A DNA stretch of 64,000 nt from Hydrogenophilales bacterium (GTDB lineage: Bacteria > Pseudomonadota > Gammaproteobacteria > Burkholderiales > Eutrophovitaceae): assembly GCA_902601765.1 (NCBI GenBank), contig CACKOO010000004.1, positions 5,321 to 69,320 on the forward strand, in the 5' to 3' direction. Positions 1-64,000 of the stretch are shown piece by piece. The translations under genes and the position numbers were made by a program. Each line of letters begins with the position of its first letter. Within the stretch, counting starts at the first letter, position 1. Below the pieces are notes generated by a model. The model was not told where the DNA came from. It saw only the letters and a program-made list of their open reading frames with translations, and ran no database searches.

Positions 1-602
1 GTTATCACTGCTTTCTCTAAATTCGGGGAATTAAAAAGCCCTCCCGATATAGCAATACTGTCAGCGCCAGCCCGTATAACTGATTCCGCATTTTCGATAT
101 TGATTCCCCCGATTCCTACGACCGGCATGTTCACCTGATCCTTAAATAGTTTTATGACCCTGAGATTTGCTTTAGACGCAGAAGGTTTCGTAGTCGAATT
201 AAAAAAACTACCAAAAGCTACGTAATCCGCACGATTTTGATACGCTTCTAACGCTAAATCAATTTGGTTGTAACAGGATGCTCCAATTATGGCAAATTTT
301 GACAAGCTTTCGCGAGCATACTTCAATTCAGCGTCATATCTACCCAAATGCACACCATCAGCATTGCATTGCTTTGCGAGCTCAATTGAATCGTTTACGA
401 TGAAAATTCCCCCTTTTGATCGGATAACTTTGGATATCAAACCCACTTGTTCTTTTTTCTTGTCAAAAGATGAAATTTTATTACGATATTGGAACAAATT
501 TACCCCTAAACTCAAAAGTATTTCTATTTTTTCAACTAAAAAATCCGTATTTTCCGTCTGCGGAGTTATAGCATAGAGACCTGATATAAGATGCGACTTC
601 AT
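1..602 (-). CDS. thiE: Thiamine-phosphate synthase (partial, runs off the left edge; not in ORF track)
   Basis: Manual minus-strand translation from ATG 602 (alternative in-frame ATG 608): MKSHLISGLYAITPQ...GVNLFQYRNK...ADGVHLG...GASCYN...ADYVAFGSFFNSTTKP...PVVGIGGINIENAESVIRAGADSIAI, the ThiE motif series. Confidence 0.93.
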   Translation of the reverse strand, partial: MKSHLISGLYAITPQTENTDFLVEKIEILLSLGVNLFQYRNKISSFDKKKEQVGLISKVIRSKGGIFIVNDSIELAKQCNADGVHLGRYDAELKYARESLSKFAIIGASCYNQIDLALEAYQNRADYVAFGSFFNSTTKPSASKANLRVIKLFKDQVNMPVVGIGGINIENAESVIRAGADSIAISGGLFNSPNLEKAVI

Positions 603-781
603 AATCATTCCAGAAAAAAATTCCAATACAAATAATGCCAAACTTTTTTTGTCGGCTCAAATTTAGGGGATTTGTCACTAGAAAAAATATACGATACGCA
701 CTACTATGTGTTGTTTGTTTGAGACCATATTGTGAATCAATTAAGAATGTTAAAAAATCCCACTAAAATAAAGTCGATAAA

Positions 782-955
782 ATGCAAGAATACAAAACCT
801 ACATGTGTTTAATTTGTGGTTGGATTTATGACGAAGAAGAAGGATTACCTGAAGAAGGTATTGCTCCTGGAACTCCTTGGGACCAAGTTCCAGAAAACTT
901 TGTATGTCCAGAATGTGGGGTAACAAAAGAGGAATTTGAATTAACAGAAATTTGA
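782..955 (+). CDS. Rubredoxin, 57 aa (not in ORF track)
   Basis: Manual translation [57 protein letters not shown]; two CxxCG knuckles. Confidence 0.96.
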
Positions 956-968
956 GAGATTTAAGATT

Positions 969-1364
969 ATGCGAATATTACACACAATGCTGAGAGTTGC
1001 TAACCTTGAGCAATCGATTGAATTCTATTCAAATATTTTGGGAATGAAGTTGTTGAGAAAGTCAGAATATCCTGAGGGTAGATTCACGTTAGCATTTGTC
1101 GGATACGGCGATGAGGAATCTGATTCAGTTCTGGAACTCACACACAATTGGGATACCAAAACTTACGATTTGGGATCAGGATATGGACATATAGCAATTG
1201 AAGTTCGAGATGCCTATGAGATATGCGACCAAATAAGAAATAGAGGTGGTAAAGTCATAAGAGAGGCGGGTCCGATGAAGCATGGCTCAACAGTCATAGC
1301 GTTTGTTGAAGATCCCGACGGCTACAAAATAGAATTTATACAACAAAAGAGACCTGATAATTAA
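969..1364 (+). CDS. gloA: Lactoylglutathione lyase (glyoxalase I)
   Basis: [38 protein letters not shown] motifs. Confidence 0.96.
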
Positions 1365-1372
1365 AACTAATG

Positions 1373-2155
1373 CTACTTAAAGCTCTCATTCGCAAGATTG
1401 ATAAAATTTTCTACGCTAAGATTTTCAGCTCTAAGTTTGGAATCTATCCCCACCGTACAAAAAGTATCAGCGTTTACAATATCCTTTAGTGAATTTCTAA
1501 GCATCTTGCGTCTTTGGGAGAAAGCTCTTGCCACCACCAATTTATAGTGTTCATAATTTTTGGCTTTGATATGCCTATTTTTGATTGGTATCATTCGCAC
1601 TAGCGAAGACCACACCTTAGGGGCCGGGGAAAAACAATTGGGAGAAACGTCAAATAAAGAATCCATTTTCCAGCGGTACTGTAACATTACGCTCAACCTA
1701 CCGTATGCTTTACTACCGGGTGAAGCAACCATTCTTTCAACTACTTCTTTCTGTAGCATGAAGTGTGCGTCTTGGATTAAATCAAAAAATGAATTGACAT
1801 GAAATAATATTGGAGAAGATATATGATAGGGCAGATTACCCACCAACCGTAACCTTGTCCCAAAGCAACTTAGGTCTATTTTTAAAATGTCATCTTGTTT
1901 CACCCTTAAATCAAATTCAGAATATTTATCTTTCAGAAAAACTACTAGCCTTGGATCTAATTCTACTGCTGCCAAACAGTTAACTCGTTTAAAAATATTG
2001 TCAGTTAAAGCCCCAAGTCCAGGACCAAGTTCGAGTAAATTATCTCGCTTGTCGGGCAAAACAGACTCTACAATTTTAGAGGCAATATTTTGGTCAGTGA
2101 GAAAATTTTGACTCAGTTTTGGGTTGGCGATGCTTGGTACTCTATGAAATTCCAG
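1373..2155 (-). CDS. rsmA: 16S rRNA m6(2)A1518/A1519 dimethyltransferase; likely CTG start at 2155
   Basis: LELGPGLG, VGNLPYHISSP, MLQKEV, YGRLSV motifs. The frame extends upstream of the track's TTG (2059) through the conserved SQNFLTD motif. The only near-cognate start with an SD (GAGGTGA) before the in-frame TAA is CTG at 2155-2153. Confidence 0.92.
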   Translation of the reverse strand: MEFHRVPSIANPKLSQNFLTDQNIASKIVESVLPDKRDNLLELGPGLGALTDNIFKRVNCLAAVELDPRLVVFLKDKYSEFDLRVKQDDILKIDLSCFGTRLRLVGNLPYHISSPILFHVNSFFDLIQDAHFMLQKEVVERMVASPGSKAYGRLSVMLQYRWKMDSLFDVSPNCFSPAPKVWSSLVRMIPIKNRHIKAKNYEHYKLVVARAFSQRRKMLRNSLKDIVNADTFCTVGIDSKLRAENLSVENFINLANESFK

Positions 2156-2157
2156 GG

Positions 2158-3465
2158 CTAAATCACCTCTTCCAGATACTTAATGTAAGCCTTGTCTCTC
2201 TGCACCCTGATCCACTCTTGATAAGCTTGATCTGATTTCCTCTGCCTAATCACCTGTTGGGCTTGTAATCTTTGGCGCTCATCAGACATATCCTGATCTC
2301 GCCTTTCAACTACTTGGATCAAGTGCCAACCAAAGGGTGATTTTATTGGATCACTTACATTACCCTCCTCTAAGCTAACCATTGCCCTCTCAAATTCGGG
2401 AACGGTTTCTCCGTTAGAAAGCCAACCTAAGTCACCCCCACGGGATGCACTAACGTCATCAGAAAATTGTTGCGCTAAAACAGCAAATTCAACTCCCCCC
2501 AGCAAGACTCTATCTCTTAGCTCGAGCAATTTCCGCCTAGCTTCTTCATCCGATCTAATCTCATTTAATCTTAATAAGATATGCCTCGCTCGCGTTTGTT
2601 TCACTATTACAGGCGTATTATTTCCTCTCTTATTAACGAGTTTTAAAATATGAAAACCATTGGCACTTTGCAAAACTTTACTCGCGTTCCCAACTATCAT
2701 GTTTTCAGCCTCGGCAATGAAGATTTCGGGCAACTGGTCCGCTGTTCTCCACCCCAACGAACCTCCTTCCAATGCATTCTGAGCATCAGAGCTACTCGCT
2801 GAAATTTGCCTGAAATTTGCGCCCTCCTTGAGTTTTGACAATATCTCATCAGCTTTAACTTTTTTCTCCAGTATCATGTCGGCTGTAGCCCCCTCGGGCA
2901 CCAGAACAAGAATATGAGCTAAAAGGTAATGATCAGCCCCTTGGGGGCCACTACGATTCTTTGACAAATAATTCACAATGTCAGATTCAGTTATTGCAAT
3001 TTGCGAATCGATTTCGCGTTTTTTTAACTGAGTTATTAGAATTTGTTCTTTGATTTGCTCTCTAAACCTTTCAAAATTAAGTCCAGAATCCTGTAAAGAT
3101 ATTTTGAGCTGATCTATGCTAATTTCTTCTCTTTTTAGAATACGAGATATTGTATCCCTCACCACCTCATCCGACGCAATTAATCCGCTTTCTAATGCGT
3201 TTTGCACTAGGATTTTAGACATTATCATTCTTTCGAGAACTTGATTTCTCAACACAGATGACGCCGGCAACGGAACATCCTCTTTCTTAAGTCTTTCAAT
3301 CACCGATAAAACCTCATCGTCTAACTCTAGCTTAGTTATTACATCATGGTTCACTATGGCAACGATTGTATCCAATAAAACCGGTGCTTTTTCTCCTTTT
3401 ACGAGATTGAACGAAAACAGTAAAAGCCAAGTGCCAAATAAAAATTTCAGAAAGGTATTTTTCAT
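2158..3465 (-). CDS. surA: Periplasmic chaperone / parvulin PPIase SurA
   Basis: Signal peptide, LDTIVAIVNHDVIT N-domain, two parvulin domains (HIL, GGSLGW / GGDLGW, FGWHLI); follows lptD. Confidence 0.95.
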   Translation of the reverse strand: MKNTFLKFLFGTWLLLFSFNLVKGEKAPVLLDTIVAIVNHDVITKLELDDEVLSVIERLKKEDVPLPASSVLRNQVLERMIMSKILVQNALESGLIASDEVVRDTISRILKREEISIDQLKISLQDSGLNFERFREQIKEQILITQLKKREIDSQIAITESDIVNYLSKNRSGPQGADHYLLAHILVLVPEGATADMILEKKVKADEILSKLKEGANFRQISASSSDAQNALEGGSLGWRTADQLPEIFIAEAENMIVGNASKVLQSANGFHILKLVNKRGNNTPVIVKQTRARHILLRLNEIRSDEEARRKLLELRDRVLLGGVEFAVLAQQFSDDVSASRGGDLGWLSNGETVPEFERAMVSLEEGNVSDPIKSPFGWHLIQVVERRDQDMSDERQRLQAQQVIRQRKSDQAYQEWIRVQRDKAYIKYLEEVI

Positions 3466-3517
3466 GATAAATTCTTCTATATTCTATTTTTGTGACCGTA
3501 TAATGATTAAATGATGG

Positions 3518-5689
3518 TTACTTTTTACCATAACCTCGGATATTTTGCTTTAAAACATCAATGGGATTTAGCCCAAGCTTTGACAAACCCGTCAACTCAA
3601 GCTGCAGGAAAAAAGACGTTGAATACTCGTCAGTGGCACTAGCAAACCTGTGTGCCACAAGCCGTGTTTTCCAACAACCAGAATCGCGTTCAAGCCCAAT
3701 GACCCCCTCAATAAGCTGCTTGTCCCTAGTGGAGTAATTCCAGCGTGCTAGAGCTGACCAGTCGCGCCCAACTGGCCACTGCATAGCCCAGTCTAGCTGC
3801 TCAACTGAATCTCGTGTAAATCTATACCCAACATTCATAAGCTTCCCACGATCCGGATTATAGTAAAGCATTGCACTTGATCTCTCCCATTGATCCTCAA
3901 CCAAACTGTATTGAGTAATCACATTTGTGCGAAGATTCTGATTAAGTTCCCCATTTACTCCGATTAACAAATCGGATTTGTTTGAAGTTCTCGGAACATA
4001 ACTTGAATCAAGGCTTACGCGTTGGTCAGAAAAATAATATCTTTGCGCTAAAGTAACTCTTAATTTTTCTACACCATTTTTAGGCCTCAAAAAGCGACTT
4101 GAAACTGCAGCTGTTAACTGATTAGCATCGTTTATCCTATCAGCTCCCGTAAATAAATTTTCTGTAAAAATTTGTGCTAAGCTAAAATCTGATTCTGCTG
4201 TGTCGAAAGTAGGTATGTGTCCTTGTTCGCGATAGGGTATATATACATAATATAGTCTCGGTTCTAATGTTTGCACGTATTCGCTATTAAAAATAGTTGA
4301 CGTTCTCTCGAAGGTAACTCCACTATCTAAACTATAGATTGGAAGCGTCCTTTGCGTGTCAGGCGCACTGTCATCAAAGGTGTATCTCGTGTAGTGATAC
4401 CCTATTTTTGGGGTCAGGTATAAGAAAGATCGACGTAGAGGCCATTTCAAGCTGGGATAAAATACATCTCTGCGGGCTTTTATTAAAGTCCGATGCTCAA
4501 AATCAACCAATTCCCCCCTTACCTCTATATCTGGGCCTATTCTGGTTTTCCTAATACCAAAAAAACGGACCTGCGGAATTCTCTCATACGGTGGAACCAC
4601 AAAATCGCCCGGGTCCTGCAATGTCCTAAAGGTTTGTATTCTAGCCTCTGCATTGTACCACCCACCATCGTAATTAAGGCCAACTTCGCGGGGAAGATTT
4701 GTAAGAGAAGTTGCGTTGATATTATCACTCAAATCAGTAAAGTAATCGTCGTCCGATACACTCTGTAACGACAAGTTCCCAGATAAGTTTTTACCAAAAA
4801 CATACTTTTGGAATACCGAATACGCCCAACGAGAGTCTTTGTATAATTCATCAGAAGAGAGATATTCCGTTTGGATTTTACTGTTAAAACCTTCTGCTAA
4901 ATATCGAAATTCCTGGCTAAGTTGAAAACCTCGCCGCGACATCATTCGAGGAGTAATAGTAGCATCCATGTGCGGTGCGATATTCCAATAATATGGAATC
5001 TTGAATTCCGTACCACTCTGGCCGGTTTGACCGGCAGAGGGCGCTAGTAAACCACTCTTTCTTCGGCCAGTTAGTGAGAAATCCAAGTAAGGAGCGTACA
5101 ATATTGGAGTGTTTTTAAAAACTACCACAGCATTTTTGGCGACCCCTAAATCTTTCACTGTATCTATTGCTAGATTATTAATTCTGAGATGCCAGTCGTC
5201 TGAATCAGCTTCACAAGTAGTATAGGTGCCATTTTCAACCACAAACTCACTATCTGAGTCTGCAAATATTTTATCGGCTGTACCCCTGGCATTTTGTTCC
5301 TCTAAAAAATATTGGGGTTTATAAATAACACCCTTGGAACTTTGCATATTAAAGTCGAGACTATCTCCCGAAATTTCCAACCCATCTGATTCGAGTTTAA
5401 CATTACCCTTGGCATAAACGTCAGAAGAGGAAAATGAATACCTGAGATAATCGGATTTTAAAGTTTTTCCATCACCCATAATTTTGACGTCATCAAATGC
5501 TTCGACAAAATTACCTTGAAATCCGGCTATGCTTCCCGCGCTCAATAGATATTGCACTTTCTTTGTTTCATTATCATACTTCCTTAGGTATGCATTACTT
5601 TTAAGGCCCTCTGGATGGCTATCATATGTATAAATAGTAAAGCCGATTGATATGGCAAGTAGGAAAAAAGTAGGGCAGTATCGGAACAT
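3518..5689 (-). CDS. lptD: LPS assembly outer-membrane protein LptD
   Basis: YTTCE, RRKSGLLAP, PYYWNIAPHMDAT, QTLEPRLYYVYIPY, DRINDANQLT, GCW, FFLQLEL motifs. Start at ATG 5689 preferred over track 5737. Confidence 0.95.
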   Translation of the reverse strand: MFRYCPTFFLLAISIGFTIYTYDSHPEGLKSNAYLRKYDNETKKVQYLLSAGSIAGFQGNFVEAFDDVKIMGDGKTLKSDYLRYSFSSSDVYAKGNVKLESDGLEISGDSLDFNMQSSKGVIYKPQYFLEEQNARGTADKIFADSDSEFVVENGTYTTCEADSDDWHLRINNLAIDTVKDLGVAKNAVVVFKNTPILYAPYLDFSLTGRRKSGLLAPSAGQTGQSGTEFKIPYYWNIAPHMDATITPRMMSRRGFQLSQEFRYLAEGFNSKIQTEYLSSDELYKDSRWAYSVFQKYVFGKNLSGNLSLQSVSDDDYFTDLSDNINATSLTNLPREVGLNYDGGWYNAEARIQTFRTLQDPGDFVVPPYERIPQVRFFGIRKTRIGPDIEVRGELVDFEHRTLIKARRDVFYPSLKWPLRRSFLYLTPKIGYHYTRYTFDDSAPDTQRTLPIYSLDSGVTFERTSTIFNSEYVQTLEPRLYYVYIPYREQGHIPTFDTAESDFSLAQIFTENLFTGADRINDANQLTAAVSSRFLRPKNGVEKLRVTLAQRYYFSDQRVSLDSSYVPRTSNKSDLLIGVNGELNQNLRTNVITQYSLVEDQWERSSAMLYYNPDRGKLMNVGYRFTRDSVEQLDWAMQWPVGRDWSALARWNYSTRDKQLIEGVIGLERDSGCWKTRLVAHRFASATDEYSTSFFLQLELTGLSKLGLNPIDVLKQNIRGYGKK

Positions 5690-5765
5690 TAATGAGTAAT
5701 TATGACAAATAATGATAGTATTTATAAGATTGAACAAATATACAACATCTTAACAAGCTATTCTT

Positions 5766-6746
5766 TTGGAACGTTTAAAACAATTAACTAATTGGATCGA
5801 ACTCAAGCTAAATTGTAATCGATTTAGGCTAGAGCCAGTGTCCTCCGATGCGAGTTTTCGCCGATACTATCGGGTAGTCTTGCAAGAAAGCAAGACGCTT
5901 GTAGCTATGGATGCTCCACCGCAACACCAAGACTGCTACCCTTTTGCGAAAGTAGCCGGCCTGATGGCTACCGCAGGAATAAAAGTGCCGAAAATAATCT
6001 TCTCTGATATGCAAAACGGCTTCCTAATATTGACTGATCTAGGCAAAAACACGTACCTGGACATTATAAATCAAAACAACGCTGAAAAACTTTTTAACAG
6101 CGCTATTGATACGTTAATTAAATGGCAATGTGCGACTTCCGTCAACAAGCTACCGGCCTACAGCAAAAACCTTCTACAAAAAGAACTAGATCTTTTTTTA
6201 GATTGGTATATCGGGGTTCACTTTTCAGGTACTCTAAGTGAAGACTCAATCATCTCATTACGGTCAACCAACGACTTACTGATCTATAACGCTATCGAAC
6301 AAAGCCAAGTTTTTGTTCACCGCGACTATATGCCAAGAAATATTATGGCTTGTCCAGAAGGAGGACCGGGTATCATCGACTTTCAAGATGCAGTGGTAGG
6401 GCCAATCACTTATGATGTGGTTAGTCTATTCAAGGACGCCTTCGTAAGCTGGAGCGAAAAGGATATTGCGCGATGGACAAAATATTATTGGAAAAAAGCT
6501 AAGGACCATAATTTACCCGTCGAAGATTCTTTTACGAATTTCCAAAAACAATTTGACCTGATGGGTGTGCAAAGACACTTGAAGGTTCTGGGCATTTTCG
6601 CTCGGATTTGCTATCGAGATAAAAAACCAAAATATTTAAAAGATGCTCCTCGTTTTTTTAATTATTTGAAAACGACATGTAAACGGCATGACGAGTTGAC
6701 AAAACTTCACCAAGTCCTCGTGAAAATCGAGGAGTACTCTGATTAA
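5766..6746 (+). CDS. amgK: N-acetylmuramate/N-acetylglucosamine kinase (anomeric), TTG start
   Basis: SSDASFRRYYR, MDAPP, VHRDYMPRN, IDFQDAVVGP, QRHLKVLGIFARI; paired with murU, divergent from lptD. Confidence 0.9.
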   Translation: MERLKQLTNWIELKLNCNRFRLEPVSSDASFRRYYRVVLQESKTLVAMDAPPQHQDCYPFAKVAGLMATAGIKVPKIIFSDMQNGFLILTDLGKNTYLDIINQNNAEKLFNSAIDTLIKWQCATSVNKLPAYSKNLLQKELDLFLDWYIGVHFSGTLSEDSIISLRSTNDLLIYNAIEQSQVFVHRDYMPRNIMACPEGGPGIIDFQDAVVGPITYDVVSLFKDAFVSWSEKDIARWTKYYWKKAKDHNLPVEDSFTNFQKQFDLMGVQRHLKVLGIFARICYRDKKPKYLKDAPRFFNYLKTTCKRHDELTKLHQVLVKIEEYSD

Positions 6747-6762
6747 CTAAATTCTCAAGAAT

Positions 6763-7467
6763 ATGATAAAGAGTTTTACTGCAATGATACTTGCTGCTGG
6801 AATGGGAAAGAGAATGCGACCATTAACAAATAATATTCCGAAAGCTCTAATAAAGGTCAATGGCAAACCGCTAATATTGTGGCACTTGCAAAAACTAGAA
6901 GCTGCTGGTTTCCAAAGGGTTATAATTAATCTTTATCATATGGGATCAAAAATAGAGAAGATGATTCGTGAAAATGCACCCAACAGTGTGCAAATTTTCT
7001 TTTCCCGAGAAACCACCTTGCTCGAAACAGCAGGAGGAATTGCTTACGCTCTGCCTCAAATTGACGAATCTTGTTTTGCGGTAATTAATGCAGATATTTA
7101 TACGGAATACGATTTTTCACATTTGAAAAACAAGATATCAATTATCAGCCAAAACTCTGACCAACTTGGCCACATTATCCTGGTTGATAACCCAAAGCAT
7201 AATTCCACGGGAGACTTTTCCCTTAACAAACAATTAGTATCGAATGCCAAAGTCAATCGTCTGACCTTTAGCGGAATTAGTGTTTTCAATCGTAAATTAT
7301 TTACCCATGTTTCCATGAACTCGAGCCAACCATTGGCTCCTATACTAAAGGAAGCTGTATGCCAGAAACTTATAACTGGAACTTATTTTGGCGGCCTTTG
7401 GAGCGATATTGGTACTCCAGATAGACTTAAAGCTTTAAATATGGCGCTTGAGGGAGACCTAAAATAA
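6763..7467 (+). CDS. murU: N-acetylmuramate alpha-1-phosphate uridylyltransferase
   Basis: AMILAAGMGKRMRPLT, LETAGGI, VDNPKHN, WSDIGTPDRL; follows amgK. Confidence 0.9.
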   Translation: MIKSFTAMILAAGMGKRMRPLTNNIPKALIKVNGKPLILWHLQKLEAAGFQRVIINLYHMGSKIEKMIRENAPNSVQIFFSRETTLLETAGGIAYALPQIDESCFAVINADIYTEYDFSHLKNKISIISQNSDQLGHIILVDNPKHNSTGDFSLNKQLVSNAKVNRLTFSGISVFNRKLFTHVSMNSSQPLAPILKEAVCQKLITGTYFGGLWSDIGTPDRLKALNMALEGDLK

Positions 7468-8084
7468 TTTATACACCTGAAAACTTTCACCCCAAAACAA
7501 TCCAAGATGCTTTTAAATTAATCCGAGCCTATGGATTTGCGACATTAATTTCTAATGGGGTCGATGAGGCCTTTGTTAGCCACACCCCGATTATTCTGGA
7601 TGATAAAGAAAAAATCCTTCGTGGGCATCTTTCGAAAAATAACACTCACCACAAAGATTTAGTCAAACACGGTAGGGCGATAGCGATTTTTAACGGACCC
7701 CACCATTATATATCACCAACGTATTACCATTCTCATCCTAGTGTCCCTACATGGAATTATGCAGTTGTCCATGTTTCGGGAAAGGTAGGTATAATTTCTG
7801 AAAAAAAACTTGTTATGAGTTTCTTGTCAGATTTGGTGAATGCTTATGAGTCTGGGAGCAATAATAAATGGGCTTTTGAACTTCCCAAATCTTATTTGGA
7901 CGACATGCTAAAATTTGTTGTGTGTTTTGAAATAAAAATAGAGAAAATTCAAGCTAAGTTCAAATTATCTCAAAATCGTCCACAAAAAGATTTGCCAAAA
8001 ATAATTAAGCACTTAAGGCAGTTAAATAGTGACAACAGCATTGAAATTGCAGACTTAATAATCAACAATGTTCAAGATAAATAA
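7467..8084 (+). CDS. PaiB-family FMN-binding split-barrel protein; non-canonical ATT (or ATA 7464) start
   Basis: The track ORF 7815..8084 is only the C-terminal part. The frame is open from 7452: (I)YTPENF...FATLIS...SHTP...LRGHLSKNN...IFNGPHHYISPTYY...VPTWNYAVVHVSG...KFKLSQNR, full-length PaiB motifs. Confidence 0.88.
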   Translation: MYTPENFHPKTIQDAFKLIRAYGFATLISNGVDEAFVSHTPIILDDKEKILRGHLSKNNTHHKDLVKHGRAIAIFNGPHHYISPTYYHSHPSVPTWNYAVVHVSGKVGIISEKKLVMSFLSDLVNAYESGSNNKWAFELPKSYLDDMLKFVVCFEIKIEKIQAKFKLSQNRPQKDLPKIIKHLRQLNSDNSIEIADLIINNVQDK

Positions 8085-8108
8085 CAATTCCTTGCCATAA
8101 AGAACCAA

Positions 8109-9413
8109 ATGACTGAAATATATATAAATCGTCGAAAGAAATTGATAAAAAAGATTGGGAATGGCCTAGCCCTTATTCGTAATGCCCCTGAGCGAATAAG
8201 GAGCAGAGATACTCAGTACAGGTATCGCCACGATAGTAATTTTTATTATTTATCGGGGTTCACTGAACCAGAATCAATCATTTTTCTCGTTGGGGGTAAT
8301 AAGCCAAAATCTATTCTATTTTGTCGTGAAAAAAATGCAGAGCTCGAACTTTGGGATGGATTTCGGATCGGTCCTGAACTAGCTAAAGACGAATTTTTAT
8401 TTGATGAGGCGTACCCGATTTCACAACTAAAAAAAAGACTACCCGATTTGATAAATAAAGAAAATATGTTTTGGGAACTAGGCGCTGATGCCCAATGGGA
8501 TAATACCCTTATAAGTGCTATTGAGTCTCTCAAACAGAACTCGCGTCGTAGCAATCAACTGTCTGTTGGAATCTTCGATATAAGAAATATTATTCACGAA
8601 ATGCGTTTAGTAAAAGATAAATCTGAGTTAGAAGTTATGCGGCGCGCTGCCGATGTTTCGGCCAAAACCCATAAACTTATAATGCAAACTATAAAACCAG
8701 GCATGTGGGAATTTGAAGTAGAGGCAAAGATCTTATATGAATTTCATAAAAACCGCTCGAAAGCAGCAGCGTATACCTCTGTTGTAGCTGGAGGTAAAAA
8801 TGCGTGCATTCTACATTATATAGATAATAATTCTGAGCTAAAAGATGGTGATTTATTATTAATTGATGCTGGCTGCGAATTAGATGGTTATGCATCTGAC
8901 ATAACGCGAACTTTTCCAATAAGTGAGCGGTTTACTACCCCGCAAAAAGACATTTATGAACTAGTTTTACGAGCTCAACTTGCCGCCATTGATTGCATTT
9001 CAGCAGGTCGCCATTACAATGAACCACACGATGCCGCTATAAAAGTCTTATCTCAAGGCTTTATCGATCTTGGGTTGTGCAAAGGATCTGTTGATTCTGT
9101 GATTGAAAACCAAGAATATATGAAATTCTATATGCATGGAACAGGACATTGGCTGGGCATGGATGTACATGATGTTGGAGCTTATAAGAAGCAGAATAAA
9201 TGGATAAAATTTATTCCTGGTATGGTTTTAACTGTTGAACCGGGTTGTTATATTCGGCCCGAAAATAACATTCCCGAACACTATTGGAATATTGGAATCC
9301 GAATTGAGGATGATGTCGTTGTAAAATCTGATGGTTGCGAAATTATTACATCTAAAACCCCGAAAGAGCCGGAAGAAATAGAGGCCCTAAGAAAAACTGC
9401 TCATGGTTTTTGA
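8109..9413 (+). CDS. pepP: Xaa-Pro aminopeptidase P
   Basis: YRYRHDSNFYYLSGF, ILHY, LIDAGCELDGYASDITRTFP, HGTGHWLGMDVHD, TVEPG, IRIEDD. Confidence 0.96.
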   Translation: MTEIYINRRKKLIKKIGNGLALIRNAPERIRSRDTQYRYRHDSNFYYLSGFTEPESIIFLVGGNKPKSILFCREKNAELELWDGFRIGPELAKDEFLFDEAYPISQLKKRLPDLINKENMFWELGADAQWDNTLISAIESLKQNSRRSNQLSVGIFDIRNIIHEMRLVKDKSELEVMRRAADVSAKTHKLIMQTIKPGMWEFEVEAKILYEFHKNRSKAAAYTSVVAGGKNACILHYIDNNSELKDGDLLLIDAGCELDGYASDITRTFPISERFTTPQKDIYELVLRAQLAAIDCISAGRHYNEPHDAAIKVLSQGFIDLGLCKGSVDSVIENQEYMKFYMHGTGHWLGMDVHDVGAYKKQNKWIKFIPGMVLTVEPGCYIRPENNIPEHYWNIGIRIEDDVVVKSDGCEIITSKTPKEPEEIEALRKTAHGF

Positions 9414-10563
9414 TGTCACTATAACTGGAGCGGGGCTAGTGGGTTGCGCCCTCGCTGTTTCCTTAGGGTTACAGAAAAAACGCGTGATGCTGATAGATGC
9501 AAAAAGCTTGCTGCTACCTCCGGAAGAGTCTAAAAAATTGGCGATCTCTTATGGAAGTAAAAGAATTTTAGAAAACCTTGGCGTCTGGCAAGACCTTAAT
9601 AGCGTCACTGCAATCGATAAAATTCATGTGTCTCATAAAGGACACTTTGGTCGTGCTCTTTTGAAGAAGGAACACCTAAAAATTCCAGCATTAGGCTACG
9701 TCGTGTCTTATCGAGAGTTGCAGTCTCGACTCCTGGATAGCGCTAAAAAAATTGGAGTGGAGATATCAGACGAATCCCTTGTAGTAAATACAGATTCATG
9801 CGACAAAACAGCAAAAGTAACTTTTGAAAGAAAACACCAAAAAAATGAGATAGAAACCTATCTTGCAGTAATAGCGGACGGTGGATCGGCTCTGGCGAAA
9901 AAAAACATGGGGAAATATCGTGAAACTAAATATAACCAAGAAGCTCTTTTGGCTATAGTGGCCTGTGATAAAGATCACAATAATTTGGCATTTGAACGTT
10001 TTACAAAAGACGGTCCGATCGCCCTTTTACCTTTCGGCAATTCCTATGCCTTAGTCTGGGTGGGAAAACCCATGGAATCTCAAAAAAGACTAAAGTTGAC
10101 TTCACGAGACTTCCTGGTATCGTTACAAAAATATTTTGGAACGCGTGCTGGTAAATTTACATCTGTCGCGGATCGCAAATGTGTACCTCTCCTCATGAGT
10201 TTTGCCCGAGACATTGTAGGTAATAGACTTTTAGTTCTTGGAAATGCAGCGCAAGCGTTACACCCCATAGCAGGTCAGGGGTTAAATCTCGGATTGCGTG
10301 ATATGGCGGAACTTGCCAACTTAACTAGTAAAAGTCAAAATGATGCTTTAGGAAGTATCCATTTTCTTTTGCAATATAAAAATTCTAGGTTGACTGATCG
10401 TTCGTTTGGGATAGCTTTTACTGACTTGCTGACAAAGATGTTTTCCAATAACCTAAAACCATTGGTATTAACAAGAGGGCTTGCGCTATCTATTTTAGAT
10501 ATAACACCAATTTTACGTAATTTTTTGATGAGACGAATGATTTTTGGAAGTAAGTTAACTTAA
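9403..10563 (+). CDS. ubiH: 2-octaprenyl-6-methoxyphenol hydroxylase (UbiH/COQ6 family FAD monooxygenase)
   Basis: GAGLVG, IADG, AFERFT-GPIALLP, GNAAQALHPIAGQGLNLGLRD; overlaps pepP. Confidence 0.85.
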   Translation: MVFDVTITGAGLVGCALAVSLGLQKKRVMLIDAKSLLLPPEESKKLAISYGSKRILENLGVWQDLNSVTAIDKIHVSHKGHFGRALLKKEHLKIPALGYVVSYRELQSRLLDSAKKIGVEISDESLVVNTDSCDKTAKVTFERKHQKNEIETYLAVIADGGSALAKKNMGKYRETKYNQEALLAIVACDKDHNNLAFERFTKDGPIALLPFGNSYALVWVGKPMESQKRLKLTSRDFLVSLQKYFGTRAGKFTSVADRKCVPLLMSFARDIVGNRLLVLGNAAQALHPIAGQGLNLGLRDMAELANLTSKSQNDALGSIHFLLQYKNSRLTDRSFGIAFTDLLTKMFSNNLKPLVLTRGLALSILDITPILRNFLMRRMIFGSKLT

Positions 10564-10647
10564 ATTATAATTAAAAATTCAAGGCCTTATGATTACCAAG
10601 ATTTGTAATAATAGCGAACAGCGGTTTACACGTCGAAGGGCGACCTT

Positions 10648-10887
10648 TTGATCGCAGATAACCTAATAGCAAAACATGTGCGACTAGCACTCAAAGAGTA
10701 TCTCAAAGACTTAGATGGCGAGAGCCCTATCGGGATTATGGGTATGGTAATTCATTCGGTCGAAAAACCAGCAATCGAAATCATTCTTGAACATGTAGAG
10801 GGCAACCAAACCAGGGCAGCATCCATACTTGGAATAAACAGAAACACACTCCGTAAAAAAATAAAAATTTACAACATAAAAACCTAA
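10648..10887 (+). CDS. fis: Fis-family DNA-binding protein (TTG start)
   Basis: YLKDLDGE...VEKP...GNQTRAASILGINRNTLRKK HTH; directly upstream of purH. Confidence 0.9.
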   Translation: MIADNLIAKHVRLALKEYLKDLDGESPIGIMGMVIHSVEKPAIEIILEHVEGNQTRAASILGINRNTLRKKIKIYNIKT

Positions 10888-10914
10888 TTATATTTTTAAA
10901 AGGTAGAGATTTTA

Positions 10915-12483
10915 ATGGCCGCACAAAGACAGTTAGCATTGATTAGTGTTTCCGACAAAACAGGACTCGCGGAACTTGCCAAGGGATTATTTGATTTAGG
11001 TTTTGAAATTTTGTCTACCGGAGGGACTGCAAGGTTAATATCAAAAATGGGCGTCAAATGTACGGAAGTATCTGAATATACAAACTTCCCGGAAATTTTA
11101 GATGGACGAGTTAAAACATTACATCCTAAAATCCACGGTGGGATTTTGGGAGATAGTCGAAAAAAAAATCATATAGATCAAATGTTAAACCATGACATCG
11201 CGATGATACCGATAGTAGTGGTTAATTTGTATCCATTTTTTTTAGCCACACAAAAACCATCCTGTTCTATCGATGAGGCTATTGAAAATATTGATATTGG
11301 GGGGCCAACATTAATAAGAGCAGCTGCAAAAAACTGGGAAAACGTCGGTGTTATTACATCAAGCCATAGATACGAGGAACTGTTGAGTAAGTTGAGAAAA
11401 ACCGATGGGATAATTGACAAAGAATATCGTTTTACATTAGCCAAAGAAGCGTTTGCACACACGGCGGCCTATGATGGAATGATTAGTAATTATCTGTCTG
11501 CCAAACAATTAGGTGGAGATGGATCTCCGTTTCCTACTACATTTAATCTTCAATATTCAAAAAAACAAGATTTAAGATATGGGGAAAATCCGCATCAAAA
11601 GTCGGCTTTTTATTTAGATAATTCAACGGACCAAAGAGGCTTAGGAGAATATAAACAACTAAATGGTAAAGAACTATCTTTTAATAATATAGTTGATACA
11701 GATACGGCTTGGGAATGCGTTAAAACCTTTAAAGAGCCCAGCTGCGTAATCGTAAAGCATGCAAACCCTTGTGGAGTTGCAAAAGGTAAGAGTTCTTTAA
11801 TTGCTTATGATAAAGCTTTTCTAGCAGACCCGACTTCGGCTTTTGGAGGCATAGTAGCGTTTAACTCCGAAGTTGATGAGAAAACGGCACTTGCTGTAAA
11901 TAAAACGTTTGTGGAAGTGGTAATAGCGCCAAAATTTTCTGCCGAAGCTTTTGTAGTCCTTAAACAAAAGGTAAATATTAGACTTCTTGAGTTGACAACC
12001 GCTTTTAATTCACAATCGTATGATATAAAAAAAATAAATGGAGGGTTGCTTGTACAAACTCCTGATAATGAAATAGACCTGAGTGAAAAACAAGTAACGT
12101 GTCCCACTAAAAGAAAACCAAACCAGGAAGAAAAACAAAATCTTATTTTTGCTTGGCAAGTGTCGAAATTTGTTAAATCAAATGCCATTGTTTTTTGTAA
12201 AAATGATATGACTATGGGAGTAGGCGCAGGGCAAATGAGCAGAATTGACTCCGTCAAAATAGCAGCGATGAAAGCAGAGAGATCAGGGTTGAGGCTGCGA
12301 GATACCGTCGTAGCGTCCGATGCTTTTTTTCCCTTTCCAGATGCCCTAGAGGAACTAGCTCGAGTGGGCGCCAGGGCAGTTATTCAACCGGGAGGCAGCA
12401 TAAAGGATAAAGAGGTGATTTCAGCCGCTGATAACCTTGGACTTGCCATGATTTTTACAGGCAAGCGTCATTTTAAGCACTAA
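10915..12483 (+). CDS. purH: Bifunctional AICAR transformylase / IMP cyclohydrolase
   Basis: ALISVSDKTG, GRVKTLHP, ENIDIGGP, LRYGENPHQ, KHANPCG, SDAFFPF, RHFKH. Confidence 0.98.
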   Translation: MAAQRQLALISVSDKTGLAELAKGLFDLGFEILSTGGTARLISKMGVKCTEVSEYTNFPEILDGRVKTLHPKIHGGILGDSRKKNHIDQMLNHDIAMIPIVVVNLYPFFLATQKPSCSIDEAIENIDIGGPTLIRAAAKNWENVGVITSSHRYEELLSKLRKTDGIIDKEYRFTLAKEAFAHTAAYDGMISNYLSAKQLGGDGSPFPTTFNLQYSKKQDLRYGENPHQKSAFYLDNSTDQRGLGEYKQLNGKELSFNNIVDTDTAWECVKTFKEPSCVIVKHANPCGVAKGKSSLIAYDKAFLADPTSAFGGIVAFNSEVDEKTALAVNKTFVEVVIAPKFSAEAFVVLKQKVNIRLLELTTAFNSQSYDIKKINGGLLVQTPDNEIDLSEKQVTCPTKRKPNQEEKQNLIFAWQVSKFVKSNAIVFCKNDMTMGVGAGQMSRIDSVKIAAMKAERSGLRLRDTVVASDAFFPFPDALEELARVGARAVIQPGGSIKDKEVISAADNLGLAMIFTGKRHFKH

Positions 12484-12550
12484 TGAAAATTGAGGGTAGC
12501 GCAAGTCTGTGACTGCATGTTTTTTGTAAATATTGATTGGTAGATGAAAA

Positions 12551-13828
12551 ATGTATGAGATTTTAGTAATTGGTTCTGGTGGGAGGGAGCATGCTATTGC
12601 TTGGGCGTTAGCAAAAGACAAAAGAGTAGCAACAGTATATGTCGCACCAGGCAATGGTGGAACTTTTACAGAGCCAAAGGTCAAAAACATACCGCTCCAC
12701 AGCTTTCAAGAACTTACGGATTTTGCTAGGAACAGAAATATACATTTAACTATAGTTGGTCCAGAAGCTCCTCTATCCCAGGGAATAGTCGATAAATTCA
12801 ATTCCGAAAACCTACCTATATTTGGTCCTACAAAAAATGCAGCCCAATTAGAGAGCTCCAAAGAGTTTGCTAAAGCTTTTATGCAACGCCACAATATTCC
12901 AACGGCAAGATACATGGTTTTTACAGATCCGGCCCTTGCACACGAACACGTAAATAAAAATGTTGATATTCCCATCGTCATAAAGGCTGATGGACTAGCA
13001 GCAGGTAAGGGAGTTGTCATAGCACAAACTTTGAAGGAAGCACATGTCACTATCGACATGATGCTTATAGACGGAAAGATGGGATCAGCGGGATCAAAAA
13101 TAATCATTGAAGAGTTTTTACAAGGAGAGGAAGTTAGTTTTATTGTTGCGGTAGATGGCACAAATGTCCTGCCCTTAGCTACTAGCCAAGATTATAAAAA
13201 ACTACTGGACGGTGATAATGGACCAAACACCGGGGGAATGGGCGCTTTCTCACCAGCTGGAAAAGTCTTTAATGAACAGTTACAAAATAAAGTTATGGCT
13301 AACGTAATATCACCTACTATTTCTGGGTTGAAAAAAGAAGGCATAATATATAAAGGGTTTCTCTATGCTGGACTGATTATTGCGGAAGACTCGACGCCTC
13401 GCGTGCTCGAATACAACTGCCGCCTTGGTGACCCTGAAACCCAACCAATATTATTTAGATTGAAAAGTAGTTTCCTCAATCTTATAGAACACGGCATTAA
13501 TCAAAGTCTTTCGTTATATGACATAAATTGGGACAGTCGGTGTGCAATTAGCTCAGTAATTGCTGCTCAAGGGTATCCTGGTAATCCACTAACGGGGACA
13601 CGGATTACGGATATTCCGCCAAATCAACCTGGGATTCATCTGTTCCACGCTGGTACAGAAAACAAAGACGGGGGCTTACGTGTTAACGGTGGTCGAATAA
13701 TTTGTGTAACGGCGTTAGGAAATGACATTAGCCATGCCAGAGCTAAAGTATACGATCACTTAGAAAAAATAGATATTCCAGGATCTCAGTTTAGAAAGGA
13801 CATTGGACTGAGAATGAAGCAACCATAA
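12551..13828 (+). CDS. purD: Phosphoribosylamine--glycine ligase
   Basis: GSGGREHA, APGNGG, VGPEAPL, KADGLAAGKGV, GPNTGGMGA, EYNCRLGDPETQ. Confidence 0.98.
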   Translation: MYEILVIGSGGREHAIAWALAKDKRVATVYVAPGNGGTFTEPKVKNIPLHSFQELTDFARNRNIHLTIVGPEAPLSQGIVDKFNSENLPIFGPTKNAAQLESSKEFAKAFMQRHNIPTARYMVFTDPALAHEHVNKNVDIPIVIKADGLAAGKGVVIAQTLKEAHVTIDMMLIDGKMGSAGSKIIIEEFLQGEEVSFIVAVDGTNVLPLATSQDYKKLLDGDNGPNTGGMGAFSPAGKVFNEQLQNKVMANVISPTISGLKKEGIIYKGFLYAGLIIAEDSTPRVLEYNCRLGDPETQPILFRLKSSFLNLIEHGINQSLSLYDINWDSRCAISSVIAAQGYPGNPLTGTRITDIPPNQPGIHLFHAGTENKDGGLRVNGGRIICVTALGNDISHARAKVYDHLEKIDIPGSQFRKDIGLRMKQP

Positions 13829-13843
13829 TCCTACAGACGAGAT

Positions 13844-14744
13844 GTGAACATTGACCAAGTAAAAGAGTTCCTAACCCTACTGCAGAAAAAAATTGTTACA
13901 GATTTAGAAACCCTAGATTACAATCGATTTCGCAAAGATATTTGGACGAGATCACTCGGGGGGGGGGGGGGTAACCTGTATTTTGGAAAATGGTTCTGTG
14001 ATCGAAAGAGGCGGGGTAAATTTCTCGCATGTGACTGGAGAAAAACTACCTCCTTCTGCTGTTGATAACCGGCCAGAGTTGGCTGGCTGTTCTTTTGAGG
14101 CCATGGGCTTATCGGTTGTGATACATCCGCTGAACCCCTTTATTCCAACAATCCACATGAATATTAGATTTTTTTTCGCCACAAAGAATTCTAATGTTCA
14201 TTGTTGGTGGTTTGGCGGAGGAATGGACTTAACGCCTTACTATGGAAACGAGGAAGACGTGAAACATTTCCACCGAGTGTTAAAAGATTCACTCGACCCT
14301 TTTGGGTCTGATATTTACTTTAAATTTAAACATTGGTGTGATAAATATTTTTTTATTTCACACAGAAATGAACCTCGGGGCGTAGGGGGTGTTTTTTTTG
14401 ACGACCTCTCTGACCCTGATTTTGAAACTTGCCTTGCCATGTGCAGAAGTTTAGGAAGCGCTTTCATACCTGCTTATGTTCCTATTATCAAACTTAGGCA
14501 GAATACAAGCTTCGGCAACAGGGAACGAGATTTTCAACTGTATCGGCGGGGCAGGTACGTAGAATTTAACTTAGTGTACGATCGGGGAACCCTTTTTGGA
14601 CTTCAATCACAAGGACGAATAGAGTCAATATTGATGTCGATGCCGCCACTTGTACATTGGAAATATGACTGGAAAGCAGAGAAAGGCTCACCGGAGAGTG
14701 AATTGATAACTAAATATTTAGTTCAAAGAGATTGGGTGACTTAG
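13844..14744 (+). CDS. hemF: Oxygen-dependent coproporphyrinogen III oxidase, split by a frameshift in a G14 run (13958-13971); may be an assembly error or a phase-variable/pseudogene allele
   Basis: The N-terminal ORF 13844.. ([11 protein letters not shown]) and C-terminal ORF 13983..14744 ([48 protein letters not shown]) join if one G is removed, giving [17 protein letters not shown]. Confidence 0.92.
13958..13971 (+). repeat. G14 homopolymer inside hemF
   Basis: Direct count: ctc-GGGGGGGGGGGGGG-taacc. Confidence 0.95.
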
Positions 14745-14887
14745 CTTTAGAATGAGAACTGTTTGCATTTAATTCCACGAACAGCTAGAGTAGTCGCCGT
14801 TCAAAAAAAAAATTTATTTTTGAACAAAACTTAACAGTTAACTAAAGGTCGTAATTCTGTCGCTTTTTTACTAAACAGGAGTTTACT

Positions 14888-15328
14888 TTGAAAAAATTTG
14901 TTATATTACTTTGTATAAACCTTTCCGCCTCAATTGCTTTTGCCAAGGAATACACTGTCGATCTGGTAACCGTTGGCGATAACAACGCGAGCATGGTGTT
15001 TGAACCAGGATTTATCAAAATTAATAAAGGGGACACCATAATATTCAAACCATCGGATGTTACCCACAATGCAGAATCTTTTTCTGTTCCACCAAACGCA
15101 AAACCATTTAAAACACCGTTAAACGGCAAACCAACAAAAGTTACCTTCAGCGAAGATGGAATTTATTTGTACAAATGCCTTCCGCACGCAATAATGGGTA
15201 TGTTAGGGGTGGTCCAGGTAGGGGAACCAGTAAATATGGAAGAAACTAAGAAAAACTGGGAAAAATTTAAGGCAACCGTAGCGATTAACAAAGATCGTGT
15301 GGATAATTACCTGAAAATGGTGAAATAA
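14888..15328 (+). CDS. Pseudoazurin (type 1 blue copper protein), TTG start
   Basis: Signal peptide, MVFEPGF, THNAES, YLYKCLPHAIMGMLGVVQVG (His/Cys/His/Met ligands), C-terminal helices; SD AGGAG upstream. Confidence 0.88.
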   Translation: MKKFVILLCINLSASIAFAKEYTVDLVTVGDNNASMVFEPGFIKINKGDTIIFKPSDVTHNAESFSVPPNAKPFKTPLNGKPTKVTFSEDGIYLYKCLPHAIMGMLGVVQVGEPVNMEETKKNWEKFKATVAINKDRVDNYLKMVK

Positions 15329-15373
15329 AAATTTAAATTTTCGTCAATTTGTTTCTTACCTAGGGCGAGATTT

Positions 15374-16081
15374 TTACTCACCTAGGTAAGCTTGTTTCAC
15401 CAAGCTATCTTTCATTAATTCACTTGACCTGCCCTGCAAAGAGATGCTTCCACTCTCCATAACGTAAGCCCGACTTGCGAACTCAAGAGCTAACTTAGCA
15501 TTTTGCTCTACTAACAAAATCGTAACATTAGATATAGAGATTTGATGAATAACCTCAAAAATTTTTTCAACCATAATGGGGGCTAACCCCATCGATGGTT
15601 CATCCAGTAAAAGGAGCTTTGGTCGTCCCATAAGCGCTCTACCAATAGCTAACATTTGCTGTTCTCCTCCAGAAAGTGTTCCCGCCACTTGACCTCTTCG
15701 CTCTGCTAACCTTGGAAACATTTCATAAACTTGGCTAATGTCTCTCCTGACTGTTATCTTATCTTTTCTCAGGAAAGCACCCATCAAAATATTCTCACTT
15801 ACAGTCAACCTCCCGAAAATTCCCCGACCTTCAGGAACCATTGAAAGCCCTCGCTTTACAAGTTGATCACAACGAAGGTTTTTAATTTGATTATTATCAA
15901 GCTTTAAATTTCCTTCGAATTTTAATAACCCACAAATGGCCTTTAGCAAAGTTGTTTTGCCAGCCCCATTTGACCCAATAAGAGCAATTACCTCGCCGTA
16001 TTCAACGGTTAAGCTAACCCCTTTGACCGCCTTTATCCCACCGTAAGACACTCTAAAATCACTTAAACTTAATAAGCTCAA
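15374..16081 (-). CDS. livF: Branched-chain amino acid ABC transporter ATPase
   Basis: GSNGAGKTT, VPEGRGIF, LSGGEQQMLAIGRALM, LLLDEPSMGLAP. Confidence 0.94.
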   Translation of the reverse strand: MSLLSLSDFRVSYGGIKAVKGVSLTVEYGEVIALIGSNGAGKTTLLKAICGLLKFEGNLKLDNNQIKNLRCDQLVKRGLSMVPEGRGIFGRLTVSENILMGAFLRKDKITVRRDISQVYEMFPRLAERRGQVAGTLSGGEQQMLAIGRALMGRPKLLLLDEPSMGLAPIMVEKIFEVIHQISISNVTILLVEQNAKLALEFASRAYVMESGSISLQGRSSELMKDSLVKQAYLGE

Positions 16082-16851
16082 GATAATTCTCCTCCAAGGT
16101 AGGCTTGTATCACGTCAGGGTTGGCTTTAATTTCTTTGGGTTCACCCTCAGCAATCTTCTTTCCGTAATCCAAAACCGCTACCGTGTCACATAAACCCAT
16201 TACTAACTTTACATCATGCTCTATTAATAAGATCGTAATCCCATCTCTCCTAATACGTACCAAAAGATCGCGCAACCCAGCCGTCTCGGTAGGATTCATT
16301 CCTGCTGCTGGCTCGTCTAGGGCGATAACCTTCGGGTTTGTCGCTAGGGCGCGGGCTATCTCTAAACGTCGTTGATCCCCATATGGTAGTGTTGTTGAAG
16401 GCTGGGTTAACTCAGGATCTAGCCCTACATAGTCCATTAAGCTCTTGGATTTATTCCTTAAATTAGTTTCCTCTTCTCTTGCACGGTAGTGACGGAATAC
16501 AGCACCCATTACCCCAGTTTTAGTACGCACGTGAAAACCAACCATTACATTTTCCAAGCCGCTCATATTACCAAATAGCCTAATATTTTGAAATGTGCGT
16601 GCTAACCCGGCTTTCACTATCAAATGCGGTTTCAAACCAGCCAAATCTTTTCCATCTAAATTAAATGTGCCTTGGTTTGGAGTATAAATTCCCGTCAATA
16701 TATTAAAAAGTGTCGTCTTACCAGCTCCATTTGGACCAATCAATCCGTAGATTTCACCCTTACCAATACCAAGATTAATCTTGGAAAGCGCTTTTAAACC
16801 TCCAAAAGATTTAGTGACTCCTTTTACTGATAGGACTATGTCTTTTTGCAT
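16078..16851 (-). CDS. livG: Branched-chain amino acid ABC transporter ATPase
   Basis: GPNGAGKTT, ARTFQNIRLF, LPYGDQRRLEIARALA, LDEPAAGMN, IEHD. Confidence 0.94.
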   Translation of the reverse strand: MQKDIVLSVKGVTKSFGGLKALSKINLGIGKGEIYGLIGPNGAGKTTLFNILTGIYTPNQGTFNLDGKDLAGLKPHLIVKAGLARTFQNIRLFGNMSGLENVMVGFHVRTKTGVMGAVFRHYRAREEETNLRNKSKSLMDYVGLDPELTQPSTTLPYGDQRRLEIARALATNPKVIALDEPAAGMNPTETAGLRDLLVRIRRDGITILLIEHDVKLVMGLCDTVAVLDYGKKIAEGEPKEIKANPDVIQAYLGGELS

Positions 16852-16869
16852 ATTTAAAGTCTCATCCAG

Positions 16870-17940
16870 CTAATGTTTTTTCGATGGCCATAAACCAGAG
16901 GGTCGCACCAACATGACTAAAATTAATGCCAACCCAAACAACACCATGCGCAAACTCTCAGGATCTATCCAAACACCTCCTAAAAGACTTTCCTGAATAG
17001 GAGAACTAATATCCCTAAGTATCTCTGGGAGAATCGCCAGTAATAAAGTGCCTAGAACTACACCCCAAACATTACCCATTCCACCTAGAACAACCATGCA
17101 GAGAACCATTATTGATTCTAGTAAAATAAAACTCTCCGGACTCACAAAACCTTGAAAGCTAGCAAATACACCACCTGCAACTCCACCAAAACTAGCGCCC
17201 ATGGCAAACGCCAAGAGTTTCATATTCCGGGTGTTTATCCCCATAGCCTGAGCCGCCGTTTCATCTTCCCGAATTGCTATCCAGGCTCTTCCCAACCTAG
17301 AGTTCTCTAATCGAATACAAACAAAAATACATGCTAACAAAAGCACAAGCAAAAGGTAGTAATAAATATGCGCGCCCGAAAAATTCACCCCAGCTATTTG
17401 TTGGGTCCGCGTTAAAGCGTATCCTCCTACACTTATGGGATCTATTAAATTAATTCCTACTGGACCATTCGTTATGTTGATAGGATGATCTAAGTTGTTA
17501 AGAAATATACGAACAATTTCCCCAAAACCCAATGTCACAATCGCAAGATAATCACCTCTTAATCTTAACGTTGGCGCACCAAGGAGAACTCCAAAAAATC
17601 CAGCGACAACAAAACCTATAGGAATAATTAACCAAAATGGCAAGTGCAATCCAAACTGTGGTGATGCCAATAGTGCCCAAGTGTAAGCTCCCACTGCATA
17701 AAAAGCGATATATCCTAGATCGAGCAGACCGGCAAATCCAACTACTATGTTAAGCCCAAGTGCAAGCATTCCGTAAATTAAGGCAAAATCAAGAATTCTC
17801 ACCCAAGTTCTTCCTATCGAGGCTTCAATGATAAACGGCAAAATTGCTAAAGTAATTGCCACAAGGGAATAGCCTAGCCAAACAATTTTGGGATTTTGGA
17901 ACGACTTAAATTTTTCTAAATAAAAAACTTTATTTATCAT
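16870..17940 (-). CDS. livM: Branched-chain amino acid ABC transporter permease
   Basis: GLNIVVGFAGLLDLGYIAFYAVGAY, LRGDYLAIVTLGFGEI, AIREDE. Confidence 0.94.
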   Translation of the reverse strand: MINKVFYLEKFKSFQNPKIVWLGYSLVAITLAILPFIIEASIGRTWVRILDFALIYGMLALGLNIVVGFAGLLDLGYIAFYAVGAYTWALLASPQFGLHLPFWLIIPIGFVVAGFFGVLLGAPTLRLRGDYLAIVTLGFGEIVRIFLNNLDHPINITNGPVGINLIDPISVGGYALTRTQQIAGVNFSGAHIYYYLLLVLLLACIFVCIRLENSRLGRAWIAIREDETAAQAMGINTRNMKLLAFAMGASFGGVAGGVFASFQGFVSPESFILLESIMVLCMVVLGGMGNVWGVVLGTLLLAILPEILRDISSPIQESLLGGVWIDPESLRMVLFGLALILVMLVRPSGLWPSKKH

Positions 17941-18878
17941 GTTCTGTCAGCAACCCTTTCCCCCATAATCCCAGTCGGCCGCAAAACGAGAACTCCTATG
18001 AGCACCAAAAACGCGAATACATCTTGATAGTGACTACCCATGAACCCCCCTGTAAAATCACTTATATAACCTGCCCCGATGCTCTCGATTAATCCCAATA
18101 AAATCCCCCCTAGCATTGCACCTGCCATATTACCAATGCCGCCCAAAACCGCAGCCGTAAATGCTTTTAGGCCGAGCATGAAACCCATCGAATAATGAGC
18201 TACACTATAATTCGCAAACACTAAAACTCCCGCGACTGCGGCGAGAGCTGCTCCTAAAACGAAGGTTAATGAAATAATATAATTAACATTTACCCCCATC
18301 AAACTAGCGATTTGAGGGCTTTCTGCCGTTGCTCGCATTGCCCGTCCTATTCTCGTAAAGTTTATCGTCAAAAGTAACGCTGACATAATCAAGATCGAAA
18401 TAATTATTATAAAAACTTGTACGTTCGTAATATTTGCTCCTCCAAAACTGTAGGAAACGGTGGAAAATAAATCAGGGAAGGTTTTATATTGTCTTCCCCA
18501 AATTATCATGGCAATATTTTGCAGAAGTATAGACATGCCTATAGCTGTTATTAAAGGGGCTAATCTGGGAGCATTGCGAAGTGGCCGATAGGCTACTCTT
18601 TCGATAAGAAATGCTAACATTGAACAAACTAAAATCGCGGTGATTACTGCAAATAACAATATAGCCCCATTTGAAAGTGGCGCTGGGAAACCAGATAAAA
18701 ATCCTATCATCGTGAGAACAACCATCGCCCCAATCATTACCACCTCTCCGTGAGCAAAATTTATTAATCCCAAAATTCCGTAAACCATCGTGTAGCCAAG
18801 CGCCACTAAAGCGTAAACACTGCCAAGCACTAGTCCATTTATTATCTGCTGTAAAAATATCTCCAAAATATCCCCCAA
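17937..18878 (-). CDS. livH: Branched-chain amino acid ABC transporter permease (TTG start, exact codon uncertain)
   Basis: [57 protein letters not shown]. Confidence 0.94.
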   Translation of the reverse strand: [313 protein letters not shown]

Positions 18879-18890
18879 ATCTTTTCAAGT

Positions 18891-18921
18891 AAAAGCGGCG
18901 CCTAACAAAGGCGCCGCTTTT
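18891..18921 (-). terminator. GC-rich stem-loop between the binding-protein gene and livH (partial terminator or mRNA stabiliser)
   Basis: AAAAGCGGCGCCT-aacaa-AGGCGCCGCTTTT, perfect 13-bp inverted repeat. Confidence 0.8.
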
Positions 18922-18948
18922 ATACGGAACTTTTTCCAGTGATTACAT

Positions 18949-20118
18949 TTACTCTAGAGTTTCGAGGTATACCCATTCCCCATCCTTAACTTGATAGAGG
19001 CTGATTGTACCTCTATCAATGTCACCTTTTGCATCAAAGGAAACTGGTCCCGTTACCCCGCTATGATTTATTGTAGCAAGATTAGATAAATAAACCCTTG
19101 GATCAAAAGAGTCAGCTTCCACCATGGCTGCTATCAAGGTATTCATAGCGTCATAAGCATAAGGAGCGTATATCTGTATCGGTTGCTTAAAAGTGTCCAT
19201 ATATTTTTTAGTAAATTCAGGACCTCCGGCCATTTTCTCGAGCGGTTCACCCGGAGAAGATGCGTAGGCTCCCTCTGCAGCCGAACTGGCCAAAGTTATA
19301 AACTGTGGGGTTTGCCCACCATCTCCTGTTAAAAAAATCGATTTTATTCCGAGATTTTTAATCTGCTTCATCATTGGTCCCGCTTGGGCATCCATACCAC
19401 TAAAAAAGATTAAGTCAGCGCTCATGCTTTTAATTCGAGTTAAGATAGCTGTAAAATCTGTTTTGGTATTATCTGTGAACTCATGCGTCACGATCTCAGC
19501 ACCAAGGCTTTTGGCTGATTTTTCAAATTCTTCAGCTAATCCCTTACCATAGTCCGTGCGGTCATCGATAACTGCGATTTTTTTTGCATCTAGTTTTATA
19601 GCATAGCTACCCAATACTCTACCTTGCTGCGCGTCATTTGCTATGACTCTAAATGCTGTATTGAAACCCTGATTCGTATAATTCACGTTTGTTGCTGATG
19701 GAGATATTTGTGCGATTCCGGCATCAAAATATATTTTTGACGCTGGAATTGTTGTCCCAGAATTAAGATGTCCTATTACCCCCACTGCACCAGAATCTAC
19801 AATCTTTTGCGCTACTATTGTGCTTGTGGATGGTTTTGCTTGATCGTCTTCCGAAATTAACTGAAATTCGACAGATGTTCCTCCAATAGAAATGTTCCGG
19901 GCGTTTGCCTCTTCAATAGCGAGCCTCGCTCCGTTTTCGTTATCCTTCCCGAGATGGGCTATATTTCCAGTCAAAGGACTCACTTGTCCAATTTTTACTA
20001 CAGTTTTTCCAGAATTTGGTTGTTCCGTGCCGCACCCGGAGAATATTAAAATACCCAGTAAAAATATCCATTTTGATACAACATTAGAAAATCCTCTCAA
20101 TTTTGCATCAGTCGCCAT
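18949..20118 (-). CDS. Branched-chain amino acid ABC transporter substrate-binding protein (LivJ/LivK family; possible lipoprotein)
   Basis: KIGQVSPLTG-IAHLGKDNENGA, GHLNSGTTIPAS, ISPSATN, DDRTDYGKGLA, YAPYAYDA; lipobox-like FSGC. Confidence 0.92.
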   Translation of the reverse strand: MATDAKLRGFSNVVSKWIFLLGILIFSGCGTEQPNSGKTVVKIGQVSPLTGNIAHLGKDNENGARLAIEEANARNISIGGTSVEFQLISEDDQAKPSTSTIVAQKIVDSGAVGVIGHLNSGTTIPASKIYFDAGIAQISPSATNVNYTNQGFNTAFRVIANDAQQGRVLGSYAIKLDAKKIAVIDDRTDYGKGLAEEFEKSAKSLGAEIVTHEFTDNTKTDFTAILTRIKSMSADLIFFSGMDAQAGPMMKQIKNLGIKSIFLTGDGGQTPQFITLASSAAEGAYASSPGEPLEKMAGGPEFTKKYMDTFKQPIQIYAPYAYDAMNTLIAAMVEADSFDPRVYLSNLATINHSGVTGPVSFDAKGDIDRGTISLYQVKDGEWVYLETLE

Positions 20119-20216
20119 TTCAATCTCCTTAAATTATTTAAATCTTTATATATCGTATGATTATCAATCAACAATTTACAGTATGTGGATTTACAAAACA
20201 AATAAACATCGTTCAC

Positions 20217-20244
20217 AAAAAAAGCCGGTTTTCTACCGGCTTTT
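20217..20244 (-). terminator. Intrinsic terminator after the cytochrome c gene
   Basis: AAAAGCCGGT-tttct-ACCGGCTTTT stem with a U7 tail on the minus strand. Confidence 0.8.
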
Positions 20245-20268
20245 CCAATTGAGAAAAGTATTTGTTAT

Positions 20269-20592
20269 TTACATTGACAGAATCCACTCAACCAAAAATT
20301 TAGCCTGTTTTTCAGTCATTGGATTAGGTGGCATTGGAATCGGCCCCCAACTACCACTCCCTCCCTTAATGATCTTTGTCGCCAACATACTGAGAGCTTG
20401 CTCATCTCCCTTATACTTGGTGGCCACATCTTTATATGAAGGTCCTACTAGTTTCTTATCAATAGCATGGCATGCTAAACACATTTTCTTCGAAGCAAAT
20501 TTTTTCGCCTTTGCAGCATCAACTGCGGCAAAAGCAATTCCATCAGAGAAGCAGCACACTATTCCCAATACGATAAAAGTTAATTTAATCAT
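20269..20592 (-). CDS. Monoheme cytochrome c (c551/c552 class I)
   Basis: Signal peptide from ATG 20592 (SD GGAGG), CLACH heme motif, KLVGPSYKDVA, GGSGSWGPIPMPPN axial Met. Confidence 0.92.
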   Translation of the reverse strand: MIKLTFIVLGIVCCFSDGIAFAAVDAAKAKKFASKKMCLACHAIDKKLVGPSYKDVATKYKGDEQALSMLATKIIKGGSGSWGPIPMPPNPMTEKQAKFLVEWILSM

Positions 20593-20693
20593 AAAAACCT
20601 CCAGTTTTATGTATAAAAAGAAACGGCTGCTTGATATTATCCTAATTGGGATGAATCTAAAAAATTTTGATTTTTCTTTTTTTGAAATGAGCT

Positions 20694-21476
20694 TCAAATT
20701 GCACGAAATAATCCCCCATCTATTGGGACATTAACTCCAGTTATGTAACTAGATCTTGGGGAGGCTAAAAAAGCCACTAAATTAGCGACGTCAATCGCCT
20801 CACCCATTCTTCCCATTGGTATATCTTGGCACAATCTCTCTTCTACTTTATCTAATTCAATCCCACTATCTCTACTCTTGGCTTGAAGAATATGCTCTAG
20901 TCTTTCTGTTTTGATGTATCCTGGATTAACTCCATTTATGCGGATATTTTTATTTGCACTAACCCCTGCTAGGCCACAAGTAGTAAGCATTAATGCAGCA
21001 TTAGCAGCTCCTCCTGCAATGTGGAACGGCAATGGAAATTTACCTCCGGTCCCAATCACATTTACAATATTTCCTGTTTTTCTTTCCAGCATTTTTGGTA
21101 AGAATGCCTGGATAGCAAACATATATGTAAAATATTTAGCTTCTATCGCTTTCCGCCAAGATGACATATCTAACTCACTCAAAGGTGCTTGTTGCGCTGC
21201 GCCGGCGGAATTAATTAATATATCAACTTTATCAAAATTTTGATGTACTGATTTAGCCAAGTTTTCGGCATGGTCTGGATTAGATAAATCGGCTTTATAA
21301 GTAAAAGTTTCGCCATATTTTTCTAAAAGCTTTTTCGCTGTAGCTAAGTTTTCTGCACTGCGAGAAGCAATTAGTACGTGCGCTCCTTGCGATAAAAAAG
21401 TTTTTGCACAGGCCAATCCGATACCTTTACTCCCGCCTGTTATTAATACTATTTTCTTATCTAATTCTAAATTCAT
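20694..21476 (-). CDS. Short-chain dehydrogenase/reductase, atypical (no YxxxK)
   Basis: TGGSKGIG, NSAG, NGVNPG, YITG-VPIDGG; the catalytic segment reads IAGGAANAAL. Confidence 0.85.
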   Translation of the reverse strand: MNLELDKKIVLITGGSKGIGLACAKTFLSQGAHVLIASRSAENLATAKKLLEKYGETFTYKADLSNPDHAENLAKSVHQNFDKVDILINSAGAAQQAPLSELDMSSWRKAIEAKYFTYMFAIQAFLPKMLERKTGNIVNVIGTGGKFPLPFHIAGGAANAALMLTTCGLAGVSANKNIRINGVNPGYIKTERLEHILQAKSRDSGIELDKVEERLCQDIPMGRMGEAIDVANLVAFLASPRSSYITGVNVPIDGGLFRAI

Positions 21477-21508
21477 ATTTGATTACCTTTTTTGCTGAAT
21501 TGTTTACC

Positions 21509-22375
21509 CTAAGATTGGTTCATATAAATCTCTAATAGGATTGCCAAGAAAACTGTCGCACCAACCCAATTGTTTTTCTTGAATGCACGGAGACAATCTT
21601 TGGGATTTCTGTATTTTATTAAAGGATATTGAAAAATAACTAAGACAAAGGCTACTAGTAAAATCACATAAAATAATTCTCCAAAATCTTTTAACCATCC
21701 AACAAAAGAAATACAAAATAAAAAGAGAAATTGAAAAATAAAAACACACAAGACGTCCTTTGACCGAAACAATAGAGCTGAAGTTTTAATGCCCAAAAGT
21801 TCATCATCTTTTCGATCTACCATGGCATACTCAGTATCATAAGCGATTGCCCAAAAAACATTAGCCACCAAAACTAAAATCGCCTCAAGGGGTACATTTC
21901 CTGTGTTAGCGGCATAAGCCATTGGAATACCAAAACCAAACGCTACGCCTAAATATGCTTGAGGCAATACAAGAAAACGCTTTGTGAAAGGGTATGTGGC
22001 TGCAAGAAGTAACGCCAAACCGGATAGTTTTATTGTTAAAAGATTCAAGTTGATGACCAACATAGCTGCAAGAGTTACCATCCCAATAGCAAGTGATACA
22101 GCTTCAAGATGGGTTATTTCACCCGTTACTAATGGGCGCGTCCTAGTTCTTTCGACGTACCCATCAAATTTTTTATCAGCCAAGTCGTTCATAATGCACC
22201 CGGCGGATCTCATCAATATAACACCTAATATAAATATTATTAGCACAGACGGAGTAGGCCCTCGGATAGTCGATAACCACAGTCCCCAAAGAGTAGGCCA
22301 CAGTAAGAGCATAATGCCAATTGGCTGATTAAGCCTTGCTAATCGGCAGTAACAATAGATTTTTTCTCCCATCAA
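21509..22375 (-). CDS. ubiA: 4-hydroxybenzoate polyprenyltransferase
   Basis: RLNQPIG-LLLWP, MRSAGCIMNDLAD-FD-VERT-RP, YPFTKR, AYDTEYAMVDRKDD. Confidence 0.96.
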   Translation of the reverse strand: MMGEKIYCYCRLARLNQPIGIMLLLWPTLWGLWLSTIRGPTPSVLIIFILGVILMRSAGCIMNDLADKKFDGYVERTRTRPLVTGEITHLEAVSLAIGMVTLAAMLVINLNLLTIKLSGLALLLAATYPFTKRFLVLPQAYLGVAFGFGIPMAYAANTGNVPLEAILVLVANVFWAIAYDTEYAMVDRKDDELLGIKTSALLFRSKDVLCVFIFQFLFLFCISFVGWLKDFGELFYVILLVAFVLVIFQYPLIKYRNPKDCLRAFKKNNWVGATVFLAILLEIYMNQS

Positions 22376-22381
22376 ATTTCT

Positions 22382-24448
22382 CTAGGCTTCTAAGTATGGT
22401 AATTTAGATCCGAGCCATCGATCTATGTGCTTTTGAACAATGCTAGAATCATCCATGATTAATTTATGTGACAACTTTGCCACCTCTTCTAAAAGAAGAC
22501 TATCATCTTCTAAATTAGCGAACCTTAAGATTGGCAAACCAGATTGCTTTACCCCTATGAATTCTCCTGGTCCGCGAACTCGCAGATCATGGTCTGCCAC
22601 AATGAATCCGTCAGAATTCTCATAAATTACTTTCAGACGATCCTTCGCAATTTCTGATAAAGGCTCCTGATAAAGAAGTACACAAATGCTCTCCATTCTA
22701 CCGCGACCTATTCTCCCTCGTAATTGATGTAACTGTGATAAACCCATTCTTTCCGAGTTTTCAATAACCATTAGAGTCGCCGACGGAACGTCAACACCCA
22801 CCTCTATTACCGTTGTGGCTACCAACAGATCAATTTTTTTCTCTATGAACTTAGTCATGACAGCACTTTTTTCATCTGGTGATAATCGACCATGCACGAG
22901 GCCAATAGACAGATCGGGTAGCGTTTTATACAATTCCTCAAATGTTTTTTCTGCGCTTTGTAAACTTTTTCCCCCTAGTTTCTCCTCCGCCTCCTCTATA
23001 AGTGGACATACCCAGTAAGCTTGCTTGCCGGCGTTACACACCTGATTAATATAGCGAATTAATTTCTCTTTATTATCTCTGGATACCAGCTTCATCAATA
23101 CCGGCTTTCTTCCAGGAGGAAGCTCCCTAATCGTAGAAACATCAAGATCAGCATAGTAACTCATGGCTAGAGTCCGCGGTATGGGCGTTGCAGTCATCAT
23201 TAATTGATGAGGAAAGATTCTTTGTGCTGTATTTCCACCTTTATTCCTGAGGGCTAACCTCTGCCCCACCCCAAACCTGTGCTGTTCATCGACTATTGTT
23301 AAAGCTAGATTTTTAAATCTAACTTTGTTTTGAAACAGTGCGTGTGTGCCTATAACTATATTACATTCTCCTGATGCTATTTTTTGATATGCGATATCCC
23401 GATCACTCTTTTTTTGGGATCCAGTCAACCATATCACCTGGAGTTGAAGAGGATTAAACCAAGTATGAAATTTTTTGTAATGTTGCTCGGATAGGATTTC
23501 TGTGGGTGCCATTACAGCAACCTGAAAACCTGCTTCGATTGATTGAAGAGCAGCAAAAGCAGCGACGATTGTTTTGCCACTTCCCACATCACCCTGTAAC
23601 AAGCGCTGCATCGGTTGCGTTCTTGTAAGGTCACTCTTTATATCGGATATCGCAAAAGTTTGTGCTTTCGTGAGTTCAAACGTAATTAATTTCTGTAACT
23701 TGGTTGCCAATCTCTTACCCTCAGGTAGGGAAATAGCTTTAAAGTTATTTCTTTTGCGCCGTTGAATTCGCAAACACAACTGTTGAGCTAGCAATTCGTC
23801 AAATTTCAGGCGTCGCCATGCCGGATGCTGTCGCGAAATAATTGCCTGCGTATCGTCGGTCGGTGGCGGATTATGCAGAACACTTAAGGCTTGCGCGAAC
23901 GGCATAAGACTATACATATCTCTGATGGAATCAGTAAGCGTGTCGGTTTTTGAAATATGTGAAAGTGCAATTTTTACCAATCGCCTTATCGTTAATTGTT
24001 TTAACCCGGCACAAGTTGGATAAATAGGAGTAAGCGATATTGGCAAAGGCAAATGTTCTCTAATTATTTTGTATCTTGGATGAGCCATTTCTAGTCCAGT
24101 TTTTAGCGACCGCACCTCGCCTACAGCCCGTACCCTCGCTCCAACAATTAAGGTTTTTGCTTGGCTAGGGTAAAAATTAAAGAACCTTATGTGTAAAACT
24201 CCACTAGGATCCTCAATGTAAACACTTAAATTACGCTTAGGCCGATAAAGCACCTTAACATCCACAATTAATCCTTCGACCTGCTGTACACGGCCGATTT
24301 CAACTTTTTTAATCGGTATAATTTTAGTTTCGTCGTCGTATCGAGCAGGGATATGAAAAGCTATATCTTGGAAATTTATTAACCCCAATCGCGCAAGTTT
24401 TACTTTTACCGAGGGGTTGATGTTCAATTTTTCTTTTTCTAAAGTCAT
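22382..24448 (-). CDS. recG: ATP-dependent DNA helicase RecG
   Basis: RLLQGDVGSGKT, MAPTEIL, DEQHRFGV-QR, MTATPIPRTL, SQLHQLRGRIGRG, RGPGE. Confidence 0.98.
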   Translation of the reverse strand: MTLEKEKLNINPSVKVKLARLGLINFQDIAFHIPARYDDETKIIPIKKVEIGRVQQVEGLIVDVKVLYRPKRNLSVYIEDPSGVLHIRFFNFYPSQAKTLIVGARVRAVGEVRSLKTGLEMAHPRYKIIREHLPLPISLTPIYPTCAGLKQLTIRRLVKIALSHISKTDTLTDSIRDMYSLMPFAQALSVLHNPPPTDDTQAIISRQHPAWRRLKFDELLAQQLCLRIQRRKRNNFKAISLPEGKRLATKLQKLITFELTKAQTFAISDIKSDLTRTQPMQRLLQGDVGSGKTIVAAFAALQSIEAGFQVAVMAPTEILSEQHYKKFHTWFNPLQLQVIWLTGSQKKSDRDIAYQKIASGECNIVIGTHALFQNKVRFKNLALTIVDEQHRFGVGQRLALRNKGGNTAQRIFPHQLMMTATPIPRTLAMSYYADLDVSTIRELPPGRKPVLMKLVSRDNKEKLIRYINQVCNAGKQAYWVCPLIEEAEEKLGGKSLQSAEKTFEELYKTLPDLSIGLVHGRLSPDEKSAVMTKFIEKKIDLLVATTVIEVGVDVPSATLMVIENSERMGLSQLHQLRGRIGRGRMESICVLLYQEPLSEIAKDRLKVIYENSDGFIVADHDLRVRGPGEFIGVKQSGLPILRFANLEDDSLLLEEVAKLSHKLIMDDSSIVQKHIDRWLGSKLPYLEA

Positions 24449-24464
24449 GTGTGTCGGACGTTCT

Positions 24465-24842
24465 CTATTTTATTTTTACAATAGCCTCAACCTCTATTAG
24501 AGCACCTTTAGGGAGTTCTGAGACGCCCACTGCTGATCTAGCCGGATATGGGGCATCAAAATATCTTGCCATTATTTGATTTAATTCTGAAAAATTATCT
24601 AAAGTTAATAGAAAAACGGTAAGTTTAACAATCGAGTTTCGCGACGACCCTGCTTCCTCTGCGATTAAACCTAAATTATCGAAAATTTGATTTGCTTGCT
24701 CAGAAAAAGATTTTTTCAACTTCATGGATGACGGCTCTAACCCTATTTGCCCAGAGATAAACAAAATATTGCCAGCATATACAGCTTGTGAATACGTCCC
24801 AATAGCCTCTGGTGCTTTTCTTGTTTGAATTGTCTTTAACAT
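24465..24842 (-). CDS. ridA: RidA/YjgF family enamine/imine deaminase
   Basis: APEAIGTYSQAV, ISGQIG, PYPARSAV, LPKGALIEVE. Confidence 0.9.
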   Translation of the reverse strand: MLKTIQTRKAPEAIGTYSQAVYAGNILFISGQIGLEPSSMKLKKSFSEQANQIFDNLGLIAEEAGSSRNSIVKLTVFLLTLDNFSELNQIMARYFDAPYPARSAVGVSELPKGALIEVEAIVKIK

Positions 24843-24959
24843 ACCTGTCTCCCGAGTTAGAATAAAAATATTATTTTAAATTAAACTAGCGATAATCTCA
24901 GTGAGAATAGCTTCAGAGGTCTTAATTCATGTGAACCGCAACTTTTCAAGAAGTTGTAA

Positions 24960-26846
24960 TTGAAAAACGTGCACGCAAAAAAAGAAAGTTCCAAGACTCT
25001 ATTCATGACCGTAGCTGCTATCGGCGTTGTTTTTGGCGATATAGGAACAAGCCCACTTTATACCATGAGAGAGGCCTTTTCGACTCGCTATGGAATATCC
25101 CCTATTCCTGAGAACGTATTAGGCATTTTATCGCTGATAATATGGGGGTTGTTGCTAATTGTTACCCTAAAGTATGTTTTTTTTATGCTGACCGCCAATA
25201 ACCGCGGAGAGGGAGGCATGATGGCGCTCTTAGCTCTTGTTCTTCGAGCTGTTCGTCGTGGAACCATTAAAAGATGGGTTCTAATGGTTTTGGGGCTCTT
25301 TGGAGCAGCGCTTTTTTATGGGGATGGTGTTATTACCCCAGCAATATCGGTGTTAGCTGCTGTAGAAGGGTTACAGGTGGCAGCACCACAGTTAAAACCG
25401 TATGTAATACCTACTACTATCCTAGTAGTTTTGGGATTATTTTTGATTCAGAAAAAAGGCACTGCCACCGTGGGTGCCCTTTTTGGACCCATTACTGTGG
25501 TTTGGTTTGGTGTTTTAGGAGTTCTTGGATTAATTAATCTTTGGGGAAACAGTTTTATTTTAAATGCATTCAACCCGAGCTATGCGATCAATTTTTTTAT
25601 TAATAACCGGATCACTGGCTTTATCGCGCTGGGAGCAGTTGTACTTGCTATAACTGGTACTGAAGGAATTTATACCGATATGGGTCATTTTGGGAAAAAA
25701 CCTATCCGTATTGCTTGGACTTTTTGGGTTTTACCAGCGCTATTACTTAACTACCTGGGTCAGGGGGCACTTATTTTGGGAAACGCAGAATCTCTCAAAC
25801 ACCCCTTCTACAGCATGGTCCCCGATTGGGCACTCTATCCCGTTATTGTTCTCGCTACTTTAGCAACTGTTATTGCGTCACAAGCTGTAATTTCTGGAAC
25901 CTATTCACTCACCCGGCAAGCTATACAACTAGGCTATTGTCCGCGGTTGAACATACTTCACACCTCAGAGAGTCAAATTGGGCAAATTTATATGCCTTGG
26001 GTTAATTGGGCTTTACTTTTTGGGGTAATAACGCTTATTTTGGGATTTGGTAGCTCAAGTAATCTAGCCAGCGCTTATGGTGTGGCGGTTACCGGAATGA
26101 TGGCGATAGATACCGTTCTAGTTTTTTTTGTGTTGGTTAGCCTTTGGAAATGGTCTCGATTGATTGCTATTCCCCTACTGATAATTTTCCTTTTATTTGA
26201 TCTCTCTTTGTTTTCAGCTAACACTATTAAGCTAGCACATGGGGGGTGGTTTCCCATTTTAATCGCCCTTATTTTGTTTACTTTGTTTTCTACTTGGCGA
26301 AAGGGTCGGTCCATACTAAATCGACGACTTGCGCCAGATTCACTTGGCGTTACAGGCTTTCTTGATAGTATTTCAAAGCATCCGCCAACTCGGGTTCAGG
26401 GAACTGCTGTTTTTCTTACTGCAGCTTCTGAGGGAATACCTCATGCACTGCTACATAACCTTAGTCACAACAAAGTATTGCACGATAATGTGATATTACT
26501 GACAGTTAAAACAGCGGATATTCCACATATTTCAAGAGAGGATTGTATTAAGGTTAAAGAATTAAGGCTTGGATTCTACCGAGTATCTTTATCGTACGGT
26601 TTTAAAGATTCTCCAAATATCCCTGAAGGGTTGATGCTAGGAAAAACCTGTAAACTTCCTGTGACTCCCATGACTACTTCATACTTTTTATCTAGACAAA
26701 CTTTGGTCCCAAAATTTGGCGACGGAATGGTTTTATGGAGGGAGCAACTTTTTGCAATGATGAGTCGTAACTCCAGCAGTGCAACGGCGTTTTTCAGAAT
26801 TCCAGCTAATCGTGTCATCGAGCTAGGAACACGAATAGAATTCTAA
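24960..26846 (+). CDS. kup: Low-affinity potassium transporter Kup (TTG start)
   Basis: GVVFGDIGTSPLY, GEGG, YGDGVITPAISVL, DMGHFG, ASQAVISG, GQIYMP, NLASAYG. Confidence 0.96.
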   Translation: MKNVHAKKESSKTLFMTVAAIGVVFGDIGTSPLYTMREAFSTRYGISPIPENVLGILSLIIWGLLLIVTLKYVFFMLTANNRGEGGMMALLALVLRAVRRGTIKRWVLMVLGLFGAALFYGDGVITPAISVLAAVEGLQVAAPQLKPYVIPTTILVVLGLFLIQKKGTATVGALFGPITVVWFGVLGVLGLINLWGNSFILNAFNPSYAINFFINNRITGFIALGAVVLAITGTEGIYTDMGHFGKKPIRIAWTFWVLPALLLNYLGQGALILGNAESLKHPFYSMVPDWALYPVIVLATLATVIASQAVISGTYSLTRQAIQLGYCPRLNILHTSESQIGQIYMPWVNWALLFGVITLILGFGSSSNLASAYGVAVTGMMAIDTVLVFFVLVSLWKWSRLIAIPLLIIFLLFDLSLFSANTIKLAHGGWFPILIALILFTLFSTWRKGRSILNRRLAPDSLGVTGFLDSISKHPPTRVQGTAVFLTAASEGIPHALLHNLSHNKVLHDNVILLTVKTADIPHISREDCIKVKELRLGFYRVSLSYGFKDSPNIPEGLMLGKTCKLPVTPMTTSYFLSRQTLVPKFGDGMVLWREQLFAMMSRNSSSATAFFRIPANRVIELGTRIEF

Positions 26847-26955
26847 AAACCTCACAAATAATGATTAACACATGATATAGTTATAATATTTAGTCATGAA
26901 TACTATATGAAGTGGTTATTTGATTTTTAACAAACCCTATTTACGAACCGTATCT

Positions 26956-27105
26956 ATGAATCGAAACTATCATACCAACCCAACAAAAAACTTTGAGCAA
27001 ATTAATTCAATGTCTAATTTTCAAAGAATTATCGCAAGTTTTTATCGGCTGGTGGTCGTCGCTACCTGCCTTATGGTGCTCTACCAGGTCACGCGTCTAA
27101 TTTAA
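26956..27105 (+). CDS. Possible small membrane peptide (49 aa, or 31 aa from ATG 27010)
   Basis: ORF in an otherwise empty 460-bp gap; hydrophobic C-terminus LVVVATCLMVLY; no recognisable homology. Confidence 0.3.
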   Translation: MNRNYHTNPTKNFEQINSMSNFQRIIASFYRLVVVATCLMVLYQVTRLI

Positions 27106-27306
27106 TAATTTTCAATTTGATCCAAGGAAGGCCTCAAATACATGTTGCCTAGATATATCTAGTGAAACAGAACTACTATTTCTTTGGAAGAATCGAACAG
27201 CGTTACATCTGCATTAGGATCTAATACGAGACTTAAAAATAACAAACTCAAACGTATCTCGTCTAAACGTCCAAAACATAACGAAATGGGTAATAGCGCG
27301 TACGGA

Positions 27307-27924
27307 CTAGCGGCTGTAAAATTCCACAACCATATTAGGATTCATTTGGACTGGATAGGGGACTTCATCGTATTGGGGAACTCTTTTGTAGATACCCTTA
27401 AATTTTCCCGACTCAAAAGATAAATACTCCGGCAAATCTCTTTCCATTTTTTCTGTAGACTCAATTACTAAAGGCATTTTCCGGCTTTTCTCTCTAATCT
27501 CAACCTCATCGCCAGGCTTACAACTAAAAGAAGGGATATTCACCACTTTACCGTTCACCGTTACATGCTTATGATTGATTAATTGCCTGGCTGCGAAGAC
27601 CGTTGGAACAAAATTCATTCGATAAACCATCGCATCGAGCCGGGACTCGAGTAGTTGTATCAAATTTTCCGATGTATTACCTTTGCGCCTCGAGGCTTCC
27701 TTGAATATTCGTCTAAACTGAGACTCCGAAATATTCCCATAATAACCCCGCAACTTTTGCTTCTCCCGTAGTTGCTCGCCATATACCGAGGGGCGAGAGG
27801 GCCTGTTACCATGCTGCCCTGGACCGTATGGTTTATTAACGGTTGGGCACTTTTCACGCCCCCACAAATTCTCTCCGAGCTGGCGGCATATTTTATATTT
27901 CGGCTTTGCCCTGCGGTTAGTCAA
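27307..27924 (-). CDS. rpsD: 30S ribosomal protein S4, stand-alone, alphaproteobacterial-like sequence (TTG start)
   Basis: KYKICRQLGENLWG, YGPGQHG, YGEQLREKQKLRGYYG, LESRLDAMVYR, AARQLINHKHVTVNG-VNIPS, VPYPVQMNPNMVVEFYSR; SD GGAG 7 nt upstream. Confidence 0.97.
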   Translation of the reverse strand: MTNRRAKPKYKICRQLGENLWGREKCPTVNKPYGPGQHGNRPSRPSVYGEQLREKQKLRGYYGNISESQFRRIFKEASRRKGNTSENLIQLLESRLDAMVYRMNFVPTVFAARQLINHKHVTVNGKVVNIPSFSCKPGDEVEIREKSRKMPLVIESTEKMERDLPEYLSFESGKFKGIYKRVPQYDEVPYPVQMNPNMVVEFYSR

Positions 27925-27977
27925 TCAATTTCTCCAACGTGTGATGTAGTTACTGAATTTCATACAAATGAGTCGAG

Positions 27978-28005
27978 ATGATACGCAAATTAGGGAAAAA
28001 ATCAA
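27978..28005 (-). promoter_or_regulatory. Candidate sigma70 promoter for rpsD
   Basis: Minus strand TTGATT-16 nt-TATCAT, about 55 nt upstream of the start codon; pattern match only. Confidence 0.4.
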
Positions 28006-28083
28006 ACTTTTTCTCCCGTAAGTTTAGAATGAAACACTTTTAAATGACCATGTTTCTCGCTTAAATGCGCGCTAATCAACCTT

Positions 28084-28860
28084 TTAGTTGGAGCGATAGG
28101 CCAAAATTAGAATTATTGTTCCTGACAATACCATCGGAATACTCAACCATTGTCCCATGGATAAATCCAGGTACATTAAACCTAGAAAATTATCGGGCTC
28201 TCTGGTGAATTCAACAATAAACCGTAAAACCCCATACAAAATCAGAAATGACGCGGAAACCACCGCTACAGGCCTACGGGTTGTCGAAATAACCCAAATT
28301 AAAATGAACAATAAGATACCTTCTAAGAAAAATTGATAAAGCTGAGATGGGTGCCTGGGTAAAGCGTCTACAAATGGAAAAACCATCCCAACATGGAGAT
28401 CAGTTGGTCTACCCCATAACTCGCCATTTATAAAATTTCCTAGTCGGCCAGCCGCTAGGCCCAAGGGAACCAGTGGTGCAATAAAGTCCATTGTCGAAAA
28501 CCAATTTTTCTTCCGAGTCCAGCAAAATAAAAAAATTGCTATCAATACTCCCAATAACCCACCGTGAAAGGACATACCGCCCTCCCAAACAAAAAACACC
28601 TCCAACGGATTGTTAAGGTACTCGTTAGGTTTATAAAAAAGTACGTAACCCAGCCTGCCGCCAATAATTACTCCAAAAACTCCATAGAATAAAATATCAT
28701 CTAAGTCTTTCAGATCAAGATTTATCCATGGTTGTGTTTTTATGCGGTATCTACCCAAAACAAATGCCGTCCCAAAAGCCACAAGATACATTAACCCGTA
28801 CCAATGAATCGAAAGAAAACCGATCTGTATTGCAATAGGGTCAAAAACTGGGTGTACCAT
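28084..28860 (-). CDS. lgt: Prolipoprotein diacylglyceryl transferase
   Basis: [54 protein letters not shown]. Confidence 0.97.
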
Positions 28861-28866
28861 AATGAA

Positions 28867-29688
28867 CTATTTGCCTTGTCGAAAAGTTTTAATAACGTCA
28901 CGTGTTTGGGGCCGAACTCCCCGCCAAATAAAGAAGGACTCTGCGGCTTGCTCTACTAACATGCCTAACCCATCTTTCAATCTCGTCGCTCCCGCGATGA
29001 ACGCTGAATTCAAAAACGTTTGTGCGCTCGGACCATACATCATGTCATAGGCTAACGAATCACGAGTTAACAGTCCAACAGGCAGGTCTAAGCTCTCGCC
29101 GTGAAGACTGCTGGATGTTGCATTTATCACTAAATGAAACTCGTGATTTTCTAATTCCTTAATGGTTACTGCCCTAACTGGCAAGTGATTATCTTCATAC
29201 TTACGCGCGAGGGCCTCTGCTTTCAGTGTGGTCCTATTTGCTATAGTGACCGACGCAGGAACCGCTGTTAAAATTGGACCTATAACCCCCTGTGCGGCAC
29301 CACCTGCACCAATAATGAGAATGTCTTTGGACGCAATCGAAAAACCAAGGTTTTCTTCTAAATCTTTAACTAGCCCTACGCCATCTGTATTATCTGCCAA
29401 TATTTTTCCGTCCCTAAAAGAAAGTACGTTCGCGACGTTCGCCTCAACCACTCTATCTGTGCAAGAATCTGCCAGGGCACACGCCTCTTCTTTAAAAGGT
29501 ATCGTAACGTTCACTCCAAGGAATCCGGTCGACCGCATAATATTAATAGATTCTACAAAACTATCTCTCTCCGAATAAAAACCTTTATAAGTTAGAGCAT
29601 GTCCCGTTTCTGAGGCAAATAAACGATGAATCCTTGGAGACAAACTATGCTCAACTGGATTCCCGATTACGGCATACTTGTCAGTCAT
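28867..29688 (-). CDS. aroE: Shikimate dehydrogenase
   Basis: GNPVEHSLSP-IH, NVTIPFK, DNTDGVG, GAGGAA, NATS, DMMY, DGLGMLVEQAA. Confidence 0.97.
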   Translation of the reverse strand: MTDKYAVIGNPVEHSLSPRIHRLFASETGHALTYKGFYSERDSFVESINIMRSTGFLGVNVTIPFKEEACALADSCTDRVVEANVANVLSFRDGKILADNTDGVGLVKDLEENLGFSIASKDILIIGAGGAAQGVIGPILTAVPASVTIANRTTLKAEALARKYEDNHLPVRAVTIKELENHEFHLVINATSSSLHGESLDLPVGLLTRDSLAYDMMYGPSAQTFLNSAFIAGATRLKDGLGMLVEQAAESFFIWRGVRPQTRDVIKTFRQGK

Positions 29689-30662
29689 ATGCCATCCGTG
29701 ACAAGTAGGTCACTGCGCGTAAAGCTCCAGTTCCTAGTTATGGATAATATATCGATAGCTTCGCTCATCTCCGACGAGAAAGGAGGAAAGGGGCTTGAGA
29801 GTTTAACTATTTTGGTGACTGCCTGATCCAAAACAGCTATCCCGGAGGTTCCCACTAACTCAACAGCCTCCAAAGTGCCATCGGACCTAATTGATACCGT
29901 CACAACTAAACTACCATATAAGCTGTCTGCTCCTGTCACTTTCGGAAAATTTCGAGTACCCACTTCTTCGATCTTCTCTCTCCATTTATCTACATATTCA
30001 GCATAGACTACGCCTTTAGTTTGTGCACCAATAAAATCTCTCTTTGGCATCTTTTGATACTCAACCCAATCTTTCGTAATTTTAGTTTTCAATTCAGCAA
30101 TTTTAAGTTGTTTTCCGGCTGAGGAACTATTTTCTGATTCTGCGCCGGTCTCAAGCTCTGGTAGTGTCTTATTAAGTTGCGCCGAAGCTACCATTCCCTC
30201 TACCGTTGCCATAAGTTTTTTGGCTCTCTTTTCCAAACTCGCGATTCGTTGTCTCGAAAATTCGATTGAATCATGGGTAGCCCGATCAAACTCTGGTAGA
30301 TTAGTTTCCGATTGGATGTTTTTCTCGGTGTTTCCCCCTCCATTCAAGGTCAACTGGGATAATGTTTTAACCTCGACTGGCGCTATAGATGATTTATGAT
30401 TGACAATAATCACTTTCAACTCTGGTTCTTGATTATCCATCACAGAGGCGGGCGACCTGAAATCAATACCCAAAAGAATTGAATGTGCAAGTAATGAACA
30501 AATCATAGCTACGTTTATAGACTTCAAAGAAAATAGCGATTTTATATAATTCGTGTCGATCCTGATTACCTCTAGAGAAAATACTACATGCTCATACCAG
30601 TCCGCAAAAGTCCAGAATTGCTGGCAGATATGTCTTGAAGTTAGTGAACCCGTGATCACCAC
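29685..30662 (-). CDS. TonB C-terminal-domain protein (start uncertain; may be near ATG 30506)
   Basis: N-terminal TM with SLLAH motif, GGGN, YVDKWREKIEEVG-NFP, SG-AVLDQA, PFPPF, ILSITRNW; upstream of aroE. Confidence 0.75.
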   Translation of the reverse strand: MVITGSLTSRHICQQFWTFADWYEHVVFSLEVIRIDTNYIKSLFSLKSINVAMICSLLAHSILLGIDFRSPASVMDNQEPELKVIIVNHKSSIAPVEVKTLSQLTLNGGGNTEKNIQSETNLPEFDRATHDSIEFSRQRIASLEKRAKKLMATVEGMVASAQLNKTLPELETGAESENSSSAGKQLKIAELKTKITKDWVEYQKMPKRDFIGAQTKGVVYAEYVDKWREKIEEVGTRNFPKVTGADSLYGSLVVTVSIRSDGTLEAVELVGTSGIAVLDQAVTKIVKLSSPFPPFSSEMSEAIDILSITRNWSFTRSDLLVTDGI

Positions 30663-31167
30663 CTTCGATTATTAGCTGTTTAGCCTCAGAGTACCTATCT
30701 TTGGCGACACGCCAATCCAACAGTTCATCTCCAGTATTTTGAAGAAGAAAAAATAACCGAGGTACAGTTATTTTTTTTACGTTGAGTTTTTCTAGTTGAT
30801 CTAAATGGCGGTTGGTTAATTTGTACGTTTGCTTAGTATGGTGATTTATTTGGGTCCCAATGTAATTTTTAAGGTCGAGATGAGGAGAAATGGCTGGGTT
30901 GATAAGGATTGCTTTACAGCCATATTCTTCGACAAGCCATGTCGCGTAAAACCCGCCCAATGAACTTCCGATTAATGTAACATCGCCCGCTAAAGCCTCC
31001 TCCACTAATTTAGATAACTCCGCGATGGCCAAAGCCGGCAACTCCGGCAACCCAGGACACAAAAAATGCACTGGTTTTTCAAGCTTATTTAATTCACTTC
31101 TCATCAGGGTAGCCTTCTGAGATAAAGGTGAACTATTAAAACCATGTATGTAAATTATGGTTGTCAT
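30592..31167 (-). CDS. YqiA/YcfP-family alpha/beta esterase
   Basis: YIHGFNSSP-S-KA, GSSLGGFYATW, INPA, GDELLDW, GGDHGF. Confidence 0.88.
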   Translation of the reverse strand: MTTIIYIHGFNSSPLSQKATLMRSELNKLEKPVHFLCPGLPELPALAIAELSKLVEEALAGDVTLIGSSLGGFYATWLVEEYGCKAILINPAISPHLDLKNYIGTQINHHTKQTYKLTNRHLDQLEKLNVKKITVPRLFFLLQNTGDELLDWRVAKDRYSEAKQLIIEGGDHGFTNFKTYLPAILDFCGLV

Positions 31168-32504
31168 AACGCATCTAGTATTTTATTTGCCAAATCACCG
31201 AAGCTACCATTACTCATAATTAAAATGTAATCCCCACTACCTGCCTCGTTTACAATTTTTTTTGCTAATACATCTAGGTGGGGAGAACAATTTAATGTTC
31301 CCGAGAACCCACTGAGAGCTTCTTCAATACTCCAATCCAAACCCCTCGTATAGCAAAATACTTTATTAATATTTTGTACGCTATTAAGGAGTTTATTTCG
31401 CATAGTCCCCATTTTCATAGTATTTGACCTTGGCTCCAAAGCGAGGATAATTTTTTCTTTACCTATCGCGTCACTTAAAGCATCTAAAGTACATTTTATT
31501 GCCGTGGGGTGGTGGGCAAAATCATGCAAGACTTTCACACCAGAAACTTCGCCAACTAACTCCATTCTACGCTTAACTCCATCAAACTTTTCGAGGGCTT
31601 CTAAACCAACCTCCGCTGGAACGCCAGCGTGTCTGGCGGCACCCAATGCTGCTAACGCGTTGTTATAGTTATGTGCTCCATTTAGACGTATCTGAATTTC
31701 CCCTTTTACCCTACTGTTATGAGATACTCTAATTCGACCGGGAGCCATCTCGACTGCTCTCCAGCCACTTCTAGATCCATTAAATTGCTCAAGGGGTGTC
31801 CAAGAACCTTTTCTTAATAACCGTTTTAAATTTTTGTCTCCCCCGTTAAATACGATTAGACCATTACGGGGTACTATTCGAACAAGTTGATGGAATTGAG
31901 ATTCGATGGCTTTAAGATTTTGAAAAATGTCCGCATGATCAAATTCTAAATTATTAAGAATTGCAGTATCAGGACGGTAATGAACAAATTTAGATCGCTT
32001 GTCAAAAAAAGCAGTATCATATTCATCTGCTTCTACGACCACAAAATCGGAATCCGTCAACCTTGCGGACAGATCAAAATTTTGAGGAACACCTCCAATT
32101 AGGAAACTAGGATTTAGGCCAGCAAAATCTAAAATCCAAGCTAGCATTGCTGTCACTGTGGTTTTACCATGGGTACCCGCAACTGCCAGAACCCATTTAT
32201 CTACCAAAATATTCTCTCCCAGCCACTGTGGTCCCGACATATAGGGCAACCGACGCGATAAAATCTCTTCTATCAACTCATTACCTCTTGAAACAACATT
32301 ACCCACGACAAACAAATCGGGTTGGAGCGCAATTTGCCCTTTGTCCCAACCGGGGATCAAATTTATGCCGACCGCCTCTAGTTGGGAACTCATCGGTGGA
32401 TAAACATCCTCGTCGCAACCAGAAACTGTATGTCCAGACGACCGGGCCAAGATGGCAAGCCCTCCCATAAACGTCCCACAAATACCAAGGAAATGAATAT
32501 GCAT
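31164..32504 (-). CDS. mpl: UDP-MurNAc:L-Ala-gamma-D-Glu-mDAP ligase (murein peptide ligase)
   Basis: HIHFLGICGTFMGGLA, YPPMS, AGTHGKTT, EADEYDTAFFDKRSKF, DFAHHPTAI, EPRSNTM. Confidence 0.97.
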   Translation of the reverse strand: MHIHFLGICGTFMGGLAILARSSGHTVSGCDEDVYPPMSSQLEAVGINLIPGWDKGQIALQPDLFVVGNVVSRGNELIEEILSRRLPYMSGPQWLGENILVDKWVLAVAGTHGKTTVTAMLAWILDFAGLNPSFLIGGVPQNFDLSARLTDSDFVVVEADEYDTAFFDKRSKFVHYRPDTAILNNLEFDHADIFQNLKAIESQFHQLVRIVPRNGLIVFNGGDKNLKRLLRKGSWTPLEQFNGSRSGWRAVEMAPGRIRVSHNSRVKGEIQIRLNGAHNYNNALAALGAARHAGVPAEVGLEALEKFDGVKRRMELVGEVSGVKVLHDFAHHPTAIKCTLDALSDAIGKEKIILALEPRSNTMKMGTMRNKLLNSVQNINKVFCYTRGLDWSIEEALSGFSGTLNCSPHLDVLAKKIVNEAGSGDYILIMSNGSFGDLANKILDAL

Positions 32505-32506
32505 CC

Positions 32507-33418
32507 TTATTGGCGGATTGATTTTTTGAAAAAATATTGTACCGCTTCTAAGCTAATATTTCCGCCCCACTCCTGAACAAAATGTCCCGCTTCTTTAATT
32601 TTTAAAGGTTGAGAGCAGCCTGGAATAATATTTCGTAGCTTATGCATTACATCTGGGCCTAATACTGGATCAGTCATCCCTATCGCCATGAAGGTATCTC
32701 CCTGCCAATTTGTTGAAAAGAAATCACGAGCTGCTCTAGATATCTCAGCTCCGGGCGAATCTGAAAATTCTGGAAATAATTCCGGAAAACGCCGAACTCC
32801 AGCTTTATAATTAACGTCAGGAAAGGGTGCCGCATAGGCCTTGGCCTCTAGGCCAGTAATGTGTGGGCAAGACCTTTGCATTAATCGTGCGATGTCCATA
32901 TTTGGATTTTTCGCCGCCCAACTCCTCCAGGCTTTGAAGCCTTCACTCAATGGGTAATCACCGGTTGCGAGGTCTGTGTTCATTAATAAAAGTTTTTTAA
33001 TTATTGATGGAAACTCCATTGGCAAAGTTAATCCCAGTACTCCTCCCCAATCCTGACAAACTAACGTGATTCTTTCAAGTGAAAGTTTTTTTATAAAGGA
33101 AATGAGCATACTTCGATGAAAATCAAAGGTATAAACCCGATCATCAATAGGTTTGTCACTCCGACCAAACCCAATAAGATCGGGCACAATCACTCGAAAT
33201 CCCTCATCGACAAAAGTAGAAATCATTTTTCGATAGAGATAACCCCAAGTAGGCTGGCCGTGTAGACACAAGAATACCTCTTTACTACTGTCACCTTCAT
33301 CCAAATAGTGCACTCGCAACCCTTCATACCCCTCAAGGTCAGTAAAATAATTGGTGGAATAGTTATAATTTACTAGTGATTCAAAATAGTCGTCGGGGGT
33401 GCGCAAAACTTTGGTCAT
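32507..33418 (-). CDS. Haloalkane dehalogenase-like alpha/beta hydrolase (HLD-I type)
   Basis: LRTPD, LRVHYLDEG, LCLHGQPTWGYLYRKMI, PDLIGFGRSDKP, QDWGG (nucleophile Asp + Trp), AYAAPFP, DPVLG, GHFVQE. Confidence 0.85.
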   Translation of the reverse strand: MTKVLRTPDDYFESLVNYNYSTNYFTDLEGYEGLRVHYLDEGDSSKEVFLCLHGQPTWGYLYRKMISTFVDEGFRVIVPDLIGFGRSDKPIDDRVYTFDFHRSMLISFIKKLSLERITLVCQDWGGVLGLTLPMEFPSIIKKLLLMNTDLATGDYPLSEGFKAWRSWAAKNPNMDIARLMQRSCPHITGLEAKAYAAPFPDVNYKAGVRRFPELFPEFSDSPGAEISRAARDFFSTNWQGDTFMAIGMTDPVLGPDVMHKLRNIIPGCSQPLKIKEAGHFVQEWGGNISLEAVQYFFKKSIRQ

Positions 33419-34584
33419 AAACTTATCCTTCGATTTCCTGCAGAAAATCCCGTAACAGTTTCGCCAAGCCCTTTGCCAAGCGCTAGAACTTTGAATAATT
33501 CACCCATTTCAGCTGGTGACAACAACTTATTTAGCTTCGAGGCTTGGTTGGTACCTGATAACCCATTCCCCATATTGTGCTCAGCGATTAAATCAGTGAT
33601 ACCACAGTTGATAAGAAACTGTGCCTGATTGCAAAAACCTATTAGATCTAGACCGTTAGCTTCGCCCACTTTTGCTAGGTTCGAAAAATCAACATGACTC
33701 GTAATATCTTGCAAACCTAAAAGGACAAACGGATCTTGATGGCTATGATGTTTATAATGGCACATCAACGTCCCGAATGACCTTTGAGGGTGGTAAAACT
33801 CTTCTTTTTTAAATCCATAGTCTATGATGAGGAGCATCCCTTTATCTAAATTAGAAGCCAACTTTCGCATTAAAGCCCTTCCAACAAAGTTAATTTCTGT
33901 GATGTAGGGAGATTGTAAACCTAATTCTTTAACAGCCTCTAGAATATAATGTGCCCCTTGCCTCTTACACCACAAAAATCGATTATTTTTATATTCTACT
34001 CCTCTTTCTAAGACCGAACTTCCGCTAACCTCAACAATACTAACAGGCAATGCATCGAAAACTTCATTTGCGAAAATCACGCCGTTTATATGCATCGGAA
34101 CATCGTCCAGCCATTGAAACATCGATAATAGATGCGGAACTCTAGTAGACAGCGTTTCCAATTGCATCTTTTTTGTAGACGGACTAACGTCCAGAATACT
34201 ATAGCTGGAAGGTAACGAGTCAATTTTTTCCAGAGCTATCATAATGTCTGCTGCTGCCGACCCATCACCAGCACCTAATTCAATAACTTGCCTATCCTTG
34301 GTATAGTCCAGAACTTCAGCGATTTGATTGGCAATTGTTGCACCGAAAATTGGGCTGACATGTGGGGCAGTAATAAAATCACCCTCGTTCCCGAACTTAC
34401 GCGCAGGCCCTGTATAATATCCTAGTTTTGGTTTGTAAAGAACGATCTCCATAAATTGGGAAAATGAGATCCAGCCGCTAGACTTGGCTATTTCGTGTTG
34501 GATAGCAGTATGTAAAAGATTCATACGAATTTGCGAATCTTTATCGAGGGTTGGTAAACTAAGATCGTAAGAATTAGATATCAA
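33415..34584 (-). CDS. MidA/NDUFAF7-family SAM-dependent methyltransferase (start uncertain; track start 34656)
   Basis: FMEIVLY-P-LGYY, GDFITAP, ELGAGDG, ANEVFDALP, IDYG, GTLMCHY, QDITSHVDF, EMGELFKV. Confidence 0.88.
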   Translation of the reverse strand: MISNSYDLSLPTLDKDSQIRMNLLHTAIQHEIAKSSGWISFSQFMEIVLYKPKLGYYTGPARKFGNEGDFITAPHVSPIFGATIANQIAEVLDYTKDRQVIELGAGDGSAAADIMIALEKIDSLPSSYSILDVSPSTKKMQLETLSTRVPHLLSMFQWLDDVPMHINGVIFANEVFDALPVSIVEVSGSSVLERGVEYKNNRFLWCKRQGAHYILEAVKELGLQSPYITEINFVGRALMRKLASNLDKGMLLIIDYGFKKEEFYHPQRSFGTLMCHYKHHSHQDPFVLLGLQDITSHVDFSNLAKVGEANGLDLIGFCNQAQFLINCGITDLIAEHNMGNGLSGTNQASKLNKLLSPAEMGELFKVLALGKGLGETVTGFSAGNRRISL

Positions 34585-34696
34585 AACGGGGCATCTCAAG
34601 TAACAGGCGTTAAAGTAAATTGGCACAATAATATTTAAATAAACAATATATCGCAAAAAATGTTTTTTTTTGAAACAGACCGAGAATTTTTAGAAA

Positions 34697-35452
34697 ATGA
34701 AAAATAAAGCAGCTTTGGTTACTGGGAGCTCTAAAAGAATAGGAAAAGCAGTCGTAGAAATGTTGGCGAACCAAGGATGGGATATCGCAATTCATTATCA
34801 AAACTCAGCTGATGAAGCCAGAGACTTGTTGAAAAAAATAGAAGGATTAGGAGTTAAAGGTTTTACTGTCCAATGTGACCTTGCTGTTTTTAGTGAGACA
34901 GAAAGACTCATCGAACAATGCTCATCTGCAATAGGTCCGATATCTCTGCTCGTAAACAATGCGTCAGTTTTTGAATACGATGATATCCGGGGTTTCAATG
35001 AGGAGCTGTGGTCCAAAACTATGCATGTAAATTTAAGAGCGCCCCTTCAGCTCGCAAAACAATTTGAGGCGCAGTTACTTGACGGAATGCGCGGGTGTAT
35101 TATTAACATGCTGGATCAAAAAGTTTTTAATTTAAATCCAGATTTTTTTTCCTATACTATTAGTAAACAAAGCCTTGATGCCGCCACCAAGACATTAGCT
35201 TTGGCCCTAGCTCCAAAAATCAGAGTTTGCGGGGTTGCGCCGGGAATAACATTGGTTAGCGGTGAACAAACCAAGGAGAACTTTGAATCTTCCCATACAA
35301 AGGCGCTGCTAGGTAGAAGCTCTGAAGTATGGGAAATTGTAGATGCTGTAAAATATTTAATAAATGCGAGTGCGACGACGGGGACTACGATAACTGTCGA
35401 TGGAGGGCAACATATGGTTCCCATGGCACGTGATGTTCAATTTGAGAATTAA
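34697..35452 (+). CDS. Pteridine-reductase-like SDR (FolM-like)
   Basis: TGSSKRIG, IAIHY, NNASVF, SYTISK, ITVDGG; upstream of folB and ttcA. Confidence 0.8.
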   Translation: MKNKAALVTGSSKRIGKAVVEMLANQGWDIAIHYQNSADEARDLLKKIEGLGVKGFTVQCDLAVFSETERLIEQCSSAIGPISLLVNNASVFEYDDIRGFNEELWSKTMHVNLRAPLQLAKQFEAQLLDGMRGCIINMLDQKVFNLNPDFFSYTISKQSLDAATKTLALALAPKIRVCGVAPGITLVSGEQTKENFESSHTKALLGRSSEVWEIVDAVKYLINASATTGTTITVDGGQHMVPMARDVQFEN

Positions 35453-35481
35453 TTCAGATACAGAAAATTATCGAATACAAA

Positions 35482-35850
35482 ATGAAAACAAAGACCGACG
35501 CTACTCATATATTTTTTAGAAATCTGGTTGTTGTCGCCTCTATCGGCATCCATGAGGTAGAAAAAAAACATAGACAACGCATTTTGTTAAACATAAAAAT
35601 TTTTCTAAATCCAATCCAGGAAATCAAAGATGACTTAATTTCAGAAACCCTTGATTACGATTTGGTTAGAGGTAATATTTTGGACATAGCCTCATCGCAA
35701 CATTTTAATCTGCAAGAAACATTGTGCGAGGAAATTGCTCGCTACTGTTTCACAGAGAAACGAGTTACTGGGGTAGAAATATCTAGTGAAAAACCTGATA
35801 TATATGACAATTGTGACGGTGTCGGCTTAGCTATTGTTAGATATAAATGA
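35482..35850 (+). CDS. folB: Dihydroneopterin aldolase
   Basis: [26 protein letters not shown]. Confidence 0.85.
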
Positions 35851-36665
35851 ACCAACTAAACACGACTTTAAAAAAAGATACCATAAATAAAAATAAGCTG
35901 GAAAAAAGGCTTAAAAGATTGATTGGAAAAGCAATCTACGATTTTTCTATGATAGCGGACGGCGATCTCGTAATGGTAGCTATATCAGGTGGAAAAGATA
36001 GTTTCGCGATGCTTGAACTTTTGAGAGCATTGCAAGCGTATGCACCGGTCAAGTTTGAATTGATAGCCTTAAATTTAGATCAAAAGCAACCGGGATTCCC
36101 TTCAAACGTTTTACCAAATTATCTATCGGAAAAAAAAATTAATTATAAAATTATTCAGCAAGATACCTACTCTGTCGTGAAAAAAATTATTCCGGAAGGT
36201 AGAACCATGTGTGGGCTCTGCTCTAGACTCAGAAGAGGAGCGCTCTATAAGGCAGCAACAGAATTAGGGGCGAACAAAATAGCACTGGGCCACCATAGTG
36301 ATGACATATTGGAAACTTATTTTTTAAACATGTTCTACGGAGGGCGAGTTAAAACGATGCCTCCTAAATTACTGTCAGATGATAAAAAACACATAGTCAT
36401 TCGTCCTCTAGCATATTGCAAAGAGAAAGACTTAGCTCAGTACGCGAACATTCATCAGTTCCCAATCATACCTTGCAATCTGTGTGGATCTCAAAAAAAT
36501 TTACAGCGGGTAAAAATTAAAGCAATGCTTGCTGATTGGGAAAAAGCTAATCCTGGAAGAAAGGAGACCATCTTTTCAGCATTACAGACGGTAGTACCAT
36601 CTCACTTGCTAGACTCCGATATATTTAACTTTTCTGAACTTGAATCAAAGTTGATAAATTCTTAA
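35847..36665 (+). CDS. ttcA: tRNA 2-thiocytidine(32) synthetase
   Basis: SGGKDS PP-loop, [37 protein letters not shown]. Confidence 0.97.
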
Positions 36666-36821
36666 TCAGATCAAAAGCTGACTATTGTATAACCCGTGTT
36701 GAATTAAAATACCTGACATAACGGATTAATACTAGGTTTTACAAAACTTTTCCTTTTAATAGACGTCGGGCAAGGTTAAAATATTCAACCTTTTTGTAAT
36801 GTGTATTGAGAGAGTCAAATA

Positions 36822-38060
36822 ATGAAGTTTGGAAAACCAAGTCGGAAAATAAGTACTTTTTATCCACCTCAAAGAACACTAATGGGGCCAGGTCCGTCCG
36901 AAATACATCCGAGAGTCTTTTCGGCAATGGGAAGACCCACTATTGGCTATCTAGATCCCGTTTTTGTGGAAATGATGGACGAACTGAAAGAACTATTGCG
37001 ATACGCATTCCAAACCAATAATGCCATGACTTTTCCGGTTTCCGGACCTGGCTCGGCAGGGATGGAAATGTGTTTTGTGAACATCGTCAACCCGGGTGAT
37101 AAGGTAATAGTATGCAAAAATGGGGTGTTTGGCGGTAGAATGCTTGAAAATATTGAAAGATGCGGTGGTATTCCGATAATTGTTGAGAACTCATGGGGCG
37201 AGCCCGTCGACCCCAACTGCGTAGAGGATGCTTTTCGAAATAACAAAAATGTGAAAGCTTTAGCATTTGTTCAAGCGGAGACGTCAACCGGTGTTTTATC
37301 TGATGGCAAAACCCTCGCAAAAATTGCAAAAAGTAACAACGCCTACTCGATCATGGATGCGGTAACATCTCTTGCTGGAATACCAGTTTTAGTTGACGAA
37401 TGGGGTGTTGATGCTTGCTATTCTGGCAGCCAAAAATGTCTGTCATGTACTCCCGGCTTATCTCCTATTACTTTCAGTGACGCCTTGATGGAAGATCTGA
37501 AAAAGGGCAGTCGGAAAAAATCTCAAAGCTGGTTCTTAGATCTAGATCTTTTGTCCGGATACTGGGGAGATAGCAATAGAACCTATCATCATACAGCGCC
37601 CACCAATTCTTTGTATTCACTGCATGAGGCCCTTCTGATGCTTCAGGAAGAAGGCCTGGAGAACTCTTGGTTTCGACATAGGAGGAACCACCAGGCTCTA
37701 AAGGCAGGCCTAGAGGCTTTAGGCCTCACTTTTTTAGTTGATGAACCATATAGGCTTCCGCAAATGAACGCAGTTACTGTAATGCCAAAGATTGATGAAG
37801 CTGAAGTTCGTAGAAGATTATTAGATGAATACAATATTGAAATAGGGGCTGGCTTAGGTAACTTATCCGGTAAAATTTGGCGTTTTGGTATTATGGGTTA
37901 CAGTTGTAAGATGGAAAATGTAATGTTAGCTTTGTGCGCGCTCGAAACGGTTTTTGCTGACATGGGCACAGCTACCGAGGTAGGAACTGCAGAGGCTGCG
38001 GCCTACAAAGCCTACGCCTCGCACCCCAGCCATGGGAAAATAGTAGAAGCGGTCGCCTAG
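36822..38060 (+). CDS. Alanine--glyoxylate / serine--pyruvate aminotransferase (class V PLP)
   Basis: LMGPGPS, SGPGSAGME, GVFGGRM, ETSTG, DAVTS, SGSQKCLS, YHHTAP, IEIGAGLG. Confidence 0.9.
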   Translation: MKFGKPSRKISTFYPPQRTLMGPGPSEIHPRVFSAMGRPTIGYLDPVFVEMMDELKELLRYAFQTNNAMTFPVSGPGSAGMEMCFVNIVNPGDKVIVCKNGVFGGRMLENIERCGGIPIIVENSWGEPVDPNCVEDAFRNNKNVKALAFVQAETSTGVLSDGKTLAKIAKSNNAYSIMDAVTSLAGIPVLVDEWGVDACYSGSQKCLSCTPGLSPITFSDALMEDLKKGSRKKSQSWFLDLDLLSGYWGDSNRTYHHTAPTNSLYSLHEALLMLQEEGLENSWFRHRRNHQALKAGLEALGLTFLVDEPYRLPQMNAVTVMPKIDEAEVRRRLLDEYNIEIGAGLGNLSGKIWRFGIMGYSCKMENVMLALCALETVFADMGTATEVGTAEAAAYKAYASHPSHGKIVEAVA

Positions 38061-38122
38061 TTTTATTGTTACAACCGCTCCCCTATTTTCACGAAATGGC
38101 GTTTTCCCAAAATAAGGGGCCT

Positions 38123-39544
38123 CTAGTATCTGTAGTGCTCGGGCTTAAAAGGGCCTTCTTCTGGTACTGATATATATTCTGCTTGTTTAGGACTCAAAAC
38201 AGTGAGTTGAGCACCTAATTTGTCCAAATGCAGTCGCGCAACTTTTTCGTCTAGGTGTTTGGGTAACACGTAAACGCCAACCGGATAGTCTGATTTGTTG
38301 TTAAACAGTTCTATCTGGGCTATCACTTGATTAGCGAATGACGAACTCATCACAAAGCTCGGATGCCCTGTACCACAGCCCAGATTTACCAAACGCCCTT
38401 CTGCCAACAAGATGATTTTCTTTCCGTCGGGAAAGATAATGTGGTCGACTTGAGGTTTGATTTTTTCCCACTGGTACGCCTTTAAACTTGCACAATCAAT
38501 TTCATTATCAAAGTGGCCGATGTTGCAAACTATGGCTTCATTTTTCATTTTTTGCATGTGATCATGGTTGATGACATGGTAATTCCCAGTAGCGGTTACG
38601 AAAATATCCGCTTTGTCGCAAGCATATTCCATGGTCACCACCTTAAACCCCTCCATGGCCGCCTGAAGCGCGCAAATTGGATCCACTTCTGTTACCCAAA
38701 CTTGAGCGGATAGAGCTCTGAGAGCCTGCGCGCTACCTTTCCCAACATCACCGTAGCCGCACACCACCGCCACTTTCCCCGCAACCATCACATCGGTCGC
38801 TCGCTTGATTCCATCAACTAGTGATTCCCTACATCCATAAAGATTATCAAATTTAGATTTAGTAACAGAATCATTGACATTAATCGCTGGGAAACGAAGA
38901 CTCTTGTCAGAAGCCATTTGGTACAGACGGTGAACCCCAGTCGTTGTCTCTTCGGTAACGCCAATGATCTTGGATATCCTATCAGAGTACCAAGTCGGAT
39001 CGGTATCCAGCTTATTCCTAATTGCCAAATATAATGCTTCTTCTTCTTCACTTGAGGGGTTTGTAATTACATCACCATTTTTCTCGGCAGCACACCCCAA
39101 ATGCAGGAGCAGGGTGGCATCACCCCCATCGTCTAAAATCATATTTGAGTGACCTCCGTCAGGCCATTCAAATATCTTGTGGGAAAAGTCCCAATATTCT
39201 TTAAGGGATTCGCCTTTGTAAGCAAAGACAGGAATACCCGTCTTCGCAATTGCGGCAGCGGCATTGTCTTGAGTTGAGTATATGTTGCAAGACGCCCATC
39301 TCACCTCAGCACCGAGCTCAGTTAAAGTCTCAATTAGAACCGCAGTCTGTATCGTCATATGTAATGAGCCGGTTATTCTTGCACCCTTGAGTGGTTTGGA
39401 CTGAACATATTCATGCCTGATAGCCATTAGGCCTGGCATTTCTGTCTCAGCTATTGAAATTTCTTTTCGCCCCCATTCACTGAGTGCCATATCCGCAACG
39501 TGGTAATCATTTACGTCCACAAACTTTTTAGTAACAACTGTCAA
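38123..39544 (-). CDS. ahcY: Adenosylhomocysteinase (TTG start)
   Basis: [66 protein letters not shown]. Confidence 0.98.
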
Positions 39545-39717
39545 AGCAAATTCTCCTTAAACAAAAACTTAAATTTAGGCTGATCGAGTTATCGTTTTAA
39601 AGACAACCCCTCGATTTATAACCGGAACCAATTTTCTCCATTCATATCTTAAGCGGCTGTGACAGACAAATTACCCATTTAGTTCAGGCGTCAAGTAGTT
39701 GGGTGATTTACTCTCGC

Positions 39718-40881
39718 CTACAACCCAGCACTACTTTTTAAATCGTCCACCTTGTCCAAAGATTCCCAAGTAAACTCTGGCTCATCTCTACCAAAGTGCC
39801 CATATGCCGCGGTTTTTTGGTAGATCGGGCGCAACAAATCAAGCATTTCTACTATACCTTTCGGCCGCAAGTCAAAGTTTTCTCTGATCACCTGCTCGAT
39901 AACACTATCATCGATGGCCGCAGTTCCGAAGGTGGCAACACTTATGCTGGTGGGCTCAGATACTCCTATGGCGTAGGACAATTGGACTTCGCACTTTTTC
40001 GCCAAACCCGCCGCAACCACATTTTTTGCTACGTATCGGGCAGCATACGCTGCTGATCTGTCAACTTTAGAAGGGTCTTTTCCTGAAAATGCCCCTCCCC
40101 CATGACGAGCTGCACCCCCATAGGTATCAACTATTATTTTTCTGCCAGTCAAACCGCAGTCCCCCTGAGGCCCTCCAACAACAAACCTACCTGTAGGATT
40201 GACTAAATATCTTATGTTTTGCTGAATCATATCCTCCGGCAAAACTGGCTTTATGATTTCTTCTATGACTGCCTCGCGAATTCTTTCGAGACTAATGTCC
40301 TCGGCATGCTGTGTAGAAATAACCACGGTATCGATCGCACTTGGTTTGTCATCAACATACCGGATGGTGACCTGCGATTTTGCATCTGGTTTTAACCAGG
40401 GTAAGCGACCATCTTTTCTGAGCTCTGACTGACGCTGGACTAACCGGTGAGAAAGAAAAATGGGCAGTGGCATCAAGGCTTCTGTTTCACTACAAGCATA
40501 CCCAAACATTAGTCCTTGATCTCCAGCCCCCTGATTTAGAGGGTCATCGTGAGCTCTATCAACACCCATTTTTATATCGGGACTCTGTTTATCATAGGCC
40601 ACTAAGACCGCACAGCCTTTGTAATCTATACCAGAAGAAGTATCGTCATATCCAATACTTTTAATGGTATCTCTGGCTACCTGCTGAAAATCGACAACAG
40701 ATTCACTTGTGATTTCACCGGCCAAAACCACAAGCCCAGTGTTTACCAAGGTCTCAGCAGCGACTCTGGAATACTTATCGCCTGCAAGGACAGCGTCCAG
40801 TACAGCATCGGATATTTGGTCGGAAACCTTATCGGGGTGTCCCTCCGAAACTGATTCGGATGTGAATAAATAGTCTGACAT
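39718..40881 (-). CDS. metK: S-adenosylmethionine synthetase
   Basis: [18 protein letters not shown] (ATG 40881), [21 protein letters not shown]. Confidence 0.98.
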
Positions 40882-40953
40882 AGCTCTTAAATGTAATATT
40901 AATAAGCGATTCATTATAACATAAACAAAATATTACGTTTTTTAAATATAATT

Positions 40954-41820
40954 ATGATTCTTAGATTAGTACTGAAATTGTTGGCTTATCTGCCACTTAG
41001 TTTGCTCCAAGCGATTGGGGTTTTTATAAGTCGAGTTGCTTTCTTTTTTTCCCGTCGCTATTCAAAAATGTTGCATAAAAATTTAGAACAAAGCAAAGTA
41101 ACCCAATCAGTAACTGATTTAGAGGTACTAACCAAATCTAATGTGGCAGAAACCGGAAAAGCTTTTTTGGAACTCCCGTTCATTTGGTTTAGGCCACGGG
41201 ACGAAGTTTTGTCAAAGATAAGAAATGTTTCAGGTCGAACCTGCTTGGAAGCTATTTTTGAAGCTAAAAAGGGGGTTATATTTATCACGCCCCATTTGGG
41301 AAGCTTTGAGGTTATCCCGAAATATCTGAGTACTTATGCCCCAATCACTTGTCTCTACAAGCCGCCACACAAAACATTTTTTGCGAACACTATGCTGAGA
41401 GGACGAAGCGGCCACAATCAGTCGGTTGTCCCAGCTGACTTACGTGGTGTTCGATTGTTGTTAAAAGCATTAAAAAAAGGTGAGGCAATTGGAATTTTAC
41501 CAGATCAAGTCCCTAAGGCAGGAGATGGCACTTGGGAAAATTTTTTTGGTAGACCAGCTTTTACCATGACTTTGGTAGAACAACTAGTGCACCGGACAGA
41601 GTCTGATGTAATATTTACATATGCGGTGCGTATCGGGAAAGGTGACGGGTTTGATCTTTTTTTTGAACAAATGACTTACCCAGAACAAGATTTCAATTCC
41701 CAACTTATGAACGAAAAACTAGAGCATATTATAAGAAAAAATCCATCTCAGTATCTTTGGGCCTACAACCGTTACAAAGCACCATCAACTATCAGTGAAG
41801 AAAACCGGCAAAGAATATGA
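40954..41820 (+). CDS. Lipid A / lysophospholipid acyltransferase (LpxL/LpxM family)
   Basis: TPHLGSFE, LPDQ, FFGRPA, QYLWAYNRYK. Confidence 0.85.
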   Translation: MILRLVLKLLAYLPLSLLQAIGVFISRVAFFFSRRYSKMLHKNLEQSKVTQSVTDLEVLTKSNVAETGKAFLELPFIWFRPRDEVLSKIRNVSGRTCLEAIFEAKKGVIFITPHLGSFEVIPKYLSTYAPITCLYKPPHKTFFANTMLRGRSGHNQSVVPADLRGVRLLLKALKKGEAIGILPDQVPKAGDGTWENFFGRPAFTMTLVEQLVHRTESDVIFTYAVRIGKGDGFDLFFEQMTYPEQDFNSQLMNEKLEHIIRKNPSQYLWAYNRYKAPSTISEENRQRI

Positions 41821-42689
41821 TCACTCGCTTAGCACTGTTTTTTTTCTGGTTAATCCACTTCTCGCCAAGACCGGTTTTGTCTTTTGCCGGGAAACTTATT
41901 GGGATTTCTTTTATGTTGATTTCCAGAGAAAGAAATTTAGTCGTGAAAAAAAACCTTAGTGCATGCTTCCCCAATCACACCGAAAGACAAATAAAAAATC
42001 TCGTAAAAAAGCATTTTATTGCACTGGGAAGCGCTCTTGCCCATACAGGAGTGGCGTGGTGGGGATCATTATCACAAGTAAAAGATTTAGCTGAAATAAA
42101 AGGATGGGAAAATTTTGAAAAAGCCGACCAAAACAATCCGGTTATCGTTTTAGCGCCTCATTTCGTGGCGGTAGAAATATTGGGAATCAGAATTTCCATT
42201 GAAAAAGATGCTGTAGTTGTTTACAGCCACCAGAAGGACAAAACATTTGATGATTTTCTGAAAAAGAAAAGAGCGCGTTTTAGCGAGCCTAAGCTTTTTT
42301 CCAGGCAAGAGGGACTCAAAGGGGTAATAAGAGCATTAAAAGCTAGAGTTCCACTGTTTTTGCTACCAGATATGGATTTCGGACCGCAAGACTCAATTTT
42401 TGTTCCGTTTTTCGGGGTTACCTGTGCCACCACAACAGCTCCTCCCAGAATTGCACATTTAGCAAATGCAACGATAGTTCCTGTTGTGATAAAGAAAAAA
42501 CCTAACACATACGGATATCAAATTACTTTTTTACCAGCATGGAAAAATTTCCCGACAAATATAATCGAAAACGATATCAATTGGATGAATAAGTTCATAG
42601 AAAACGAAGTTAAAAAAACTCCTGAACAATATTACTGGGTTCACAAACGCTTCAAGACCAGACCTGTGGATGAATCCCCTTTTTACTAG
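41817..42689 (+). CDS. Lipid A acyltransferase (LpxL/LpxM family)
   Basis: NLSACFP, PHFVAVE, LPDMD, FVPFFG, PEQYYWVHKRFKTRP. Confidence 0.87.
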   Translation: MITRLALFFFWLIHFSPRPVLSFAGKLIGISFMLISRERNLVVKKNLSACFPNHTERQIKNLVKKHFIALGSALAHTGVAWWGSLSQVKDLAEIKGWENFEKADQNNPVIVLAPHFVAVEILGIRISIEKDAVVVYSHQKDKTFDDFLKKKRARFSEPKLFSRQEGLKGVIRALKARVPLFLLPDMDFGPQDSIFVPFFGVTCATTTAPPRIAHLANATIVPVVIKKKPNTYGYQITFLPAWKNFPTNIIENDINWMNKFIENEVKKTPEQYYWVHKRFKTRPVDESPFY

Positions 42690-42859
42690 TTATCACAGTA
42701 TCGACCCTAACTCCTTAAGATATGAAAACTAGTGATTTATACTTATTTGGCTGATTCACAAATTGGGATTGAGATAGAATTGTTGTTAAATATTACGGAA
42801 AGTTCCAAAATTTTGGCGTCATGGGAACCTACCAAACCGAGAATTGACTGCCACACAAT

Positions 42860-43693
42860 ATGTTAAAACTAAAATTTACCAAAATGGAAGGAGCCTGCAA
42901 TGATTTTATGGTTCTTGATGGTGTTACCAAACCTGTTGACCTGAAAACAAGTGACATATTAGCTCTAAGTGATCGCAGAAGGGGAGTCGGGTTTGATCAA
43001 CTATTGATATTAGAACCTGCCAAAAAAACTGACGCGGATTTTTACTACCGCGTACACAACGCTGATGGTAGTCTAGCAGAGCAATGTGGGAATGGAGCAA
43101 GGTGTTTGTACCTGTTTATAAAGAACAATGGGTTGTCCAAAAAGAAAACGATTACAGTTGAGACGATCAAGGGGATGATGACGCTATCCGTAAACTGCTC
43201 CGGACTAATCTCTGTTGATATGGGAGTGCCAACTTTTTCTCCGAGGGCAATACCTTTCAAAGTCCCCAAAGAGGAGGAGTCTTATACCCTGCGATTAGAT
43301 GAATCTTTTGTTACCATAGGAGCGGTATCAATGGGGAATCCTCATGCGGTGAATTTAGTATCAAACGTAGATCAAGCACGTGTGCAACAGTGGGGCTCAT
43401 GCATAGAAAAACATGCATATTTCCCTAATGGATGCAACGTTGGGTTTATGGAAATAAAAGATGAAAATAATATATTACTTAGAGTTTGGGAACGAGGAGT
43501 AGGAGAAACTCCGGCTTGCGGGACAGGGGCTTGCGCTGCGGCAGCTATCGGAATTTTGTGGGGTTTAAACAAGTCGCCAGTTAACGTTTTGACCAGGGGA
43601 GGAAAATTAACAATTACTTGGAAAGGTAAGGGACACAATTTGCAACTTGCAGGCCCTGCTCGTCAGGTATACGAAGGAGAAATATCAATATGA
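42860..43693 (+). CDS. dapF: Diaminopimelate epimerase
   Basis: FTKMEGACNDF, GVGFDQ, NADGS-AEQCGNGARC, MGNPH, ERGVGETPACGTGA. Confidence 0.97.
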   Translation: MLKLKFTKMEGACNDFMVLDGVTKPVDLKTSDILALSDRRRGVGFDQLLILEPAKKTDADFYYRVHNADGSLAEQCGNGARCLYLFIKNNGLSKKKTITVETIKGMMTLSVNCSGLISVDMGVPTFSPRAIPFKVPKEEESYTLRLDESFVTIGAVSMGNPHAVNLVSNVDQARVQQWGSCIEKHAYFPNGCNVGFMEIKDENNILLRVWERGVGETPACGTGACAAAAIGILWGLNKSPVNVLTRGGKLTITWKGKGHNLQLAGPARQVYEGEISI

Positions 43694-44355
43694 GTGACTC
43701 GCCACCGGACGTTAAACCCGATGAAAAGATGGTTCTGAAATTTCTGAAAGCTAATCCTGATTTCTTCATCCACCACCCTGCTTTACTGGAAAACCTTGAG
43801 GGGGAAAAATCCAACTCAGCTAATGTGATATCAATCCGAGAAAGACAATTTAAAAACCTTCAGGAAGAAAAAACCCAGCTTAAATATAATCTTTCTAATT
43901 TACTGGGAATAGCCGAGCACAACGAAAACTTAGCGCGATCAATTCATACAACCTCTCTCGAGTTTATGAACTCTTATGATTTAAAAACTCTAATCAGAGG
44001 CTTCTATGAAAACCTTCGAACGCACTTCGGTATAAATCATTTTGCTTTACGCTTGTGGGGAATTGACGCCGCAAACATCTCAAATGTAATTAATCCTAGT
44101 CCCCAATTATTAAAATTTACCAACAACCTAAAAGGCCCTACGTATGCAAAAACTCCAATTTGTGGGTCATCCTCCTGGTTTGATGATGTGGAAAAAATAC
44201 AATCTTTTGTCTACTGTCCCGTAAGAACAACTGAAACTATCGGACTTTTAGCGTTAGGCAATACGAACCAGAACCACTATGGGGAATCAAAAGATACTGT
44301 GTATTTGGAAAGACTAGTGGAACTATTATCAGCGAGTATTGAAAGACTAATTTGA
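43690..44355 (+). CDS. DUF484 (YigA-like) protein
   Basis: FLKANPDFF, ISIRERQ, GLLALG, DTVYL; sits between dapF and xerC. Confidence 0.82.
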   Translation: MSDSPPDVKPDEKMVLKFLKANPDFFIHHPALLENLEGEKSNSANVISIRERQFKNLQEEKTQLKYNLSNLLGIAEHNENLARSIHTTSLEFMNSYDLKTLIRGFYENLRTHFGINHFALRLWGIDAANISNVINPSPQLLKFTNNLKGPTYAKTPICGSSSWFDDVEKIQSFVYCPVRTTETIGLLALGNTNQNHYGESKDTVYLERLVELLSASIERLI

Positions 44356-45263
44356 AAATTAAGGATGAAATTGATCTCTCTATTGAGTCTTTTTTGAGTA
44401 GCCTGACCCTAAACCGACAGCTTTCAAACCACACGGTGTCTAGTTACCAGCGTGATCTTTCAGTACTAAAACAATTCATTAAGGGAACTCCAATACATCA
44501 ATTAGGAATGAATGATATCAGGGGGTTAGTTACAAAGATGTGGGCGTCCGGTTTGAGTAGTAGGTCGATAGCTCGCAGATTATCCGCTTGGCGAGGTTTT
44601 TTCTCGTTCATTCAGCCCAATAAAAAAAACCCTTGCTCAGGAGTCAAAGTGCCCAAAGGGGGCAAAAAATTACCGTCAGCCCTATCCGTTGATCAGGCTG
44701 TATTTTTAGTGGAAGGGCCAGAAAACAGTACTCTAAGTTTGAGAGATCATGCCATGTTTGAGTTGATGTATTCCTGTGGACTACGTCTATCTGAGCTTGT
44801 GAACACCGAGATTTCCGACATAAATAGAGACAACAGAACTATCAGAATTACAGGAAAAGGCGCGAAAACAAGAATTATACCGGTCGGGAAATCTGCCATT
44901 AAAGCAATAGACAAATGGTTACAGGTCCGGATGAATATTATCAAGCAAACGTCTGATATTCTATTTTTAAGTTCTCGGGGTTCGAGAATCACCCAAAGGA
45001 CAGTTCAGAGAAGATTAAAAGCACTGGGTCAAAAAAAAGCATTAGATATTCCGCTACATCCCCACATGCTTCGCCACTCTTTCGCCAGCCATATCCTACA
45101 ATCGAGTGGTGACCTTAGGGCCGTTCAAGAACTGTTGGGACACGAAAATGTTAAGTCCACACAAATTTACTCGCACCTTGATTGGGATCATTTGTCCAAG
45201 GTGTACGACTCCGCACATCCCCGAGCTAAAATAAAAAAACAAAAGCCAAATAAAAAAATTTAA
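44352..45263 (+). CDS. xerC: Tyrosine recombinase XerC (TTG start)
   Basis: HTVSSYQRDL, ELMYSCGLRLSEL, GKG-KTR, HPHMLRHSFASH, LRAVQELLGH, STQIY, YDSAHPRA; dapF-DUF484-xerC synteny. Confidence 0.93.
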   Translation: MKIKDEIDLSIESFLSSLTLNRQLSNHTVSSYQRDLSVLKQFIKGTPIHQLGMNDIRGLVTKMWASGLSSRSIARRLSAWRGFFSFIQPNKKNPCSGVKVPKGGKKLPSALSVDQAVFLVEGPENSTLSLRDHAMFELMYSCGLRLSELVNTEISDINRDNRTIRITGKGAKTRIIPVGKSAIKAIDKWLQVRMNIIKQTSDILFLSSRGSRITQRTVQRRLKALGQKKALDIPLHPHMLRHSFASHILQSSGDLRAVQELLGHENVKSTQIYSHLDWDHLSKVYDSAHPRAKIKKQKPNKKI

Positions 45264-45295
45264 GATGCACCAAATGATTTGTAGTATATTTTGGC

Positions 45296-45368
45296 CTATA
45301 ACCAAAATAGTAAAAAAAGTAATTTCTTAACCAGTAACTAGGAAATAATTTCAGCTATAACCAAAATA
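45296..45368 (+). repeat. 14-bp direct repeat CTATAACCAAAATA x2 in the hslV leader, plus a complementary upstream segment
   Basis: Copies at 45296-45309 and 45355-45368 (the second ends on the A of the hslV ATG); TATATTTTGG at 45285-45294 is complementary to both. Confidence 0.85.
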
Positions 45369-45913
45369 TGAAAATTGAAAATCTACATGGTACTACCATC
45401 TTGTCTGTTCGCCGCGGAAGCAAAGTAGCCTTGGGGGGTGACGGTCAAGTCACTTTGGGTAACGTGGTGATAAAGTCTACTGCAAAAAAAGTCAGAACTA
45501 TTTATGACGGCCAAATTTTAGCGGGTTTTGCGGGTGCAACTGCTGATGCTTTTACACTTTTCGAAAGATTTGAAGCTAAACTAGAAAAGTATTCTGGGAA
45601 TTTAATGAGAGCAGCGGTTGAAATGGCAAAGGATTGGCGCACCGACAGGGTTTTACGGCGGTTGGAGGCTATGCTTGCCATAGCAGACAGTTCAACATCA
45701 CTAATATTGTCAGGAAATGGAGATGTAGTAGAACCAGAGGATGGTTTAATAGCAATTGGTAGCGGCGGTTCTTATGCTCAGGCGGCGGCCCAGGCGCTAT
45801 TAGAAAACTCTGATTTTTCTCCAGAAGATATTGTCAAGAAATCTCTTATCATAGCGGGTAAAATTTGCATTTACACAAATCAAAATCATACGATTGAAAC
45901 TCTAAATAAATAA
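45368..45913 (+). CDS. hslV: ATP-dependent protease subunit HslV
   Basis: [47 protein letters not shown]. Confidence 0.98.
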
Positions 45914-45996
45914 ATCAACTCACATACTTCTCATGGAACCCTATTTTGTAATATAGTTCCGTTGAAACATAAACAACCTACGTATACCCAAAAATT

Positions 45997-47334
45997 ATGT
46001 CATCCATGACCCCCCAAGAGATTGTTCACGAACTAGATAAGAATATTGTAGGACAAGAAGCTGCAAAAAAGGCGGTTGCTATTGCTCTTCGTAACCGATG
46101 GAGAAGGCAACAAATACCAGATCCTTTATCCCAGGAAATAACTCCTAAAAATATTCTTATGATCGGACCAACCGGAGTTGGAAAAACAGAAATAGCCCGC
46201 CGCCTAGCGCGACTTTCAAATGCGCCGTTTATAAAAGTGGAGGCAACTAAATTTACCGAGGTAGGGTATGTCGGAAAAGATGTTGAAAGCATAATTCGTG
46301 ATTTAGTGGAAGTGGCTGTAAAAGACACCAAAGAGATGGAAACTCGGAAAGTTCAACATAGAGCACAGGATGCCGCAGAGGAAAAAATTCTCGATATCCT
46401 TATTCCTAAAGCACGCTCATCCAGTGCTGGCGACAGTGGTGAACAAGATCCCGAATCTAGTACACGACAAACATTTCGGAAAAAACTTCGCGAAGGTGAA
46501 CTCGACCAAAAGGAAATCGAGCTCGAAGTTCCCCAAGCCAGTGCCCACATGGAGATTCTTTCGCCGCCAGGGATGGAAGAATTAACCTCACAGATACAGG
46601 GTATGTTCCAAAACCTTGGCACTCAAGGAAGAAAAACAACACGAAAGCTCAGAATTAAAGACGCATTAAAACTTTTGATTGACGAGGAAGCTGGTAAGCT
46701 TATTAATTCGGAAGAAATCAAAATGCAGGCACTAAAAAATGCGGAGCAAAATGGGATTGTATTCGTAGATGAAATAGACAAAATTGCTAACCGACAGGAA
46801 GTCTCCGGCCCCGAAGTCTCTCGCCAAGGAGTCCAAAGGGACTTGCTTCCCCTTGTTGAAGGAACCTCGGTAACCACAAAATACGGAGTAGTCAGAACAG
46901 ATCATATTTTATTCATCGGTAGTGGCGCATTCCATTTATCAAAGCCCTCGGACCTTGTTCCCGAGTTACAGGGAAGGCTTCCGATTCGTGTTGAATTGTC
47001 GAGTCTATCCGTCGACGACTTTGAGTCGATCTTAACGGCTACTGATGCCTGCTTAACCACTCAATACAAGGCGTTGATGGAAACGGAGGGGCTGACTCTT
47101 TGTTTCAAAGAGGATGGAATCACACGCATTGCTGAAACTGCGTGGAAAGTAAATGAGAAAACAGAAAACATAGGCGCAAGGAGGTTGTATACCGTCATGG
47201 AAAAACTGTTAGAGGAATTGTCGTTTGATGCCGCCAATCGAGGAGGTGACACCATTATTATTGATGCTAAATACGTTGATTTTCGTCTAAAAGATCTTTC
47301 AGACAGTGAGGACCTGGCTCGCTATGTTTTGTGA
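45997..47334 (+). CDS. hslU: ATP-dependent protease ATPase HslU
   Basis: [50 protein letters not shown]. Confidence 0.98.
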
Positions 47335-47351
47335 TTTCACGCCAAGTACTT

Positions 47352-48356
47352 TCATTCGCCAGGCCGAAATTCTATGATCGCCAAGCCAAAATACTTTTGA
47401 GTATCGGTCAAAAAGTTTCGATAAACAAAGCCAGCTTTTTTTAATAGTTCAAAAAATGACTCCTTGGAGTATTTGTACGAATTCTCCGTGTGTATCGTCT
47501 CACCTCTATTGAATTCGAAACTCTCCCCGTCTATTAGAATTGACTGATCCTCAGAGCTTACTAGATGCATCTCGATTCGGTTTAGATCGTTATTATATCG
47601 AGCCAAGTGTGTGAACTTATCTTGCTTAAAGTTAGATCCGAAGTCGCGGTTCAACCGTGCCAAGAGGTTCAAGTTAAAAGCACTAGTGTATCCCTCAGGA
47701 TCGTTATACGCCAAGTTCAAGATATTTTTGGGTTTCGTTAAATCGACACCTATGATGCCAAACCCACCTAAACCTACGCACTGGCCTAATTTTTTTAAAA
47801 ATTCCGTCGCATCTGACGGTTCAAAGTTTCCTATTGTTGATCCGGGAAAAAACGCTATTTTTTCAAGCGAAGACGGCATAGTTGTTTCAAAAAATGACGG
47901 TCTTATCAAATCAAAGTCTCCTACTACACCAACAATATCTACCGAGGGATAATCTAAGGCCAAATTATGGCTAGAAGCAATCACTTCCTTTTTTGACACA
48001 TCTATCCCAATGTAACTAACTGGATTTAACGCTTGTATAAGTAGCCTGACTTTTTGCATATTACCAGCGCCTGGCTCTAGTATAAGCTTCCTCTTACCTA
48101 CTGACTTTCCGATTTTATCGGCATTTTGACTCAAAATACTAGTTTCCGTCTTCGTTTGATAATATGCAGATGTTTTACAAATTTTATTAAATAACTCACT
48201 TCCTTGAGCATCGTAAAAATATTTCGGTGAAATAACTTTTTGACTTTTATTTAAGCCTGACTTGATCTCTTCTATCTCAGATAGTTTTTTACTGTGCAGT
48301 TCTAACACCTGTAAATTTTGGGGTGTATCGTTAGTTTTTGCCTCTGTAAGTCCCAT
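47352..48356 (-). CDS. egtD: L-histidine N-alpha-trimethyltransferase (ergothioneine pathway)
   Basis: PKYFYDAQGSELF-IC, YYQT-TE, EPGAG, FFPGSTIGNF, GVDL-K, AYNDP-G, FNLNLL, RIEMHL, IHTENSYKY. Confidence 0.93.
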   Translation of the reverse strand: MGLTEAKTNDTPQNLQVLELHSKKLSEIEEIKSGLNKSQKVISPKYFYDAQGSELFNKICKTSAYYQTKTETSILSQNADKIGKSVGKRKLILEPGAGNMQKVRLLIQALNPVSYIGIDVSKKEVIASSHNLALDYPSVDIVGVVGDFDLIRPSFFETTMPSSLEKIAFFPGSTIGNFEPSDATEFLKKLGQCVGLGGFGIIGVDLTKPKNILNLAYNDPEGYTSAFNLNLLARLNRDFGSNFKQDKFTHLARYNNDLNRIEMHLVSSEDQSILIDGESFEFNRGETIHTENSYKYSKESFFELLKKAGFVYRNFLTDTQKYFGLAIIEFRPGE

Positions 48357-48507
48357 TAATTATCCTCTTAAGTATTTTATAGTTTTTTTATTAATTACGT
48401 TTATTGTGAACTGAACTCACTGCGAAGACAGATATGTAACGGTATAAATTCCAAAAAATACATCTTTTCCACTAAAAATAATGTAATAATCGCTCATTGA
48501 TTGTTAC

Positions 48508-49797
48508 TTGATCCTTAAAAATACGATGCAGCCGCAATATATTAACAGAGAAAAGAATTTTGCCGAACTAGTAGATACTTTTATCTCCGTGAGGCAAGTA
48601 ACGAAATTATTATCAAAGACTCTGTCGTCCGAGGATGCGGGAGCCCAAAGTGCACCGTTTACCAGTCCGGCTAAATGGCACCTTGCCCATACATCGTGGT
48701 TCTACGAAAAATTTATTCTGGAAGAGTACTTGGATTATTACAAAAAATTTAATGATAAATACGATCAACTTTTTAATTCATACTATAACTCCATAGGTCA
48801 AAGTTATGTCAGAAAAAAAAGAGGGCTAATTACCAGACCAAGCCTTGAAGAAATATATGATTTCAGACAATATGTTGACGACCATGTGATCAAGCTTATT
48901 GGTAACATGAGTCGAAGTAATTCGAAAAAGATTTCGGATAGATTAATTTTGGGCATAAATCACGAACAGCAACATCAGGAACTATTATTAACTGATATAA
49001 AACATCTTTTTTTTAATAACCCGTTGCTACCAGCCTATAAAAAAAGTGCTCGTCCACAAAATTCTGTTGACTCAGAGATAGCTAATAATTTGCTGAAAAT
49101 AAAAGGCGGCATTTATGAAATCGGTGCGACGGGAAATCATTCTTTTGTATTTGATAATGAAACTCCTTCAAACCGCGTTTTTCTAAAAGACTATGAAATT
49201 TTTTCTAAAACCATCACTAATCAAGAGTATTTAGAATTTATTATTGATGGAGGGTACCAAAATCCTTTGCTCTGGTTATCTGATGGTTGGGACAAAAAAA
49301 ATGAATTTTCTTGGAAAGCGCCGTTATATTGGATCGAAGAAGATAACGTTTGGCATCAGTTTACGCTCGGGGGTTTAGTAAAGTTGGTTGCCGAGGAACC
49401 CGTCTGTCATGTTAGTTTTTATGAAGCAGACGCTTTTGCCCGATGGTCGGGATGCCGACTTCCAACTGAGCCTGAATGGGAGATATCAAGTCTGACCTCA
49501 AAAGTGGGAGAAAACTTCTTAGAAAATGAACAATTGCACCCAATAATTACATCAAAATCCGCAAATTTTTTTGGCAATGTCTGGGAGTGGACTAGCAGTA
49601 GTTATCTCCCTTATCCTGGGTATGAAACTTTGCCTGGTTCTCTCGGCGAGTACAACGGTAAGTTTATGATTAATCAAATAGTATTGAAAGGCGGTTCATG
49701 TTTAACACCGCGGTCACATATTCGGCCTAGCTATCGTAATTTTTTTTACCCGGAAGATAGGTGGCAAGTCTCTGGTTTTCGCACAGTTACTAAATAA
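48508..49797 (+). CDS. egtB: Ergothioneine biosynthesis sulfoxide synthase (DinB + FGE-like domains); start TTG 48508 or ATG 48526
   Basis: SPAKWHLAHTSWFYE, LFNSYY, HEQQHQELLLTD (Fe-binding His), DNE, RLPTE-EWE, GNVWEWT, EYNGKFM, YRNFFYP-RWQ-SGFR. Confidence 0.92.
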   Translation: MILKNTMQPQYINREKNFAELVDTFISVRQVTKLLSKTLSSEDAGAQSAPFTSPAKWHLAHTSWFYEKFILEEYLDYYKKFNDKYDQLFNSYYNSIGQSYVRKKRGLITRPSLEEIYDFRQYVDDHVIKLIGNMSRSNSKKISDRLILGINHEQQHQELLLTDIKHLFFNNPLLPAYKKSARPQNSVDSEIANNLLKIKGGIYEIGATGNHSFVFDNETPSNRVFLKDYEIFSKTITNQEYLEFIIDGGYQNPLLWLSDGWDKKNEFSWKAPLYWIEEDNVWHQFTLGGLVKLVAEEPVCHVSFYEADAFARWSGCRLPTEPEWEISSLTSKVGENFLENEQLHPIITSKSANFFGNVWEWTSSSYLPYPGYETLPGSLGEYNGKFMINQIVLKGGSCLTPRSHIRPSYRNFFYPEDRWQVSGFRTVTK

Positions 49798-50131
49798 GAT
49801 TAACCTGCTAATGCCTAATTCTGTAGTTTCTAGGGGAATTTTCAATTTTAAAGTATCGCACGTCTTGCAAAAATTCGGGCTTCTCTTCACTTGTAAACAA
49901 AGATTATTTTCATCTAGTAGACCTGAGTGTGTAGACAGTACCACTGTTTTTGGGAGTTTAGAATAAATGGTGGAATAGTTGAAAGTCTTTGCGTAAAAAG
50001 TCACCCACTCAGTTCTAACCTTTGGATCAAAACGTTTTCCTGCTGTAGAATGAGTGTGAAGTACTTTATTGGCTAAGAAGAATTTACGATATTGTATTAA
50101 ACTATTGACAAAAAAATTAAAGGATAAATTC

Positions 50132-50635
50132 ATGAACTTCAATCCATTAACTGCCCTGTTTATAATCCTTTTAGGATTTACGCCCATCGCACATGCTCTT
50201 GATAAAAAACCTGTATTAAATTTAACGATAGCCAAAAAAATGGCAGACGCTTGTGAAGCTAATCAAGCTGAGTTGGGTTACAGAAAAATAAATATTGCTA
50301 TTGTTGATAATGGAGCAAACCTCATTTTATTTCGACGACAAAATGATGCCTTCTTAGGTAGTATAGATATAGCAATTTCTAAAGCAAAATCATCAGCCAG
50401 CTTTCCTTTTCCCACCCGTTTAATCGCTGAAATCGTTTACGGAAAAGATGGCAAACCAGGAAGAGTTCCAGGGCTTGCTCACTCCAAAGACGTAGTAGCT
50501 TTTGCTGGTGGACTTCCCATCACATCGAAAGATGGCGTTCTTTTAGGTGCCATCGGCGTAAGCGGTGCCAGTGCCGATGAAGATGAAATTTGTGCTCAAG
50601 CAGCGATAGACGCAGTAGCTAGCGAATTGGAGTAA
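50132..50635 (+). CDS. Secreted GlcG/HbpS-family (heme-binding-like) protein
   Basis: Signal peptide from ATG 50132 (...TPIAHA), IAIVD-G, AISKA, FAGGLPI, LGAIGVSGA-ADEDE-CA. Confidence 0.85.
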   Translation: MNFNPLTALFIILLGFTPIAHALDKKPVLNLTIAKKMADACEANQAELGYRKINIAIVDNGANLILFRRQNDAFLGSIDIAISKAKSSASFPFPTRLIAEIVYGKDGKPGRVPGLAHSKDVVAFAGGLPITSKDGVLLGAIGVSGASADEDEICAQAAIDAVASELE

Positions 50636-50673
50636 ATGGAAGAGCCAAGGTGATGGCGAGAGGTCTACCGTAA

Positions 50674-51351
50674 TTAATTAATAGTGGACCTTTCGTTTAT
50701 TGTCGCTAACATTCGTATTGCGGCGCATGCTGCTCCAAAACCATTGTCTATGTTAACTACAAGTATGCCAGACGAGCAACTAGCTAGCATAGCATTTAAT
50801 GCGGTTTCCCCTCCTTTCGCGACGCCGTATCCAACTGACGTGGGAACCCCAATAATTGGACAAGGAATTAGTCCTCCTAAAACTGTTGGGAGTGCTGCGT
50901 CCATTCCGGCTACAGTGATAACCAGGTGCATCGACCTTATCTGTTCAACTTTTTCTAATAATCTCCATAGACCGGCTACTCCTACATCATTAAAAAATAA
51001 ACTATCCTCTCCGTAATAAGCAAGAGTTCTCGCCGCTTCGGACGCAACGCGTAAATCAGAAGTTCCAGCTGAGACAATCGCTACTTTTGGATCAGAGGTC
51101 AATTCAATCTTTTCACCAACTAACCCAGTTTTCGAAAAGGCGTGATAATCAACTTTGTTTCTTAGGTTTAGTGGAAGGTTTTCTAATTGTCCCTTGGATA
51201 AATGGGTAAGCAACGCTCGGGATTTCTTTTTTACCAATGACTCAATAATATTTCCAATTTGCTCCACCGTTTTACTGAGGCAAAATATTGCTTCATCTAG
51301 ACCTGTCCTAGACGACCTTGTTAGATCCAACATATGCATGTCGTCTGTCAT
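50674..51351 (-). CDS. larB: NPN cofactor biosynthesis protein LarB (NaAD carboxylase/hydrolase)
   Basis: LDL-R-RTG-EAIFC-K, SAGTSD-VA-EA, DVGVAGLWRL, AGMDAALP, VPTSVGYG, ML-SCSSG-VVNIDNGFGAA. Confidence 0.93.
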   Translation of the reverse strand: MTDDMHMLDLTRSSRTGLDEAIFCLSKTVEQIGNIIESLVKKKSRALLTHLSKGQLENLPLNLRNKVDYHAFSKTGLVGEKIELTSDPKVAIVSAGTSDLRVASEAARTLAYYGEDSLFFNDVGVAGLWRLLEKVEQIRSMHLVITVAGMDAALPTVLGGLIPCPIIGVPTSVGYGVAKGGETALNAMLASCSSGILVVNIDNGFGAACAAIRMLATINERSTIN

Positions 51352-52145
51352 AACGATTGGTGTAAAAATGCACTACCTACTTTATAGTAATCAAATTTAA
51401 CAGTGTAGTTAAAGCCAGCTCTTGAAAAAATATCCATAGCTTTTCGTGAAATTTCCTCCCGCTTAATGTTGTTTAAGCTATTCATTGCAATATTGTCTAA
51501 CTCGATAAAAACGCCATTAGCTCTGACCCTACAACGGACATTTTTGGGCTTAATCAACCCACCAACCAACAATTCTGTTTCGTTAATCAAACCTAACAGT
51601 TTTCCCTGTATATGAATACCTGTCTCTACTCGACTTGCTAAACACGGCGATGAAGGTAATTCAGCTATCTCTCCCAGGCCAAGCTGTCGAGCAAGTTGTC
51701 GCACGTTTTCTTTTCCCATCTTAGCCTCTACAAAAGGATGGCGAACTCGATACCCCTTGGCCGCGTGAAGCCCCGGCCTAAACTCTTTCAAATCGTCCAA
51801 GTTTGTACCGGAAAATATCTGCTGATTGGTTAATGAACTGATTCTCGCGTAGAGGTTACTTTTACAATAAAAACACCGATTAGTTGGATTGTTCAAATAT
51901 CTTCTATCACTAAATTCGTTAGCGTCAATAATTTTAAGATTCCAATTTTCTTCTTTTGCCAACGCTTTTAATCTCTTGGTTGCCTGAGGGGGCACCGCTG
52001 GCGATACCGCATGAAAAATATTTACGAATCCCTGAAAAAATCGGTGGGTAAAAACTCCTAAAGTGAGACTATCGACACCACCACTAACTGCAATTGCTAA
52101 TGATTTTTCTGTTTCGAATTGTGTTAGTAAGTTATCGCTAATCAT
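51348..52145 (-). CDS. larE: NPN cofactor sulfur transferase LarE
   Basis: AVSGGVDS PP-loop, NPTNRCFYCK, GTNLDD-RPG-AA, PSSPCLASR; between larC and larB. Confidence 0.9.
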   Translation of the reverse strand: MISDNLLTQFETEKSLAIAVSGGVDSLTLGVFTHRFFQGFVNIFHAVSPAVPPQATKRLKALAKEENWNLKIIDANEFSDRRYLNNPTNRCFYCKSNLYARISSLTNQQIFSGTNLDDLKEFRPGLHAAKGYRVRHPFVEAKMGKENVRQLARQLGLGEIAELPSSPCLASRVETGIHIQGKLLGLINETELLVGGLIKPKNVRCRVRANGVFIELDNIAMNSLNNIKREEISRKAMDIFSRAGFNYTVKFDYYKVGSAFLHQSL

Positions 52146-52148
52146 TTT

Positions 52149-53354
52149 TTATTTCTTGGTAAGTGAATTTTTTTCTAAAGCTATTGCTTCGGCTTTTCCA
52201 CCTTCTATAGCACGCGCATGATGACCTCCAGGTAATCGCAATAAATCGTCAGCTTCGACTTTTCCTGAAATAAATCCCTGTCTATTAACTATTTTCACCC
52301 GAAATTCGTTTCCATTATAATCTACTTTCTCAATAGTTCGCTCTAAAATCACGCGCTCCATAATTTGATACCGTATTCCAATTGTTGTGGTTTCAAGGAA
52401 ACACTTGTTAATAACCAGATCAATTTTATCTATTTCAGAAACTATTTGAATAGATGTCGTCATTCTTCCTTTTTTACCTGATACAGAACTTTGTATAAGA
52501 TCTAAAACTCCGGAAATTTCTCGCAAACGTCCTACCGCGATTGATAAATGCTCTGGGCTTTGGTCATCCACCTCGAATTCTAACTTCGCAATCTTCTCAA
52601 TATTCTTATTTGACACATTTTCAGTAGTGAAAATTAAAACTCGTAAAATGTTTGGTAATTCCGAGAATTTTTGATTGCCAAATCCAACACCTGATTTATA
52701 CAATGTGCCCTCTCGCTTCGGTACGATACAAAAGTTTTTCAGATACTTTAGAATCGCAGCACCTGTTGGCGTGACTCGCTCACCCGCAACCCCATCGTCA
52801 AAAACCTGAAAGCCTTTTAACAAAAAAGAAGTGGCGGGAGCGGGTACCGGTAACTTCCCGTGTTGGGTGGATACTAGCCCACTCCCTAGAGGCAATGGAT
52901 CGAAGGACCAAACAGCATTTAATTGATTAATTAAAAAACTGGCACCTAAGATATCTATAATAGAGTCCCATTCTCCCAATTCATGAAAACTGATTGAATC
53001 AATTTCTATTCGATGTACAGCACTTTCCGCTTCAGCTACAAAAGAGAAAATTTCTTTTGCAATCAATTTTACTTTTTTGTCGATAGGAGTACTTTCGATA
53101 AATTTTAGAATATCAATAAAGTTGCCAGGAGTTTTATTTCGGTCCTTGTCTAATCCGATCTCTTTGACTGAAAATTTAGCTCCCCCTATTGAGTGGTTTT
53201 GGTAGGGCCTAACTTCGATTGACATTTCAGCAGGAGTTCCGGCTTTTTTGAGCATGGAGAGCATGTCATTCTCTAATTCGGGAAAAGCGTTGAGAAGACT
53301 CGCTATGAACATATCTCCGGCCACACCTCCGACTGGGTTTAAATGTATCCACAT
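52149..53354 (-). CDS. larC: NPN cofactor nickel insertase LarC (single ORF)
   Basis: GVAGDM, AESAVH-FHELG-DSIIDI, HG-LPVPAPAT, GERVTPTGAAIL, EVDDQSPE, KKGR, ETTTIGIR. Confidence 0.92.
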   Translation of the reverse strand: MWIHLNPVGGVAGDMFIASLLNAFPELENDMLSMLKKAGTPAEMSIEVRPYQNHSIGGAKFSVKEIGLDKDRNKTPGNFIDILKFIESTPIDKKVKLIAKEIFSFVAEAESAVHRIEIDSISFHELGEWDSIIDILGASFLINQLNAVWSFDPLPLGSGLVSTQHGKLPVPAPATSFLLKGFQVFDDGVAGERVTPTGAAILKYLKNFCIVPKREGTLYKSGVGFGNQKFSELPNILRVLIFTTENVSNKNIEKIAKLEFEVDDQSPEHLSIAVGRLREISGVLDLIQSSVSGKKGRMTTSIQIVSEIDKIDLVINKCFLETTTIGIRYQIMERVILERTIEKVDYNGNEFRVKIVNRQGFISGKVEADDLLRLPGGHHARAIEGGKAEAIALEKNSLTKK

Positions 53355-53371
53355 AAAATTATTATTTTTTT

Positions 53372-54694
53372 CTAAGCCAAAGCTTTTTCAACTTCTTCAC
53401 CAAGCATTGGATATAAGCTACCTTTCTTGTCATATTTGAAAGGCTGGGGTTTTCCTTTTATCTCAAACTTTTCGGGATTTGCCTTCACATAATCCAGCAA
53501 TGGCTCAGAAACCTGAATGTCAACCACTTCTAGGGTGTTTGCAATCCTAACAATTTTTAAGTCCTGGGATTTAACCCGGACTACCGTTTTCGATGCCAAA
53601 CTAATCGCTTCTTTATCGGTATTCATTATTATAGGGATTACTCCACCATCTAAATAAGTTGATGTAATAACATTCGCGTAAGTTTTAGGCACATCTAAAT
53701 TTTTGTATAAATTCATCGTTATAACATCAGCAGAGCCAATACCAGTAGCATTGCCATGCGTTTCGGGAGTAAGGCCAAGAACCGCGATTTTTTTTACATG
53801 AGGTTTCATGTTCCAGGCTACTCCGCGACTGTTACGGCCAGTAATATTGGGATCCATTCCTGCTCCAGAAATATTTTTCCCAATTTTTTCAATTACTAAA
53901 ACATCTATTTCCTCAAACTGTAAACTGGGCATAAAATTTTTAGCCAATGCTTGGAGTTCAGGCTCCCTCGTAAAAAGTTTTTCAGGGGTTACAGCCTCTA
54001 GAAGAGTAGTTTCATCTGCCGCGTTTTCGAGCATTGCAACACCGAAAAGAAAATTTTTATTCTTTAAAATGAATTGGGCCGTTTTGGGTAGCAATTCACC
54101 AAAAACATCCATACCAAAAGAATGAAGAGTGGTGGCACCGTCTATTTTTCCCATACCAATGGTCAACATTTTTACAATTCCGGATTCAATCGGTGCTCTA
54201 TAATTTGTATGTGGTTTTATTCGAGGGATAACAATAATTCCATCTGCGGATGCGGCATGTTTATCCATAAAAACAGGCATTCCATCTATTTTGCCAATTT
54301 CTTCGACCGCCATGTCAGATATAATCGGACACCCTATGAAGGATTCGTTGATCCCATATCCGTCAAGGACTTCTCGTTGCCCATCGGCGGTAGCGCCTCC
54401 GTGAGAACCCATTGCCGGAAACACGAAAGGCTTAGCCCCTAAGGCTTTTAACTCGTCAATTACAGTTTTAGTACATTCTGCAATATTTGCTATCCCCCGG
54501 GAACCACACCCTACGGCGATTCGCATACCCGGTTTCACTTTTCCTTTTATTTCAGGCCTTGAAAACTGTTGCCTAACGGCATTTTCAACACTTTTAAGTT
54601 TTTGCGTTTCAAATTTTTGCGTAATCTGCACCATATCAGGTAGAACAATATTTAGACCTCCACCAACATTTACTTCTATTTTTTCGCCAATCAC
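53372..54694 (-). CDS. LarA-superfamily (lactate racemase domain) NPN-dependent racemase/epimerase, substrate unknown (GTG start)
   Basis: GSRGIANI, PAMGSHGGAT, RIKPHT-ESG-KML-IGMGK-GA-LH, IGKNISGAGMDPNITGR; first gene of the larCEB operon; SD GGAG. Confidence 0.82.
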   Translation of the reverse strand: MIGEKIEVNVGGGLNIVLPDMVQITQKFETQKLKSVENAVRQQFSRPEIKGKVKPGMRIAVGCGSRGIANIAECTKTVIDELKALGAKPFVFPAMGSHGGATADGQREVLDGYGINESFIGCPIISDMAVEEIGKIDGMPVFMDKHAASADGIIVIPRIKPHTNYRAPIESGIVKMLTIGMGKIDGATTLHSFGMDVFGELLPKTAQFILKNKNFLFGVAMLENAADETTLLEAVTPEKLFTREPELQALAKNFMPSLQFEEIDVLVIEKIGKNISGAGMDPNITGRNSRGVAWNMKPHVKKIAVLGLTPETHGNATGIGSADVITMNLYKNLDVPKTYANVITSTYLDGGVIPIIMNTDKEAISLASKTVVRVKSQDLKIVRIANTLEVVDIQVSEPLLDYVKANPEKFEIKGKPQPFKYDKKGSLYPMLGEEVEKALA

Positions 54695-54923
54695 TTTAAA
54701 TCTCCTTAAAACTAAATTTTTCGTAAAAGATCAACTGGAAATAAATCCTCAAAATAGCCTACTATTATGGCCGTGTTGTATGCAAATAGTCTACTTACTT
54801 TTGCACTTCACGCTATGCTGGAAGTATGCCCTAAAATAGGGGCACCTCGCTACGGTGATCTACTTAACAAGCATTAATTTTTTAGGTGTTTTCCTTTTTT
54901 TTTACGTGATTGGGGATGAAATT

Positions 54924-56654
54924 ATGCAAAACGAGAAAAAACGACTCAAACTGAGAAGTCAGCGATGGTTCTCAACCAAAACACTGAGAGGTTCTGGTCA
55001 TAAATCGAGAATATTTCAGCTTGGATTGACGAGTGAAGATATTGATAATAAACCTATTATTGGGATTATTAATACGTGGAGTGAAATAAATCATTGTCAC
55101 TCTCATCTCAAGGACAGAGCAGCAAATGTGAAAACAGGAATTTCGCAATCTGGTGGTGTTCCCATAGAGATGCCAGCAATTTCACTCGCGGAAGTTTTCC
55201 AAAAACCCTCCACGATGATGTATCGAAACTTACTCGCCATGGAAACAGAAGAACTGTTGAGATCCTATCCTATCGATGGCTGTGTGCTGATGGGTGGCTG
55301 CGATAAAACGACACCAGCTTTGCTTATGGGAGCAATCAGTATGGATATACCGACTATTTTTGTTCCAGCCGGTGCCATGTTACGAGGACATTGGCGGGGA
55401 CAAACCCTCGGTTCCGGTTCAGATATTTGGAAATATTGGGACGAATTAAGGGCAGGCACAATATCAGAAAACGACTGGCAAGAAATGTTAGAGGGAATTG
55501 CAAGATCTCCTGGTACCTGTATGACAATGGGAACGGCATCTACCATGACATCTATAGCAGAGGTAATGGGGTTCACGTTACCAAATGCCTCCTCAATTCC
55601 AGCTCCAGACTCTGGGCACAGCCGAATGGCAACTTATTCCGGTAGAAGAATCGTTGAGATGGTAAAGGAGAATCTCAAACCCTCAGACATAATTACCAAA
55701 AATACAATAAATAATGCGATTCGTATTTTAATGGCTCTGGGAGGGTCCACTAACGGACTGATACACGTAATTGCCCTAGCTCGTCGGGCTGGTATTAATT
55801 TAGAACTGGATCATTTTGAAACTATTGGTCAAAAAACTCCTTTTCTTGTAAATTTACGTCCTGCCGGAAAATACTTAATGGAGGATTTTTACTATGCTGG
55901 CGGACTCAATGCCCTAATGGAAGGGATGAGAGACTTACTGGATACTGACGAAAAAACCTGTACAGGTCGATCCCTAGGGGAAAATATTCAAGGACAAAAA
56001 ATACACAATTCGGAAGTCATAAAAACCCCAAAGAAGCCCATAAACGCGACTGGTGGGCTTTTAGTTCTCCGAGGAAACCTAGCTCCTGACGGTGCTATTA
56101 TAAAGGCTAACGCGGCTGATCCGAAGTTTCATGAGCATACGGGACCCGCCATTGTGTTTGATAGTTATGCACAGATGTCCAAAATAATTGATGACCCTAA
56201 GCTGAAAATTACAAAAGAATCCGTCTTAGTTTTAAGAAATTCTGGACCAATTGGCGGCCCAGGGATGCCAGAATGGGGAATGTTACCAATTCCTAAAAAG
56301 CTCTTGAAGCAAGGGGTCCGTGATATGGTCCGAATTTCTGATGCTCGGATGAGTGGTACTAGCTATGGAACTTGTATTCTGCATGTTGCGCCTGAGTCTT
56401 GGGTAGGAGGACCGCTTGGTTTAGTAAAAACAGGTGATCTTATTAAGTTAAGCGTACGAGAAAGAACCCTTAATCTGATGGTTTCCAAAACAGAGCTTGA
56501 ATCTCGCAAAAAACATCTCACGAAGAAACCAGCGAGGTTCTCGCGGGGTTACGGAAAAATGTTTTCCACACACGTACTTCAAGCGAATGAGGGGTGTGAC
56601 TTTGATTTCCTTCAGACCAACCAAGAAATCACTCCTGAACCCTATATTGATTAA
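54924..56654 (+). CDS. IlvD/Edd-family [2Fe-2S] sugar-acid dehydratase (L-arabinonate-dehydratase-like)
   Basis: LRSQRWF, NTWSEINHCH, MYRNLLAMETEE, GGCDKTTP, GTCMTMGTASTM, GGSTN, GGPGMPEWG, SDARMSGTSYG. ATG 54924 preferred over track GTG 54855. Confidence 0.88.
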   Translation: MQNEKKRLKLRSQRWFSTKTLRGSGHKSRIFQLGLTSEDIDNKPIIGIINTWSEINHCHSHLKDRAANVKTGISQSGGVPIEMPAISLAEVFQKPSTMMYRNLLAMETEELLRSYPIDGCVLMGGCDKTTPALLMGAISMDIPTIFVPAGAMLRGHWRGQTLGSGSDIWKYWDELRAGTISENDWQEMLEGIARSPGTCMTMGTASTMTSIAEVMGFTLPNASSIPAPDSGHSRMATYSGRRIVEMVKENLKPSDIITKNTINNAIRILMALGGSTNGLIHVIALARRAGINLELDHFETIGQKTPFLVNLRPAGKYLMEDFYYAGGLNALMEGMRDLLDTDEKTCTGRSLGENIQGQKIHNSEVIKTPKKPINATGGLLVLRGNLAPDGAIIKANAADPKFHEHTGPAIVFDSYAQMSKIIDDPKLKITKESVLVLRNSGPIGGPGMPEWGMLPIPKKLLKQGVRDMVRISDARMSGTSYGTCILHVAPESWVGGPLGLVKTGDLIKLSVRERTLNLMVSKTELESRKKHLTKKPARFSRGYGKMFSTHVLQANEGCDFDFLQTNQEITPEPYID

Positions 56655-56655
56655 C

Positions 56656-57129
56656 TTAATCTTTTTGGGGTTCGGAGTGAATATTATCTACCCAAAATAC
56701 CTGTTCAGGTTCCTCAACCGTCGGGATTTTTAGGTTGACAACCACTGGGTCTTGCCCACTGCGACAAAGGACGCACGATAGCGGTTCATCCTCCAAAGCG
56801 TTGATCTCTTGGTGTGGTACAAAGGGTGGTACGTAGATAAACTCACCGGCATTAGCTTCCGCCACAAATTCTAATTTTTCGCCCCATCTCATACGAGCTT
56901 TTCCTTTAACCACATAGATCACGCTCTCTACTGGTCCATGATGGTGAGCTCCAGTTTTTGCGTTAGGCTCTATAATTACAGTACCAGCCCAAAGCTTTTG
57001 AGCGCCTCCAATTTTACTGGATACAGCAGCAGCTCTTTTCATACCAGGTGTTTGTGGAGTTTTACTATCGAAATCAGTCGAAGTTATTACTCTAACTCCG
57101 TCATATTTCCATTTACTTGACTGGGTCAT
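56656..57129 (-). CDS. Cupin-domain protein of unknown function
   Basis: TGAHHHG-ESVIYVV-G and FIYVPPFVPHQE metal-binding cupin motifs; ATG 57129 overlaps the tsaC stop. Confidence 0.85.
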   Translation of the reverse strand: MTQSSKWKYDGVRVITSTDFDSKTPQTPGMKRAAAVSSKIGGAQKLWAGTVIIEPNAKTGAHHHGPVESVIYVVKGKARMRWGEKLEFVAEANAGEFIYVPPFVPHQEINALEDEPLSCVLCRSGQDPVVVNLKIPTVEEPEQVFWVDNIHSEPQKD

Positions 57130-58150
57130 GTAATTTGCCACTTAAATTTTTATATTTGGTGTTTTTTATATATTCCCGAAGCGCTATTTTTGGTGTAGAG
57201 CTTTTTCCTAAACGATCATGGATAGCCAACCATTCGTTTTTGTAAGGAGGTTCCTCAACCGCAATTAGGCTACATCCAGAATTATCAAGCCTACGCAACA
57301 AAGAATAAAGATTTTTAGCATACTGTCGTGGACCGTGGGGTGCCGCCTGCCAGACGGCCGCTCCCGAAAACGGTGGTCTAACAGACCTACCCAGCACGGC
57401 GACCGGAATGCCACTAGTTTGTGAATGTAAAAATTTTTCTAATCGGTCTCTATAAATAACTGTTAACGGGATGACAGGTGCATAATGAACTGGGCAAGAT
57501 CCTGGTGCTTTTTTTCGTTCTGATTCCTCAGCTAAGGTAATATCCAATCCCAAAGCTAAGCTAATTTGCCTTTGATCAATCATTCCTGGCCGCAAAATTA
57601 CTGGCACCTCCCTACTTACATCCACAATAGTCGATTCGATACCTATGGGGCATGTTTCACCCTTTATGATGATGTCAACTTTACCACCTAGTTCTTGGAA
57701 CACATCCTGTGGAGACGTCGGCGACAATCTACCAAAACGATTAGCTGACGGCCCGACAATACCTCCCCCCAAACCATTAATAAGCTCTCTCGCTATCGGA
57801 TTAGAAGGGACTCTGATCGCTATCGTATCCTGTTCCCCACAAAAGTGCCTCGCTACCTCTCCTTTCGATTTAAACACAAGAGTTAATGGTCCTGGCCAAA
57901 ACTTCTCTCCTAAAACTCGTGCAACAGGCGGTATATTTGCAACCCAGCGGTCTGCCTTGTCCAAACCGGAAAGGTGTAAAATTAACGGATGATTTCTAGG
58001 ACGGCCCTTCGCTGCGTAGACTCGATTAACAGCACTGGGAGATGTTGCATCAGCCCCCAAGCCAAAAACGGTTTCCGTTGGAAACCCCACTATTCCTCCG
58101 GTTTTTAAACAATTTATAGCTTGTTGAATCTGCTTCTCTAGTGTCGTCAT
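57113..58150 (-). CDS. tsaC: L-threonylcarbamoyladenylate synthase (Sua5/TsaC, long form)
   Basis: PTETVFGLGADA, KGRP-HPLI, FWPGPLT, PSANRFG-SPT, GIESTIVD, ILRPG, HYAP, LY-LR-LD. Confidence 0.93.
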   Translation of the reverse strand: MTTLEKQIQQAINCLKTGGIVGFPTETVFGLGADATSPSAVNRVYAAKGRPRNHPLILHLSGLDKADRWVANIPPVARVLGEKFWPGPLTLVFKSKGEVARHFCGEQDTIAIRVPSNPIARELINGLGGGIVGPSANRFGRLSPTSPQDVFQELGGKVDIIIKGETCPIGIESTIVDVSREVPVILRPGMIDQRQISLALGLDITLAEESERKKAPGSCPVHYAPVIPLTVIYRDRLEKFLHSQTSGIPVAVLGRSVRPPFSGAAVWQAAPHGPRQYAKNLYSLLRRLDNSGCSLIAVEEPPYKNEWLAIHDRLGKSSTPKIALREYIKNTKYKNLSGKLHDPVK

Positions 58151-58210
58151 CTTACGTTAGTATTTTTTAAACTGACTGATATTTTACCCTCAGATAACAT
58201 TTGGTGCACT

Positions 58211-59098
58211 TCATGAGTCGTTACATACGATATTTAGTGCTTCTAAATATTTTTCTTTAGTTTGTTCGACAATTATTTGGGGAAGTTTAGGAGCGCTTGA
58301 CGTTTTATCCCATCCCTGCCGATCTAACCAATCTCGAACAAACTGCTTGTCAAAAGATGGCGGGGAACAGCCGAGTACAACTCTGCCTGATGACCAAAAC
58401 CTTGAGGAATCGGGAGTCAATATCTCATCGATCAAAACTAGCTGGTCTTGATTATCTAATCCGAATTCAAACTTGGTATCCGCAACAATTATTCCCTTTT
58501 CTATACAATGCTCCCAAGCTTTAGTGTAAAGCAATATGGATTTTTGTTTTATCTCGGTCGCCCTTTCAGAGCCCACGATTTCTCTCATTTTTGCAAAAGC
58601 TATGTTTTCATCGTGACTTCCTAAAGAAGCTTTTGTAGAAGGAGTGAAAATTGGTTTACTAAGCTTTTCACCTAAGTTTATTCCGGCAGGCAATTTCTCA
58701 AGACATATCGATTGCGATTTTTGGTACTCGCTCCAACCAGAACCCGCCATATAACCCCGCACAACTGCTTCGACTGGAAGTGGTGATATTTTTTTTACTA
58801 CTAACGATCGGCCTTCGACGTTATTAAAATCTACGTCTGACACCGCGTCCTTAGGATCATGATTTAAGTAATGATGCGGAGTCAAATATCCAAGCTTGTT
58901 AAACCAATATTTAGTCATTTCAGTCAGGATATGGCCCTTTCCGGGAATGGGTGTCGGTAAAACTGTATCAAAAGCGGAGATTCTATCTGTTTGAACAATC
59001 AACAATTTATCGGAATCAATAGTATACAAATCCCGCACTTTTCCTCTATGCATCAATGGTAATGATTTTAGGTTAGTATTAAACACTGGTGTTTGCAT
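58211..59098 (-). CDS. purC: SAICAR synthetase
   Basis: RGKVRDLY, TDRISAFD, EAVVRGY-GSGW, FTPSTKA, ADTKFEFG, DEILTPDSSRFW, DKQFVRDWL. Confidence 0.97.
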   Translation of the reverse strand: MQTPVFNTNLKSLPLMHRGKVRDLYTIDSDKLLIVQTDRISAFDTVLPTPIPGKGHILTEMTKYWFNKLGYLTPHHYLNHDPKDAVSDVDFNNVEGRSLVVKKISPLPVEAVVRGYMAGSGWSEYQKSQSICLEKLPAGINLGEKLSKPIFTPSTKASLGSHDENIAFAKMREIVGSERATEIKQKSILLYTKAWEHCIEKGIIVADTKFEFGLDNQDQLVLIDEILTPDSSRFWSSGRVVLGCSPPSFDKQFVRDWLDRQGWDKTSSAPKLPQIIVEQTKEKYLEALNIVCNDS

Positions 59099-59357
59099 GA
59101 TTATTTTTTTAGAAAATTATCGGAATAACAGTAAAAATACGACGCGATTTTTTTGACCCCGTTACCGTGGGAGCTTAATAGACCAAAAGACATTTTAATT
59201 TGTTTTATTTTGACACTCAAGAGACAATTATCTCTTTGTCTAATTACATTACCAAACCACTTTAACGTATCTCTGGAAACTGGGTATTTCTCAGGGTTTG
59301 TCTATCTAACTATGCACAGATCGCGAAAGAGCCAAGATTTTACAGTACTATGTTTAA

Positions 59358-60494
59358 CTAGCCTGAGATTATCGTTTGTTTAATTTCCATGGCTATTTTT
59401 TTTGCATCAATGGCCGTTTCCGCAACTACTGTATAATGTCCCATTTTTCTTCCAGGCCTTGCATGTTCCTTGCCATACAAATGAAAATGTGTCGCTGGAC
59501 TATTCAAGAGCTTTGACCAATCCGGATCACCAGACTGCCACAAATCGCCTAAAATGTTTACCATCACGGCAGAGGGACTAGTTGGTCGAACAGGCCCTAG
59601 TGGCAAGCGGCATAAAGCCCTCACCTGTTGTTCAAACTGACATACCACGAATGCATCCATGGTGTAATGGCCGCTGTTGTGGGGCCGAGGAGCTACTTCA
59701 TTCACAAATAGCCCTCTTTCACGGTGTAAAAAAAACTCTACGCAAAGTACGCCTACATATTGAAGTTTTTCAGCTAAATCGATGGTAATTTCCGTCGCCT
59801 GATTTTTTATTTTTTGGGAAATATCAGCGGGGAAAACGCTTATATCTAAAATACCGTTTTCATGCTTATTTTCTACGACTGGATAACATACCACTTGACC
59901 GTCAGCACTCCTGCCAATAACTACGGAGATTTCCTTATGAAGCTCTAAAGCTTCCTCTAGAACACACGGGGTTTGTCCAAGGTGCTTAAACGAGGCCTCC
60001 AAATTCAATTTGTCACGAACTTTTACTTGACCTTTGCCATCGTAACCAAATTTGCTAACCTTTAAGAAGCCCGGGAAAAAATCTTCCAGTATTTCCTTCC
60101 TCGATAAGTCCTGAACATTTTTTAAAACTGTATAAGGTACAGTTCGGAAACCGTTATTTCTTAAAAATTCTTTTTCTAAAATTCGATCTTGAATAATTTC
60201 TACAGCTGATTTTCCGGGAGATACAATTAGTTTTTTTTCCAAAAAACCAAGGCTTTGAGCTGGAACATTTTCAAACTCGGTAGTTACGGCGTCGCATCTC
60301 TCAACCATTTTTTCTAAAGCAGAGAAATCCGAATACTCTGCACAGAGCCACAAGTTAGCCACCCCTTTTGCGGGAGCATGCTCGCTAGGGTCAACGATCA
60401 TAACCCGGTAACCCATTTGCTGAGCTTTCATGGCAAACATTTTTCCAAGCTGTCCGCCGCCCAAAAGTCCCAACCAACTGTTTGGCCGAATCAT
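59358..60494 (-). CDS. purK: N5-CAIR synthetase
   Basis: GGGQLG-M, TTEFENVP, GYDGKGQ, NEVAPRPHNSGH, QFEQQVR, LYGK-RPGRKMGH. Confidence 0.97.
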   Translation of the reverse strand: MIRPNSWLGLLGGGQLGKMFAMKAQQMGYRVMIVDPSEHAPAKGVANLWLCAEYSDFSALEKMVERCDAVTTEFENVPAQSLGFLEKKLIVSPGKSAVEIIQDRILEKEFLRNNGFRTVPYTVLKNVQDLSRKEILEDFFPGFLKVSKFGYDGKGQVKVRDKLNLEASFKHLGQTPCVLEEALELHKEISVVIGRSADGQVVCYPVVENKHENGILDISVFPADISQKIKNQATEITIDLAEKLQYVGVLCVEFFLHRERGLFVNEVAPRPHNSGHYTMDAFVVCQFEQQVRALCRLPLGPVRPTSPSAVMVNILGDLWQSGDPDWSKLLNSPATHFHLYGKEHARPGRKMGHYTVVAETAIDAKKIAMEIKQTIISG

Positions 60495-60498
60495 ACTA

Positions 60499-61032
60499 TT
60501 AGGTTTGTCCCTTGGGCCAAACCGATCGTGGTAATTTCATAGCCAAAACTTTTTTTCGCTGTTTATTTCTGTAAGCTATAAGTCTTTTGTGTACTTTTTC
60601 ATCATGTCGAGCTAACATTGAGCCCGCAAATAACGCGGCATTTACGGCGCCCGCCTCTCCGATAGCAAACGACGCAACTGGTATGCCTTTTGGCATTTGC
60701 GCTATCGAAAGAAGAGAGTCCAAACCTTTAAGAGTTTTTGATACAACTGGAACACCTAAAACCGGAAGTACCGTTTTTGAAGCTACCATTCCAGGAAGAT
60801 GAGCTGCCCCCCCAGCTCCGGCTATAATGACTTGGAGTCCTCGTGATGCGGCAGCCTCTGCATAAGCAAACATTTTATCGGGTGTTCGATGTGCTGAAAC
60901 TACTTCAGCCTCAAACGGAATATTCAGTTCCTTTAACGTTTGGCACGCGAATGACATAATCGGCCAATCACTTTTGCTTCCCATTATTACACCAACCAAT
61001 CCGAAATTTCGCCCATTTCTACTCGAATTCAT
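60499..61032 (-). CDS. purE: N5-CAIR mutase
   Basis: [44 protein letters not shown]. Confidence 0.97.
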
Positions 61033-61107
61033 ATCTTCCCTTCAAAACAAATACCGATTTTGTCGGCACTTTTTTGCACCTATCTTTTTTTGTTGCCAAA
61101 TCTCATG

Positions 61108-62166
61108 TTACTTGGATGATTGGCGAAGAACTTCGTACTGTAATGCAAACATATCTAGTGCCATTGGTTTGATTTTTTGTGAATTACCAGCAGTGCCAAA
61201 GGACTCAAATCTAGCTTTGCAAATCGACTTAGCAGCCTGCATGGCATCTTTCAGATATTTTCTTGGATCAAATTCCGAAGGGTTTGTAGCAAAGTGTTTC
61301 CGTATTGCTCCCGTCATAGCCAACCGAACATCTGTGTCAATATTAATTTTGCGAACACCATGCTTGATTCCCTCCTGAATTTCTTCCACAGGCACCCCAT
61401 AGGTCTCTTTAAGTTCTCCTCCATGTTCCCTAATGGTTTTCAACCAATCTTGAGGTACGCTAGATGAACCATGCATAACCAAGTGCGTGTTGGGAATACG
61501 ATTATGGATTTCTCGGATTCGATCCATAGCCAATATGTCTCCCGTGGGCTTACGAGAAAACTTGTATGCACCATGCGACGTTCCTATCGCTATAGCTAAA
61601 GCGTCTACTTGGGTTTCTTTAACAAAATTCTCCGCTTCTGTTGGATCCGTCAATAACATATCGCGTGTCAAAACTCCTTCTGCACCCGATCCATCTTCCT
61701 TACCAGCTTCCATAGTTTCCAATGAACCCAAACAACCTAACTCGCCCTCGACGGAAACACCAACAGCATGAGCCATATCCACAACTTGACGTGTTACCTG
61801 AACATTGTATTCGTAGGAAGCCGGGGTTTTCATATCTTCATGCAAGGAGCCATCCATCATGACGCTAGTAAAACCGGACCTTATAGATCGCTGACAGACG
61901 GCGGGACTTCCACCATGGTCTTGATGCATAACAACCGGTATATCGGGATACATCTCTACCGCAGCAATTATCAAATGTCTTAGAAAAGGCTCTCCAGCAT
62001 ATTTGCGGGCGCCCGCCGATGCCTGCATGATTACCGGACTACTTGTTTCTTCAGCAGCCTGCATAATAGCTTGAATTTGCTCTAAATTATTTACATTAAA
62101 CGCCGGCACCCCATAATTATTTTCGGCAGCATGGTCTAAAAGCTGACGCATAGATACTAGAGCCAT
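61108..62166 (-). CDS. fba: Fructose-bisphosphate aldolase class II
   Basis: [58 protein letters not shown]. Confidence 0.97.
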
Positions 62167-62258
62167 TATTTTTCCTTATGATCTTTAAAATTAAAAAAAA
62201 TTTCTTGTATTTTGAATTTAACTATTTAATTACCTAAAAACTGTTTTGTACCTTACAT

Positions 62259-63458
62259 TTACCCTTTTAAATCTGCTGGTTCACCTCCAGCGCGGAAATT
62301 GAGGATCTCTATTGCTGGTAATGTTCTGCCCTCCAAAAACTCCAAAAACGCGCCACCGGCCGTTGATATGTAGTCTAATTGAGAAATTGAGAATTTATTA
62401 ATAGCAGCTATGGTATCACCACCGCCTGCTATAGAAAATGCCTCCGACTCCTCAACGGCTTTTGCCAAAGCTTTTGTTCCTTTGGAAAATTGATTTAACT
62501 CAAAAACCCCCACTGGACCATTCCAAACGATGGTGCCCGCCTCTTTCAAGATGTCTTTAAATTTATTTATCGTATCAGGGCCGATATCAAGTATTAAATC
62601 ATCCGGGTCTAATTCGCCCATTTGTTTTTCCACGGCTATTGCCGTTTTCTCAAGTTTTTTTGACACTACAACGTCAGAGGGTAATGGACATGTTCCTCCT
62701 TTTTGAACTATCCGATTGAATATTTCGGCAGCCTGCTGCACCATAGGTTTTTCGGCTAATGATCTTCCAATTGAGTTACCTTGCGACAAGAGAAAAGTAT
62801 TTGCGATCCCTCCCCCCAAGATTAAATGGTCAACGCTTTCTGCTAAACGATTTAAAACGGGCAACTTAGTAGATACTTTTGATCCTCCAACAACTGCAAC
62901 CAATGGCGCTGTGGGGTTCTCTAGAGCCTTTGATAATGCTAAAACTTCTTTTGTCATTAACGGACCAGCACACACGGTTTTTGCATATTTGGCAACACCA
63001 TGAGTAGAGGCCTCTTTCCGATGTGCTGACGCAAAAGCATCATTCACATAAACATCACATAAGTTTGCTATTTTTTGGGATAGGCGTTCATCGTTTTCTT
63101 TTTCACCGACATTGAAACGGCAATTTTCCAACAAAACTACTTCTCCCGGCCTAACATTAAAACCCCCAAACCAGTCTTTTATTAATTTTACTTCCTGACC
63201 CAGCCTCGAGGAAATAGCATTCGCTATTGGGGCTAATGAGTACCTTGAATCAAATCTGCCCTCCGTAGGCCGCCCAAGGTGCGACGCAATCATAACCGCT
63301 GCTCCTTGATTTATCGCGGCCGAGATGCCCGGCAAGGATGCTTTAATTCTCGTGTCATCAGAAATTTGTCCATTTTCGTCACAAGGTACATTGAGATCAG
63401 CTCTAAAAAACACCTTAGTGTTAACTAACGACATATCCGTCATTTGCAAAAAAAACAT
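62259..63458 (-). CDS. pgk: Phosphoglycerate kinase
   Basis: RADLNVP, DDTRI, SHLGRP, LENCRF, GGSKVSTK, GGGIANTF, WNGPVGVFE, AGGGDT, STAGGAFLEFLEG. Confidence 0.98.
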   Translation of the reverse strand: MFFLQMTDMSLVNTKVFFRADLNVPCDENGQISDDTRIKASLPGISAAINQGAAVMIASHLGRPTEGRFDSRYSLAPIANAISSRLGQEVKLIKDWFGGFNVRPGEVVLLENCRFNVGEKENDERLSQKIANLCDVYVNDAFASAHRKEASTHGVAKYAKTVCAGPLMTKEVLALSKALENPTAPLVAVVGGSKVSTKLPVLNRLAESVDHLILGGGIANTFLLSQGNSIGRSLAEKPMVQQAAEIFNRIVQKGGTCPLPSDVVVSKKLEKTAIAVEKQMGELDPDDLILDIGPDTINKFKDILKEAGTIVWNGPVGVFELNQFSKGTKALAKAVEESEAFSIAGGGDTIAAINKFSISQLDYISTAGGAFLEFLEGRTLPAIEILNFRAGGEPADLKG

Positions 63459-63479
63459 ATTCTATCTATCTATAATCTA

Positions 63480-64000
63480 TTAATTCCCTGTCAAATGTCT
63501 TGCAACATCCAACATTCGATTCGAAAAACCCCACTCGTTATCGTACCAGCAACACACTTTAACGAGGGTTCCGTTTGACACCTTGGTTAAGGTTGCATCA
63601 AACACGGAGGAAGCTGGATTATGGTTGAAATCGATCGAAACTAACGGAGCGCTATTAATTTCTAAAACTCCTTTGAAGCTACCGGACGATGCCTCACCAA
63701 TGGCGCTATTGATTTCCTCTATATCTGTTTCCCGGCTAGCTATAAAAGATAGGTCCACCAGTGAAACATTAATTGTTGGGACTCTGATAGCAAAACCGTC
63801 AAGCCTGCCATTTAATTCAGGCAAAACGAGCCCCACAGCAGCAGCTGCACCCGTTTTTGTTGGAATCATAGACATAGTGGCCGACCTAGCTCGTCTTAGA
63901 TCTTTGTGATAAACGTCACTTAGAACTTGATCATTGGTGTAAGAATGAATAGTTGTCATTAATCCACTTTCGATACCGACCTTATCATTTAACACCTTAG
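63480..64000 (-). CDS. gap: Glyceraldehyde-3-phosphate dehydrogenase (3' part; start lies outside the window)
   Basis: [51 protein letters not shown]. Confidence 0.96.

Follow-up and report, generated by a model that had tools for sequence, protein, structure and literature searches.

A nickel-pincer operon with a divergent group 22 LarA-fold enzyme beside a sugar-acid dehydratase: a candidate sugar-acid C2-epimerase

The window analysed here, a 64,000-nucleotide stretch of a Hydrogenophilales genome, contains four minus-strand genes that the ORF list shows packed as a single run. They are a larA-like gene, g22A (53372..54694; GTG start, 440 aa), larC (52149..53354; a LarC1+LarC2 fusion for nickel insertion), larE (51348..52145; sulfur transferase) and larB (50674..51351; carboxylase/hydrolase of NaAD). 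ORF coordinates give the same tight spacing as a previous sequence-only reading, with gaps of 17 nt and 3 nt followed by a 4-nt overlap, and 50674-54694(-) is one operon. Head-to-head with g22A lies a gene for an IlvD/Edd [2Fe-2S] dehydratase, open from GTG 54855 to 56654(+). Since family profiles match this ORF from residue 25 onward and an in-frame ATG is found at 54924, we place the start there. This yields a protein of 576 aa (54924..56654, plus strand) and a divergent intergenic region of 229 bp (54695..54923), close to the approximately 230 bp described previously. Promoter-like sites in this region show no excess over chance (13 vs 15.3 expected), and its motif TATTTTAGGGCATACT is common only to the window and its two closest relatives. 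Convergent with the dehydratase is a 161-aa cupin gene (56656..57141, minus strand; Pfam Cupin_2), which adjoins the dehydratase ortholog also in L001, L002, L061, L167, L168, L171 and L175. Convergent with larB is a gene for an HbpS-like/GlcG-like protein (50069..50635, plus strand; Pfam PF03928, 104.5 bits), kept beside larB at many loci, which may or may not be part of the system. Domain annotation of the neighbours agrees with the previous statement that no lactate permease or other lactate genes adjoin the lar operon, and the lar-dehydratase cluster of the window contains no transporter, regulator or downstream enzyme.

The set of LarB, LarE and LarC is complete, contiguous and, in NCBIfam profile searches, above the equivalog cut-off for each protein. 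LarB matches NF033503 with 256.7 bits (cut-off 175), LarE matches TIGR00268 with 223.6 bits (cut-off 150), and the LarC1 and LarC2 parts of LarC match TIGR00299 with 167.5 bits (cut-off 90) and NF052512 with 95.6 bits (cut-off 50); LarC also matches Pfam Ni_insertion with 295.6 bits. A tblastn search of the assembly found no lar biosynthesis genes other than these three. The larA-like gene had been called an orphan, a description that does not hold, as the assembly carries three LarA-superfamily genes. Besides g22A there are a paralog, g22B (NF052515, 529.9 bits; it passes Pfam Lar_N at 36.2), and a canonical LarA homolog on contig C5 whose closest solved relative is LarAH2 (E 3e-88), both on a contig other than that of g22A. 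Judging from this gene inventory, the lar genes of the window must also serve g22B and the LarAH2-like enzyme. Retention of the nickel system thus cannot be credited to g22A alone.

g22A belongs to NCBIfam NF052515, "NPN-dependent isomerase, group 22" (518.3 bits, cut-off 400). Group 22 is an already catalogued, uncharacterised family, and we found no assayed member in the literature searched. It comprises 1108 clusters at 50% identity (E <=1e-30), its members occurring in Burkholderiales, Roseobacters, Firmicutes and haloarchaea; NF052515 scores are 483.4 in Sulfitobacter, 554.9 in Paenibacillus and 490.1 in Haloarcula. By profile score, group 22 lies at the limit of what the Pfam Lar_N model captures: g22A reaches 23.1, below the cut-off of 23.3. 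It scores 22 against DUF362 (cut-off 24) and does not match LarA_C. Phmmer and profile searches of the PDB with g22A retrieved no solved LarA. When its AF2 model (pLDDT 94.7) was compared with the PDB by Foldseek, ranks 1-13 were all LarA-family structures (E 1e-10 to 1e-8, probability 1.00, TM about 0.42-0.54), at 12-15% identity. Residues were mapped by hhalign of g22A to the canonical LarA homolog, which was in turn aligned to 5HUQ/6C1W numbering. The LarA-like His, His, Lys, His set recognised earlier was recovered in this way, with His98 (GSH), His162 (KPHT), Lys175 (SGIVK) and His191 (TLHS) corresponding to LarA H108, H174, K184 and H200, and Arg66 was found in addition to correspond to R75. 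Among 92 diverse family members H98, K175 and H191 are invariant, while H162 and R66 are conserved in at least 90%, and K175 and H191 are spaced by 16 residues, as are K184 and H200 of LarA. The alignment also bears out that PAMGSHGG and GKNISGAGMD differ from ATGFHRP and YQAVKG of Lactiplantibacillus plantarum LarA. Alignment and model together support g22A as a genuine, divergent LarA-fold enzyme with the full catalytic and NPN-binding residue set.

The dehydratase passes the L-arabinonate dehydratase model NF009559 (931.5 bits, cut-off 882). Its PDB matches are PuDHT of Paralcaligenes ureilyticus (8EJ0, 577 bits) and L-arabinonate dehydratase of Rhizobium leguminosarum (5J83/9EVV, 548 bits; also 5J84), whereas plant and bacterial DHAD structures score at most 326 bits. 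Alignment to 8EJ0 shows the three Cys ligands (Cys57, Cys125, Cys198), Glu449 and the Ser base and Thr of the MSGT signature (Ser476, Thr478) to be conserved; the roles of these residues in PuDHT-type enzymes are taken from the sections of PMC10107998 drawn on here. According to the same sections, PuDHT uses gluconate, galactonate, xylonate and arabinonate, and not DHIV. Profile and motif place the dehydratase among the sugar-acid enzymes, in the L-arabinonate/PuDHT clade, in line with its previous classification as L-arabinonate-dehydratase-like. It has Arg at the position of PuDHT Trp28. A C-terminal His that reaches the active site of the neighbouring subunit has been called fully conserved in sugar-acid dehydratases (PMC11316719). 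It is present in L-arabinonate dehydratase and PuDHT, and 17/17 Burkholderiales orthologs end in ..EPEIH, whereas the window's enzyme ends in ..EPYID and lacks it; the C-terminal residue of the Roseobacter AraD proteins is Tyr or Phe. Given the missing His, the window's dehydratase may be impaired or re-specialised.

Linkage of the two genes persists in other Burkholderiales. When coordinates of group-22 and dehydratase matches were compared by hand across genomes, a dehydratase 64-100% identical to that of the window was found on the same contig, within 16.1 kb, in 22 of the 50 genomes with a group-22 match, spanning five families (f1, f10, f268, f274 and f285). Three arrangements were seen: head-to-head (G000, G006, G011, G014, G016), divergent with glg genes between (for example G451, G498, G633, G462, G588, G008), and with the dehydratase following larB in the same orientation (G514/L173 and L003). 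A single ancestral layout could give rise to all three through one deletion or inversion, so that linkage within Burkholderiales may reflect inherited synteny and not selection. The f260 genomes (L062-L067) carry two group-22 copies, with no lar genes or dehydratase in the 20-kb stretches examined. As the dehydratase clade is far commoner than group 22 (151/401 vs 50/401 genomes), most such dehydratases work without a group-22 enzyme.

Further information comes from distant members of the family. On plasmids of Sulfitobacter indolifex and Pseudosulfitobacter, an araD gene (NF009559 1079 bits; 58% identity to the window's dehydratase) is found with larC and a group-22 gene (NF052515 483 bits), in an arrangement that differs from the Burkholderiales layout; these clusters also hold a DHDPS-family gene, an NADP-aldehyde dehydrogenase, GntR and a UxaA-family dehydratase. 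Loktanella has IlvD/Edd, UxaA-family, group-22 and lar genes together, Paenibacillus a uxaC-g22-SDR-larEBC cluster, Marinovum TRAP-g22 with KDPG aldolase and a kinase, and Sporomusa enolase-type, TTT, g22 and UxaA genes together. The neighbours of distant members thus include sugar-acid dehydratases of the UxaA/GarD and enolase types, uronate isomerase and transporters for acid sugars, and in other phyla the adjoining dehydratases belong to three unrelated superfamilies. In a scan of 73 distant copies, whose seeds were picked after the plasmid annotations had been seen, a UxaA-type, IlvD/Edd or enolase-type gene lay within 6 kb in 17 and none in 56, many of them on short contigs. In a Pfam tally over 52 loci, GD_AH accounted for 7/164 neighbour proteins.

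What the data show is the gene inventory, the family and fold of g22A, its conserved residues and the history of the synteny, in which the junction with the dehydratase is secondary. On this basis we propose that g22A uses NPN and is a C2-epimerase acting on a sugar acid and coupled to the neighbouring dehydratase; as a whole we give this explanation a probability of about 0.55. g22A most likely works like LarA, because it has the LarA fold and residue set. Arg66, His98 and His162 would provide carboxylate binding and the acid/base pair, by analogy with the roles given to the LarA residues in the sections of PMC11851776 drawn on here, while Lys175 would be the covalent tether of NPN and His191 a nickel ligand. 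A hydride would leave C2 of a 2-hydroxy acid for the cofactor, producing a planar 2-keto acid, and its return onto the opposite face would result in racemisation or C2-epimerisation. As family members elsewhere sit in sugar-acid clusters, an aldonate or aldarate is the most probable substrate, and a role of g22A as sugar-acid C2-epimerase is likely. It is plausible that g22A feeds the window's dehydratase specifically. As dehydration removes the C2 stereocentre, one stereospecific dehydratase aided by the epimerase would consume both C2 epimers. The lar genes would also load the two further LarA-superfamily enzymes encoded on another contig.

The history of the junction has to be weighed against this proposal. 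Larger Burkholderiales genomes have the layout dehydratase, 5-16 kb, glgC | glgB glgA, group-22 gene, larC larE larB. The space between dehydratase and g22A also holds two GH57 genes and others that differ between genomes, such as an ABC transporter in G588 and a CBS protein in G008. The closest g22A orthologs are accompanied most consistently by larCEB and glgA, and less so by the dehydratase: glgA is directly upstream of g22A in 18/25 loci, while the dehydratase is inside the examined flanks in 9. Among small genomes with g22A-larCEB and the dehydratase, PF08323 (glgA) was found in 0/5, three of them at least 97% complete. The head-to-head state is therefore derived, and the present adjacency results from deletion of the roughly 10-kb glycogen cluster in small-genome lineages. 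The shared divergent region noted before does exist as a head-to-head layout; it does not represent an ancestral bidirectional unit. Ancestral order, constancy and later loss of glgA, differing intervening genes and chance-level promoter-like sites would all fit two genes that are neighbours by descent only, g22A being the default NPN client, with a 2-hydroxy acid as substrate that has nothing to do with the IlvD/Edd enzyme, and the dehydratase simply the next surviving gene. However, the same two NCBIfam families are found together on Roseobacter plasmids, in another order and another bacterial class, other family members adjoin non-homologous sugar-acid dehydratases, and strongly reduced genomes retain both g22A and the dehydratase, so we hold mere descent to be possible but rather unlikely. 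The position of g22A as third gene of a glgB-glgA-g22A-larCEB unit in most carriers could also point to alpha-glucan metabolism, with a neutral or phosphorylated sugar as substrate, or some other hydride chemistry, in place of 2-hydroxy-acid epimerisation. The adjacency of glgA and g22A, with gaps of ~76-140 bp, occurs in the same five families and survives loss of glgB/glgC in L053, L055 and L061. For other LarA-like subfamilies, carbohydrate chemistry that goes beyond hydroxy acids is suspected (excerpt of PMC12611868), and in an unrelated fold NPN also supports intermolecular hydride transfer on sugars (excerpt of PMC13524815). Such a role, which would extend the LarA fold to new chemistry, seems improbable, as g22A-larCEB is retained in lineages without any GlgA, g22A retains the two catalytic His together with the carboxylate-binding Arg, as is typical of acid-substrate racemases, and distant members are without glg neighbours (weak nucleotidyltransferase matches, at 24% identity, appear only in L127 and L131).

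Conventional functions for either enzyme are harder still to reconcile with the data. Close homologs of g22A are named "nickel-dependent lactate racemase" or "lactate racemase domain-containing protein". Yet the lactate racemase model NF033504 (cut-off 460 bits) is not among the matches listed for g22A, and the Lar_N score below cut-off, the lack of a LarA_C match, the failure of sequence searches to reach any solved LarA and the low identity to LarA structures all argue against an ordinary lactate racemase. So do the residues after the second catalytic His, where g22A reads H-T-N and 6C1W reads H-F-F, and the absence of lactate genes nearby. We thus consider this function very unlikely, in agreement with the sequence-only reading. 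Equally little speaks for a plain dihydroxy-acid dehydratase of branched-chain amino acid synthesis, although the dehydratase is the sole IlvD/Edd gene found in the assembly, which is 66% complete. It passes NF009559, whereas its score against the DHAD model TIGR00110 is 445.5 bits (cut-off 618), and it has the MSGT Thr, a position occupied by Ala or Gly in non-sugar-acid dehydratases (excerpt of PMC10107998). Moreover, the same-genus genomes G001 and G002 have two IlvD/Edd genes each, and the second copy of G002 is a true ilvD (TIGR00110, 732.6 bits).

The proposed epimerase can be placed among known systems. g22A shares with L. plantarum LarA (5HUQ, 6C1W) the two-domain fold and an operon with larB, larE and larC; D72 of LarA is not conserved, and the stretch from the second His to the tether Lys is three residues longer (13 instead of 10). 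GntE (LarAH19 of C. glutamicum, LarAH20 of T. maritima) catalyses NPN-dependent aldonate C2 epimerisation, first inferred from sugar-acid gene context (excerpt of PMC7583248). The logic is the same as for g22A. The Paenibacillus cluster resembles a uronate route. GntE belongs to another LarA group: g22A does not match the hexonate model NF052594, the "E-V/S" loop signature given for groups 18-20 in PMC7583248 is unlike the motifs of g22A, and the 13 proteins tested in that study include no member of group 22. LarAH2 of Isosphaera pallida (9EIA, 9EID), a broad-spectrum 2-hydroxyacid racemase, is the best Foldseek match of the g22A model and uses the catalytic logic proposed here (excerpt of PMC11851776), but it is only ~14% identical and prefers small aliphatic hydroxy acids. 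The single-histidine enzymes of group 17 (9Q3J, 9Q2U) rank among the top fold matches and are likewise divergent LarA-fold proteins with a suspected carbohydrate role; they have Asn for the second catalytic His (excerpt of PMC12611868), whereas group 22 has both His.

If the epimerase reading is true, group 22 would be a large family of NPN-dependent sugar-acid epimerases, which could bring a new reaction into nickel-pincer enzymology and explain how "wrong" C2 epimers of sugar acids are funnelled into non-phosphorylative pathways. The locus also calls for caution: where two genes of a streamlined genome share a divergent promoter, the arrangement can be a deletion scar and not a designed regulatory unit. 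An organism of roughly 2 Mb keeps a single cofactor operon to supply at least three clients. In G014 and its relatives the gene after g22B encodes an enolase-superfamily acid-sugar dehydratase-like protein, and the two Burkholderiales group-22 paralogs may feed different dehydratase classes, IlvD/Edd for g22A and enolase-type for g22B.

The LarA-like gene g22A (53372-54694, minus strand) scores 518 bits in NCBIfam NF052515 (cut-off 400), "nickel pincer cofactor-dependent isomerase, group 22", and it stays just under the cut-offs of Pfam Lar_N (23.1 against 23.3) and DUF362 (22 against 24). Because sister NCBIfam models carry the names LarAH5, 6, 10, 14/15/16 and "18 hexonate", we infer that this is group 22 of the 25 phylogenetic groups of LarA homologs defined by Desguin et al. 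2020 (PMC7583248). According to the available text of that study, none of the 13 proteins assayed belongs to group 22, and neither "LarAH22" nor "group 22" was found in the available main texts of PMC7583248 and PMC11770544. "LarAH22" was found in no searchable paper, and "nickel-pincer" is absent among the matches listed for sugar-acid terms in the literature; Fig. S1/Table S1 of PMC7583248 (COG neighbours per group) may show a sugar-acid context. g22A adds a member to a LarA group that is already catalogued but uncharacterised, and a large one (1108 clusters at 50% identity with E ≤1e-30).

Solved LarA structures were not found in the PDB by the g22A sequence or by a 92-sequence family profile, and the relationship was recovered only by fold comparison. 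An AlphaFold2 model of g22A built on the 92-sequence alignment (pLDDT 94.7) gave, in Foldseek, 13 best PDB matches that are all LarA-family at 12-15% identity, among them 9EIA, 9Q3J, 8EZF, 2YJG, 7S91, 5HUQ, 6C1W, 4NAR and 6D6Z. The four catalytic and nickel-pincer cofactor (NPN) residues picked out by the sequence-only reading, three His and a Lys, were confirmed and an Arg was added by a two-step alignment, from the family profile through the genome's own canonical LarA homolog to 6C1W/5HUQ: R66=R75, H98=H108, H162=H174, K175=K184 and H191=H200. H98, K175 and H191 do not vary among the 92 diverse group-22 members compared, in which H162, R66 and the C-terminal-domain Lys273 are at least 90% conserved. 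In the LarA of Isosphaera, the Arg and the two catalytic His are reported to hold the substrate by its carboxylic acid, a group that every known LarA substrate has (PMC11851776, available text). The fold match and the conserved R/H/H/K/H set therefore argue for a LarA-type mechanism, and g22A would most economically be a racemase or epimerase acting by classical proton-coupled hydride transfer.

On the minus strand g22A is packed with larC (LarC1 and LarC2 fused, 52149-53354), larE (51348-52145) and larB (50674-51351), all three above their NCBIfam equivalog cut-offs, and the ORF table bears out the spacing reported before (gaps of 17 and 3 nt, then a 4-nt overlap). Head-to-head lies the IlvD/Edd dehydratase (ORF 54855-56654, plus strand); as the family profiles match only from residue 25 and an ATG stands at 54924, the divergent spacer measures 229 bp. 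One flank holds a cupin, Sua5, PurC, PurK, PurE and a class-II FBP aldolase, the other an HbpS-like protein, EgtB, EgtD and an AAA protein (Pfam/NCBIfam). Lactate genes are absent from these annotated flanks, as had been noted, and neither a transporter nor a regulator is among them.

g22A had also been called an orphan, which does not hold: on contig C5 of the same assembly (1.38 Mb, 55 contigs, 66% complete) we found a second group-22 gene, g22B (NF052515 530 bits, 54% identical to g22A), directly preceded by a canonical homolog with both Lar_N and LarA_C, which among solved structures comes closest to the broad-spectrum racemase (LarAH2) of Isosphaera pallida (9EIA, E 3e-88). Downstream in this second NPN client cluster (L012 7907-12093) come a gene of the Rid family and one for a Tas-like aldo-keto reductase (434.6 bits in NF007912, cut-off 415). 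Families f1, f268 and f285 all keep the LarAH-g22B pair. In G014 and its relatives, g22B is followed at the place of the Rid and aldo-keto reductase genes by an enolase-superfamily gene (L048 7809-8996; likewise L050, L052, L054 and L056), whose best matches, each of them under the cut-off, are dehydratases for arabinonate, galactonate and talarate/galactarate. Since larB, larC and larE of this assembly were found only in the window, a single cofactor operon serves at least three client enzymes. Group 22 is present in 50/401 genomes of the order, nearly always in two copies, and in 1/399 other genomes of a class-wide sample that is uninformative with its single carrier; the genomes G703 and G616, flagged as unpublished, count only in this tally, in that of the dehydratase clade (151/401) and in the remark on family f260, and support no specific claim. 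The Burkholderiales copies form sister clades in FastTree, A (32 rows, support 97) and B (26 rows, support 95), joined at 99; these are local supports, and several long branches are flagged.

With 931.5 bits the dehydratase clears the L-arabinonate dehydratase equivalog (cut-off 882), and it fails ilvD (445.5 against 618). Among solved structures it scores highest against 8EJ0, the PuDHT of Paralcaligenes ureilyticus (577 bits), followed by the L-arabinonate dehydratase of Rhizobium (548 bits), with dihydroxy-acid dehydratase (DHAD) structures reaching at most 326 bits. According to the available text of PMC10107998, PuDHT acts on D-gluconate, D-galactonate, D-xylonate and L-arabinonate, does not dehydrate dihydroxy-isovalerate, and has a Thr478 that is shared by sugar-acid dehydratases, where the family's other dehydratases have Ala or Gly. 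The three cluster cysteines, Glu449, Ser476 and Thr478 (PuDHT numbering) are all kept in the window enzyme. The window copy is the only IlvD/Edd gene found in the 66%-complete assembly; both same-genus genomes have two, and the second one of G002 is a true ilvD (732.6, cut-off 618). The refuting condition named beforehand for the proposed pathway, a plain DHAD at this place, therefore fails. The enzyme differs from its kin at the C-terminus (56634-56654), which reads PEPYID before the stop, against EPEIH in 17/17 Burkholderiales orthologs; the C-terminal His is described, in the available text of PMC11316719, as extending into the neighbouring subunit's active site, tuning substrate preference and being fully conserved in sugar-acid dehydratases. 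In the araD genes that accompany group 22 in Roseobacters, the last residue is Tyr or Phe.

The sequence-only reading had also noted a shared divergent promoter region. In a first pass over 40 group-22 copies with flanks of about 9.4 kb, g22A-larC-larE-larB was a constant unit, glgA stood directly upstream of g22A in 18/25 loci (beyond it usually glgB and divergent glgC), and only close kin of the window and genus g5 (L001, L002, L007, L047, L049, L051) had the dehydratase next to the unit. In L061 and L053 it lay 1.8 and 7.2 kb away, respectively, and in L003 it was found downstream of larB. A general absence of the dehydratase from g22A loci was discarded when the same 401 genomes were searched for it and coordinates were set by hand against the group-22 matches: the gene sits just past those flanks. 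In 22/50 group-22 genomes, from five families, an ortholog 64-100% identical lies on the same contig within 16.1 kb; two further genomes have it 35 and 60 kb off. With the intervening DNA, the relatives' layout is larB<-larE<-larC<-g22A<-glgA<-glgB / glgC-> GH57-> GH57 (4-alpha-glucanotransferase-like)-> variable genes-> dehydratase-> ... <-cupin. The unit with two GH57 genes after glgC was seen in L005, L057, L059, L068-L078, L081-L089 and L167-L172, and glgA remains attached to g22A where glgB and glgC are gone (L053, L055, L061). GlgA was found in 0/5 genomes of genera g1 and g5 (1.7-2.1 Mb, three at least 97% complete) and was not found in the own assembly by tblastn. Because the glg cluster intervenes in relatives and GlgA is gone from the small genomes, the 229-bp spacer is the scar of a deletion of about 10 kb, and the promoter argument falls. 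In G514 and L003 the dehydratase comes just after larB on the same strand, which could stem from a single inversion.

Inherited synteny explains the Burkholderiales linkage and leaves it ambiguous as evidence for a functional pairing. Synteny by descent is a serious rival, if on the unlikely side. Stronger evidence comes from outside Burkholderiales. Annotated plasmid records gave 117 group-22 matches, of which eight were inspected. In Sulfitobacter indolifex and Pseudosulfitobacter pseudonitzschiae, araD (the same equivalog as the window dehydratase, 1079 bits, 58% identity) and a DHDPS-family gene (KdgD-like by NCBIfam, below cut-off) lie on one side of the cluster with a GntR regulator nearby; the other side carries a UxaA-family dehydratase, the group-22 gene (NF052515 483 bits) and larC. 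An NADP-aldehyde dehydrogenase and a 2-hydroxyacid dehydrogenase adjoin, with an HpcH-type aldolase only in S. indolifex. Loktanella salsilacus combines a TTT transporter, IlvD/Edd, Ldh-family, DHDPS-family and UxaA-family genes with group 22 and lar genes; Paenibacillus cellulositrophicus has uxaC, group 22, an SDR gene, larE, larB and larC; Marinovum algicola has lar genes, a TRAP transporter and group 22, with KDPG aldolase and 2-keto-3-deoxygalactonate kinase opposite; and Sporomusa termitida has an enolase-superfamily gene, a TTT transporter, group 22 and UxaA-family genes. UxaA/GarD enzymes also act on pentonates, since the D-arabinonate dehydratase of Herbaspirillum belongs to this superfamily (PMC6336799, available text).

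The family profile also found 80 metagenome loci, for which a Pfam tally took the two nearest neighbours per side (164 proteins; ORFs <110 aa dropped) in 52 of the 72 loci L095-L166; the close relatives L087-L094 were left aside, as were 20 loci very short or duplicate by eye (L100, L101, L110, L111, L115, L116, L117, L119, L123, L132, L136, L141, L143, L146, L149, L157, L159, L160, L162, L164). GD_AH (altronate/galactarate dehydratase) came to 7 proteins, short-chain dehydrogenase to 6, 2-hydroxyacid dehydrogenase to 4, PdxA and DctM to 3 each, and IlvD/Edd, UxaC, GntP, DUF1537-type kinase domains, FGGY kinase and KDPG aldolase to 2 each. By tblastn, a UxaA-type, IlvD/Edd or enolase-type gene lies within 6 kb of 17/73 distant group-22 copies, near-identical pairs included (L112/L115, L114/L116, L139/L146). 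Three unrelated dehydratase superfamilies recurring beside group 22 are what an epimerase-then-dehydratase logic predicts. We consider the best reading, at a probability of about 0.55, to be that g22A uses NPN to epimerise C2 of a sugar acid and is coupled to the dehydratase. The interpretation of the sequence-only reading is thus partly supported: its sugar-acid epimerase is retained, its orphan and promoter arguments are not. A sugar-acid substrate, whether or not the dehydratase is coupled, is more probable still.

Two haloarchaeal plasmid loci (L184 6456-9266 and L185 7926-12107) have a DUF4147 gene beside the group-22 gene, and one of them adds enolase-type, FAH-family and Gfo/Idh/MocA genes; lar genes were not found within 8 kb either side. 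These members, which are annotated as "DUF362 domain-containing protein", may be a sub-clade with a different substrate.

Elsewhere in the own genome, contig C19 (L182 2168-4668) carries a UxaA/GarD-family dehydratase (GarD model 395, cut-off 731) that shares 48% identity with its Sulfitobacter counterpart; the next gene encodes a CitE/RipC-like C-C lyase. An HpaI/GarL-like aldolase adjoins a non-DapA DHDPS-family gene, and there are at least six enolase-superfamily matches, a large number given a genome size of about 2 Mb. Enzymes that could take a 2-keto-3-deoxy acid further therefore exist in this genome, none of them linked to the window.

In the divergent spacer, a promoter/terminator scan gave nothing above chance. 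A 16-nt stretch at 54826-54841, TATTTTAGGGCATACT on the minus strand, has near-identical counterparts in L001 and L002, while L007, L049 and L051 contain the related GTGGCATACTATA. The stretch may be a promoter element; the spacer alignment shows a motif common only to the three closest genomes and no operator evidence. Contigs from RNA-labelled libraries X1-X3 cover parts of larB, larE and g22A at ≥95% identity, including 54528-54800; the libraries may contain DNA, and X1 and X2 yield identical pieces whose coordinates almost coincide. Cover by these contigs is too thin to support a statement on expression, and its absence over the dehydratase carries no meaning.

Some flanking genes keep their places in other loci. 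The HbpS-like/GlcG-like gene (PF03928, 50069-50635, plus strand), convergent with larB, stays beside it across families, in L001, L002, L004, L007, L047-L051, L057, L059, L068-L072, L081 and L087. The 161-aa cupin (56656-57141, minus strand), with no NCBIfam family match and a weak Pfam match to DMSP-lyase cupin, accompanies the dehydratase ortholog convergently, 0-1.3 kb off, in families f1, f10, f268 and f274. The ergothioneine genes egtD and egtB (342 and 531 bits), divergently arranged at 47352-49797, adjoin the lar operon and were seen in this position again in L001, L002, L053, L055, L057 and L068.
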